Assembly: GCA_951406725.2 (NCBI GenBank)
Contig: OX597833.1
Location: 38,192,001 to 38,256,000 of the forward strand
Direction: 5' to 3'
Source of the DNA: Octopus vulgaris
Taxonomy: Eukaryota
Length of the DNA: 64,000 nt
The notes under the pieces were generated by a model, which ran no database searches, had not been told where the DNA came from, and worked only from the letters and a program-made list of their open reading frames with translations. The translations under genes and the position numbers were made by a program. This document shows positions 1-64,000 of this stretch, piece by piece; the first letter of the stretch is position 1; the number at the start of each line of letters is the position of its first letter.

Positions 1-231
1 GCTGTTATGGCTTTGGTTTAGTTTTTTTCTGTTTTATTGAAAATATTTGAAGTAATATGTGTACAATACCTAGAGTAGTGCTATTTTCTGTTGTTTATAT
101 TTATGTCCTGGGAGTTTTAGTTATGTTCTGCATGTTTTTTTAATCAATTCAATGACACCTATTATTATAGGGATTGTTTCTGTTATCAAAATCCTTACTT
201 TCTGGTTATCCCTATTTTCAGATGCATCTCT

Positions 232-618
232 GTATCTTCTTACTTGTTTCAATCATTAGACTGCGACCATGTTGGGGCACTGCCTTGAAGAATTTTTAGT
301 TGAATGAATTGACTCCAATACTTAATGTTTGTTAAGCTTGGTACTTATTCTATTGGTCTCTTTTGCCAAACCTCTAAGTGATGGAGATGTAAACACACCA
401 ACACCAGTCGTTAAGTGGTAGTTGGGGAGAAACACACACACACATATATATGTATGATGGGCTTCTTTCAGTTTCCATCTACCAGATCTGCCCACAAGGC
501 TTTGGTTGGCCTGAGGCTATAGCAGAAGACACTTGCCAAAGGTGCCACACACTAGGATTGAACCCAGAGCCATGTGGTTGGGAAGCAAGCTTTTTACCTC
601 ACAGCCACACCTGTGCCT
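232..618 (-). mobile_element. tRNA-derived SINE, family A (diverged copy)
   Basis: Reverse complement of the 47281-47680 element (head tggctgtg..gtaa, cttggcaagtgtcttct, tail ..gattgaaacaagtaa). Confidence 0.85.
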
Positions 619-1227
619 ATTATTTATATTTGATTTATATCTTTGAGCGATACATTTTCATCTGTTGGGACTGCTGTTTTAATTCAGAGGTTTTTCTTTT
701 CCTGTCCTTGACAACAATGCCTGATAGATTAGACTTGATCCTTCTATTTCTTTGGATTGGTCACTTGATATTTTTCTGAGCTTTTTTCTAGTGTATGTTT
801 ATGTTACCACTCTTTCTTGTTGGTGCATCACAACTGGCATAATTTCCTGTGCCAGGTGATGAGAGGCTAAAATGTGACAAAGCAACAGAAACAGGTGTGT
901 TGTTGTAGAGGAAATACATGCTTACCCAGTCAAAGAGAGAGAGTGAGTGAAGGATCAAGAATGGAAGAGAGAGTGGAAGAGAGCGAGAGGATGAGAGTGC
1001 AAAAGATGTGTTATATAAAGGGTGATGAGGATTGTCAGTATGTTCTTTCAATAATCAAACCATTCCACTTTTGCTAGTCTCCAAGCACCCTTTTTCACTC
1101 AACTTGAAAACATCAACAATTCACTTTTGCATCTTTGCTTTACCTGGAATATTAGATGAAACAGAAGACTCACTCTTCACCATCATAACATTTTTATTTT
1201 ATTTTATTTTTTGTTTTCTATTTTCAG

Positions 1228-1417
1228 ATATTACAACAGTATGTTTGATCTTGGAGAACTAATTGGTGTGGATTATATTCCGGGTGGTGATGTAGAGAAC
1301 CTTACACTTTCAAAACAAGTCCTCCTCTTGACTAACATATCTACAGTTTTGGCACAGACACTCTTTGAATTAGGTACTGGTCAAAAGGGATCTCATATAA
1401 AAGCAAACAGTTCTATA
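1228..1417 (+). CDS. NCSTN: Nicastrin internal coding exon (first in window; ectodomain)
   Basis: Acceptor ttttcag|A and donor ATA|gtaagt. Encodes (x)YYNSMFDLGELIGVDYIPGGDVENLTLSKQVLLLTNISTVLAQTLFELGTGQKGSHIKANSSI, which aligns with recalled human nicastrin KYYQSIYDTAENINVSYP...LADVATVLGRALYELAGG...VQADPQT. Enters phase 2, exits phase 0. Upstream exons lie outside the window. Confidence 0.93.
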
Positions 1418-1635
1418 GTAAGTTATTTGAAATATCACAATTTTTTGAAGTGGTTTTTTTCTTTTTTAAGTGGGTGGTAGGTACATAGACATTTTATGAG
1501 TGAGTAACCTGGGTTTATCAAAGTTTGGCTTGTCATGCAAGCAGGACTAAAGTGGATTGATTGATTGACTTTTACTGATCAGGGACCTTTGGTTAATGAG
1601 TAAATGTACTCACATTGATCTCATTGTATCAGATC

Positions 1636-1853
1636 TACAAGAGGGTGCTGAAAAGTTACTGGCTTTAAGAGTATTGCAAAAGGCCTGGTTGGAAGCCCAA
1701 TCTTCCCAGTTCCTTTACAGGGCTTAGAAAAACTGAAGGACTGCTGCAATAAGAGTGTGAGTCTGGGAGGGGAATATATTGAATAAAATCATAATTAACT
1801 GATCTTTTATTTCCTTTTACCCAGAGCCAGGAATATCCCAGCACCTCCTTGTA
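1636..1853 (+). mobile_element. Mariner-derived MITE
   Basis: TA-flanked TIRs tacaagagggtgctgaaaagttactggc / gccaggaatatcccagcacctccttgta. The interior retains a transposase C-terminus (GLEKLKDCCNKSVSLGGEYIE*). Sister copy at 33172-33678. Confidence 0.8.
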
Positions 1854-2701
1854 CATTATCTTGGAAAGATATTCAGGGGTAACTTGTATTATCTGAGCTC
1901 CCACATTAGGATATTTGAGTTAAATGTTTCAAGGTAATGAAATGGTTATAATATATCCGGTGGTTTTGTTTAGATTGGTGACTTCTCAATGACATCTGTT
2001 TTCAGCTAGGTGAACTGGGCTTTTGGGAGCTGGATATCATTTGTGAGAGAATATTGCAGCACTAGTGATTGAGTATGAATTTAATCTCCTTACTGCCAGT
2101 TGGGTAACACCCTGTTGATGCAACCATCACATTCTTTTACATCTCACTCTGTCACATTAGAAATAATAGCCAAATTCACTGTTGAATTGCACTTTACTAT
2201 CTTAAAAAAAGTTCACATTGAATGATAATGTAGTCCTAGATATTCTGTCTGAATAAAGAACTGGATGACTATAATAGAAAGGCTTATTACTGGATGGTCT
2301 CAATGAGAATGTCTCTGATCATAAGTCTACTTGATCAGGTTGACATGGCACTAAACAACATTTCATTTGCAGTAATAAGGTAAAAGAGAGAAAATAAGAA
2401 GTTATTGACATCTAAAGGATAAAACAGTTTTTGACAGTATGATGTATTATCCAAAGGATAATAGTTGCTATTTCTAGCAGATCAATTGACTCTCTTATTA
2501 ACTTGCAAATCTTAATTCTTTTCTGATTTGGTAGATGCAATGTACTTTGCCTAAAAAGGACTGAACCCAGATGTAATAGCAGGATTGCTCCTTATATCCA
2601 AGGGGCCAGTAGTGTTAAACCTACATTATTTTAATGTTATATATATATCTTTGTCAATGGAAGATGAGTTATATAATTTCAATGTCCTTTGTTTGTGACA
2701 G

Positions 2702-2789
2702 GTTGCTGAATTATTGTATTGTTACATCCGGAACAGTAGCTGCTCTATATTCCACTCAGTCATAACAAGTGATTATGTCAAAAGTTTTG
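2702..2789 (+). CDS. NCSTN: Nicastrin coding exon (ectodomain)
   Basis: Acceptor tgtgacag|GTT and donor G|gtaagt. 88 nt, phase 0 to 1. Encodes VAELLYCYIRNSSCSIFHSVITSDYVKSF vs human [29 protein letters not shown]. Not present in the ORF track. Confidence 0.92.
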
Positions 2790-3990
2790 GTAAGTATCTT
2801 GTAAAATTTGTATTTCTTTATTCTCTCCTCCCTACTCTCTGCTGTAAGACCATCTCCCCAAAACACTAGTCCTTACTTCAAAAGCACAACATTAGATCCT
2901 CCTCCTCATCATCTTCCCTACTTCCTATGCCACCCTCCCACTTTCCTTCCATCCCCTCCCCTCTTCCTCATTGACATCATCATCATCATAATATGTATTT
3001 TATGTCCATATTACCATGCTAATATGAGTTGGATGGGTTTTCTCCAGTTCAGTGTTTTGCTACATGTTGCATCTCCTTGTTATCTCTTCCATGAAATTTA
3101 GCAACCCGAGGTCAGTTTTCACCATTTCTTTCCTCATCTGTTCTGCAAGAGGGTTTCTTTCCGCTTGGATTTCTTGATCCTTCTTCACCCAGCTGTCACC
3201 CTTAGTGCACATCTCATGTCTGTTCTCTATCAGCACTGATACAGAACAGTTTCCGATCTGCTTCTTGCTGATCCAGACAATCATTGGTTTATCATTTCTA
3301 GTAATTAGCCTTGTGGTAAAAAGCTTGCTTCCCAACTACATGGTTTCAAGTTCAGTCCTACTGCCTGGCACCTTGGGCAAGTGTTTTTTTTCTGCCAAAA
3401 CACTGGGCCAACCAGAAACTGAAAGAAGTCTGTTGTATTTATATGTGTATGTGTGTTATTGTTTCCTTGACTGTGTGCAATAGATGTAAAACAAGTGTGA
3501 CCATCATGCTAGGAGTGTCCTTTGTTTATAATCTTCTATGAAAATATGTTTGGTCAAAGGGAAATATTTCCCTAATTGGAAACAGGTTCATGACAGGATG
3601 GGCATCCTGCCATAGAAAGCTTGCCTCAACAAGTTCCATATGACTGATGCAAGAATGGAACAGTGAACGTTAAAATGATGATGATGATGATGTCCCCTGA
3701 AAATTTGTTTATGGGTGATTATAAAGTGCTGGCCAAATTGATGAGGTTTTTTTAACACAGTCTTCCAACTAAAAAGTCAGTTATTCATATCCTATTATTG
3801 TTACCTTATGCCTGACAACAGCAACATCATGTAGAGAGATATAATTCACTGCTGTAATAAAAAAATATTGCATAAGTGATGAGTGTTATTGATTAGCTCT
3901 AGATCACACTCTGATTGAATATACCTACAATTAAATGCAGTCCTTCCATGACCATCTTATCACTTATTTTCAAATATAATGCATCTAGAA

Positions 3991-4192
3991 TTAACCTATT
4001 AGCATTCCGATCACTCTGTTGTTTTGAATTAATCATGCGTTATCTTGTAGCTTTGAGATTTCAATGATATGAGTGTTTATTTTTAGAATGACATTGTAGG
4101 ACAGGTGTGAGAAGCCAGATCTGGCCAGTTTGAACAGAAAACAAATTGAATATTTGGGCTGGGTACAGCCGATATAAATACTAAAGGGTTAA
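3991..4192. mobile_element. piggyBac-like MITE (TTAA-flanked, CCCTTTAGCATT-type TIR)
   Basis: ttaa-cctattagcatt ... aatactaaaggg-ttaa. Same family at 11961-12177, 36508-36723 and 38871-39095, with partial copies near 25830-26000, 45933-46080 and 59020-59076. Confidence 0.8.
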
Positions 4193-4954
4193 ATCATCCA
4201 ATGTGTCCTTTTTTTAAAGATCATAGTATGTGCTTTGATGGGGATTTTTATGCTGCTTCCTTCAAGGCAAATGACTATGTTAGCTTGTCTTGTAGAAGGT
4301 AAAGGGAGATCATTGCAGTGTATTCTCACTTCAATTATTACAACATAGCTAATGGTCTTAGGAGATCAGTTTCGAATTCTACAAACTAACTGTAATTAAA
4401 ATAGAAAAATAAAATGAAGGAAATTATTAAACAGGAATAAAAGTAATTTTCTTAGCAGGTAAGAAGACAGGATTCAACTACCAGCTGGGAAGGGAATGTG
4501 CTCAATACCCAGATAAAAGAGTAGGAAGGAATTTCATTCTATCTATGCAATGTAAATTGTGCACAAAAGGTAGAGTAACAGACAAGCCAACAAAGAATAT
4601 AATAGGTGCACATGAGTAGTTATGGTAAGAACACCTTTGTATCCTAAAGGTTCCTTAAAAGTACATGGCAGCTTCTATTACCTATGTAGCCTAATCAGAA
4701 GTGGAGATGAGCATTCTGAAAGCAAGTAGCTAGAATAATGGTTTATGAAACATTTTTTTTTAAATAGTTGATATGCTTCAATACAGGCTTAGCTTTGGGA
4801 AAATATTATCTTGTTTGGGAATAGGTGGCAACAGAGTAAGAATTTGGCCATAGAAAATCTGCCTCAACAAATTTTGTCTAACCCATGGAAGCAAGAAGTG
4901 GATGTAAAATGATGATGATAGTCCAAGGAAAATGGAAATTTTTTTATATATACA

Positions 4955-5340
4955 TAGGTGCAGGTATGGCTGTGTGGTAAGAAGCTTTCTTCCCAACCTC
5001 ATGTTTTGGAGTTCAGTACCACTGCTTGACACCTTGGGCAAGTGTCTTCTACTATAGCCTTGGGTTGACCAAAACCTTGTGAGTGGATTTGATAGATGGA
5101 AACTGAAAGAAATCCCTTGTATATATGTATCTATATGTGTGTGTCTGTTTGACAACCAGTGCTGGTATGTTTACCTCCTTGTAACTTAGTGGTTTGGCAA
5201 AAGAGAGTGATAGAATAAGTACCAGGCTCTTTTTTGAAAAAAAACATAAGTACTGGGGTTAATACATTTAACTAAAAATTCTTCAAGGCAGTTCCTCAGT
5301 ATGGCTGCAGTCTAATGATTGAAACATATAACATAAAAGA
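4955..5340 (+). mobile_element. tRNA-derived SINE, family A
   Basis: A-box-like tggctgtgtgg, B-box-like gagttcagtacc, caccttgggcaagtgtcttctactatagcc core, internal (TA/TG)n, shared tail. Confidence 0.85.
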
Positions 5341-6049
5341 TTGGTTGTTGCTGAGAGCCAAGTTCTGTGATCAACAACATTCTATTCTTGCCCATCCTTA
5401 CTTTCTTTTCTTTTTTTTTTTGTCTGATATAGTTTAATCTAATACATTATCTAATGTGCTTCCACTTTTAATAAGATGGTAGAATATAATTTGAGAGGCA
5501 TTTGGCTGCTATTTCTACCAGATAGAGAATCTGTGTAGAGATTTGTTGGCATAGGTTAGATAGGAAATATGGACAACTAGAAGACTTATTTATTTTTCAA
5601 GGTATTTTTATGTTACTGATCTTCACAGGACATATTTGCTTAGCTACAGGATCATCATTATCATCATCTGTTTTCCATGCTGGCATGAATTCGACGTTTT
5701 GACAGGAGCTAGCCAACTGGGGAGCTGTCCAGACTCCTAATTGTCTATTGTGGCATGGTTTATATGGCTGGATGCCCTTCCTAACACCAATCACTCTACA
5801 GAGTATGCTGGGTGCTTTTTTCATGCCACTGGTATATGTGCATTTATGCAGCACTGGCATGACTGCATTTTTATGTGGTACCAGCACCTGTAAAGTACAA
5901 GCTTGTATGTATGGATGCCAGTGATTTTACTTGGCTTGACATGTCTTCTCAAGTACAGCAAATTGCCACAACTTCCGATCCCTTGAAAATATCACTGTTT
6001 TGCTGAAATTGTGTTGGTATGAAGACATTCGGGAACACACATACACAAT

Positions 6050-6289
6050 TTATTTCTTATTTATTTACTGCCCACAAGGGGCTACACACAGGGGATAAAC
6101 AAGGACAGACAAATGGATTAAGTCGATTATATCGACTCCAGTGGGTAACTGGTACTTATTTAATCAGTCTCGAAAGGATGAAAGGCAAAGTTGACCTTGG
6201 TGGAATTTGAACTCAGAACGTAGCGGCAGACGAAATACCGCTAAGTATTTCGCCCAGCGTGCCAACGTTTCTGCCAGCTCGCCGCCTTA
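6050..6289 (-). mobile_element. SINE family B (Nin-domain-like core), young copy
   Basis: Reverse strand reads aaggcggcgagctggcagaaacgtt...ttctgagttcaaattcc...gcctttcatcctttcgag. CpG-rich. Closely similar copies at 16236-16466 and 25170-25390. Confidence 0.85.
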
Positions 6290-7236
6290 CACACACACAC
6301 AATTTATTTCTGTCTACCAGATTTTGCTCTTGAGACATTGCTAAGACTGAGACTATAGTAGAATGCAATAATTGTTCATGGTGCCATATAGTAAAATTGA
6401 GCCCAAGGTCACATGCTTACGAAGCAAACTTTGTAACCACACAGCAATATCTGTGCCTATTGCATTACAAAAAATTGTAGTTTTTAAATACAAACTGTAA
6501 AAAGGCATATATTCTTCTCTGCAATAGAATTTCAAGTGGTTTTATATAATCCACTCTCTTCTAGGCACAAGCCTTGAAGTTTTGGGGGAGATGGCTAGTT
6601 GATTACATTGACCCCAACTGATTCTTACCTTATTAACTCTGAAAGGATGCTAGGCAAAACAAGCAGCTGAGGAATTTGAACTCAGAATATAAAGCTAGGA
6701 GAAATGCCACTAAACATTTTTGTCTGGCATGCTAATGATGCTGCCAGTTTATCACCTACATGGTTTTATGTAATGCAATATACAGAGCTCTCGTAAAGCA
6801 ACATCCTTGGGTGTTTGAGTTATCTATCTTCCAGCAAGTGTTATGCTGAAAGTCGTCCTCCTCTTCATCATCATTATTGACGTTCATCATTGACAAGACC
6901 AAAGAAGTTCAAAATTACGTGATCTGGTGGTCTTGCTGCCGGAGATGGTGGAAATTTATCTCCCTGCTAGCGATATAAACAAGAGTACATTTTGCACCAA
7001 AAGCCAATAAGAAAGTTTCTCTCATGGTATCTACTACAGCATAGTTTGTTCTAACAGAACATCCGCATTAAAGTGGAAGTGGGGCTAAATATTAACTGTC
7101 GGTATTAATACTGCCTTTGTTGCTAATATATACTGAACAAAGTCTCTCTACTTGCCAAGCTCTTAATTATCTGCCCTTGGACATAACTTTATCCTCCCCA
7201 CTTTTCCTTCTTGTGTTTCCCATGAACAGCTTACAG

Positions 7237-7531
7237 CAATGGCTCTCAATAGGGTCCATATGATCGTTGGAGTCCATGCTAGCAAAATAGTAAATTGGGG
7301 ATCTACAGTAGTATTTTAAGGGTCTATGAAAAGTTTTGATTTAAATGTATGTATTGCAAGAAACAGCTGGGTCTCTCTAACATTTTACATTGTTCAATCT
7401 ATACAAGTGAATGTATGGATAACATAATGGGAATCTTGAAAGAAATATCTATAAAATTAGCTTTTAAACATCCACCAGAATAACATAGTAAACAAAGGGG
7501 TCCATAGGTAAAAAATGTTTGGGAACCACTG
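7237..7531. mobile_element. hAT-like MITE (degenerate)
   Basis: Ends caatggctctcaa ... ttgggaaccactg resemble the CAGTGGTTC(C/T)CAA TIRs of 33272-33543 and 50749-51044. Confidence 0.55.
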
Positions 7532-7534
7532 GTT

Positions 7535-8010
7535 TCATCATCATCATCATCATTTAACATCTGTTTTCTATACTGGCATGGGTTGGACGGTTTGGCTGGG
7601 GACTGGCAGGCCAGGAGGCTGCACCAGGCTCCAATCTGATCTGGTAATGTTTGTACAGCTAGATGCCCTTCCTAACACCAACCACTGCGAGAGTGTAGTG
7701 GGTGCTTTTTATGTGCCATTAGCATGGGTGCCAGTCAGGCAGCACTGGCATCAGCCACGTTTGGATAGTGTTTCTACAGCTAGATGCCCTTCCTAACACC
7801 AACCACTCCGAGAGTGTTGTGGGTGCTTTTTACATGCTACCGGCACAGGGGCCAGTCGGACTGGGGGTGTGTCGACTAACACGAATGGTGCTTATTGCGT
7901 GTCACTTGCATGAGAGCCAGTCAGGCGGCACTGGCATTGGTCACAACTGCAATTTCCATTTGTAATTTTGATTTTACTTGACCCAATAGGTCTCCTCAAG
8001 CATGGTGTGT
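7535..8010 (-). mobile_element. 3' end of RTE-clade LINE (family C, 5'-truncated), with an internal duplication
   Basis: (CAT)n tail plus gatgcccttcctaacaccaaccact present twice. The segment at 7900-8010 matches the 3' region of the RTE at 28290-29691. Other copies near 5650-5985, 20948-21335, 29707-29900, 32480-32757, 49060-49433, 57610-57755 and 63160-63790. Confidence 0.75.
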
Positions 8011-9055
8011 CACCAGTCTAATGCTTAGGGTGTAGGACTCATGATCATAAAGTTGTGGTTCTCATTCCTGGACAGGTAGTACATTGTATCTTTGAGCAAA
8101 GTTCATTATTTCATATTGTCCGAGTCTAATCATCTGAAATGGAATATCATCTGGATTCTAGTGCAGCTCTCTCTTCCACCAGTTTTAAAATTCTGGATGT
8201 CTGCTGAGTTAAAAGGGTGGTGGGGTGTGAGGGCAAGAGGGTATCAGTGTCTGATTGCAAATACATCTTGTTATCTTTTATCTTGTTTTACTCATTAGAC
8301 AGTGGCCATGCTGGGGCATTGCCTTGAGGAATTTTAGCTGAACTTACCAACCAACCCCCCATCACTTATTTCTTTTATTTTTTTAAGCTCAGTACTTATT
8401 CTATCAATCTCTTTTCCTGAACTACTATGTTATGGGGACATAAGCACACTAACACCAGTTGTCAAGCAGTGGTGAGACATATACATATGCATGGCAGGCT
8501 CCTTTCAGTTTCCATCTACCAAATCCATTCACAAAGCTTTGGTTGGCCCGAGGTTATAGTAGAAGACACTTGCCCAATGTGCACGCAGTGAGAATGAACC
8601 TGGAACCATGTGGTTGGAAAACAAACTTCTTCCCACACAGCCATGCCTAAGCACCTAAAATAATTAGTGAAAACTTGGCACATGCCACCAAATTAACCTC
8701 CTTGTTAGTGATAGCTGGCTTTTTTTTTATTATTCATTTACTAGTTTCAGTCACTGGGACAGTGGCCATGCTGGTGCACTGATACTAATTTCAGTTGCTT
8801 TCTAATTTGTGGGGGGAAAAAAAACAAAAACAAAATTACATTTTATTGATCTATGTAAATGGATAAAGCTTTTCACACCCATGCCTCAGCTATCAATTAT
8901 AATTTCATGGAGAAAATTAATATAGGTTTTGAAGAAATTAAGAATTTTTGATGTATCACATTGTTCTGATCAAAAATATTACTATTTGCTCTTCTTTTTT
9001 TTTTAAATTTGTGTTTTGTTTCTTTCTTTATTTTTTCTTATGTTGGGTCGAACAG

Positions 9056-9201
9056 AGAAGTTCCCAGAAATGAATTTATACACTGGTGTCAGGGGCAACA
9101 CCAGTCCACTTACATTGATTACAGAAAAGTTACTTGCCTATTTCCTAGGAGACAAGCTCAATGTTACAGACAGGAAATCATGTACAAAACAGTCCAATGG
9201 G
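9056..9201 (+). CDS. NCSTN: Nicastrin coding exon (ectodomain)
   Basis: Polypyrimidine tract then aacag|AG, donor GGG|gtaagt. Phase 1 to 0, matching its neighbours. Encodes EKFPEMNLYTGVRGNTSPLTLITEKLLAYFLGDKLNVTDRKSCTKQSNG vs human [37 protein letters not shown]. Confidence 0.9.
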
Positions 9202-11960
9202 GTAAGTTTTAGTGTAAATATACATATGGTTCAAATGCACCCCCCCCCCAGATAGTTGAAGGTACACAACAAGCAAGGTATATTAGTTTGATGCTTGGGA
9301 AAAATGGAAAAGTCTTTGATGTTTCAAGCCTATGCTCTTCAACAGAAAAGGACGAGGAAAAAAAAATGGAGAAAGAGAAAAAAAGACTAAAAAAAAATGT
9401 CAAGTTTAATGGTTCCATATATATAAATTACACTGTGAAACAAAATTTTAATTTTTTTCATCTATGGTTAGTAAGTGTTATTTCCTATTTGCTTCTATCT
9501 TCAAATCAAATGACTACCATTCCCTTCAAACTTTGCTTTTGTGATCAGGACATCAATTTTTGAAACTGACCTATTTTCCATTACATTTCAGACAGATTCA
9601 GCACTAAGTTGCTGAAGCAGAAATATCATTACAGCAAATATTCTGCTCAATATCAGAGACTTGCTTGTCAGTTACTTGACATTAACCACTTGAGCATGTC
9701 CTTTAGTGGTTGACATGAGCAGGAGTAGTGGGTGGGGGGTAGCATAGCCAAGTGCTGAGAGGGATTCTTTGGGATTTGAATAAATGTAACAAAAGCAAAG
9801 TTTGAAGGAAATATTAGCTATTTGTCATACTTAATAGGGAAATAACAGTTGCTACCCAAGAACAAAATTGTGTTACATAATGTTGTCATATAGGTATTTA
9901 CAACCAAATTCTATTCTGACCAACCTTCTGTAAGTCAGTAAGAACATAACTTATAAGATCTAAGCATATTTGACTTTATTCTTATTTTGGTGTCAGTGTG
10001 GTGCTATATCATATTCCTTATGGATATGTATTGTACTTTGTCAGAATTCTATTTTATCTTTTTAATACATTATTGTATATAGTTAATATCTTGCAATGTT
10101 TTTCTCTGATTTTCAGTGTATGAAGTTTTTAAAATGACTGAACAGTCCAATTTTTGTTTGAAAATTTTCTTTGTAGTCATTTTGTATTCATTTCTTCAGT
10201 CTTGAAAATACTTGAAGCCTTAGCATGAATTGTTGGTAGATTTAGTGGCACCCATTATTTACTTCAATCTGTTCTGCCACCTAGAATTTCAACAATCTCT
10301 CCATTTTATGGATAGATATTTGTTGCTTCTTTGTCTTTACCATCAACCAAACCTTTTTGCTGCAACATACTCAGACATCTCAAAGACATCATCATTTTTG
10401 AAAAATTTTATTTTGAGAAACAAAATAATGTCCTTTGAAACATTCAGATATTTAATCTAGTTTTAAGTAGGCATGCTTTGTGCACAATATATTAACAAAT
10501 TTGAATCACAAAGTTGTGTCTACATAAATAGAATGGTATATTGAAGGCTGTCTACTTATTTTTGAGATATCTGTGTACATTATTTCATTACTCTTAACGA
10601 TAATAGAGATTGTTGAATGCTACAACTGCAGATTATATGCAATAGCATTTACATTTTTTTTATCTTCATGTTGGTTAATTATTTTCATTTCAACTTTCAA
10701 ATCTATTTCCTCTGTTTCTTACCTGATGTGTTGCTAGATGGAAAAATCTTGCATTTTCATAATGTCTTTCAGGTGTGGTCAGTCCATAGAAGCTAAGTGA
10801 GACACTTGCTATATGACTCAGATCAGATCAGATCAGATATCATGGGGCATGATATACTGAAGTATAACTGATGCTAAGAGATACTATGCTGCTGCTGCTC
10901 AGAGATACTGACTCTTGTACAGCATACAGGAATGTATAGATTATTTATTGTAGAGATAATCATACTGTGGGTGCTGATGAGTCACAGAGTATCTGTATAT
11001 ATAACATGGGAAACAAAAATATTTTACAGCCAATATTAACCCTTTCATGATGGGCATATTTTTTATTAACATGTGGCTATGTGGTAAGAAGTTTGCTTCC
11101 TAACTACATGGTTCCGAGTTCAGACCCACTGTGTGGCTCCTTGGACAAGTGTTGTCTACTATCGCCTTGGGCTGACCAAAGCCTTGTGAGTAGATTTGGT
11201 AGATGGAAACTGAAAGAAGCCTGGCATATATACACACAAGTGTGTGTGTGTTTTTGTTTGTTCCCCACACCACTTGGCAACCGGTGTTGGTGTGTTTGTG
11301 TCCCTGAAACTTAGCAGTTTAGCAAAAGAGACTTATAGAATAAGTATTGGGCTTTAAAAAAAATGTACTGGGGTTGATTCATTCAACTAAAAAGGTGATG
11401 GAAAGCTTTAATTTATGGATGAACATTTTAAAACAATTAGTTACATATCATAGAATTAGAGACTGTCTCAGGTAAAAGTTCAATGACAAATCTAAATTAC
11501 TCCGAGTTGATTTGCTGTGGGAAGTGACAAATCTAATGTTTCAATTACTTGATCATTTTCAGAGAGAGAATGTAGAGACGTTAATACCTGAGTTGCAAAA
11601 TTATGAATGAGAAATGAAAGAAGGGGTAGATACATGTAGGAAGGGAGAGGGAGAAACGCATCATGTGAGTAGTGTGGGAGCTGCATAATGTAGGAGAAAA
11701 TTAAAGCATGAGGATTTGGTGGTCAACAATTGTAGCAGATCAGTTGAGATAGCGGATGTCAGGTGATGAGAATTAAGAGATAAGTGGGGAAACAGGGCAA
11801 AGTGGAGCAATGAACAAAATGATATATACGTACACACACACACACAAACAATAAGATAGCAAACATACAAACAAATTGGGTGGGGAGGGGAAAAGGGGAG
11901 TGAGCTAGTAGCAAACACTGAAGAACTGAGATATGAAGAAAGTTAAGAGAATTATGAACT

Positions 11961-12177
11961 ATAATTCTTTAGCATTCAGATTACATGATCAAATGTAATG
12001 CTTATTTATTCACAGGCAATATCTTGTAGCTCTGAGATTTTGATGGTGTGATAATTTATTTTTAGAATGACATTGTGGGGTAGGTGTGAGAGGCCAGACG
12101 TGGCCAGTTTGAACATAAAACAGGTAGGATAAAACAATATGGGCTGGATATGGCTGGTTTAAATGCTAAAGGGTTAA
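11961..12177. mobile_element. piggyBac-like MITE
   Basis: ctttagcattcag ... aaatgctaaaggg-ttaa; same interior as 3991-4192. Confidence 0.8.
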
Positions 12178-12596
12178 GCAGTTGTTAGAATTTTAAAGGA
12201 GAAATATGTCTAGAAAAGTGTAGTAGATGATAGAGAGGTTGGAAGGAGGAGAAAGAAAGAGTTGAGAGATAATGAAAGTAGAAAGGTAAACAAGTACATT
12301 AACTGCAAGAGCTACATGCATGCCAGTATATAGTATAGTAATGGGGAAGCCCATAGGACTTACTGAATGGCATGCCTATGAGAGATTATGTTGAATTTTT
12401 CTAGTAGTGCTGCCTACCCGATCAGCCATGTCCCATGTACCCTGCTTCTTAAAAAAGGTATAGTGTGTACAGTTGCATGTGCAATGAATGTACAAACTGT
12501 AGTCAGTAAATGTGGATGTAAAGCCATATACACACATAGATACAAGACAGTGCAAACAAATATAGGTCAAAGATAATAAAAATAGGGTAAGCAAGT

Positions 12597-12985
12597 ATAG
12601 GTGCAAGTGTGGCTGTATGGTAGGAAGCTTGGTTCCCAAGTATATAGTTCTAGGTTCAGTCCTACTGCATGGCACCTTGGGCAAGTGTCTTCTACTATCG
12701 TTGCAGGCCAATGAAAGCCTTGTGAGTGTATTTGGTAGACAGAAACTGAAAACCTGTTGTATGTGTGTGTGTCTTTGTGTCTGTGTTTGTTCCCCACCAC
12801 TGCTTGACAACTGGTGTTGGTGTGTTTATGTCCCCCGTAACTTTGCAGTTTGGCAAAAGATATCGATAAAATAAGTACCAAACTTAACAAAAAAGGAAGT
12901 ACTAGGGTCAAGTCATTCAACTAAAAATTCTTTCAGGCAATGGCCCAGTATGGTCACAATCTAGTGACTGAAACAAATAAATTGT
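12597..12985 (+). mobile_element. tRNA-derived SINE, family A
   Basis: Full head-core-tail match to 47281-47680. Confidence 0.85.
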
Positions 12986-13018
12986 AAAAAGTACACTTAT
13001 CTACAAGAACTGCATGTA

Positions 13019-14250
13019 TACAACGGTCAACTTAAGAGTTCATAAGATGATCATAATGTGACAAAATGATGTTTATTTTTCCACATAGTCCCCTTTGTGG
13101 TCCACACACCTCTTTGGTGTTGCAGTGCTTGGATCCCATTGGTAAAAAAACTTTATGTTGGTAAAAAAACGTCAATACTGGCAAATATGATGTCATCATC
13201 ACTGCAATACTTGTTCCCAGTCAAGTGGGTTTTTTTTTTATGTTGGGGAACAGATTTTAGTCAGATAGGATCAAATCAGGAGAATAAAGAGGGCAATCAA
13301 CCAGTTCAAAGCAGCCATTGAAAGCAAGGGCTTGTGTGCTGGAGCATTGTCCAGATGAAACAAGACCTGTTTTGTCAGTTTTCCTAGGCATTTGATCTTG
13401 ATGGCCTTTTGTAACTGTCTCAGTAAGTTGACATAGTTCTCTCCATTGATGGTGTAGCCTTTTTTTGAAGATATTCAATAAACATGGTGTCACTTGCACC
13501 CCAAAAAACAGAGGCCATCACCTTCCCTGCAGTTGAAACAACCTCGTCATCTTTGGAGCAGATGAGGAGAGGTGTTTTCACTGCATGGATTGTCTCTTTG
13601 TCTCTGGCACAAAGTGATGAAGCCAACACTAATCCTGGCTTAGGAAATGTTCAAGGAAACTAGCTAAATCTGCCTCAAACAATGTCAGATTTTCCCTTGA
13701 TCAGGTGTAAGAAGAATATGATACTCAGAAACCTTTGTCATGCCAAGTTCATTGTGCAGAATATTCTCAACTCTCATGAGATATGCTAATAACATTGCCT
13801 ATTTTGATTTATTGTCAATCACCTGTCATCCATTACCATGTGGTGAACATGATCAATGTTTTCCTCAGTGGTGGCAGTTGCAGGTCATCCAGATATTGGA
13901 TCATCTTGAAAATTCTCTCTCCCCTCCTAAATTCAGCTGCTCACTTTTGCACTGTTGATAAAGCTGGAGCATCATCCTCTAATGTAGCAATGATGTCAGC
14001 ATGAATGTCCTTGGAAGCTAAACCCTTTTTCTGGGATACTTGATAATGCTATGATGCCAAATTTTGTCCATTTTCAAGAGAAGTTGCTACAAGTTAGTTT
14101 TGAAGTCTTCTTTGAACCAGCTGTCAGTTTACCTAGAAAGAAACAATGCAGTTATTAATAAGAAGAGTTGAAATTAAGGCATGCAAGATTTCATAGATCT
14201 AGCATCACTCCTTTGTAATTAGCCTATGAACTTTGCAGCCCACCCTCGTA
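13019..14250 (-). mobile_element. Degenerate full-length mariner transposon (irritans/Himar-like)
   Basis: Broken ORFs encode TAGKVMASVFWGASDTMFIEYLQK and FELVDCPLYSPDLILSD (compare SAGKVMASVFWD and HPPYSPDLAPSD). About 1.23 kb between degenerate TA-flanked TIRs (..agagttcataag / cctatgaactttgcagcccaccctcgta). Confidence 0.8.
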
Positions 14251-16479
14251 CTTTACATGGTGTGTTGTGTATATGAATATCATATGCACAAACTACACAC
14301 AATATATATATGACCCAGTTGCTGGATGTCTCCCCATCCCTTAAAACTCTCACTTGTTACCAAGCAAAGTAATATTTTCCCATGACAAAACATGAATGAC
14401 ACCACTTGTATGACAATGAAAACAATGAAACTTATTTACAAATACCATGCTTAGGTCCAGTCTAGGATACACACACACACGACTGGCTTCTTTCAGCTTC
14501 TGTGCAATAAAACTATTCACAATAGCTTTGGTTGGCCTGGAGCTATAGTTGAAGACATTTACCTAAAGTGCATTGCAATAGGCTTGAACCTCAAACTATG
14601 TGATTGGGAAACAGACTTCTTAACCATATAGGCTATAAATCAACAGAAATGGTTTATGAGGATAGGGACAGAATCAAAAGTCAAAGCATGCATTGAGGCC
14701 CTCTGGGTTAGAAGAACCCATGTTAAAAGTACTGCATTGCTCCTTGTATTTGTGGGTTTCATTAGAACCAGAATGTTGGAGAATACCATAGACTGAGAAG
14801 TAATCAAAAGAGTAGCTGGACAAGTTAAAGATTGGGTTTGTGGATTTCCTGGGCATTGTTATGAACATTTAGGAAGTACCCACAATATCTATCTCCCAAT
14901 TAGTGATCTGTGTCATCCAAGTATAGTGCACCATATTAGTCAATCAGTTTCACACTAAATTTAGTATAGTTTTATAGAAGATATAGTGACAAGCAAAGTC
15001 ATTAGGTCAGCAACACACAGAAGTGCCTAGTTGTGTGTGCCTAGAAAGTTGCATGGGGTTTTATTCTTTTTGGTGGATGAGAGTGGAGGCTCAGAAAAGA
15101 TGAGCTGTTGCTGTGTCAGATGTCATGAAAGAGAGGTGAAACTGAAAGTAGAAGTTGTGAACAAGAATGTGCCAAAGCAGTCATGGAATAAAGATGATGA
15201 TGAGAAGGAAGGCATTCTTGACTGTGAAAGAGCAGGTGCATGGTATGAGTGAGGGTGAGGAATTAAGCTCAATGGAGAGTAGTATCAAACTTGTTAGGGA
15301 AAACCACATGAGATACAAAAATTAAGTATTTACTTCAATTTTACAACAAAATCAGAATCTTTGCTGCATAGGTTGTAGCAAAGTAAAGTGGAGGTTGGGG
15401 TGAGAATCCCAAAGTTAATAGTAGACCAATGTGGAAAGGTGGAGGTTGTCAGATGTTTAGGAAGTTAATGAGAATATTAGAGATGAATTCCATTGCTGGG
15501 TAGAAATTGTTAAGGGATGTAAAAAGTATGAATTTCTTTCTGGTGATTGAGATGGCATTGATGCATTCATCTTTGAAATAGCCATATAATTCAGGAATTG
15601 GCCCTGTAAATTGGATAAAAATTTGGGCTTTGATGTGGTCAACAATTAAGTTGGCATAATTAAGGCTTGTTGGTTGAAATCATCAGAGAAGGAGATGTAA
15701 TACAGAGCCTGAATTCAGCAAAGTGAAAGAGTGTTGAAATGCTTGGGTTCAAGTATGATGTGATGGACAAAAAAATATTCTGAAAGCTGAATAATGAATT
15801 ACAAGGTGAAAAGAGCTTAGATGATCTAGAAGGGTAGAAAAAGATTTGGAGAGGTGAAGGACATAGTTGATGTCCTTGATCTAAGATAGAAGAGAAGCAA
15901 TCAAGGGGAATATAAGTTGTTTAAGATTGCCAGAGATTAGTTTGGTAGTGGAGATACAAGGGGAATTGTCAAGAGTATTGGTGTTGTGGAGGAAGTAGAT
16001 GGTGAAAATGTGAAATCTTCTGATGATAGGAGGAGATGAGCTGATGTATGAGAGTAGAGACTAGCTTTTTGTTTATACCATCGCTAGAATATTTTGGGTA
16101 GAACCAGTAGTTGCTAAGTTGACTCAGGCTTCCTTAGATCAGTGTGCCGAAGCCCTACCTTTTGTCACTATACTTCACATATCTGTGCTGATGCAGTCTT
16201 TGTTCTTGCTCACTACAACTGATTCCTCTCACCTATTTCTTTACTACCCACAAGGGGCTAAACACAGAGAGGACAAACAAGGGCAGACAAACGGATTAAG
16301 ACGATTATATTGACCCCAGTGCGTAACTGGTACTTATTTAATCGACCCCGAAAGGATGAAAGGCAAAGTCAACCTCAGCGGAATTTGAACTCAGAACGTA
16401 ACGGCAGACGAAATACGGCTACACATTTCGCCCGGCGTGCTAACGTTTCTGCCAGCTCGCCGCCATCTCAAACCTAGTC

Positions 16480-19200
16480 TACCTGTTAGCTCATTTATCC
16501 TCTATCGTTCATGCATACTAACATTACACATCCAGCAGAGCGTGCTTAGTTCATTTCTTTCCAACATGCACATATCATCTGTGTTTTAATGCCCACATCT
16601 CGCTCCATCTAGCATCATATTTTATCCACAAACAACATACAAGCTACACCTCTTTACTTGAAGAGAGAGAATCCTCTTGTTGCCAACAGAACAACTCTTT
16701 GAACTCTTTCCACCTTATCCTTACTCTGGCTGCTAGGCTTTCAGTGCACCCTCCTCCACCACTCATTAAGTTGTTCAGAAGCTTTTAACTGCTTCTAATA
16801 GAGCCTTCCAAAGCATTAGCCAAAAAAAAAAAAGAATCTTCCAAGGAATCTAGTTCACTATTGCATAGACTAGTAACTATTCGTGCAAAGTCTTTATTCA
16901 CCATTGATCTGCTTATGATCCCATTATTTCTCTTGTGAACTCATAGTACACATCCTATACACTGTACTGAGTTTCTGTCAGCTCCTTTTCTGCACATTAT
17001 CACCCCTCCCCACTTATGCAGTAAGAGTCCTGTCTTCTGCTGACTAAATCTTTCATCTTCACCTAGTTTACTCTGAGGTTTTGCTTCTGTGTCTGGAATT
17101 TCTTGTCGAAGTCATTCACAGACTCTACTTTAAGAACTTGGTTACCAGCTTTTAGGAATTCACCAACCTATAACAGAGGCACTTAAGACTAACTATTTAA
17201 GACAGTGCCAAAAACTTAAATAGTTTGGTGGTCAGCTAGCTGCATGCTAAATTCCTCAGTCAATTTTGACTTTGCTGATTGCATTCCTGTACATGTTTTG
17301 TACTGCTTTCACAAGCACTTAGTTTTCTTAAAGATAACAGATTGTGATATCTTGTTAAAAACTTTCTCCAAATCAGCAAATGCTTGGTTCAGATGGTTAT
17401 TCTTAGCTAAAAAGTTTTCTTTTACCATTGTCTTACTGTGAAAAGAGCATTACAGTTTCACACAAATCCAAACTGTATTTTAAGTTGATTCTCTTCCTAA
17501 TTAATTGTGTTAGTATTCTTTCCATTACTTCCATAACCTGGTTCATCAGTTTGATGCCTCTCCTTTGCCCTTTCAGCAGTTGACAATTATACTGTTATGC
17601 CAGTCAGTCATTGGGTATGGTTGATTATATGAGTGACTAGCTGGAGCCCTACTTTGCCAGATATTTCAGCATTTCAGCAACATTACCTGATGAATCTGCT
17701 GATCTTTCCATCTTCATATTTTGACTGACCCTTTGGACCATATAACTGGTCATTTCAATAGCTGGTTGCCTTGATGTAGTTCTCTCTTTGCATACATTTT
17801 CCACATTCAGCAACCTCTCATAATAATATTTTCAAGCCGTTTCCTCCACATCATTAGTGAGGATAAGTATGCCACTGTCATTTTCAATGTACTTTTCACC
17901 TACTATGTCTTTATTCACACCAATATACTTTGCTTCCCTTTGAGCTATGTACATTTATTGCCTGGCTTCTCAGTTACCTCATGATATAATTCTTTGCTGC
18001 CCCTTTCTCTTCTCTTTCTGTTCCTGTCTATTAGCTTTTATTGCTCTGTCAACAGTGCTATTCAAGTACCATGTTACCTTATAATTGGTTAGTATCTTGC
18101 TTCACAACAAAACTGGTCTGTAGATTTTTGCAGGTTGCATCTTAGAACCTCCCACTTGTCCTCTATGTCATAGGTTTATTTCTCCACCAAATTTTCATTA
18201 TAAATGATGCTTAAAAAAACCCACTTAACATGTATTTAACAGAAAGATGTTTCAGTTTCCACACCTTCTTTCTTCAGAATGTCTTTTGTCTCTCAGTGTG
18301 ACTCGCTTTTATTCTGAAGTTACTCATCAGTAACCTATTGTTGGATGGTACATTCTTCACTGGAGATGAACTCTATAACCATCTGCTTATCTAGCTTGTA
18401 TGTTCATCTGATTGGAAGGCAATCGAGTAGCTGGTTGGTTTCTTGAAATTTATGTTGCACATAATTCATTTGCGTCAGTGAACTCCAGAAGCTTTGATCT
18501 CTCTGCACTTTAGCACTGTAACCCTAACCACCATATACATTATAATTTTACTCAATATATGCCCATTGAAAGGCAGTGAGCTGGCAGAAACATTAGCACG
18601 CCGGGTGAAATGCTTAGCAGTATTTCATCTGTCTTTACGTTCTGAGTTCAAATTCCGTCGAGGTCAGCTTTGCCTTTCATCCTTTTGGGATCAATAAATT
18701 AAGTACCAGTTGCATACTGGGGTTGATCTAATCAACTTGCCCCCTCCTGCCAAAATTTTGGGCCTTGTGACTACAGTAGAAAAGAATATATGTCCCTTGA
18801 AGTCACTAGCCAAGAAAATAATGTTGCTTTATTATTGAGGTTGTTTGAAACATTGTCTCATAAAAACAGTCTTTTTCTTTATCAGACCAGTTCTAATTGT
18901 GGTGCATGAGCTACAAGTTGTCTAAGCTCAATTATTCTGTTGCATATTCTCAATACTTCAATAATGTTATCTGTTCATTTCTCTGCCAACAGTAAGTGTA
19001 CACCACTTAACCAAAATTATTATCCAGCTGGAAGAATTTGGACTAGTGTTCTTTGTTTGTGAAGAATCTGGCTGAAGTTTCTTTTGATTTCACTTCTTGA
19101 GTGCTACACACCTATTCTCAACAGATCTACCTTTTAATATGCTTTTCATTGAGTTTCTCTTGTTGGATGGGTTTGTCATTAAGGTCTATTTTCCACACCT
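16480..19200 (-). mobile_element. Highly degenerate RTE-like LINE remnant, interrupted by a family B SINE (18569-18790)
   Basis: Patchy similarity to the RTEs at 28290-29691 and 40130-41990 (e.g. ccataacctggttcatcagtttgatgcctct, gcaccctcctccacc). No intact ORF. Confidence 0.5.
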
Positions 19201-19818
19201 TAAAGGAAGTGTGCAATCAATTAATGATGTTGAGGCACTGTCAGACATGGTAAATGTTTACACTTAGCCATCTCACTACTATGCACAGCACCAGCATGGT
19301 ACATGCTTGTCTTGTGTACTGAGATACATGAGAGTAATAACAAATGGAACCTTAAGTACTTAATTTGGTCAAGTGAAATTGATATTGCCAACTGCCAACA
19401 GTTTCCTTGTGTGAATGGAATGACTTGCATTTCTTCAGAGAGCTATGTTGAAATATGGCAGTCTGAAGAATTGCAAGTCTTCCACATGTTGATTTTAGCT
19501 GACTAAATTCAACATATTTCTGGTCTAATTAACCATGCAACTTTTGTTATGCAACATCAACTTAGTTATCTTGTGTCCCCTTGCATCTATAATCATTCTA
19601 CATTAAAGAGTCAGACATGTATTTTTTTTCTTTTTGTGGCTGATACCCTAATAAAAAAGGTTTATTTTATCATTTCAATCTTGTAACCAATTGCTGAAGC
19701 TGATATTGTTGATTGCCAATTTAAATTATTTTTGAGATATTTAACAGAATCTTATGATATTGAAATCTGTTTCTTCTTGTGTATTAACAAAACTTTGTTG
19801 TTGTTTTTCTTTATACAG

Positions 19819-19921
19819 ATTGTGAAAGCTAATTGGATGCAGGGTAGAGATCGTCAAGGCCTGTGTGTAATCGCTCCCACGTACCTCACTGATGCCATAT
19901 CTCCAGCTTTTATCATAGATG
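19819..19921 (+). CDS. NCSTN: Nicastrin coding exon (ectodomain)
   Basis: Acceptor tttatacag|ATT and donor G|gtaata. 103 nt, phase 0 to 1. Encodes IVKANWMQGRDRQGLCVIAPTYLTDAISPAFIID vs human YSWVQG...RCVRSTARLARALSPAFEL. Confidence 0.93.
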
Positions 19922-21820
19922 GTAATATCCCTTTCATAAATCATTGATCTCTCTATGTATAGGGTTAATTGTTATCATGTTACTGTTGCTGTCTTACTCT
20001 ATTTTTCATTCTCTAACTGTCAATATTTATCTCTCTTATGCATTCACTCAGTCACATACACATTCGTCACCCACATATTCTTGCTCTTCTTTCCTCTTTG
20101 TTTCTCTTGCTTCCTCCTTTTCTTTCTCCTCTGTATCTCTATTTTTCTTTCTTCCCTTCTTTTCTGTCTTTGTGACCATTGGTTAGAATGCTTGTGGTAT
20201 TTTTCAGGTTTCTTTGCTCTGTGTTCAAATTACACAGTTCTTTCTAGGTTGATAAATAAAGCATCACTTCAAAATAGCTAATTGGCAAAAATGCTAAACT
20301 GTTGGACAAGATGCCTTGCTTTAGCTGTTCTGGCTGTTTGCATTTCTGAGTTCAAATTCCACCTCCTATCACCAGTCTCCTTGTAGCAAGAAACAGGTCA
20401 TCAGAACCTGGGTAATTGTGATAGGACTCCAATGTGGATGAATCAACAGCTCAGTTGCATTGATATGAAAACAAGCAAACCCTTCAGTTGAACAGGAAAA
20501 AAATTATACAGGATTTGTGATGATGGCAGCAGTGGCAGTAGTGCAGTTGCTACTGTTTCTGATTTCAGCACTAGACCAGCTATTTTGATGGGAGGAGGGA
20601 TAGTTAATATTCTTGTTTCCAGTACATGACTGGTTTATTTTATTGACTCCAGCAGGATGAAAGGCAAAATTGTTTGTAACAGAATTAGCACTCGAAATAT
20701 AAAGAACCTGAAAAAATATTGTAAAGCATTTTTTTCTGATACCATAAGACCAATAATTTTGAAGGTAGGGAATTAGTTGGTATCATTGACCCCAGCACTT
20801 GATTAGTACATTATTTTATCGACTTCAAAAGATGAAAGGCAAAATCGACTTCTTTGAAATTTGAACTAAGAATGTAAAGAATTGGAACAAACACCAGAAA
20901 ACATTTTTTTGCAACACTAACAGTTCTGCCAGTCCACCTACTTGTAATCATCATCATCATTATGTTTTGTATGCTGCCATGAGTTGGATGGCTTGACAGG
21001 GCTGGTAAGCTAGAGGGATGCACCAGGCCCCAGTTGTCTGTTTTGGTATGGTATCTACAGCTGGATGCCCTTCCTAACACTAACCACTTTACAGTGTATT
21101 GGGTGCTTTTTACATGGCACTGGCATGATAGTTACTTTTACGTGGTGCCAGCATGGGTGGTTTCTATGTCTCTGGCATGGATGTTTTATTACATGCCACT
21201 GGCATTAGTGCTCTTTTATGTGGTGCTGGCACAGGAGCTCTGTGCGTGGTGTCAGCACAAGCGCTTGATTTTACTTACTTTGACATGTCTTCTCAAGCAC
21301 AGCAAACTGCCAGGAGTTTCAGTCCCTTGTCATCTCCAAATATTTTTAAAGTAGGTACAAGGCCATAAAAAGGCAAAGATGACCTCTGCAGGATTTGAAC
21401 TCAGAACAAAAAGAGCAGGAACAAATATACAAAGGCATTTTGCCTGATACTCTAATGATGCTGCTAATCCACTGTCCTTTTTTAATTTCTAAGTTAGGCA
21501 CAAAGTCAGCAAGGAAAGTTGAGGAGCTAGTTAATTCCATCAGCCCCTAGTACATGATGGGTAATATATTTTATTGATTCTGAAAAGATGAATGACATTG
21601 TTAACCTTGGTGGAATTTGAACTCAAAATGTAAGGGCTGGAAAAAATATCTCATGACTTTTTTGTCTGATGTTCCATCAATTTTGCTAATCCACCATCAT
21701 CCTCACTTGAAAATTTAAGTACTGGGGTTGTTTTGTTTGATTAAAGTTCTCCCAGGTCGTACACCAACATGGCTGCAGTCTAATGACTGAAACATGTAAA
21801 AAATTGAATTGAAAAAAGTT

Positions 21821-21952
<132 letters not shown>

Positions 21953-22557
21953 GGCTTCTTTCAGTTTCCATCTACCAAATCCATCCACACGGCCTTTGTC
22001 AGTTGGGCTACTTGCTCAAGGTGCCACATGGTTGGGAAACATGCTCATTAACAATACAACCACATCTGTTTGATGATGATGGTGGTTTCAGATTTTGGCA
22101 TAAGGCCAGCAGTTTCGGGGTAGGGGCAAAGTCAGTTAAATTGACCCCAATGTTCAACTGGTACTTATTTTATTAACCCCTAAAAGGGACGAAAGGCAAA
22201 GTCAACCTCAGCAGAATTTGGACTCAGAATGTAAAGTCAGATGAAATGCCACTAAGCATTTTTCCTGATGTGCGATTCTGTTAGTAATGTTGGTAATGAT
22301 AACAGTCATCTTTTGGTACAAGATCATAAATTTGTTAGCATTGACCTGGGATCTAACTAAATACTGGCTCTGCCATTCACCACCCACTTTTCTAAATATT
22401 ACTTCTAATACTAATAATGATAAATCCTCCTTCTAATATGACTGCTACTACTACTACTAATGATAATCATTTCTACCACAGGCACAAGGCTTGAAATTTT
22501 TGAGGGAGGGGCTTAGTCATTTACAACTGGTATTTATTTTATCATCCCTGAAAAGAT

Positions 22558-23266
22558 CCTGGTGAAAAGCTTGTCTGGGATGGAGAGGTGGGTGATGCCC
22601 CTGCGGTTGCTGCAGATGAGTTTGTCAGCTTCATCTACCTGGGCTCCACAGTCACCAACAATGGAGACCTGCTCCTGGAGATCACCTGCAGATGTGGTCT
22701 GGCCACTGGGGTTTTTTACTCTTATGGAAGCCCCTCTGGCACCACTGCTCTGTCTTCCTGAAGACAGAGCTCTGCATCTATGATGTATTGATCCTCTCCA
22801 TTCTCCTCTATGGAGTAGAGACATGGCTTCTCTTGAAGACCCTGGCAAAGAGGATTGATGGTTTTGATAGAGCCTTGAGAACCATCGAGAACAGCAGATG
22901 GTGCCATCACATTTCCAACAAAGAAAACATCAGCTAACAGTCTCCCATCTCATAGCTATCTGTTGCATATGTTAGTATGGACATGACCTCTGTCTCTTGC
23001 TATTCATTCTACCAGAGTTTTACTCTCATTTGATGCAATTGTTGTGTGCTAGAAGAGACCACATAGAAGGCCCTGCACCAGATGGCTGGACATAATTGGG
23101 GAAGATCTCCAGAGGCTTGATGTCACATTGGTGGACGTAGAGGGATTGGCATGGGGCCACCAGCAGTGGAGAGCACTGGTCGACCTGGTTGGCTCTATGC
23201 ATGATGATGCCTCTGGGACCTGTAACTTGGAATGACCCTAGCCCCATCAAGCAAGAGCATGACCTA
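22558..23266 (+). mobile_element. 5'-truncated RTE-clade LINE with 11-bp TSD, nested in a family B SINE
   Basis: Encodes FIYLGSTVTNNGD and ILSILLYGVETWLLLKTLAKRIDGFD (RTE C-terminal motifs). Flanked by CCTGAAAAGAT at 22547-22557 and 23267-23277. Confidence 0.85.
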
Positions 23267-23459
23267 CCTGAAAAGATGAATGGCAAAGTTCACCTTGGTG
23301 GAACAAAAACTGGAAGAAATGTCATTAAGTATTTTGTCGGGCATGGTAACAACTCTACCAGCTCACTGCTTTACTACTAATAATAATAATGCCTTAATGA
23401 TTGTTTGTATGTCTTTCTCACTCACATCTTCCTTTTATCTCTCTTTCTTTTCTCCAAAG

Positions 23460-23563
23460 ACTACGATTGGTTGTCCGGTAAATATTCTACTTGGACTGAG
23501 AGTATTTGGGACAATGATGCAATGTCTGTACGTGTTTTTCTGGTTCCCAGTAATAAACTACAG
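23460..23563 (+). CDS. NCSTN: Nicastrin coding exon (juxtamembrane ectodomain, YSTWTES motif)
   Basis: Long pyrimidine tract then ccaaag|AC, donor CAG|gtatgg. Phase 1 to 0. Encodes DYDWLSGKYSTWTESIWDNDAMSVRVFLVPSNKLQ vs human [30 protein letters not shown], a diagnostic nicastrin motif. Confidence 0.96.
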
Positions 23564-23831
23564 GTATGGTTTCACCAGTCTTTGATCTCTTCAAAAATGT
23601 CTTCACATGATTTGATTTTTTTTCACTGTTCTCTTCTTCTTTGTTTAAATTTACAATATTAGTTTATTATTGCTGTTTTAATTTTACAGGAGTGCTGAAT
23701 ATGTTGTGGATAGAGAAATCATTGTGCTGACTCACACACTGTTGTTAATAATAATAATAATAATATTATTCATTTTATATTTATGGCTTTGTTTTTCAAG
23801 ATTCCTGGTGTGAAATTGTGTGTTGAAACAG

Positions 23832-24140
23832 ATATTATTATATTTTGGGATGATGGTCACTTTTTTTTTGCCAAATTAACACACGCACTATATATTAGTT
23901 CTTCACTTCAGATTTATTTTTTTATTGTTCTTGTTTTATGTCCTTTGAGAACAAGAGGTGACCCATGAGATGGAGAGAGTTGCTGAAGAGGTTACAGGAT
24001 GTGTGACAAAAGATTTCCAAAGAAAGGACATAAAATAAGAACAATAATAAAATAAATCTGAAGTGAAGAGGAATATATAGTATGTATTTATTTGGCACAA
24101 GAAGAGAAAAAAATTACCATCCCAAATATAACAATAATAT
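23832..24140. repeat. Long inverted repeat (about 115-bp arms, about 76-bp spacer)
   Basis: Left arm ..cttcacttcagatttattttttattgttcttgttttatgtccttt pairs with right arm aaaggacataaaataagaacaataataaaataaatctgaagtgaag.. Confidence 0.85.
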
Positions 24141-24162
24141 TAGTATTAACAATTTTATATAA

Positions 24163-24452
24163 GCATGCATGGTCTAGTGGTTTGGGTGTTGCACTCATGA
24201 TTGCTAGATTGTGGGTTTGATTCCTGGACTGAGTGGCGCATTGTTTTTGAGCAAAACACTTCATTTCATGTTGCTCTGTGATCATTTCATCTGACTTGTG
24301 GCACACTTGTGCACCTGTTCAGGCAATGTCGATTTGATGGTGAGAGTGAGCTAATGTACAACACGTACATTTGATCACTATAAACAAATCATTTGTGCAG
24401 GTCGTTCAGTCAAGCTAAACCCTCATACATCATCTTTGATGGGAGATTTCAT
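24163..24452 (+). mobile_element. tRNA-derived SINE (third family)
   Basis: Head tggtctagtgg..ggtttgattcc, core ttgagcaaaacacttcattt. Reverse-strand relative near 46085-46350. Confidence 0.7.
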
Positions 24453-26301
24453 CATAAAGGCAGAGATACATTTTGAATGAGGTATTATCAATAGAATGTG
24501 TTTAGTCTTCTACTCTACTTTTGGAATTACCTAAACTTTTTACAATGAAGATGATAGCCATTCTTAATGAGCTACAGGTCTAAATTTTCCAAGAACAGAA
24601 TATAACTGATTGAAATGGCTTTATTAACTACAAATTTTTACTCTAAAAATTAACTCTAGCAGGATTTGATTTGAACTCCAAGTATGAAAGATCATAACTA
24701 AATACTGCAAGGCATTTAGTCTGGCACTTTTGTACTGATTCTGGTGTCCGTCGACCTTATTAATAATGTAAAATAACATTATTATTTGCATGTATAATAT
24801 ATGCGTGTATGTACTTGCATATATATGTGTTGTGGTTGTTTTTAGTCCCGTATCGTGAAGTGGAGTGGGTTTAGTTAATATAGTAACAACTAACTTGATT
24901 GTTGGTTTCAAACCTGCACTGTAATATCTAGAGAGGCCATGTCTAGTGATGCACAACTAATGTCCCCCACCTCTCGGTAAAAAAACCCAATTAAGTACAT
25001 TGTGGATGGATATATATATATAATCATCATTTAACGTCTGCTTTCCATGCTGACGTGGGTTGTTTTTTTTTCTGTGCTTGCATGGGTTTGGTGAATATTC
25101 TCTAGTACAGCTTTTAGCCATTTGTCACAATCTTTTGTGATCTCTGTCTTGAGGTTCAACCTCTTATTTCTTTATTGCCCACAAGGGGCTAAACATAGAG
25201 GGGACAAACAAGGACAGACAAAGGGATTAAGTCAATTACATCTACCCCAGTGCGTAACTGGTGTTTAATTTATCAACCCCGAAAGGATGAAAGGCAAAGT
25301 TGACCTTGGCGGAATTTGAACTCAGAACATAACGGCATTGAAATACCGCTAAGCATTTTGCCCGGCATGCTAACGTTTCTGCCAGTTCGCAACCTCTTGG
25401 GAGCAGTCTTCACCACTTTGTCCCATATCTTTCTTGGTTTTAATCTTTCATTGGTTCTGTCCATTTGGAACATTTGACATTTCTTTACACAACTTACCTA
25501 CTCCATATGTATCACTTGTCTTAACAATGGCATCTTATTGCCACATTTTTGTTATATGCATTAAGAGATCATATGAATGATGGTATAACTAAATTAAAAC
25601 ATGATTGCCAGATATAGATCTGTTTAAGAGGGAAATCCAGGTTATTTTTGTAGTTTATTTCACTTGTGCTGTGTCAGTTTGATCTTTTTGTTCTTATTTT
25701 GCTATTGATAAAGCTTCTACTGCTTATCTTCTGGCTTTTCTTTTTTTAGAGATCCTATGTAGGCAGTGTTGCTATCCAGTTTTTTTATTTGTGTTATAAT
25801 GGCTCCTTGTAAAAGAGTGGTCACATCTAGCCCAAATATTCTATCTGTTTTACTGACTAGATTCAGCCTCTCACACCTACCATGTAATGTCATTCTAAAA
25901 ATAAAGTGTCACATCATTGAAATCCCAAAGTTGTGAAATAATGCATGGTTGATTCAAACCAATGTGAATGGATAAGCATTTCTTTTGACAGTAATCTGAA
26001 TTCAAGCTGTCAAATGGCTAGAACAACTTTTCCACAATTAATTGTTTTAGTTTCGACTCAAGGTCTCAGATCAAGTCGCTTGCCAAACAAGTACAGTTCA
26101 AGCCATTTTGGGTGTCTTCTACTTTAGCCCTGAGCCATCTCAGTGGATTTGGTAACAGAAACTAAGAGAACCCATTCTGTGTGGATTGGGTAAACAGAAA
26201 CTGAATGAAACTTGTCGTATATATATACATTTATATGTATGTATATATGTATGTATATATATACTTATGTATATATATATATTTGTGTGTGTATATATTT
26301 A

Positions 26302-26353
<52 letters not shown>

Positions 26354-26375
26354 AATATATACATATATTTTCTGT

Positions 26376-28290
26376 GAGACTTGCATATCACCTGTGTAGC
26401 TGGCAAGGGTGGCTATCTGGGCAGTTGAGGGCCTATCTGAAAGGGCCACTATGAAAAGCAGTAGTCCTAAGACAGTGCCGTGTGGAACACAACTTACTAT
26501 TTGTGTTTTCATTGAGGTGGCTCCATTGGCCACTATTGCCTGACATATCTTTCAGAAAGTCATGTAACCACTATCCAAGTTTAGCAGCTATGCAGAGATC
26601 ATGCAGTTTGTGGCATATCATACCATGATCCACTTTATCAAAAGCTTTCATAAAATCAAGATACATTACTTCCACTTTTGAGTTGTTGAGTAACTGCCTC
26701 AACACCCAGTCATAATTTTCTAAGAGCTGGGTTGGGCAGCTCCAACTTGGTCGAAAGCCATGCTGGATATCACTCCACAAGTTATTTTCTTCAAGGAATG
26801 CGATTAGTTTCCCTCTAACTATCTATTCCATGACTTTGCTAATGTGTGAAGTCAGAAAGGTAGGCCTATAGTTTTTGGCATCTGCTCTGCTTCCCACTTT
26901 ATGGATGGGCATATTATTCTCTCTTTCAGCTTCCTTGGCAGTCTGCCATTTGAAAGAAATCTCTGAAAGAGAATCTGGAGTGGTTTTGCCAGGGCACGCT
27001 TACACAATTTGATGAGGATTGCTGGGAAACCATCAGGACCAGTATTCGAGTTTTTATCCACCTCATCTATGGCTAGTAGTATATCTTCTTCACTCATGTC
27101 GATGTATTCCATCGTACTGCCTCACTGGTTATAGATGAGGCGGCAAAGATGTCCGCTAGTTTGTTCACTTATCTGTGTTCTAGTGGGGTGGTAAAGACAC
27201 TTTTTTAATTGGTCATTTTGTACCTATCTGATCCTTGTTGGACTTTCTGCGAAGGAGCTATCCTTTTTGGAAGAGGGGTCCTATCTTGCAGCGTACTAAG
27301 GCTGTTTCTTTCGCAAAATAAAAGAAGGCCTTTGGGTTTGACTTAATGTTTTTATAACCCAGGCTTCTTTGTCTGCTCTCTCCCTCACATAGAATTTTTT
27401 AGGCAGGACCTTTCACTACTTTTGGGATGTTGATTGAGTCGATTTGCAACCTTTGTCCGTCATCTCACGAGGATCTTCCTCTTGCTTGGAATCTTGTTCC
27501 TATTTGTTTTGGCCTTGTGCTCTGGTACACATTTCTGGCATATGTCTTGCATAACAGACATGGAATATTCTAGTTTCATGCCAATGTCTGGTGTGGAGAG
27601 ACATTTTGGCCAGTACTGTATGAGGATCTCTTTTTGGATCGATTTCCAGTCTGCTTTGTGGAAGTTCAGATTGGAGAGATTTTGGGTGCTTCCTTTAGAC
27701 TGTGTGTCTTTGGCTACTTTCAGCCCAAACATAGACAGCTCTATTATGTTGTGATCCGAGACAAATGTCGGCATCACTTTCACATCATGAATGATGTTCA
27801 TATTGTTTATGAAGCAGAGATCCAAAATGTTATTTGCCCTAGATAGTCTGAGTACAACTTGCTCCATGAATAGGGCATTGGTGAGGTTGAGCAGGGACTC
27901 CACCTCTGCTTGTTTGTAATGAGTCATTCCTGAGAGCATGAGGCCTTCAGACCATTTGATGTTGGGGAAGTGTCAATTATTCATAAGAAATACACTCACG
28001 TGGTGTTCCTGAGGATTTCTGTAATTCCTGTGAGGCAATCTTCAAGCTTGCTTATATATGGTTTTGAGCATCTGGTTGGCAACTTGTGTTGCCTATGACT
28101 ATATTGCATTGTCTTATGTATACAATTATAGTGTCACATACTGAATTTGAGTATGACAGCAAAACCTGGGGTATGAGGTCATCTCGGATGTATACAACAA
28201 CTCCTTCTGTCTGTTCACAGTATGGTATATTTTGGTACGTGTTCTTCATCCTCTATATCAGGGCTGAGGTGAATTTCCAGGAGTGCTATG
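26376..28290 (-). mobile_element. CR1/Jockey-group LINE ORF2 remnant (endonuclease + RT), pseudogenised
   Basis: Fragments NILDLCF..SDHNII, NLNFHKADW, TGPDGFPAILIKLCKRALAKPL, QHGFRPSWSCPTQL..YLDFMKAFDKVDH and VPHGTVLGLLLFI, split by frameshifts and stops. Confidence 0.88.
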
Positions 28291-29691
28291 CATAGGGCAT
28301 GACCAGATGATGCTTTTTATGTGCCAACAGCACGGAAGCCAGTCAAAGCGGCACTGGCATTGGCCAAGTTCGGATGGTGCTTTTTGTGCTTCCGGCACAG
28401 GGCTCTCAACTACAATTTCCATTTGATTTGATTTTGATATTGCTGATGTTGATGGACTTCACTCAATAGGTTTCCTCAAGCACCGCATGTTGCCCTACGA
28501 TCCAAGGTACTTTTGAGCGGACTGGTTTTGCAACACTAGTGTAGGTTACAGCTCTGGTCTCACTTTATTTGCTGGGTCTTCTCAGTTGCAGCATATCTCC
28601 AGAGGTCTTTGTTTTATGTCATTGCCTCTGTGAGACCCAACATTCAAAGGTCATGCTTCATCACCTCATCCCATGTTTTCCTGGGTTGAAGAAGTGGCAC
28701 TTCTTCAACCATCTCTCCTCGTCCATCCACAGTTCATGACCATACCAATGCAAACATGTCTCTTGCACACCACATCTGATGCTTCTTATGTCTAACATTT
28801 CTCTCAGGGCGCTTACACTCTATCGTATGTGTACACTGACATTACACATCCAGTGGATCATGCTAGCTCCATTTCTTTCAAGCCTTCAGCAGTCATGGCC
28901 TATGTTTCACTGCTGTGAAGCATGGCAGTTTGCACACATACATCATACAATCTACCTTTCACTCTGAGCGATAGGCCCTTTGTCACCAGTAGGGGTAGAA
29001 GCTTTCTGAACTTTGCCCAGGCTATTCTTATTCTAGTGGCAACACTCTTTGAGCATCCACCTCCACTACAGACCTGGTCACCTAGGTAGCGGAAGCTATC
29101 AACTACTTCTAGTTTCTCCCCCTGGCATGTGATGTAGTCTGTTTTCTGAGCATCTGTGGTGTTTATTGCCCCTGTGCATTTGCTTCACATGAAAGCTATC
29201 TTCCCGGTTAATCTTCCTTTGATTTTGCTGCACCTCTTTTGTGTCCATAGCTTACACTGGGTACATCATATGGAATTTCTACCTACACCTTTTCTACAGA
29301 TCAAGCAGGGCCACCTACCTGAAGGGGTGTGTGATATGTTTGCTTTCCTACTTACTAGAACTTTGGTCTTTGCAACATTAACTCTAAGGACCTTTGATTC
29401 TAAACCTTGCTTCCAAATCTGAAATTTCTTCTCTAGTTCTGGTAGTAATTCTGCTATGAAGGCCAGATCACCAGCATAGAGGAGCTCCCAGGGGCAACCT
29501 GTCTTGAATTCTTCAGTTATTGCCTGGAGGACTATGATGAATAAGAGGGGGCTGAGGGTTGATCGTTTGTGGACCCCTACTTCTACCCGGAATTCTTCAC
29601 TATACTCATTTCCAATCCTAAACCTACTGACAGCATCACTGTATAGGGCATGTACAGCCCTTATTAACCATTCGTCAATCCCCAGTTTCAT
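28290..29691 (-). mobile_element. RTE-clade LINE, 5'-truncated (RT C-terminal half + 3' region)
   Basis: ORF 29266-29691 encodes EVGVHKRSTLSPLLFIIVL..WELLYAGDL..GLESKVLRVNVAKTKV, with FRYLGD downstream. Its 3' part equals the family C repeats. Confidence 0.88.
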
Positions 29692-30199
29692 GTATGTATG
29701 TATATATCATCATCATCGTTTAACATCCACTTTCCATGCTGCCATGGTTTGGATGGTTTGACTGAGGACTAGTGAGCCAGAGGCTGCACCATGATCAGTC
29801 TGATCTAGCAAAGTTTCTACAGTTAGATGCCCTCCCTAACGCCAACCACTCCGAGAGTGTAGTGGGTGCTTTTACATAACACCTGCACAAGGGCCAATTA
29901 GCTTAACCCACAGCCCGCCCTTTCTTTCCCCACTCTCGCCTCCCCCACCTCTCTACACCATCACAACACACCACACACCACTACTCCTTACACCAAACCA
30001 CACAACACACCACCACACACATCAGCACTGACCCACATTTTCACACCTACACACACACACACACACGTAAAGATCACCAGCCCACTTCCACACGCACATA
30101 CAAACTCTCTTATATACATGCACACTTTTGTTTTGAGATCACCACTACTTTATTATCTCCCCTTCTCCCTGTTTGCTTTTGATTCTGTTAACTACACTG

Positions 30200-31003
30200 T
30201 ATAGTAGGGTTAGTGGAGCACTATTTGTACAAAAAACAGCACCACGATGCAATTCGCTCTGCTTGAAATTTGGAAAGGACAGGCTGTACTGCTTGGCATT
30301 TGTGCCGGATGCTCCAGTACGAACATTCTAGAGTGTTTGGGTGTGAATTTGAGGACAGTAGAATCCGAGGACATGTACCAAGCATAATAAAAATCAAGCA
30401 TCTTATCAACATCATGGTGTTTGGTGTGATCACAAGTGATGGTGATGTTATGCCGCCATTTGTCTTCCTACACTGCCTCATACTCAACAGAGAGGCCTAC
30501 ATCAAGTGCCTGGAAGAGGTAGTGCTGCCCTGGGTGAAGTGGACAGCTGCTCGAACATCCTATGTCTGGCAACAGGACTCTGCATCATGCCACACAAGCA
30601 GGAGAACCTAGTCACGGCTATCACACAATTTCTGTGACTACATCACTCCTAATATCTGGTCGCTTAACTCCCCAGACTGCAATCCCCTTGATTATTATGT
30701 GTGGGGCACAGTTGAGCGAGACACCAACAAAACTCCTTGTAACACACTATAGATGAACTGAAGGCAAGTATTAGGGCAGCATTCACCAACTTAAACAAGG
30801 AGACCGTCTAAAAGAGTTGCAAGAGATTCCGAAGTTGCCTGGAGGCCGTGGTTGAAGCCAATGACACTTTTATGGAATAAATTTATTCTTTAGAATTTCA
30901 GGATATTTTTATGTAATTTTGGTAAATATATGTTAAAATGAGATGTCAGTGCTATTTCCATTTTTGTGTAATTTAGATGACAATTTATTCACTACACTCT
31001 GTA
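30200..31003 (+). mobile_element. Internally deleted Tc1/mariner-superfamily element (maT/DD37D-like)
   Basis: Encodes KHLINIMVFGVITSDGDVMPPF..YVWQQDSASCHTSRRT and W.LNSPDCNPLDYYVWG. Ends ..cactacactctgTA. Confidence 0.85.
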
Positions 31004-31252
31004 TACATACATATATATCTATATCTGGGTGTGTGTGTAACATTGTCTGGACATCATGTGATTCTAAATGAGTTTCACTGTCATATAAGCAGTGATATGT
31101 CTAAAAACAGGTCTGAACTTGGAGCGAAATATCGCCTTGCTTGGAAGACATTTTTTATGACAGGAATGTCATTTGGCCATAGTAAATCTGCCTTAACAAA
31201 GTTCATTCAACTCTTACAAGTATGGAAAAGTGGTCATTAAAATGATGATTAT

Positions 31253-31610
31253 ATAAGAAAAACAGATGAATGGATTATGTGGTATTGCTACAGTTGCTCT
31301 GTTAAGAGTCTTTGTTGTGATGTAAGCATAGTACAGGTATGCTGTAAGCACAGCATCCATGCGATTACATGCTACTCAACTTGTAACTCATCAGGCAAAC
31401 CAAATAAAGAAGTTGATAGTGTGTTGATTAATCACTGTTACTGCGCTATTTGGTTAGCCTGATGAGTTGAGAGTTGCATAACATATTATGTAATCTTATG
31501 AAAGTTGTGCATGCTGCATAGCTCACTGTACTATGCTTATGTCATAATAAAGACTCTTAATGAAACCACTGTAGCAATACCAGATAACCCATTTGTCTGT
31601 TTATTATTAT
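31253..31610. repeat. Imperfect palindrome of about 360 bp (fold-back MITE-like)
   Basis: Arms pair from aacagatgaatgg..ggtattgctacagt..ttaagagtcttt..taagcatagtacag..aactcatcaggc to their reverse complements. Centre tgattaatca at 31425-31434. Confidence 0.9.
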
Positions 31611-32481
31611 TTTATTAAGCCACATCTAAGTTTCCATTCATTGTTGGATTTTTTGGATGCATTCTGTGCTATGATAATGGATTACTGAACTGTCTGTTTT
31701 GCATCATTCTGCCTAACCAATTTGTGGCATGCTTCATTTTTATATGCCTCGACTCTTTATGGATCGCGTGTAATCAAAGCGATATATATTTACATATATA
31801 TATGTTATTTGTGTGTCTATTTGTCTATGTATATATGCATGTATCATTTTAAGAATACTATGTTTGCTTTAACATTTGCTTTGAAATTATGTTTTGAAGT
31901 TGATTTCATGAAACTGTTTGTATTGTTTACAATTGTGTTACTGCTTAATTGGTTTCATTGTTATTGTTTTTACATTTACTAAAATTGTTTCTATTCATGT
32001 AACAAATGCTCCCCAAATCAATTTATCTATCCATTTATCTATCTACTATCTATTTCTATCTCACGATATACATATATATATTCACAGAATGGTTACAAAA
32101 TAAAGCGCTTGGTGTTACATTAAATAATATGTTCAAAAATTATATAGAAGTACAAACAAATGGAAAATACACACACAGAATGTCACCAAATTTTCATCAG
32201 TTATTGTCAAAAGTATCAGGTGTGAAATTTATTATGATCCTTTGGATGATAACTGATGAGGATTTAGTGACATTCTATGTATATATTTTCCATTTCTTCC
32301 ATTTGTTTGTACTTTTCGCTAATTGTTGTAGGTCCTCATGTTGTCATAAATAAATGCACATACACATTCTGTCAACTCTCCTGCTGTTAATCTGGCAGAA
32401 CCTTCAGGATGTGGCAGATGGAAGGTGAAAGGGCTGCAACAACACTAAATACTTGTTTTTCAGCTCAGTAGATTGAAGCAA

Positions 32482-32552
32482 GAGCGAGGTCATTGCCAGT
32501 ACATTCGAGCGAGGTCATTGCCAGTACATTCGAGCGAGGTCATTGCCAGTAC
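32482..32552 (+). repeat. 25-bp tandem repeat, about 2.8 copies, inside an RTE 3' fragment
   Basis: gagcgaggtcattgccagtacattc starts at 32482, 32507 and 32532. Confidence 0.9.
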
Positions 32553-32754
32553 CGCCTGACTGGCCCCCATGCAGGTGGCACGTATAAAGCACCCACTACA
32601 CTCTCGGAGTGGTTGGCATTAGGAAGGGCATCCAGCTGTAGAAACTCTGCCAGATCAAGACTGGAGCCTGGTGCAGCCATCTGGTTGCCAGCCTTCAGTC
32701 AAAATCGTCCAACCCTTGCTAGCATGGAAAACAGATGTTAAATGATGATGATGA

Positions 32755-32788
<34 letters not shown>

Positions 32789-33171
32789 TCACACATATAC
32801 ACGTGTCTCTGTGTGTGCATCTCCTTGTCTTGATGGTTCATGGTAGTTGTAAGCAAGCTACATCATCATATATAAAAAGACTCCTTTGTTTCCAATCTTC
32901 AGTGAAGACATGTCTAGTTGCAGGGAAATTTTACCTTGTCTGGAAAGAAGGTGAGAGTTGGCAAGAAATAGCATCCAACCATAGAAAATCTGACTTAACA
33001 AATTCAATCTGACCCATGAGTCCATGGAAAACTGACCATGGAAGTGATGATGATATAAATATTCTTCGCTCTAATCACATCCAAATGAAGAATGCTTTGT
33101 TTAGCACTTAACATTTGTCCATCTGTATTCATTTGGATATAGAAACAGGACAAGAAATACTTGAGTATGAA

Positions 33172-33678
33172 TACAAGGGGGTGCTTTTCAGCACCCCCTC
33201 GTATTTTATCTTTGGATAAAAGAAAATACAAGAGGCTCAGTTAATTATTTTATTCATCATATTCCCCAGAACAGTGGTTCCCAAACTTTTTTGGGCTGCC
33301 ACCCCCTTGACATCCAGGCCACATTCCTAGCGCCCTCACCCCATCTAACCATCACATAGACCTCTTTCTGAAGCAAATTCAAAGCAGCTGTATTTCACAA
33401 ATGTAAATTAACCTTAATGAGCCCATTATTTTGTTGTTTTTACAGGAATCACTCCCCCATTATTGCCCCACTTTTCTTCAATGCCCCCTTGGAACTTTCC
33501 ACTGTCCCCAAGGAGGCAATACCACCCACTTTGGGAACCACTGCCCTAGAAGATTCACATGCTTATTGCAGCAGCCCTTCAGTTTTTCTAAGCCCTGTAA
33601 AAGAACTTGGAAGGTTAGGCCTCCAACCAGGCTTTTCATGATACCCTTAACGCCAGAACTTTTCAGCACCCCTTCATA
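33172..33678 (-). mobile_element. Mariner-derived MITE interrupted by a hAT-like MITE
   Basis: Reverse copy of 1636-1853 (shared ccttcagtttttctaagccctgtaaa), split at 33272-33543. Confidence 0.8.
33272..33543. mobile_element. hAT (Charlie-like) MITE
   Basis: TIRs cagtggttcccaaa / tttgggaaccactg. 8-bp TSD ccccagaa / ccctagaa. Confidence 0.88.
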
Positions 33679-33931
33679 TGTATATTCATTCTAAGTTGAT
33701 AATTCCCTTCATTGCTGTTCTGTATTTCCCTCCTTTATACATTGGTTTTGGTGGCTAAGAATAAATATGTTAAGGCTACAGAATATTATCATGATCCTTC
33801 TTAGTTTCCATTGGTCAGTTTTGGTTACATTTTATTGTTGAGAATACTTTTAGAGCATTTAGTATTATAGCTGGTTCTAGCCTGTTTTAATATGGTCAAG
33901 CGATTGATCCCTGATAGAAATAGGCAGAGGA

Positions 33932-35185
33932 CATCATCATCATTCATCATTGTTCGACCGTGGTCGAGACAATGGAATTTACCATGCAACACCAGACTTC
34001 ACGGTCCATCATAGCATTATGGAGGTCCTGTTACTAGATGCCTGTATCCCGGGAGATTACATCAGGGTAGGAGAGTGTGCGCCCTCTGGTGTTGCGAGTA
34101 GATGACTTCCAGAGGAGAAGAGTAGAAATTGCCTCGTTTTCAGCTCTACAACAATGTCCAGCAAACTGGACTCTCCTACTTTTCACAAGAGACGACACAG
34201 GTGGTAGTTTCCCATATATTTGCATTTTGGTTGGATGACGCTTCCAAGAGAGATTTTGAGCTCTCATAAGGAGGCGAGTGTAGGTTCCATCCAACCGCCT
34301 CTCAAGCTTCTTTGATAACATTCAGGTTTCTGAGCCATATAGTAGAATTGGTTCAACTGTGGCTTTGAAGATTTCAAGTTTGAAGTCTCTACTTAGATTT
34401 GATGACCAGATCTTATGCATGTCATTACAGGCTGACCAGGCCATACCCTTTCTAGTTAGAAAATCTTTTCCAGATTATGATATGTATGACCCAAGATATT
34501 TGTAATCAGAAACCATATTTAAGGGCGCATTGTTGAGAGTATGGATGATGCAATCACTGTTGGACAGGCACTTGTTTATATATTCAGTCTTGGCCTCATT
34601 GAGGTAAAGACCTACACAATTTGAGGCTTGTTCGAGAGATTGTAAAAGAGACTGGGCATTGGAGAAAGAATCACTAAGAGCGATGTCGTCAGCAAAGTCA
34701 GTGTCTGTCAAGTATTCAGCTGGGTATCTGGAACTTCTTCTAGGTTTTATTTCAAAGCTCTTGCCAGAAATGGTATCAACTGACATACGTAGCACATAGT
34801 CAACGACAATGATGAAGAGAAATGGGGCGAGTGTGTCTCCCTGCAGTATTCCGGCTTTGATTGAGAAAGATGATGTTTCTCTGTCAGGGGTTAAGATGGT
34901 TGAAGACGTATCTGTGTTGAGGACCTTGATGGCAGAAATGATTTTGTCTGGTATCCCATAGAGCTTTCAAACATCTTGTACCTATCTACAGAGTCGAACG
35001 CTTTAGAAAAGTCTACAAACACCATTGGAAGATCGCGATTAAATGCTTTTGATTCTTCAATAAGTCTGCATAGGCATAGTATCTGGCTCAGCGTTGAGCG
35101 CCCATGTCTGAATCCATTTTGGTTCTTTTGGAGCAAAGGTTCAACAAAAAGGACGAAACGATTTAGAATCAGTTTGTTGTACATT
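33932..35185 (-). mobile_element. RTE/RTEX-like LINE, 5'-truncated, relatively young
   Basis: Encodes QNGFRHGRST..FVDFSKAFDSVDR, GILQGDTLAPFLFII, TDFADDIAL, YKYLGSYIS and RRVQFAGHC. (ATG)n tail, few disruptions, CpGs retained. Confidence 0.9.
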
Positions 35186-36025
35186 GTGCAGGGGAAGAAA
35201 GGTAAAAAGATTGATAAGACTATTAAAACAGTGGAGTTTGAAATTACACTGTAATTAGTAAGGCTATTAGATTAAATTAGTAGCCATTATTTTATATAAA
35301 CCACCAGTTTATATAAGTGTGCAACAGACTTGTGTTTGAAGTGTAGAATCTAAGATGCCTTTTTCATATGCAAGGTAAATGGCATTAAATTACATGACAC
35401 ATACACCCTCAAAATGAACTGACAGGGGGACTTCTACAGGGTCACTTCATTTGCTAGAAACAGATAAATATCCTTTAAACTACACACCAAAACCCTAATG
35501 ATTTTGTACACTCTACCATAACAAGCATATAAGACATTTTAACCATGAAACTGGGCACCCATAAATATGTTTGTCTCTACCTTTGTTTCGACTTCATGTA
35601 ATGGTTGTAAACAAGCATCATCACCATACAAGTGATGTTGTTTATTTCCAATCTGCCATGAAAATCATGTCTGGCCATGAGGAAGTATTACTTTACCTGG
35701 AAACAGGTAAAAATTGGTGACATCAAAGGTATCTGGTTATAAAAAATCTGCTTCAACAAACTTCGTCTGACTCATGCAAGCATGGAAAAGCGGATGTTAA
35801 ATGATGATGTGTGTCATTTATACAAATGACATATGAGCTTGAACCACCAAATGCTGTTTTATTTCATCTTTTCTATTTTTGATTTTATTAAGAAAAAAAA
35901 GACTTTTTTTTATATTGTCAAAAGAAGTAAAAAAAATCTGCTTGCATTGCCATTATTATTATTATTATTGTTATCATTATTGTCAATTTTTTCATTATTT
36001 TTGTTGGCTTATGTTTTTCTTCCAG

Positions 36026-36148
36026 GCAGTAACACTGTTTTTGGGTGTGCTTATCCTGTGCCTGTCAATGGTGATCGTCTATTTCCTAAACAACCGGGCA
36101 GAAGTCATCTTCCCTACCACATCAGCTTTCCCTGCTCATGATGGCTAA
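36026..36148 (+). CDS. NCSTN: Nicastrin terminal exon A (transmembrane helix + cytoplasmic tail, isoform A)
   Basis: Acceptor atgtttttcttccag|GCA, phase 0. Encodes AVTLFLGVLILCLSMVIVYFLNNRAEVIFPTTSAFPAHDG*, in gap-free register with human [35 protein letters not shown] at 36376-36381. Confidence 0.88.
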   Translation, partial: AVTLFLGVLILCLSMVIVYFLNNRAEVIFPTTSAFPAHDG

Positions 36149-36375
36149 ATAACCTGCAATTTCCCAAATAGGCTTGTTCTCTTCTACTCATATTTGCATA
36201 GGCATGTATTCTTCAACTTACCTCTGTGCACATCCACCTTAGCATTGTCAGTGATTCTGTTCTTAATGTTGATGTTGATGCTGCTGCTGCTATTGTTGCT
36301 GCTGCTGCTTTTATTTGTCTAATTTATTGTCAAATGTATGTGGGTGGGATAGATCATACTTTGGGGCTTTCACAC

Positions 36376-36381
36376 AATAAA
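36376..36381 (+). terminator. Candidate polyadenylation signal for terminal exon A
   Basis: AATAAA about 230 nt after the exon A stop, followed by T-rich sequence. A second AATAAA lies near 36476. Confidence 0.45.
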
Positions 36382-36507
36382 GTTTATTATAGGAAAAGGT
36401 AAGAAATTATTTACATTTTTATTTAAATAAGCTACTGGTTTCAATTGTTTTAAAAAATGATTTAGTCATGCTGAAATAAAAGGAAAATTAAATTGAAATA
36501 AACTAAA

Positions 36508-36723
36508 TTAACCCTTTAGCATTTAAACCAGCTATATCCAGCCAAAATAGTTTACTTGTTTTATGCTCAAACTGGTCAGATCCAGCCTCTCATGCCAACC
36601 CTGCAATAAAATTAAGTTACCTCATTGAAATCTCAAAGCTACAAGACGATGCATGATTAATTTGAAACAATGTGAATGAATAAACATTGGTCTTGACAGA
36701 ATAATGTGAATGCTAATGGTTAA
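36508..36723. mobile_element. piggyBac-like MITE (reverse orientation)
   Basis: ttaa-ccctttagcattt ... aatgctaatgg-ttaa. Confidence 0.85.
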
Positions 36724-38870
36724 ATTAATTGTTAGGAAGAGCATCCAGCCATAAAAACTGTGTCAAATTATTCAGTGGAGCTCAATACAGTCTTGCAGCT
36801 ATCCTGGATGTTAAATGATGACGGTGATGAAGACGACAAATATCAGTTGTGAAAGTTCACATGATTTTCTTATAAAAGTCACACTGTATTGTATTTTTTA
36901 AATTTTTTATTGTTGCTAGGTAAGTAGACAGCTGTGGTAGTAGCTAACTAGTATCCAGCAACAGTCAGAAAGAAAGTGAAGAAACACCATATGATTTTTA
37001 TAAGAAAAATACATGAATTTCTTCAACTGATAGTGATGAAGATTAATTTAATTTATTTCAGTTTACTTTCTCTTTTATTTTAGTATGACTAAATCGTCTA
37101 TTTAAAGTAAATGAAACTGGTAGCATATTTAGATAAAAATATTTTTCTTTCTTTCTCTATGATAAAGTTCTCAAAGCATTTTCTTATTTTTGTCTTTATA
37201 TATGTTTGTGTTTGTGTGTATATGAATGTGTGTTTATATGTGTGTGTGTATATGTATATATGCATGTATCCGTGTGTGTGTGTAATGTTACCAGTGGGAG
37301 CTTAGCACTACAACTCAAACACTTAACTGTACATGTACACCCAATATAATCCAACAAGAGAGCTTCTACATGGTCACTCAGTTTACTAGAAATAGCAGGC
37401 AAATATCCTTAAGTCATGCACTATTTCTTAATCATTTTGGAAAAGGAAAGACATTAGACAATGCAGTCTTATATACACTTGGCCTGAAAAAGAAATGGAT
37501 GGTTATATCTGGAACACTTTGCTCATTAGTCTACTGGATTAGGATCAAAACAATAATATAACAAGAAGACTTCTTATGAGATTTGCTTAACTTGCTAGAA
37601 AGAACAACAAAGTATCCTTCAAATCAAAACCCTGCTATCTTAAAAATGTAAGACACATTGGATAATGTAATCCTAGATACACTATGTCTGAAAAGCAATT
37701 GTTTGCTCACAGCTGGATCATCTTTAATCATTTAATCATATGTCTGCTCAGTCAAGGCAAACCTGGGGTTAAACAATCCCCAATATTTCTATATTCTTGT
37801 CATCTAAATAATTATCAAACCTACTCAAACGAGCACAAATCACCATCAGTTTCCTTGAGCCCCAAAGTTTATTAACTTGACTCCATGTCTCGTGCTTGAA
37901 ATTGAGTGTTAGCTGAGAAAGCCACAATGGACTGTTGGTTAACATAATTGTGCTTATGTTGCCTAAGGAGCCTCAAGAAAAGGCCTGAACATCTCATTTT
38001 TTTTTTATCTACATAAAATCTTTGTTGTACTTAGACAAAAAGAAATTTATGTACATTTTGTAAATCAAGTTACTTAAAAGTAGTCTTTTTTAGAAATGTA
38101 TTTTATTCACATATTCAAGAAAATGAAGATTAGTGTGTGTATATGTTGGACATCCTTGCTCTGTATTTCATGTTTCTGTGTATTGTTTTTGAAAATTTTT
38201 CACAATGTATTTATCCTCCTTTTCCACCTCTTACCTCTCCCTCTCTGTGACACCAACAGTATTACTGTAAAAGAAAAAATTAAACGAAGTGGAGTAGGTT
38301 TGTAATTCAAAGACTGTGTGATGTGAGACTATTGCACGTAGGAATTTAAATTGGGTACATGGATTCAAGCTTGTTCAGACTTGACTGTTAACTTCTCAAA
38401 ATTCACTACCATAAATTCATTGTAACCATTGCAGAAATGAACACTTTTGTTTCAGTTGAAAGACACAACTGATACTTTATTTTCATTGTTTGAAAAGAGA
38501 AAGAAAACATTTCCTTTTTAATGACATTAATTTGAATTTAACCCTTTGTGTACATGATCAAAGAGCTGTTAAATGTAGCTGTAAAAGAAGGAATGGTTGT
38601 GTTCATAGTCATTGCAGGTCCTCATTAACAGATGAGATTGATACAGATGAAGCTCATTTTAAACATTTGTAGATTGATCTCTGTAGGAAAATCATTGTTG
38701 GGGTTTCTAATGGATTTCAATTGGCGTTTTACAGCTGCAGGCCATTGTTGTTGTTTACCATTTGATGTTTGGTCCTTCCTTTATTTATCTTATGTTTTTT
38801 TATGTCCATGCAAGAATAAGATTTTGGATGATCCTACATACCAACTCAAATCACATCGGAGAACCCTCAT

Positions 38871-39095
38871 TTAACCCTTTAACATTCACATTCTGTCAAA
38901 AGTAATTCTTATTTATTCACATTGATTTGAATTAATCATGCATTATCTTGTACCTTTGAGATTTTGACATGGTAACGGTTAATCTTTAGAATGATATTAC
39001 AGGGTTAGTGTAAGAGGCTAGATCTGGCTAGTCTGAATATAAAACAGGTGAAATATTTTGGCTGGATGTGACTTGTTTAAATGCTAAATGGTTAA
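38871..39095. mobile_element. piggyBac-like MITE (forward orientation)
   Basis: ttaa-ccctttaacatt ... aatgctaaatgg-ttaa. Confidence 0.85.
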
Positions 39096-39481
39096 GACAT
39101 TTATGAACAAAAACCTATATTATTCACTTTTCATTTATTTCTTAATAGTATTGTCTATTATGAATTGTTGAAAAGTTTCATCATACGTAGCAGCATGGCA
39201 CAATTCAACATAATTTCTATGTATTTGTTCATTCATTCTCAAACAAGTTGATTTAATTTTGATCAATACAGGAAGCAAAACAGATGACATCAGTGATGAT
39301 GGCTTCTTAGAAAAGACATTACGACTGCTCCAATTTCTCAAAAACTAACATTATTTCAGTTGTAATTAATATCCTTTGACATCAGTTATCTTCATAAGCA
39401 ATGTTACATGTATTTTTTCATAATCTTTGTTGTTGTTTTTTTATTATTAAACATTTATTGTTTTTCTTCTTTCTATTGCAG

Positions 39482-39592
39482 ACTCTCATTTTGTTACTGG
39501 GTATCATCATCTTTGTGGTCTCTTTCGTTGTGGTCTATGTGTTAGTAGAGAAAGCAGATATTATTTTTCAGACTGCTCACAAACACTACTAA
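39482..39592 (+). CDS. NCSTN: Nicastrin terminal exon B (transmembrane helix + cytoplasmic tail, isoform B)
   Basis: Acceptor ttcttctttctattgcag|ACT, phase 0. Encodes TLILLLGIIIFVVSFVVVYVLVEKADIIFQTAHKHY*, in the same register as the human TM segment, with KADIIF matching KADVLF. Confidence 0.88.
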   Translation, partial: TLILLLGIIIFVVSFVVVYVLVEKADIIFQTAHKHY

Positions 39593-40129
39593 CTAGCTTG
39601 AACCTGAATCTAAACTAACTTTATCTAATTTAACTTTAAAAAAACTAAACTACACTTCTAGTAAGCCAATATGGCAAAGCTTATGTCAATCTATTTGTTA
39701 GCACAGAATACTTCTTGCTTTCCTTTCAATTTTGTTTTGGTAAGGCAAATGAAGCAAAAGAACAAAGAAGAAATTTCTCACACGAGGGACCAAAGAACCA
39801 TGAACCAGTTTCAACATCAAGAATTGATAATGATTTTTTTCCTCTTTCTACTAAACTATCATCTTTTCATTTCCCTCCTCTCTAAATACACACACATACA
39901 CACATATATTTATATATACATATGCCCCTCACACATACACACATTTATATATACATACGCACCCCCCACACACACATTCACACGCAGACATTTTGTGTAT
40001 ATGTTTCCAATAACAAATGTGGATGTTATAATTTCAACTTTTCCATGTAGGTTGTCTACTTAATAATAAGGAGTATATAAAATATTTGTTCATATTTATG
40101 TGCACTGATGTTAGCAGTATCACTACCAT

Positions 40130-41990
40130 TCTATATCCAAGCTTGCATGGGTTGGGTGGGTCTTCTCCAGTACACCATCTCACCATTTATTGCAATTGTT
40201 TGACATCTTGAGATCAGCTTTCACTGCTTCTGTGTCTTCCTTGGTTTTTCCCCTTCCATTGTCTCCTTCCACTCAGGTTGCTTGCACTTTTTTTTTTTTA
40301 CCTAACTAGCACCCTCCATATGTATCAAATGCCCATAACAAGTGTTTTCTTTCTTGTACACAACATCTGAATCCTCTTATACTCTTGACAGCTCATTTAT
40401 GTTCTTTTCATGCACATAACATTGCACGTCCATACTTGTTTCATTTCATTCCTTTTCACATCTTCCACGTTCAGTGTCCATGTTTTGCTACCATGCAACA
40501 TCACACTTTGTCAACTGTTTTCCAGGTTAGTGAATCCCTTTGTTGCAAGCAAAATCAGTAGCTTCCTGAACTGGTTTAACCTCATCCTTATTCTGGTGTC
40601 TATGCTTTTGGAATATCATCCTCTACCATTATGTCACCTACTTAATGGAAGCTATCAACTTGTAGTTCATAGCTATGGAGTCTTTCAAGAATTTAAAGGA
40701 ATCCATTTCATAGGTGACCTTAATGTTCACTACTCATGCATCTGCTATATATGGAGTCTTTGCTTCTCTGTCTACCTGTTTGTGATCCCACTGCATTTGT
40801 TGTACTCTGGAAGTTTATATTTGATACACTGTGCAGAGTTACTACTTAACTTCTTTTCTGCATATTGAACAAGGCCGCTTCCATTAGAGAGGTGATCATG
40901 CTTGATGTGCCAACTAGAACTTTTGTCTTTGAAAGGTTTATTTTGAAGCCTCTAGATTCTTGCTTCCATGTTTGGAATATTTTTCATAATTTTCATTTGA
41001 TCAGCTACGCGAACTAGATCATTCAGAAGTTCCCTTGGATAGACAGTCTAAAGTTCTGTGAATTGGCTGGCCAATTAGAAACAATTAGAAACAGTAGTGA
41101 GCTAAGAACCAAATCTTGATGAATGCTTATCTGCAAGATTTTTCACTTAACTCATTACTAACTTTAATTTTGTTGGCAGCATCTCTCTACATCACTCACA
41201 CCATCCACTTGCCTTCACCTAGTTCTTTTAGCGATGACCTGACTACAGAACACGATGCTCCAAACTGCCTCTCATCTAAGCAACTTGTCTTTCTTGTCAC
41301 TTGTACTATAATCCTTTCTGTTACTTTTACTACCAGGTTCATCACCTTGATGACTCTGTCGTTATTTCTTTCTGCGGCATTTCCTTTGCCTCTGTTCTTG
41401 TTGATGATAGTGCTACACCAGTCATTAGGCATGACTCATCCTTGTACTACCTGATTGACTACACAAGTGATTAGCACATGTCCAACTTCACTGGATATTT
41501 TCAGTATCTCACTAGCTACCTTTGATGGTATCGCTACTTTCACTGCCTTCGTGTCCTCAATTGCACTTTTGACCATGCTGCTGTCAACTTGAACAGCTGC
41601 TTCGGATTTTCCTGGAGTAGAGCGCCTCTCTCATTCTGTTCAGTCAGTGATCTCATTGTGCCCCTTTCTTCTTGGTGTCAGTCACAATAAGTGTGTCATT
41701 TTCTTTCCATACACACTTTTCCCCAATGACCTCTTGTTTCATACTGAAACGCTTCTTTGCAATTCAGAACACCTCTTTCATCTTCTTTCTTTGCTATCTT
41801 TATCTGACATCTAGCTTCTATTTTTTTAGCTACCTGATATGATTTCTTGCTTCCCATTTTCTCCGAATCTAGGTCAGTCCTTTAGCTTTTATGGCAGTAT
41901 CTGAAGTATCACCATGTTACATTTCTGTCAGGCTGGAACTCCTACTCACAATTTCTGTTTGTGACTTACACAGAAGCTCCCAGTTGTCCT
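40130..41990 (-). mobile_element. Degenerate RTE-clade LINE remnant
   Basis: ORF 41196-41432, MPNDWCSTIINKNRGKGNAAERNNDRVIKVMNLVVKVTERII..LDERQFG, resembles the RTE RT N-terminus. Similar to 28290-29691. Confidence 0.7.
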
Positions 41991-42657
41991 AAGTTAGATA
42001 TCTATCATGTATATATATACACACACACACACACACATACACGTATACATCTGTAATATATTATATGTGTGTGTGTATGTATGTATACATATATATAAAA
42101 ACACACACACCAGGTATTGAATTCACATTAATCAGAAGACCAGCTCTACTTGTTTCTTTTTGTTAACTCAAATGATAATAAAAACATATTCTCATCTTCA
42201 GCTTCTTTTGTTTTCATCCTCTTCCAGTTTTTTCTTCCACAACTGAGATTTTCCTTGCGTGTTATTGTCATCTTCTCACTTCATTTCACTGTCCTTAACA
42301 GATCTCTCCCCATGATCAGCACCACTGGAATCGTCTAAATTCTTGTTCCTCACCACATTCTGTTTCTGCAACTGCTTTGATTCCTTTCAAACTACTACTA
42401 GATTTGGGTCCTGTATTGCTTGTTCCTGATGAAAGTGCAGGCTTCTGCAAAACATTAAAAGTGTGGGAGAGTGTTTTGGTGGAGAAGATTAATAACTTGT
42501 TGTTTAGCCCTGATATGAACACAACTGTTGATCAAATAAAGACATTCCAACCACCATTATTATCCTGTCTTCTTTTTTTCAGACAGGCTACCTACGACTA
42601 CATTTATTAAATGTGCTCTTCCTATATATATGTTTGTGTGTGTGTGTGTGTGTATGC

Positions 42658-42689
<32 letters not shown>

Positions 42690-45090
42690 CTTTAAATAGT
42701 AGTGCACAGTTGGGAAGATTTGGCTGCTATTTCTATTGGGGGAAGGTTCATATTGATTTGCAAAAAAAAAAATTCAATAATGCCTTGATGATTCAGACAT
42801 TTGGTTATATATTGGTTTCTGAATCTGTTCCTGCTTCAGATTCAGACTAAGGGAGAGACACAGGACTCAGTTTAATATCCCATCCCACACACCACCACCA
42901 CTACCACTGATTGTTCATAAGTTCTCATTTCTGTTCAGCATTGAACTGTTAACTCAACATTGTTATGCAAGAATAACTTATGTTAATGAAGTTGTGGGAA
43001 GTGTCTTCTGTTCTGCTTTAACCTCAGAATTTGTTAGAACTGTGCAGAAGTCTGTGTGTGTGTGTGTGTGTATCCATGGGGATAAAGTACTTTTCTTGAA
43101 AACAAGTGAAGGTTGGCAATAATTGGAAGGATATCTAAGTGTAGAATACCGCTGCACCAAGTCTAATCCAGCCTGTTGAAAATGCAGACATAAAGATGAT
43201 GATGAGGTCTTTCTGTGTATACTGGATCATTATCTCTCAGTATGCTGCCAGTAAAAATATTTGTTGATCATGCCTGTATCTTCGTCAATTGTTCATAGTG
43301 AAAGTCTGTGTTGTGTTGTCTATATGTTGAAAGACATACAGAAACACACACTCACCCCCCCCCCCCCCAAAAAAAAACAACTATGTGTATTATATATATA
43401 GTCTTTTTTGAAATTTGTGTTGCATTGTATTGACAGACTCATGCTTAAAATTCCTGCGTTTTTAATCAAAACTTGTTAGTTAACCATGGTGACAACACTA
43501 CCTATTTATGTATCTTTTACACACACACACTCACAATCGCTCGCTTTCAACAACTTTTTCTCCTCCCGTTATTGCAGACAGACAGAAATCAGGTTCGCTT
43601 TGATAAGATTGATGAAAGATATAAGTATCACTGAGAACAATGATAAACTTGAACATTTAATTGAAAATACTTTGTGGTATTTACTCTACTCAAGTATGCA
43701 CAGATATACTCATGTCATCACCATTGTAAATGCAGGGAATCAATGATTGAACAAATCTGTACTGTTTGTTTTCATCACTCAGATGTGGGTTGGACAGATT
43801 TGTAATTTTAGAGGGCTAACTTTCATGGGAGGAAAGGAGGAGTGTAGTATTTTAGTGTGGGTCTGTAGTGGATTAGACAAACTTGTGATAAGATTAAGGA
43901 AGGCAAGTGAGTTGGGAGTGCCTAGGTGGAAGTGGCATGAGATGAACCTGCTTTGAGGTGCAAAGACTGCTGTTGTTTGTACATTGTTGATACTGTTTTC
44001 CCAAAAAATAATTATATTTGGATTAAAACAATATTTTTTTTTTTTTTTTTGAGATTTAAAATTTTATTTCTGTCAGTAGATAAGAGATAGATTTATTTTC
44101 CTTTAGACTCAGTACATTCTGAAACAATTCTTTCTCACAAAATCTTGTATATAAATGGTTCTGTCTAGTCTATATATGAGTCACACAAATATGTACATTA
44201 TACACACACACATCCCTACCCTAATACTCTCTGTTAATCTCTCTATTTATATATTCTTACTGTAATAACCTTTTTCTCTCAGCACCTCACCTAAATTCAC
44301 CACCCTTTCTTCTGCTCTCTCTTTCCCTCTTGTGTGATGGGGATCTTTACTCATTATAAGTCAAATTTACATGTTAAACTTCACCAGATGTGTTGACATG
44401 AAAGAAGCATCTAGTACCCCTTATAAAATGGTTGGTGTTAGGAAGGCCATCCAGCTATAGAAACCATGCCAAAACAGAGACAATAGAGCAAGACATGGTC
44501 CTGTGATTTGTTGAACTGTTCAGCCAATACTAGCATAGAGAGCAGACATACAATGGATGATTGTGATGATGATGTTGATGTATGTGTTTCGATGTACAAA
44601 GAGGAGAAACACTATTCAATATATACAGTAGAATTTATTTGTTTGAATATAGTAATTTGCTTTGTTGCTTCTCTGAATTTTTTGCTTTGTACATTTATTG
44701 AAGTGACATGAAGCATTTGCTTGAAAGGAATACACATATCCTTTCTCTAATTCCATTTTCTATGTCTCTCTCCCCCTCTTTCTCCGTTTCTCATATGTGA
44801 CCATCGTCTATCTTTCTTTTCCTCACGTGATCATCTTTCTTTTCTTTAAGGACTAGACATATCCTATCTCTCTCTTCTATCTTTTCTCTTGTCAAAGAAA
44901 ATATTCCTCCAGCTTTTGCTATTTTATCCTCATTCTGGTCTAACGACCCTCCATGTTAGTTTTCATTTGTTTTCCTTGTATGTGTTCCCAACTTTGACCC
45001 TCCATAAATCCCAAATTTTATTTTGGTACTTATGGGAACAACTGTCTTTGAAGACTCATATTGTCATTCAATATATATATATATATATGC

Positions 45091-45130
<40 letters not shown>

Positions 45131-46973
45131 ATATAAGTACCAGTTACGCACTGAGATCGATGTAATTGACTTAATCCCTCTGTCCTTCTTTTTCCCCTCT
45201 ATGTTTAGCCCCCTATGGGAAATAAAGAAATATATATATATATATGCAATCACATAGCATATGGTTGTATGATGAAGAAGTCTGCCTCCCAGCCCATTTT
45301 GTGGCACCTTAGGCAAGTGTCTTGTACTGTAAGCCCTGGGCCAATTCAAACATTATCAGTGGATTTGATATGTGGAAACTGAAAGAAACCTGGCGCATGT
45401 GTTTGTGTCAGCATCATATAAGAGGTGTTATTTTGTTTCCAGTTTTTGAAAATGTCTGGCCAGGAGGAAATACTATTTTGCTTGGGAACAGGTGAGGGTT
45501 GGTGACAGGAAGTGCATCTGGCTGTAGAAAATCTGCCTCAGTGGATTCATTCTGACCCACTGCAAGCATGGAAAAGTAGATGATAAAACAATTACTCTGA
45601 CACATGTAGTAACAAGAATATCCAAAAGATTATTTGTTGTGTTGGTGTGAACACCTTTAGTTAATAATAACAAAACTGTTTTGGCATTTCACACCTTGTT
45701 TCTTTTTCTCTTCTCAGGCATTTTTTAACCAGGTAAAAAAAAAAAGAGTTATAAATATTTATTAATTAGTGATTTTAGCAGAATCATTAATGCAGGACAA
45801 AATACCTTTTCAGTATTTAATTTAATTGCTTTACATTTTGATTTCATGTCTCACTGAAGTCAGCTTTGCCTTTCATCCTTCCTTCTGGTGGTGGTTGATA
45901 AAATAAAGTACCTGTCAAGTACTGGGGTCAATTTAACCCTTTATTAATCATACATTATCTTGTAGCTTTAAGATTTTGATGATGTGACTGTTTATTTTTA
46001 GAATGACATTGTAGGGTAGATGTGAGAGGCCTCATCTGGCTGGTTTGAACATAAAACAGGTGGAATATTTGGGCTGGATGAAAGACTCTCCCATCTAAGA
46101 TGACGTATGAGTGTTCAGCTTTTGCCAAGTGACCTTCACAATTAATTTATAGTGATCAAATAAATGTATATGTTGTACATTAGCTCACTCTCTCCTTCAA
46201 ATCAACATTTCCTGTACAGGTGAATGGTGTATCACATCAGGTGTTGAAGTGATTGCAGAGCAATGTGAGATGAAGTCAACACAACCTAATCTAGGGACTG
46301 AAACCATGTTTCCACAATTATGAGTGCAACACCCTGACCACTAGGCCATACATCCTATAGCCAGTATAAATGCAAAAGAGTTAATCCAGGAATTGCGCTC
46401 CACTCACGTTTGTGGCCATGTGGATTTATAACAAATTGTTATTCTTGGTGAGGTTCCGTTGATGTTTACCCTGCTATCACCATCACCAACCAACTCCTAC
46501 TTCTTAGATTGAACAAGCTTTTCTGTCCAGATCATCCCATTTTTATTTATATCTAGGACTTCATTGTCCAATATTAGCAAGTTGTGTGGCCTCAGGGAAG
46601 CTCTCTTGCTGTCATGGTGAGTAGTCTGATGTGGCAGAAAGCTTTCACTAAATAGCTTAGTCTTTTTTTTTTTTCTTTTCAAATCCCTAGCAGCACTTAA
46701 TGTGCTTAAGTTGCTGTTACCAACTCTCTTTAACTTTTGAAGACTTCATTCTTAATAAAGAACTTTTTTTTAAAACCTCATAATCAAGTCATCGTCATTT
46801 GCCAAGTGAAAGATGTATTTTGTTAAAAATCCGGAAGAAACATGCTAATTTTTACTTGGGGGGTGGGATGGAAATTAAAACTTCTTTATTTTCTAATCCT
46901 GTTGCTGTAAATGTTTCAATGCTGTCTCTGCAGGGTTCACTGTCCTTAAATTTCAACTGAATTATTATTATTT

Positions 46974-47443
46974 AAGGTGGTGAGCTGGCAGAATTGTTAG
47001 CATGCTGGACAAAATGCTTAGTGGTGTTTTGCCTATTGCTATGTTCTGAGTTCAAATTCCATTGAGATCAATTTTGCCTTTCATCCTTTCGGGGTCGATG
47101 AAATAAGTACCAGTGAAACACTGGGGTCGATGTAATTAACTATCCCCCTTATTATTGTTATTATCATCATCATCATCTAGCCTTGTGCTTAAAGTAGAAA
47201 CATTATTATCTCATCATCTGAGCAATGGGTTGGCAGGATTGATACAGGCAATGGACAAAATATCTTTTAGTAATTACTCCGCAGGAGTGGCTGTGTGGTA
47301 AGTAGCTTGTCTACCAACCACATGGTTCCGGGTTCAGTCCCACTGCATGGCACCTTGGGCAAGTGCCTTCTACTATAGCCTCAGGCCGACCAAAGCCTTG
47401 TGAGTGGATTTGGTAGATGGAAACTGAAAAGAAGCCTGTCGTA

Positions 47444-47481
<38 letters not shown>

Positions 47482-48360
47482 TTTGTGTGTCTGTCCCCCT
47501 AGTATGGCTTGACAACCGATGCTGGTGTGTTTATGTCCCCGTTACTTAGCGGTTCGGCAAGAGAGACCGATAGAATAAGTACTAGGCTTACAAAGAATAA
47601 GTCCCGGGGTCGAGTTGCTCGATTAAAGGCGGTGCTCCAGCATGGCTGCAGTCAAATGACTGAAACAAGTAAAAGAGAAAAAAAAAAAAAATCCCTTTAC
47701 ATTCTGTGTTTGAATTCTGTCATTGTCATCTTAGCCTTTCATTCTTCCTAGATTAATGAAATAAATGCCAGCCAAGCATGGAGTACATGAGTGAGTGGAG
47801 GGGATATAATTCTGAGTTTCAATTCATTCTCACCCTGTTCTACCCCCAATTGTGGATTTTTTTTAACCTATGTTGGAAATTATTATTACTAAGGTGGCAA
47901 GCTGGCAGAATCATTAGCTTGCTAGGAAAAAATGCTTAGTGGCATTTCGTTTGTCTTTATGTTCTGAGTTCAAATTCTGTTGAAGTCAACTTTGCCTTTC
48001 ATCCTTTCAAGGTTGATAAATTAAGCATTAGTGAAATGCTGGGGTCGATGTAATTGACTAATTCTCTCCCCAAAAATTTCAGGACATCTGCCTTTAGTAG
48101 AAAGGATTATTATTATTATTATTACTAAGGTGGTGAACTGACAGAATCATTAGCATGCTGGACAAACTGCTTAGCATTTTGTCTGTCTTTATGTTCTGAG
48201 TTCAAATTCCACCAAGGTTTACTTTATCTTTCATTCATATGGAGTTGATGTTATCAACTTACCCCCTCTCCTGAAATTGCTGGCCTTGTGCCAAAATTTG
48301 GAACCATTATTATTATTACTACTACTACTAAGGCAGTGAACTGGAAGAATCGTTAGCAGG
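46974..48360 (+). mobile_element. Tandem cluster of family B SINEs separated by (ATT)n/(ACT)n
   Basis: Heads aaggtggtgagctggcagaa at about 46974, 47891, 48127 and 48330, each preceded by an ATT or ACT run. Confidence 0.85.
47281..47680 (+). mobile_element. tRNA-derived SINE, family A, best-preserved copy
   Basis: A-box tggctgtgtgg, B-box ggttcagtccc, ccttgggcaag core, internal (TA)n, CpG-rich tail ending in an A-run. More than 12 relatives in the window (e.g. 8278-8650, 11072-11390, 53835-54180, 54600-54860, 57430-57950, 57995-58342, 61265-61550). Confidence 0.9.
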
Positions 48361-49544
48361 AGTTCAAAACCAGCTGCAAGCATTGTCTCACTAAACACAT
48401 CACATTCCTTATTTTCCTTTGTTCCTTTTTAAAATATCATGCTTAATTAAAAAAAAAATTATTATTATAATCTTTATTATTTTTGTATATAATTTTTTTT
48501 CCTTTTGTATTATAAAAAAACAAAAACATCTTAGAAATGATTTGCTTAATAAATTGGTTTCATTTATTCTATCACTATTGTAATCTTATTGTTATTCACT
48601 TTGGTATACTGTCTTTGATTGAGCTGTTTAGTTCACTATTTTGAACCCAGCATGACTTCAATCAACACACACACACATATATTGCTTCATCTTTGGGCAT
48701 AATTCCTTGGGAGGCGCTTGGTCAGATAATTTTGCATTGTGTCATTATAGATAAACTATCAATCATATTTCATTGATTAATTGCGCTGTACTTAGCTGGG
48801 AGGATTCTTTCCTGGGTAACCAACCACATCATAAGTTCAAATTTTACTACATCCATTGAATTGTATTCTGAGGCACGTCAGCTCTCTCTCTCTCTCTCTC
48901 TCTCATTGACAAAACTACAAATGGTCACACTCCTTCCTTGTAACTGAGTGATTAGCAGCACAACAGAAACTGATCCATGTTTTTCCTTTTAAAAAAATTC
49001 TCTGAATCAGTGGCTATCTACAACATAACCAGTTCTCAAAAAAGCAAAAACAAATAAAGGAGGTGAGGGACAAGGTGGTGAAGCATGATCTTCGACTGTG
49101 GAGCCTCACTGAGGTGATGACAAATGACCGAGACCAGGACGATATGCTGTGCTTGAGAAGACTCGTCAAGCCAAGTGAAACTGTAGTCACGACTGCTGTG
49201 AGTGTTTTGTAAATGGCGCCCATGAAATTTTAGTCATGGCCATTACTAGTGTCATGTAAATGGCATGTAAGAAGCACCTGTTACATTGTCGGAGTGGTTG
49301 GCGTTAGGAAGGGCATCTAGCTGTAGAGACCATGCCACATCAGACTGGAAATTGGTGCAGCTCTCTGGCTTACCAGTTCCAGTCAAACTGTCTAACCCAT
49401 GCCAGCTTGGAAAGCGGATGTTAAATGATGATGGTTAATTAGTTGTCCAATACTTCAACTCCAGCAAGGATTAAATGTAGTCAAGTATTCCTAGGAGATA
49501 CCTAATTACATTTGATCCTGGCTTATTTCTTTTTCTATGAAATA

Positions 49545-49754
49545 TTAACTCTTTTAATACCAACCCACCTGGGACTACCACTGGTTCTATGATACAAGCT
49601 TTTTGTTTGTAAATAATCAAAATTTCGTGTGAATCTATGTTCCAAATACTAGTTGAATAATGACAGTTATTTTAGTAAATTGTTCAATATTTTTTTTAAT
49701 TAATTAAAACAAAGGTGGTGCATTTCAACAGAAATTTGGTAACAAAGGAGTTAA
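49545..49754. mobile_element. TTAA-flanked MITE, second piggyBac-like family
   Basis: ttaa-ctcttttaatacca ... tggtaacaaaggag-ttaa. Confidence 0.6.
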
Positions 49755-50748
49755 TCTTCAAGCACTTTCAATAAGATACTTTTCTCAATCACACTCATCC
49801 TTCCACTTTGGAAGATTATGCAGGCTATGGACACAACTTGTCACCTGTGAAACTACTTTCAGGCTTATGCTTTTCTATTCAAGTATTATTAAAACTGCAA
49901 CTTAAATATATTACTGTCCTTTCTGTTTCAGTAACGCTGAAATTATTCTTTCTTGCGTGAAACTCGTTTCTTCTTTGTCAAATTATATGTTAATTTAATT
50001 TAACTTGCACAAAGTTAATTTTTGTGAAGTAGCACAAGCAACAACATCTACTTTCACTTTCTTCTTCACTCTGAGACAAAGAGCAAAGCTGGAAATGGAG
50101 GACTCTTTACTCTTCATACCAAACTTACTGAAATCTCCAATAAGTATTTCAGTGTGTATTACTGGTACTAATGAATAAAAAACAAAGTTGCGCTCAACTC
50201 ATACTGATAGTAGAACATTGCACCAGATACAATAAACTGCTGGGTTTGGTTTTCTTCTGCCCTGGTGGTCCTGTCTTCACACATCAACCCGAGTTATGTC
50301 TTTCAGTTCATAAAACGGATTATACTATATATAAAGCACAACCCTTGAGTTGTGGAACTCCTTGTCAAAGAAACTATTTACATTCAGTCAATGCTACACT
50401 CATTCTTCAATACCTTTAACAGAGATGTAGGACTCAGCACTTTGTGATATACCAACTTTACTCTGTTCAATTAACACTAATGCCAAACCAACTCTTAAGC
50501 CCTACATAGGCTAAAGGGTAGAGCTCTTCATCTGTGGAACCTGTGTTTGTTTCATAACCAACTGTATTATCCTTCTACCCATGTGGAACCTATATGGCTT
50601 ATGGGTACAATAATTCCTCTCTTCCTCATAAGATGTAAACAAGGTTAATTTGGGGATTAGTGGAAATTGGTGGTGTCAGGAGACTGTTTACAACGACCCA
50701 GTAAGAAATTTAGCTGCTATTTTCACATGGTCAAGCAACTATCTAGAA

Positions 50749-51044
50749 CAGTGGTTCTCAAATGATGCACTAATTTGTCTTAATGTGTATTTAGGTGTGC
50801 CACAGATTTCCAAAAATTAAATTTAAGGCTTTAGAAAATCCATCTTAATGCTTGAGTGTCTTGTAAAAGGAGTTATTGATAATTTTCTTATACAAAAGTA
50901 TGAGTAATAATACAAAATAGTTTACTTCTCTTTTTCTAAATTTTAAACTAATTTTTAAAAAAAATTTTCAATGCACAGTGTACCAATAATTTTTTATTTG
51001 ATCTCTAGTGTGCCATAAAGAGAAATAAGATTTGAGAACCACTG
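50749..51044. mobile_element. hAT-like MITE
   Basis: TIRs cagtggttctcaaa / tttgagaaccactg. Degenerate 8-bp TSD atctagaa / atcaagag. Confidence 0.8.
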
Positions 51045-52766
51045 ATCAAGAGTTACTGTTACTGACTCATATTTCTGTATTCCTCTCCCCAATTACTTTA
51101 TTTTTTTAATGAATAAGCCACATCAAAGTATGACATACTGAAAAAGAGAGAGTGAGAGAAACAAATTTTTAAGAAAATGTAGTCAAGTCAGGAAAAATAC
51201 ATTCTGTATAATTTAAATTTAAAGCAACAATAAAAATACAGTTGTCCTGTTTCTCTGTTTCAATCTCATTAGTTTTCTCAATTTTATTCTATAGCACCCC
51301 CCCCAATCTTTTTTTTTTTTTTTTTTACCTCTCTCTCTACTTGTGCTAAGTAGAACAAAATTTCCCCCCGCTTTCACTAATGTATATATCTCTATTTCTT
51401 TTTTACCTCCCGGCATTTAGTGAACACATGCACAATAAATTTTATATGATTTGGGATAGGGTAGGAATTACTTTGATATATATGTACATAAGTTGTCAAT
51501 TATATATATATATACATATATATTGTTTGGCAATTCTAAAACATTTAAATTTAGATTTTTTTTTCATTACCATTACTTATACTTTGTTTTTCTCCCTTAA
51601 AAGAAAAAAACTAAAACATTGAGGTTTTTTTCATACAAATTTGAAACAAAACAATTTTAATTTTATCCAGTTATTTCATGAAAATTCACTTTTCTTTTTA
51701 ACCCCTACAAATATACATAGTTTTTGTTTTCTTTTACTGTTTTTTTTCTCTTTCATATGAAGCTGAATTGGGTAGTGGTATATTAAAACACGTCTATATA
51801 TTAATTAACATATACTTGTACATACATGTTTTAATTGCAAATGTACAGACATTGAGACATGCTTTTGTAGCATGAACATTTTGCCAGTTGGCAGAAACTG
51901 ACCCAATCTTAAAGTAGGGTGATGGGAAATATAACCCTTGATTTCACATTTTTTAACTTTTGATTTCATGTAATATTTCATGCTTTCCAATGATTTTATT
52001 TTATTATTATGTTTGATTTTTTTTGTTTGTTTTTTTGCATAAAACTTCATGAATGCTTAAAGGCTCTTAATGAATCCGATGAAAGTTGTACAGTATGTGT
52101 ATGTTAGAGAGTGAATGAACTCATGTGTATGTGTATCTTTGGCTATGTGTATACGTGCATGCTGAGTGATTTTAACTGTGATGTTTTACTACTTCAGTTG
52201 AGGTGTGCAAATGATTTTTTAATTTATTTCTTTCCTGGTGTTTAAATTTTTGATGATGATTGAATAAACAAATTCTGATAATTTTTGCAAGGAAAAATAA
52301 AATTTTAAAAATGTGTACCATATGACTTTGAGTTGAATCAATTTAATTTTTTTTCTTGAAATTTCATTAACCTTTTGGTATCAGGGGTGTAGTCACACAC
52401 TTTGACTGTCATTTTATACATGATAGATGTACAGGCAATACCAATGCGGTTTGTGTGTATGCATGTATATATATATATATATATATACATACATACATAC
52501 AATAGTGCAAGCATGGCTGTGTGGTAAGAAGCTTACTCTCCAACCATATTATTCCAGGCTCAATCCAACTGTGTGAAACCTTAGGCAAGTATCTTTTACT
52601 ATAGCCTCGGATTTGGTAGACAGAAGCTGAAAGATATATATATATATATATATATATCTGTATGTGTGTTATTGTGTCTGTTTGGCAACCAGTGTTAGTG
52701 TGTTTACATACCTATAACTGAGCAGTTTGGCAAAAGAGACTAAGTACCGGGCTTAAAAAAAGAAAG

Positions 52767-53628
52767 TAGTGGGTTGTCTGGAAAGTTTGTGTCGATTTTT
52801 AAAGGAAAGAAAAAGGTCAATAAATACTTGCCATTACATTTTTAATCAACCAAATATAAACCATTTTGTTGCACAATGTGTCTCCATCTTTCTTTTAACT
52901 TGAAAATACCCTCTTCCCAGAATTGAGGTGGTTTCATGGCAAAGAATTCATCAAGGTATCTTTTTACGGCATCAAAGGAATTAAAATTTTTACCATTAAG
53001 ACTATTCTGCAGAGACCTGAATAAGTGGAAATCCCAAGGAGCAATATCTGGTGAATATGGAGGGTGGGGTAACACATCCCAACTGAGCTGCAGCAATTTT
53101 TGTCTGGTTCCCAAAGAAATGTGCTGTCTTGCATTATCATGTTCGAAAACAATACCCTTCCTGTTGGCCAATTCTGTACGTTCCTCTTGAATTGCTGCTT
53201 TTAACTCGTCCAGTTGTGTGCAGTATTATCTCAGAATTAATTGTGTGTTTACTTAGGAGAAGCTCATAGTACAGAATTCCTTTCCAATCCCACCAGACAC
53301 AAAGCAAGACATTTTTAGGGTGAAGACCCGCTTTTGGGGTGGCTCATGTTGTTTACTCCAGGATCGCTTTCTCTGAACATTTCGGTAGTTATTCAAATCT
53401 CATCACCTGTCACAATTTGCTTTAAAAAAGGCGCGTTTTCATTCCGTTTATAAAGCGAATCACAAATGGAAATGCGATCCAAAAGGTTCTTCTCACTCAA
53501 CTCATGTGGTACCCAAACATCGTAGTGATTTGTGTACCCAAGCTTTACCAGGTGCTCTTGAACGACGGATTTTGATAGGTTGAGGCTTTCTGCCAATTCT
53601 TGGGTTGTGCAATGTGGGTTATTCTCAT
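52767..53628 (-). mobile_element. Mariner transposon remnant (mellifera-like), 5'-truncated
   Basis: Encodes WVPHELSEKNLLDRISICDSL..FLKQIVTGDE, HDNARQH and HPPYSPDIAPWDFHLFRSL (DD34D motifs). 3' TIR near 52767-52800. Confidence 0.9.
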
Positions 53629-53638
53629 ACCTCTAAAG

Positions 53639-53698
53639 CAGAATTTTTTCAGGGGCCCTTAAAATACTATTGTGGATCCCATATCTTGAGAACCACTG
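53639..53698. mobile_element. 60-bp mini hAT-like element
   Basis: cag...ttgagaaccactg flanked by ctctaaag / atctaaag. Confidence 0.6.
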
Positions 53699-55381
53699 AT
53701 CTAAAGTAAGGGAGATAACTCTAATTTAATCAACTAACTGAAAATTTTGAAAAACAAAAACTGCAGGTGGGAGTGGTTTTTAAAATGAATAATATTTCTG
53801 AATGATTAACAATAAGTCTTTTATCTGTTAAATCTTTTATCTTCTACTTCTTTCAGTCATTGAACTGTGACCAAGCTGGGGCACCACCATGAAGGGATTT
53901 AGCTGAATGAATCAAGTCCAGTGCTTACTCTATTGATCTCTAAACCTGAGTCACTGTTACAGGGATGTAAACGAACCAACACTGGTTGTCAAGGGGTGGT
54001 GGGGGATAACTACAAACCCAAAGACACATATATGCACAATAAGACTACTTTGAGTTGTCTACTCACAAAATTTTGTACACTCTGTGGCTATGGTAGATGA
54101 CACTTTCCCAATGCTACATGCAGTGGGACTGAACCTGGAACCATGTGGTTGGAAGCAAACTCCTTACAACACAGGCACCTATAATGATAGAATATTTTAA
54201 AAAATAAATATGGGGCTCTCCAGTTTATAAGCATTTTTAATTGGTTAATTTTTAATATTATGATATATCAGAGCCAATCTGTTCCTTTTTATTCTACATC
54301 CTCTTCTTTTTTCCCCTTAGGGGTAATCCACAGCATAAGACATATTGTGCACTCAAGACTGGAAAATCTTTCATCATTAATCCTTATATATGGCAAGGAC
54401 AACAGCTTCCTTAAATTTAATATTGCTTCACACTAGAATCCTCATACATAGATTAAAACTGGTACACAATCTTGATCCACAAGCTCACAAGGCAATCTCT
54501 GTATGATTGACTTGCTAGAATTAGCAACCAAGTTACCCTCAAATCAAACCTCTCTTAAAACAGGAAGTGTATGTTAGAAAATGTCCTCGATATCTCATAT
54601 CTGTTTCAGTCAACAGACTGTGGCCATGCTGGGGCACTGTCTTGAAGAATTTTTAGTCAAATGAATTGACCCCAGTACTTAATTTTTTAAAGCCTGGTAC
54701 TTATTCTATCAGTCTCCTTTTGCTGAACCACTAAATTATGGGGACATAAACAAACCAACATCAGTTGTCAAGTGGTGGTGGGGACAAACACAGACACAAA
54801 AACACATATATATGATGGGCTTCCTTCAGTTTCCATCTACCAATCTACTCAGGTGCCACACTGAGTTCAAATTCTTTTATTTAAGACAGCATTAGGGGTG
54901 TGATTTGAGGGAGATTAGGCTACTATTTCCATAGGTTGAGCAACCGTATAGAGGTTCTTTTATTGGCTTGTGTGTGTAGTTTGGTGGTTTCTTACAGTGC
55001 CAAGATTAATGAATTTATCTTCTCAGCAATGCATATCTATAATGAACAGATATGTAAATAGAACCTGAGCAACAGTTCCACAATATCAATACCAGCAACC
55101 CCATTCCACAAATGCAGAAATGTGAAAACATTTCCTAGCTCATACACACACTGGTTACCAAACCTGCCTGCATGTCTGCCTTGCTCTGCCCTAGTCAAAT
55201 AGGATGTGCTCCATTTCATTTATGGGGTGAATTAACTTCGTATCTGCCTTCACACTGTAACATACATGACAACTATTACACAATGGATATGTGCCAACTG
55301 ATGGTATTGCTATTTTTGTCTTGCAAGTTGTTTACTGGTAGCTTTCTGTTTGCCAAGAAAGCATGTACATGTATGTGTGTG

Positions 55382-55422
<41 letters not shown>

Positions 55423-55579
55423 ATACACAAACACTTATATATTAGCTTCTTTGTGTATCATTGCACAGATCATATAAGATTGTTTCTATTTGTTTTCAGT
55501 TATCTAAAAGTTATTGCACAATTGCAGACTGAAGCTAAAGCATCTGTTCTTTTGTTTAATAGATAAAGACTTAAGTGGC

Positions 55580-56225
55580 TCTTGTTGAAGTATTTAGCAA
55601 CAGCCCTTTACATTCAGAGTTCAAGTAATACTAAGGCTGACTGTCCCTTTCATCCTTCTATGGTTGATGAAATAAAGTACCAGTCAAGTACTGGGGTTGA
55701 TGGTGTGAAAACCCCATTGCTCAAAACTGTTGGCCTTGTGCCTAAATCAGAAACCATTATTATTATTAGTAGTATTATGGCAGTGAGCTGGCAGAAACAT
55801 TAGCACACCAGGCAAAATGTTTGTCCTTATGTTCTGAGGTCAAATTCCACCATGGTTGACTTTGCCTTACATCCTTCTGGGGTCATTGAAATGAGTACCA
55901 GTTGAATGCTGGGGCTGATGTAATTGACTTACCTCCTCCTCTGAAACTGCTGGTCTTGTGCCAAAATTTGAAACTACCACTACTACTACTACTGCTGCTG
56001 CTGCTACAACAAAGGTGATGAACTGACAGAATCATTACTGTGTCAGGCAAAATGCTTAGCGGCATTTCATCTGTCTTTACATTCTGAGTTCAAATTCCAA
56101 TGTGGTTGACTTTGCTTTTCATCCTTTCAGGGTGGACAAACTAAGTACCAGTTGAGTACAGGGGTTGACGTAACTATCAATAACCTTCCCCACCAAATTT
56201 CAGGCCTTGTGCCAGTAGTAGAAAA
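55580..56225 (+). mobile_element. Tandem triplet of family B SINEs
   Basis: Three head-to-tail copies with gcctttcatcct-type cores, separated by (ATT)n and (ACT)n/(GCT)n. Confidence 0.8.
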
Positions 56226-56392
56226 CATTATTTTTACATGTGAGTAAAAGTGTTGGTATTAGAAAGGGTACCCAGTGGTAAAAATATTACCTCAGAAAGT
56301 CCCATCCAACCTATGCCAGCATAAAAATTTGAACATCATCATGATTATTATCATCATTTAATGTCTGTTTTCTATGCTGGCATGGGTTGCAG

Positions 56393-57162
56393 TATAGAGG
56401 GGTGAGTTGGGCATCATCTTTGAGAAAAACAGCACCATAACACAATTCCCTTTGCCAGAAATTAGGAAACGACATGCAATACTGCTTGGCATTTGCACCG
56501 GATGCTCCAATATGAACATTTCAGAGTGTTTGAGTGTCAATTTGAGAACAACGCATGTACCAAGAGGAATAAAAATCAAACATCCTGTCAACATCATAGT
56601 GTTTGGAGTGATCCCTAGTGATGGTGATGTTATGCCTCCATTCATCTTCCCATGCAGCCTCAGACTCAATACGGAGGCCTACTTCAAATGCCTGGGGGAG
56701 GTAATGCTGCCTTGGGTCAAGAGAGCAGCTGGCAACAGGATTGCCACATGCCGCACAAGCAGGAGAACCCAGTCGTGGCTATCAGACAATTTCTGCGACC
56801 ACATCACCTCTAACATCAGGCCACCTAACTCCCCAGACTGCAGTCCCCTTGATTATTGTGTGGGGCACAGTTGAGCGAGAGACCAACAAAACTCCTTGGA
56901 ACACCAAAGATGAACTGAAGGCAAAGATTACGGTATCATTCACCAACTTTAACAAAGAGACTGTCCAGAAGAGTTGCAGGAGATTCCAAAGTCATCTGGA
57001 ACCTGTGGTTGAAGCCAATGGCGATTTTATTGAATAAATTTACTTTTTAGTATTTCAAGATATTTTTATGCAATTTTGGTAAATATATCTGTTAAAATGA
57101 GATGTCAGTGTTATTTTCATTTTTGTGTAATTTAGATGACAATATATTCATTGCACTCTGTA
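56393..57162 (+). mobile_element. Internally deleted maT/DD37D-like element (second copy)
   Basis: Encodes KHPVNIIVFGVIPSDGDVMPPF..PPNSPDCSPLDY..WGTVERETNK..VVEANGDFIE*. Same 3' end as 30200-31003. Confidence 0.85.
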
Positions 57163-60100
57163 TATATATATGTAACAGGTTCCATACAGTTTCTGTCTAC
57201 AAGATTCATTCATAGAGCCAAACAACCTATCAGCGTCTACCTGGTTAGGGGAAGTGCAGGCAGTAAAATTAACAACTAAAGTACATGCACTGACCAGCTA
57301 ATGAGAGAGCTTCTGCATGGTTTATCAAATTGCTAGAACAAACAATCAAATTACACTCTGTTTTATTGAAAAAAAAAAAATAGTGGTCAGAATTTCTGGC
57401 TTTCATCCGAACAGCTTGAATTCAATTTCAGGCATGGTTGTGTGGTAAGAAGTTAGTTTCCCAACCACATAGTTCCAGTTTCAGTCCCACTGCATGGCAC
57501 CTTGGGCAAGTGTCTTTGCTTATAACCTCAGACCAACTAAAGCCTTGTGAGTAGATTTGGTAGGGAAAATTGAAAGAAGCCTGTCTTATATATATATACA
57601 TGAGCACTCAGCACAATCTGTAAAGTGGTTAGTGTCAGGAAGGGCATCCAGCTGTAGAAACCAGCCAAATTGAACTGGAACCTGGTGCAGCACTGGTCAA
57701 ATCATCCAACCCATGGCAGTACGGAAAACAGACGTTAAAGGATGATGATGATGATGTGTCTATGTGTGTTTTCCACCTCCACTGCTTGATAACCAGTGTT
57801 GGTTTGTTTACATCCCTGTAACTTAGCGGTTTGGCAAAAAACACTAACAGGATAAGTACCAGATTAAAAAAAAAAATACACTAATAAAACCCTTGAAGGT
57901 AGTACCCCAGCATGGCCACAGTCCATTAACTGAACTAAGTAAAAGGTACAAAAATTTTGCATATATTTAATCCTAGATATACTACCTTTTTTATTTTTTA
58001 CTTGTTTCAGTCATCAGACTGCAGCCATGCTGGGGCACCGCCTTGAAAAATTTTTAGTCAAATGAAGTGACCCCTTATTTTTTTGTCAAGCCTGGTACTT
58101 ATTTTGTCAGAGTCTTTTGTTGAACTGCTAAGTTACAGGGATGTAAACACACTTGTCGTTAAGCAGTGGTCGGGGACAAACACACATATACACAGTCGGC
58201 TTCTTTCTGTTTCCATCTACCAAATTGGCTCACAAGCCTTTGGTTGACTTGAACAGTTGTCCAAGATGCCACGAAGTGGGACTGAACCCAAAACGATGTT
58301 GTTTGGATGCAAGCTTCATATCACACAGTCACACCTGCGCCTATATCAGCAAAAAAATTTTTTAATGATAGGATATTTACATCTGGGTAAAACAACAGAC
58401 ACATGTTACAATGAAAATGGCTGGTTGTTCAGTTACTATTAGCCCTAGATTCACCTATGCCACATTACCATTGAAAATATTTGTTAATTCCTTTCTGTTG
58501 GACCTTCCCTTAACAGTAAAAATGGGTAGTGTGTCTCAAACAGTACATTGCAATGTGTACATAGGCGTACTGTGGATTTTTTAAACATAGTTTTGGTCCC
58601 TGAAAAATCCTTATTAATGATGTTTGACCATCTTGCGTAATTCATAAGCCCAACATATGTGTGAGTGTGTGTGTGTTTGTGTCTGTCCTCACCACTGCTT
58701 GACAGCCAGTGTTGGTTTGTTTATGTCCTCATAACTTAGTGATTTGGTAAAAGAGATCAATAGAAGTACCAGACTTTACAGAAATAAGTGCTGGCGTCTG
58801 TTTGTTTGACTAAACCCCTCAAGGCAGTGCACCAGAATGGCCACAGTCCACTGACTGAAATACATAAAAGATATCAGACAAACAGGATTAATAAAACAAG
58901 ATAAGCAATAGTTTTCTTCTTTTTTTTTTTGGTTTTCTCTAAATTTCTTACTTTAAAAGTTTTAAAAACTTTCCATGCAAGGACGTCACTAATGTTTTAT
59001 TCAGATAACTGTGTCAATATAAAACAGGTTGACTATTTGGGCCCTGATATGGCTGGTTTAAACATCAAAAGGTTAATATGCCATGAACTACAAAACAAAA
59101 AAGATTGAGAATAAACCAATTTAGGATTTCATTGGGTAAAAAACAGATTAAAAAAAAATATTTTACACCAGAATATGAAGATGGGATAAGTCTCAATTAG
59201 GCAAACATTGGTTATTAGATAATGATAATCAATTTCAGGGAGTAGGTTACTGTAAACTTAGTGTTACTCACAAATGCAACCATACGAAAATAATGAAATC
59301 TCTCTTACTTATTCCAGTATCATTTTTATTGATCAAGGTGAGTTGAAAGGTTAAGTTGACCTCCGCTTGAGTTAAATATAGAAAGTAAGCTATCAGACAG
59401 TTCTACAATTACAGTTCTAGACCAGTTCTGTTTCTATCACTGGTCTATTGTTCTTCTGCATTGTCCTGGATGTTTTTGACAAACATCACTGTTCAGCAAA
59501 CTGGTCTGCATTGACTATGTTATTGCTAAAGTTAGGTCTTAAAAATTGTGTAGTCTTAGTAATTTACACAGAAAGGAGTTGACTTATGTACATAGAAGCT
59601 ACTTCTCTGATTGGACTGCAACTCAAAAAAGTATGTGGGAAGAATGAGTTCAAATCATAAAATCCAGATGGCTTATCTCGATCTTAATGTAAATGTATTA
59701 GAGGAAGACAGACAAAAAGCAATCAGTCACAGAAGGCTTTGATGTGTATGAAGAACATTGTCATGGCAACATGGTGTTACAATATCTTAGTTAATTTACA
59801 AAACAGAAAATGAGATAAGAATCAGTTGCAAAGAAGGAATTTTATGCATTATCCTGTATCAAGTATAAAGTCTGTCAGATAGAAAAAACTGAATATATAT
59901 TTGAGGAAAGAAAGAAGCTATACTTAATGTTAAAGAGTTTTGCAAAGTTGAAAGTATAATCATATACTAAACTTGCTAAAGTGATAGCAACTGATGAAAT
60001 AAATATACATAACTGTATATTTGTAGGTGTATATACATTATATATAGAGAGAGGTTTATATTGGAAACTGTTATTCTCATGAGACATGAACATTTACAAA

Positions 60101-60403
60101 AAGGTGTTAGAGTGTTATATTTCAAGTAACTGGAAACCAGTAAGTCCAGCCTGAACTGTTAGATGTGAGACAAAAATGCTGAGTAAACTGCTAAATTGAA
60201 GGAAACCAAAGGTAGTAATGTGGGACTATAGCAATGAATCACTTGTTGAATTGCAGCACAAACACCAAATAAGATTATCCCTTTCTGTTTCATTACATAA
60301 TTACAATAATTATTTTACTTAAGCAGTTAATAAATGCAGGAAAATTTTCTCAACTTTCAGGGTTGTGGTTGTACAGTAAGAAATTTGCTTCCCAGCCACA
60401 TGG

Positions 60404-60442
<39 letters not shown>

Positions 60443-60445
60443 CAT

Positions 60446-60802
60446 GGTGGCACTCCATCGGTTACAATGATGAGGGTTCAAGTTCAATGGAACAGCCTGC
60501 TCGTGAAATTAACATACAAGTGGCTGAGCACTCCACAGACATGTGTACCCTTAATGTAGTTCTCGGGGAGATTCAGCGTGACAAGGCTGGCCCTTTGAAA
60601 TACAGGTACAGCAGAAAGAGAAAGAGTGAGAGAAAGTTGTCGTGAAAGAGTACAGCAGGGTTGGCCCCCCCCCCCCCCTGCCGGAGCCTCGTGGAGCTTT
60701 AGGTGTTTTTGCTCAATAGACACAACACCTGGTCTAGGAATCGAAACTGCAATCCTACAACCACAAGTCCGCTGCCCTAACCACTGGGCCATTGCGCCTC
60801 CA
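60446..60802 (-). mobile_element. tRNA-derived SINE (fourth family)
   Basis: Reverse strand begins ggaggcgcaatggcccagtggttagggcagcg..gtttcgattcc (Pol III A/B boxes), followed by a ttgagcaaaaacacct core. Confidence 0.75.
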
Positions 60803-60810
60803 TTGATATA

Positions 60811-61187
60811 CACTTGCGTCAGAAATTAATTAGCACTTCTCAAATTTCTACATTAAATAGGTTAAATCAATTAACCTATGAGCTGTTCAAAACGTCTTAC
60901 GCAATGAGAAAACTTAGTATGGTGTGATTTCGGTCCTTGCGAGGCGCTACCTATATCTATTAAACAAAGGAAGATTTGTCTGCATCCGCACTCCAATTTG
61001 TTGCACTGCTATGTCAACATCATAAGGCTGTAGACTCTCAAACTGCTCTGCAAACAAAGTTACGTCATCGTTCTGCGCAACAGTGAACTCGAAACAAAGC
61101 AATAGTTCGAGATATGGCCACTAGGTGACAGCACATACCTTGAGTGAAGAGCAAATCAAGGGTGCTAATTAATTTCTGACAGTAGTG
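60811..61187. mobile_element. Tc1/mariner-type MITE (26-bp TIR, TA TSD)
   Basis: TA-cacttgcgtcagaaattaattagcac ... gtgctaattaatttctgacagtagtg-TA. Confidence 0.85.
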
Positions 61188-64000
61188 TATATATATATAT
61201 AAACACACCCACACCAACATCAGTTGTCAAGCAGTAGTGGGGACAAATACATACACACACTATAGCTTTGTGAGTGGATGTGGTAGACAGAAACTGAAAG
61301 AATCTCATCAAATATATATATATGTGTGTGTCTTTGTGTATGTGTTTGTCTCCCACCACTGCTTGACAACTGGTGCTGGCGTGTTTATGTCCCCACCACA
61401 TAGTGGTTCAGCAAAAGAGACCAATAGAATAAGTACCAGACTTTACAAAAAAAAAAAAAAGAACAGGGGTTGATTCGTTTGACTAACATTCTTCATGGCA
61501 GTAACCCAGCATGGCCTCAGTTTTATGATGGAAACAAGAAATAAAAGATATACGTTCAGACATAGTTGAGCATTTAAGAAGTTTCCTGTGCAACCACATG
61601 GTTTTGAGTATGAACCCACTATTACTGTGGCCTTAGTTTGCCCAACACCATAGGTATGAAATTTCACAGATGGTAACTGTGCAGAAGCCTGCTCTATATG
61701 TGTATATTGGTAAGGAATTACCAATAAATTAGTTCATAAAACAAAAGTGTCTTATGGAATCTATTCAATACAAGTTGCTTCCTTTTGTGAGGAAGAGAAA
61801 TTAACTATTCCATAGAGATTGATAAATTAAATTCCAGACAATGTACTGGGTTCAATATAATTGACTAAACTACCTTGAAGATGATGCCCCAACAAACAGC
61901 AGTTACAAGACTGAAAATAGTGAAAGCATGATATATTATGTTGTGGTTGCATGCGTCTTGCTCAACTAACAATAATTTTCATCAATATTTGACAGAAGTT
62001 ATTTTGTCACGAACTGGTATAATTTAGAAAAACTATAAAATATATTTCAGATAAATTTTAAAAAAAAGGATTTTTCTTTTGTTTTACTGAGTAATAATTG
62101 ATTAAACGTTTGGATTTATTAGCATCAGTTGTTTCTGTCAAGAAACCAGAGGAAATGATCTAGAAATCACAGACAAAACAAGTTGGAAATTATGCTTTTA
62201 GTGTTTTTTATGGTTTCATCAGAGGAGAAAAGGCCAACACTTCTGTCTTTTTTTACCTTTTGTCAGGGTCTCCAGGACTGACTGGGGAAAGGTAGAAAGT
62301 TATCTTAAGACTGGAGATCAGGTATAGATGCTTGCAACAGAATGAACACCACTAAAGACACCCATGGCCCAAGAGGTTATGTTAAACTGGGTGACAGATT
62401 AAGTCTGCCACCCCAAAACAGGAATTTTTGCGGTTTCTAACAAACTTCACTCACAAGTCTTTGGTTGACACAACACTATGGTAGATGAGACTTATTCAAG
62501 ATGCTACACAGTAAAATTAAACCAAAAGTTACCTATTTGTGAAGTAAACATTTTAATCACATATCATGGTAGATGAAGGAACATTGGTAGGGATGCACAA
62601 CAAACCTTCAATGGTGTCAAAATGACCCAGCAATGTCATCATAATCTAATTCTTCCAGGTTAAAACAGAGAAAGTATGCAGTTTTAATAGACTGTTGTCC
62701 ATAAATAAAGAATTTGGTTGACATGACAATAAATATCATGTTGTCAAGTCCATATGTTTGTCTTAGTTCACAAGTAGGCCATACATAAATCTTTACTTTA
62801 AACAGGGCAAACAGTTGAAAAGGTAACATTTGCTTCAACTTCTAAATAATGGTAATGTCCAAACTAGTTATTATTTCCATGTCTTGAATTTTGTCTGATT
62901 AATAAACCAGGTTTTTTTGTTTTTTAAAAAAAACCTTTAATCCATGGTCCATTACTGGTATGCATTTAGGAATTATTTTTATTTTTATTTATGGATGTGA
63001 TCCTACATGTTTCTTGGGTTGGTGATTTTAAATATCTAAACCATTTTGCTCTATCACATAAAGCTTTTTAATAAAATACAAATTAATGATAATAAAAAAA
63101 ATGTGAACTTTTAATGAATTCTTACTTTATTAAAATGAAAAATGACTAGTGACTGAGACTTTTGGAAATATGTTGTGCTTGAGAAGATCCGGCAAGCCAA
63201 ATGAGATCATAACCAGTGGCCTATGCCAGGGGTGTAACTAGCCCACTTATGCGTACCTTTCCTTCAGTGGACACTAAACTCTGCTTGCGAAGACCTGTTG
63301 AAGCAAGTGAAATTGAAATCAAATTTGATGACTGGCATCCGAGCTAGTGTAGCGCTAAGAGCACCATCCGAGCATGATCATTGCCAGAGCAGCTAACTGG
63401 CTTCCATGCCGGTGGCATGTAAAAAGCACCATTCGAGCATGATTGTTACCAGCATTGCCATATCGGCATTTGTGCCAGTGGCACATGAAAAAACATTTGA
63501 GCAGGGTAATTGCCAGTGCTGCTGGACTGCCTCTTGTGCAGGTGGCACATAAAAAAACACCATTTGAGCGTGGCCATTGCCAGTACTGTCTGACTGGCCC
63601 TTGTGCCAGTGGCACATAAAAGCACCCACTACACTGTTGGAGTGGTTGGCGTTAGAAATGACATGCAGCTGTAGAAACTCTGCCAGATCAAGACTGGAGC
63701 CTGGTGTAGCCATCTGGTTTGCCAGTCCTCAGTCAAATCGTCCAACCCATGCTAGCATGGAAAGCGGATGTTAAATGATGATGGTGATAATGAGACAAGT
63801 AACCATGGAAAAGTATATTCTGCTAGTTTTAAGGACATATGTATTCCAAATCAACATGAAATGAATAATGAATCATCAACATCAGATCAAATGAATGTTA
63901 AAAAAATATATGCTCCTAATGGTTGATTCAAATGAAAGAGGACCGCTTTGAATTTCGCTTGTGTTGTACATCTAGGCCATCACATGTCAATGACGAGCAG

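Follow-up and report, generated by a model that had tools for sequence, protein, structure and literature searches.

The transmembrane (TM) helix and tail of nicastrin are encoded in Octopus vulgaris by a tandem-duplicated exon, of which the upstream copy, exon A, bears a stop codon and is spliced onto the downstream copy, exon B, and skipping of A likely gives a second nicastrin with the same ectodomain and another anchor. We put the probability of this reading at about three in four. A preliminary description of the same DNA had also recognised the two copies, but took them for alternative terminal exons, each of which would end its own mRNA.

Results

Exon A is spliced onto exon B

The window, by which we mean the whole stretch of 64,000 nt that was analysed (OX597833.1, 38192001-38256000; G000:C20), has, 5-7 kb before its start and in the same orientation, two exons that match the nicastrin family profile; no other match to this profile was found among the 4 candidates scored in the genome. 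These PF05450 matches supply the peptidase-like ectodomain of a nicastrin. An exon within the window retrieves, at 100% identity, the 711-aa nicastrin-like isoform X1 of Octopus vulgaris, a protein that carries both PF18266 and PF05450 and whose last six exons map in order onto the window. Given the profile matches and the order of these exons, the window contains the 3' half of the Octopus nicastrin gene (Table 1). The translations of 36026-36148 and 39482-39592, each with its own stop, are as first described, as are the phase-0 donor at 23563 (CAG/GTATGG) and the strong acceptors of A and B, both of which are polypyrimidine tracts ending in CAG.

Table 1. Nicastrin exons and introns in the window (positions counted from its first nucleotide)
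Feature	Position	Strand	Basis
Exon for part of the nicastrin ectodomain, roughly residues 462-524 in the 711-aa model	1228..1417	+	AG/GT-bounded open exon; matches the 711-aa model
Nicastrin ectodomain exon, residues 603-636	19819..19921	+	100% over 34 aa
Last shared coding exon, WTES motif inside; phase-0 GT donor after 23563	23460..23563	+	Covered by spliced contigs
Exon A, 176-nt cassette: TM helix + 40-aa A tail + 53 nt of 3' UTR	36026..36201	+	Translation; joints in 4/4 runs
Exon A coding part, stop TAA	36026-36148	+	Translation
GC-AG intron between A and B, donor AG/GCATGT, acceptor polypyrimidine + CAG	36202..39481	+	Contig joints; CAI9737670.1
Exon B coding part: TM helix + 36-aa B tail; untranslated if A is included	39482..39592	+	Translation; XP_029647324.1, CAI9737671.1, XP_014778224.1
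Terminal-exon 3' UTR, shared; reaches 42002 or beyond, with more contig pieces up to 43200	39593..42002	+	Contig pieces

Transcript structure was read from 4 sequencing runs, one per study, which were compared as contigs over 23300-43200 and were classed as RNA by guess, not by record; in the pool of 20 runs holding the sequence, 14 were guessed to be RNA and none is recorded as such. The joint 23563>36026, with GT-AG borders, was present in 4/4 runs from 4 studies, and so was a second joint, 36199>39480, which with its 2 shared letters is equivalent to 36201>39482. In three of the four runs (X1, X3 and X13) a single unbroken record spans the shared exon, 36023-36199 and then 39480 onward, and the depth of the main A-to-B contig ranged from 21.6 to 91.4 across runs. 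The stretch removed begins with GC and ends at the acceptor of B, and is therefore a GC-AG intron; a database model of the same species, CAI9737670.1, crosses the same joint. Since 36201 is spliced to 39482, exon A is internal and not terminal, and since its stop at 36148 is followed by that splice, B becomes the 3' UTR of the common mRNA, with the stop sitting 53 nt upstream of the junction with B. This is an arrangement of the KRAS 4A/4B type, in which a stop in the upstream copy is followed by a donor, and inclusion of that copy turns the downstream one into 3' UTR. Exon A cannot be kept as a terminal exon, and alternative last-exon use is not supported as the main mechanism, as A is a stop-bearing cassette joined to B. 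A genomic deletion is an unlikely source of the joint 36201>39482, given that its contigs also lack the 12.5-kb upstream intron, that the acceptor is strong and that the joint recurs in 4 studies.

Genuine alternative last exons, with separate poly(A) sites for A and B, would never occur in the same mRNA, whereas the main contig joins A and B in every run. An AATAAA does lie downstream of A at 36376, with more hexamers to 36679, the GC donor is of a minor type that could be read through, and contigs at a depth of about 4-15 are found over parts of the intron between A and B. However, the intron before A has low-depth contigs as well (35100-35798, at a depth of 5.5-8.9); such intron cover fits pre-mRNA or DNA, and we hold it very unlikely that A and B are separate last exons. 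A separate poly(A) ending after A may occur as a minor third route, contigs being of a kind that cannot show RNA ends.

Several other features of these introns and of exon A were noted. Two dispersed repeat copies of about 190 nt, at 36508-36702 and 38890-39095, lie in opposite orientation within the GC-AG intron and are 80% complementary; this pair could fold the intron and move its minor-type donor nearer to the acceptor of B. The 12.5-kb intron contains high-copy repeats (24600-26000, 29000-30200, 32500-33300 and 34000-34400) with very deep RNA-type contig cover from other loci, and a near-perfect inverted repeat (23900-24069; 47-nt arms, 96%, 76 nt apart) begins some 340 nt past the shared donor. 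At 36026-36029, a second AG lies 4 nt past the acceptor of A (CAG/GCAG) and, if used, would make the first in-frame codon a stop. CAI9737670.1 (698 aa) relies on a GT donor and an AG acceptor inside A (window 36045-36171), by which most of the helix is removed, the frame is shifted and the protein is left with an incomplete anchor; it is likely a non-productive form or a mis-built model.

Relationship and age of the two copies

Exons A and B are two homologous exons in one gene. As first described, they align without gaps, with 12/29 residues identical and G7, I10, S14, Y19, A25 and F29 common to both. A TM profile was made from the 105 non-cephalopod nicastrin segments, among the representatives listed, in which a WxES-type motif is followed by 50 residues or more. 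The pieces holding B and A rank first among 2192 six-frame pieces of the window against this profile (E 1.8e-9 and 5.9e-9; the next is 0.39), and the two segments score almost alike, at 36.0 bits for A and 36.7 bits for B. Their best PDB match is the human nicastrin TM construct 2n7q, at a weak E of 0.055 and 0.26, respectively. At the DNA level, A and B agree at 12, 25 and 8 of 29 first, second and third codon positions (position 2 vs 3, Fisher p 1e-5), a substitution pattern that, judged from the letters, is that of protein-coding DNA.

Genome-wide searches with each peptide returned the places of A and B only, and the 1-kb flanks of A and B had no DNA similarity to each other (best E 0.12). 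The preliminary description had named an assembly artefact as a possible undoing of its proposal; an assembly duplicate, like a recent segmental copy, is ruled out by these unlike flanks, by third positions that are near random and by the single genome locus. Its suggestion of an old exon duplication with both copies under selection is borne out by the codon positions (25/29 vs 8/29) and by conservation across species, and A and B are supported as what appear to be old tandem duplicates in one gene, both shaped by selection on the protein.

At the protein level, A is identical to its O. bimaculoides counterpart at 40/40 residues and B at 35/36. In the Argonauta model the C-terminus is a B-type segment, also 36 aa long, which is identical to Octopus B at 19/29 positions and to A at 12/29; the nicastrin ectodomains of Octopus and Argonauta are 73% identical, and the last 7 residues of B have 0/7 in common. 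Among cuttlefish-type proteins with a C-terminus (a set of 17 members, one named Sepia pharaonis, from which 2 short fragments lacking the C-terminus were left out), 15/15 are A-type and 0/15 B-type, and their segment is identical to Octopus A at 23/29 positions and to Octopus B at 7/29, compared with 12/29 between Octopus A and its own B. A and the cuttlefish type share A1, F5, C12, M15 and E26, which are rare among the 105 outgroup rows, and the B segments of Octopus and Argonauta mostly hold the commoner states; the P-x-x-D-G at the end of the A tail is also conserved to cuttlefish. In the tree, the A rows group together with support of 85/77 and the B rows with 92/96. AU tests on 30 columns gave p values of 0.35 and 0.40, and a duplication after the octopus-cuttlefish split was not rejected (p 0.35). 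These comparisons point to a duplication that predates the split of Octopus and Argonauta and that is probably older than the octopus-cuttlefish split. A and B exons side by side are shown for Octopus only; a metagenome scan for other cephalopod genomic DNA gave 381 pattern matches, 0 of which were confirmed.

Evidence for a proposed B form

Since the stop of A precedes B, B would be translated only on skipping of A. Models of both forms, 711 aa for A and 707 aa for B, are found in NCBI/UniRef for O. vulgaris, O. sinensis and O. bimaculoides, as the isoform X1/X2 pairs XP_029647323.1/XP_029647324.1, CAI9737672.1/CAI9737671.1 and XP_014778216.1/XP_014778224.1, and the X1/X2 entries of O. vulgaris and O. 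sinensis match exons A and B of the window. The preliminary description had looked to two junctions for its confirmation: 23563>36026 was found in 4/4 runs, whereas 23563>39482, the skip joint, was absent among the 15 joints listed of 486 in the contigs of the 4 runs. The contigs of run X8 are broken on either side of A, and the A contig starts 27 letters before 23560; with 31-letter words, this overhang of 27 letters fits a branch into exon B (27) and not into unspliced intron (26), a one-letter difference that assumes k=31 and that any other non-G branch would reproduce. In 3/4 runs the contig passes through A without a break, which makes the B form minor in them, if present at all. When short proteins that join the shared exon to B were sought, 1 of 10 candidates matched, and this was an intron read-through from another species with no B junction.

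In-frame joining to the shared exon is seen for A in 4/4 runs and is suggested for B by the database models and the contig break in 1/4 runs; the earlier claim that one ectodomain can be joined to two anchors is supported by contigs for A and by database models for B. From the NCBI models in three Octopus species, the B-type model of Argonauta and the contig break in X8, we infer that skipping of A yields the B protein.

B could instead be a relic, an old last exon kept mainly as an acceptor and 3' UTR, with B protein produced only as splicing noise. The skip junction that was not seen directly among the joints listed would fit such a relic, as would the absence of B-type ends from the cuttlefish-type proteins, the unlike last 7 residues of B in Octopus and Argonauta, and the loss of a polar residue, T3, from Octopus B. 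However, given that the frame, the length and 19/29 residues of B have been kept between Octopus and Argonauta, that the outgroup profile gives B a score as good as that of A, that the codon-position pattern of A and B is like that of coding DNA and that the annotations of three species include B, we regard a relic as improbable and prefer a B exon that is translated when A is skipped.

The two helices

In human nicastrin, T672, G676, S683 and T687 form a patch facing APH-1, and the tail is dispensable for assembly (excerpts of PMC4726005); the mouse equivalents with the next tyrosine (T670, G674, S681, T685 and Y686) have two binding partners, APH-1 and the ER retrieval receptor Rer1 (excerpts of PMC2064021). 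By spacing, this polar patch corresponds to positions 3, 7, 14, 18 and 19 of the A and B segments, of which A retains 4/5 (T, G, S and Y) and B 3/5 (G, S and Y); position 18 is V in both, the commonest outgroup state (55/105). Each exon encodes the single TM helix with an APH-1/Rer1 patch that marks a nicastrin. Placed on a helical wheel, the two segments have the same residue at 6/8 positions of the APH-1 face vs 4/19 elsewhere (p 0.014), an enrichment that is not significant within the helix core (positions 1-22; p 0.06-0.11) and that concerns a face conserved in all nicastrins. Comparison of three A rows with three B rows gives 15 fixed differences, all of them 70 degrees or more from this face. 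As no fixed difference falls on the APH-1 face, both forms probably assemble and are predicted from their sequences to join APH-1 in gamma-secretase; the difference in assembly that the preliminary description had envisaged is unlikely.

The cytosolic end of the helix reads N-[NS]-R in A and V-[ED]-K in B, and the V22 of B, found in 2/105 outgroups, is followed by an acidic residue. Hydrophobicity of the TM segment is 3.24 in Octopus B vs 2.72 in A, and since Argonauta B, at 2.73, lacks the difference, it is ruled out as a conserved signal that separates A from B.

The stop of A also bears on whether the switch mainly sets the dose of nicastrin, the A mRNA being partly removed by nonsense-mediated decay (NMD) and the two anchors being functionally equivalent. 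At 53 nt from the junction, the stop lies on the NMD threshold of 50-55 nt (excerpts of PMC8339359), and the APH-1 face is kept in both helices. On the other side, in 4/4 runs the main RNA assembled is A-to-B, and decay in these samples can therefore not be strong; the conservation of A extends to cuttlefish, its tail end included, and 15 positions are consistently unlike between A and B. We therefore consider a switch of dose highly unlikely, the least probable of the readings weighed here.

We propose the following model. By the default route, which the contigs show, 23563 is spliced to 36026, the reading frame stops at 36148 and the GC-AG intron 36202-39481 is removed, leaving B as 3' UTR in an mRNA for the 711-aa A form. 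By a minor route, 23563 would be spliced directly to 39482 to give the 707-aa B form. Both helices keep the face that binds APH-1 and Rer1, and both forms would enter gamma-secretase; the two differ on the lipid-facing side, at the cytosolic end of the helix and in the tail. The likeliest effect would be on the location of the complex or its membrane contacts, rather than on complex formation, and the switch between A and B may thereby affect sorting, lipid environment or side partners.

Among the other subunits, five presenilin-family matches (63 candidates scored) all lie in one locus, G000:C11:65805042-65817076, which suggests a single presenilin gene in the octopus genome. APH-1 was not located in the genome by our search, in which locus L007 held no convincing APH-1 exon.

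Discussion

Nicastrin is regarded as the invariant subunit of gamma-secretase. In mammals, exon-skipping variants of nicastrin that truncate the protein have been reported. A switch of the nicastrin TM helix was the subject of no paper found in the open-access literature searched, and excerpts of PMC10970066 and PMC4034082 contain no mention of one. The belief that the pair was undescribed thus holds for the papers searched but not for the databases, as the X1/X2 isoforms stand in NCBI/UniRef. Both are database entries under automatic names, with no remark that their ends are paralogous TM exons.

The KRAS 4A/4B pair swaps the membrane-attachment end of the protein. Human KRAS has exon 4B in both mRNAs, where it is untranslated when the stop-bearing exon 4A is included (excerpts of PMC5945503), and octopus nicastrin is alike in having an upstream duplicated, stop-bearing exon whose inclusion leaves the downstream copy untranslated and whose skipping would let that copy be translated. 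In contrast to the lipidated tail of a soluble GTPase that is exchanged in KRAS, what differs in octopus nicastrin is the whole TM helix of a protease subunit; furthermore, the main form assembled is the one with the upstream copy, and a GC-AG intron separates the two copies.

Duplicated C-terminal exons are a recognised class, with 77/236 human tandem exon events being C-terminal and often coinciding with TM helices (excerpts of PMC8373072 and PMC9741552). NECTIN2, GNAO1 and OTOF resemble nicastrin in having homologous alternative C-termini from duplicated 3' coding exons, and in NECTIN2 the TM region is swapped. However, the excerpts ascribe human C-terminal swaps mostly to alternative poly(A) use (PMC8373072, PMC9741552), whereas octopus nicastrin combines a cassette with one shared 3' UTR. 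'NCSTN' occurs 0 times in the main texts of these two papers. As the splice architecture is well known in other genes, the surprise of finding it here is limited.

The variety of human gamma-secretase comes from PS1/PS2 and APH-1a/APH-1b, with one nicastrin (excerpts of PMC13507816). The human subtypes are like the proposed octopus case in that distinct complexes can arise when a subunit embedded in the membrane varies, but the variable human subunits are presenilin and APH-1, whereas in octopus one presenilin locus was found and the variable part is the nicastrin helix. A broader proposal can be made, namely that coleoids, with apparently one presenilin gene, have evolved gamma-secretase subtypes in a manner peculiar to them, through tissue- or stage-regulated skipping of A, so that the swapped anchor, with its APH-1 face kept and its lipid side and tail changed, would send the complex to other compartments or substrates, such as Notch as opposed to APP-family proteins. 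We offer this tentatively, as an idea more likely to prove wrong than right.

For annotation, the 3' UTR of the common mRNA contains a GC-AG intron, placed right at the NMD threshold, and pipelines may keep or drop the wrong form. A lineage that has long kept two versions of nicastrin's sole membrane helix offers a natural pair with which to probe the outward face of the helix and the tail. If skipping of A occurs, two forms of the protease would come from one gene, and gamma-secretase could diversify without gene paralogues in animals with large nervous systems.
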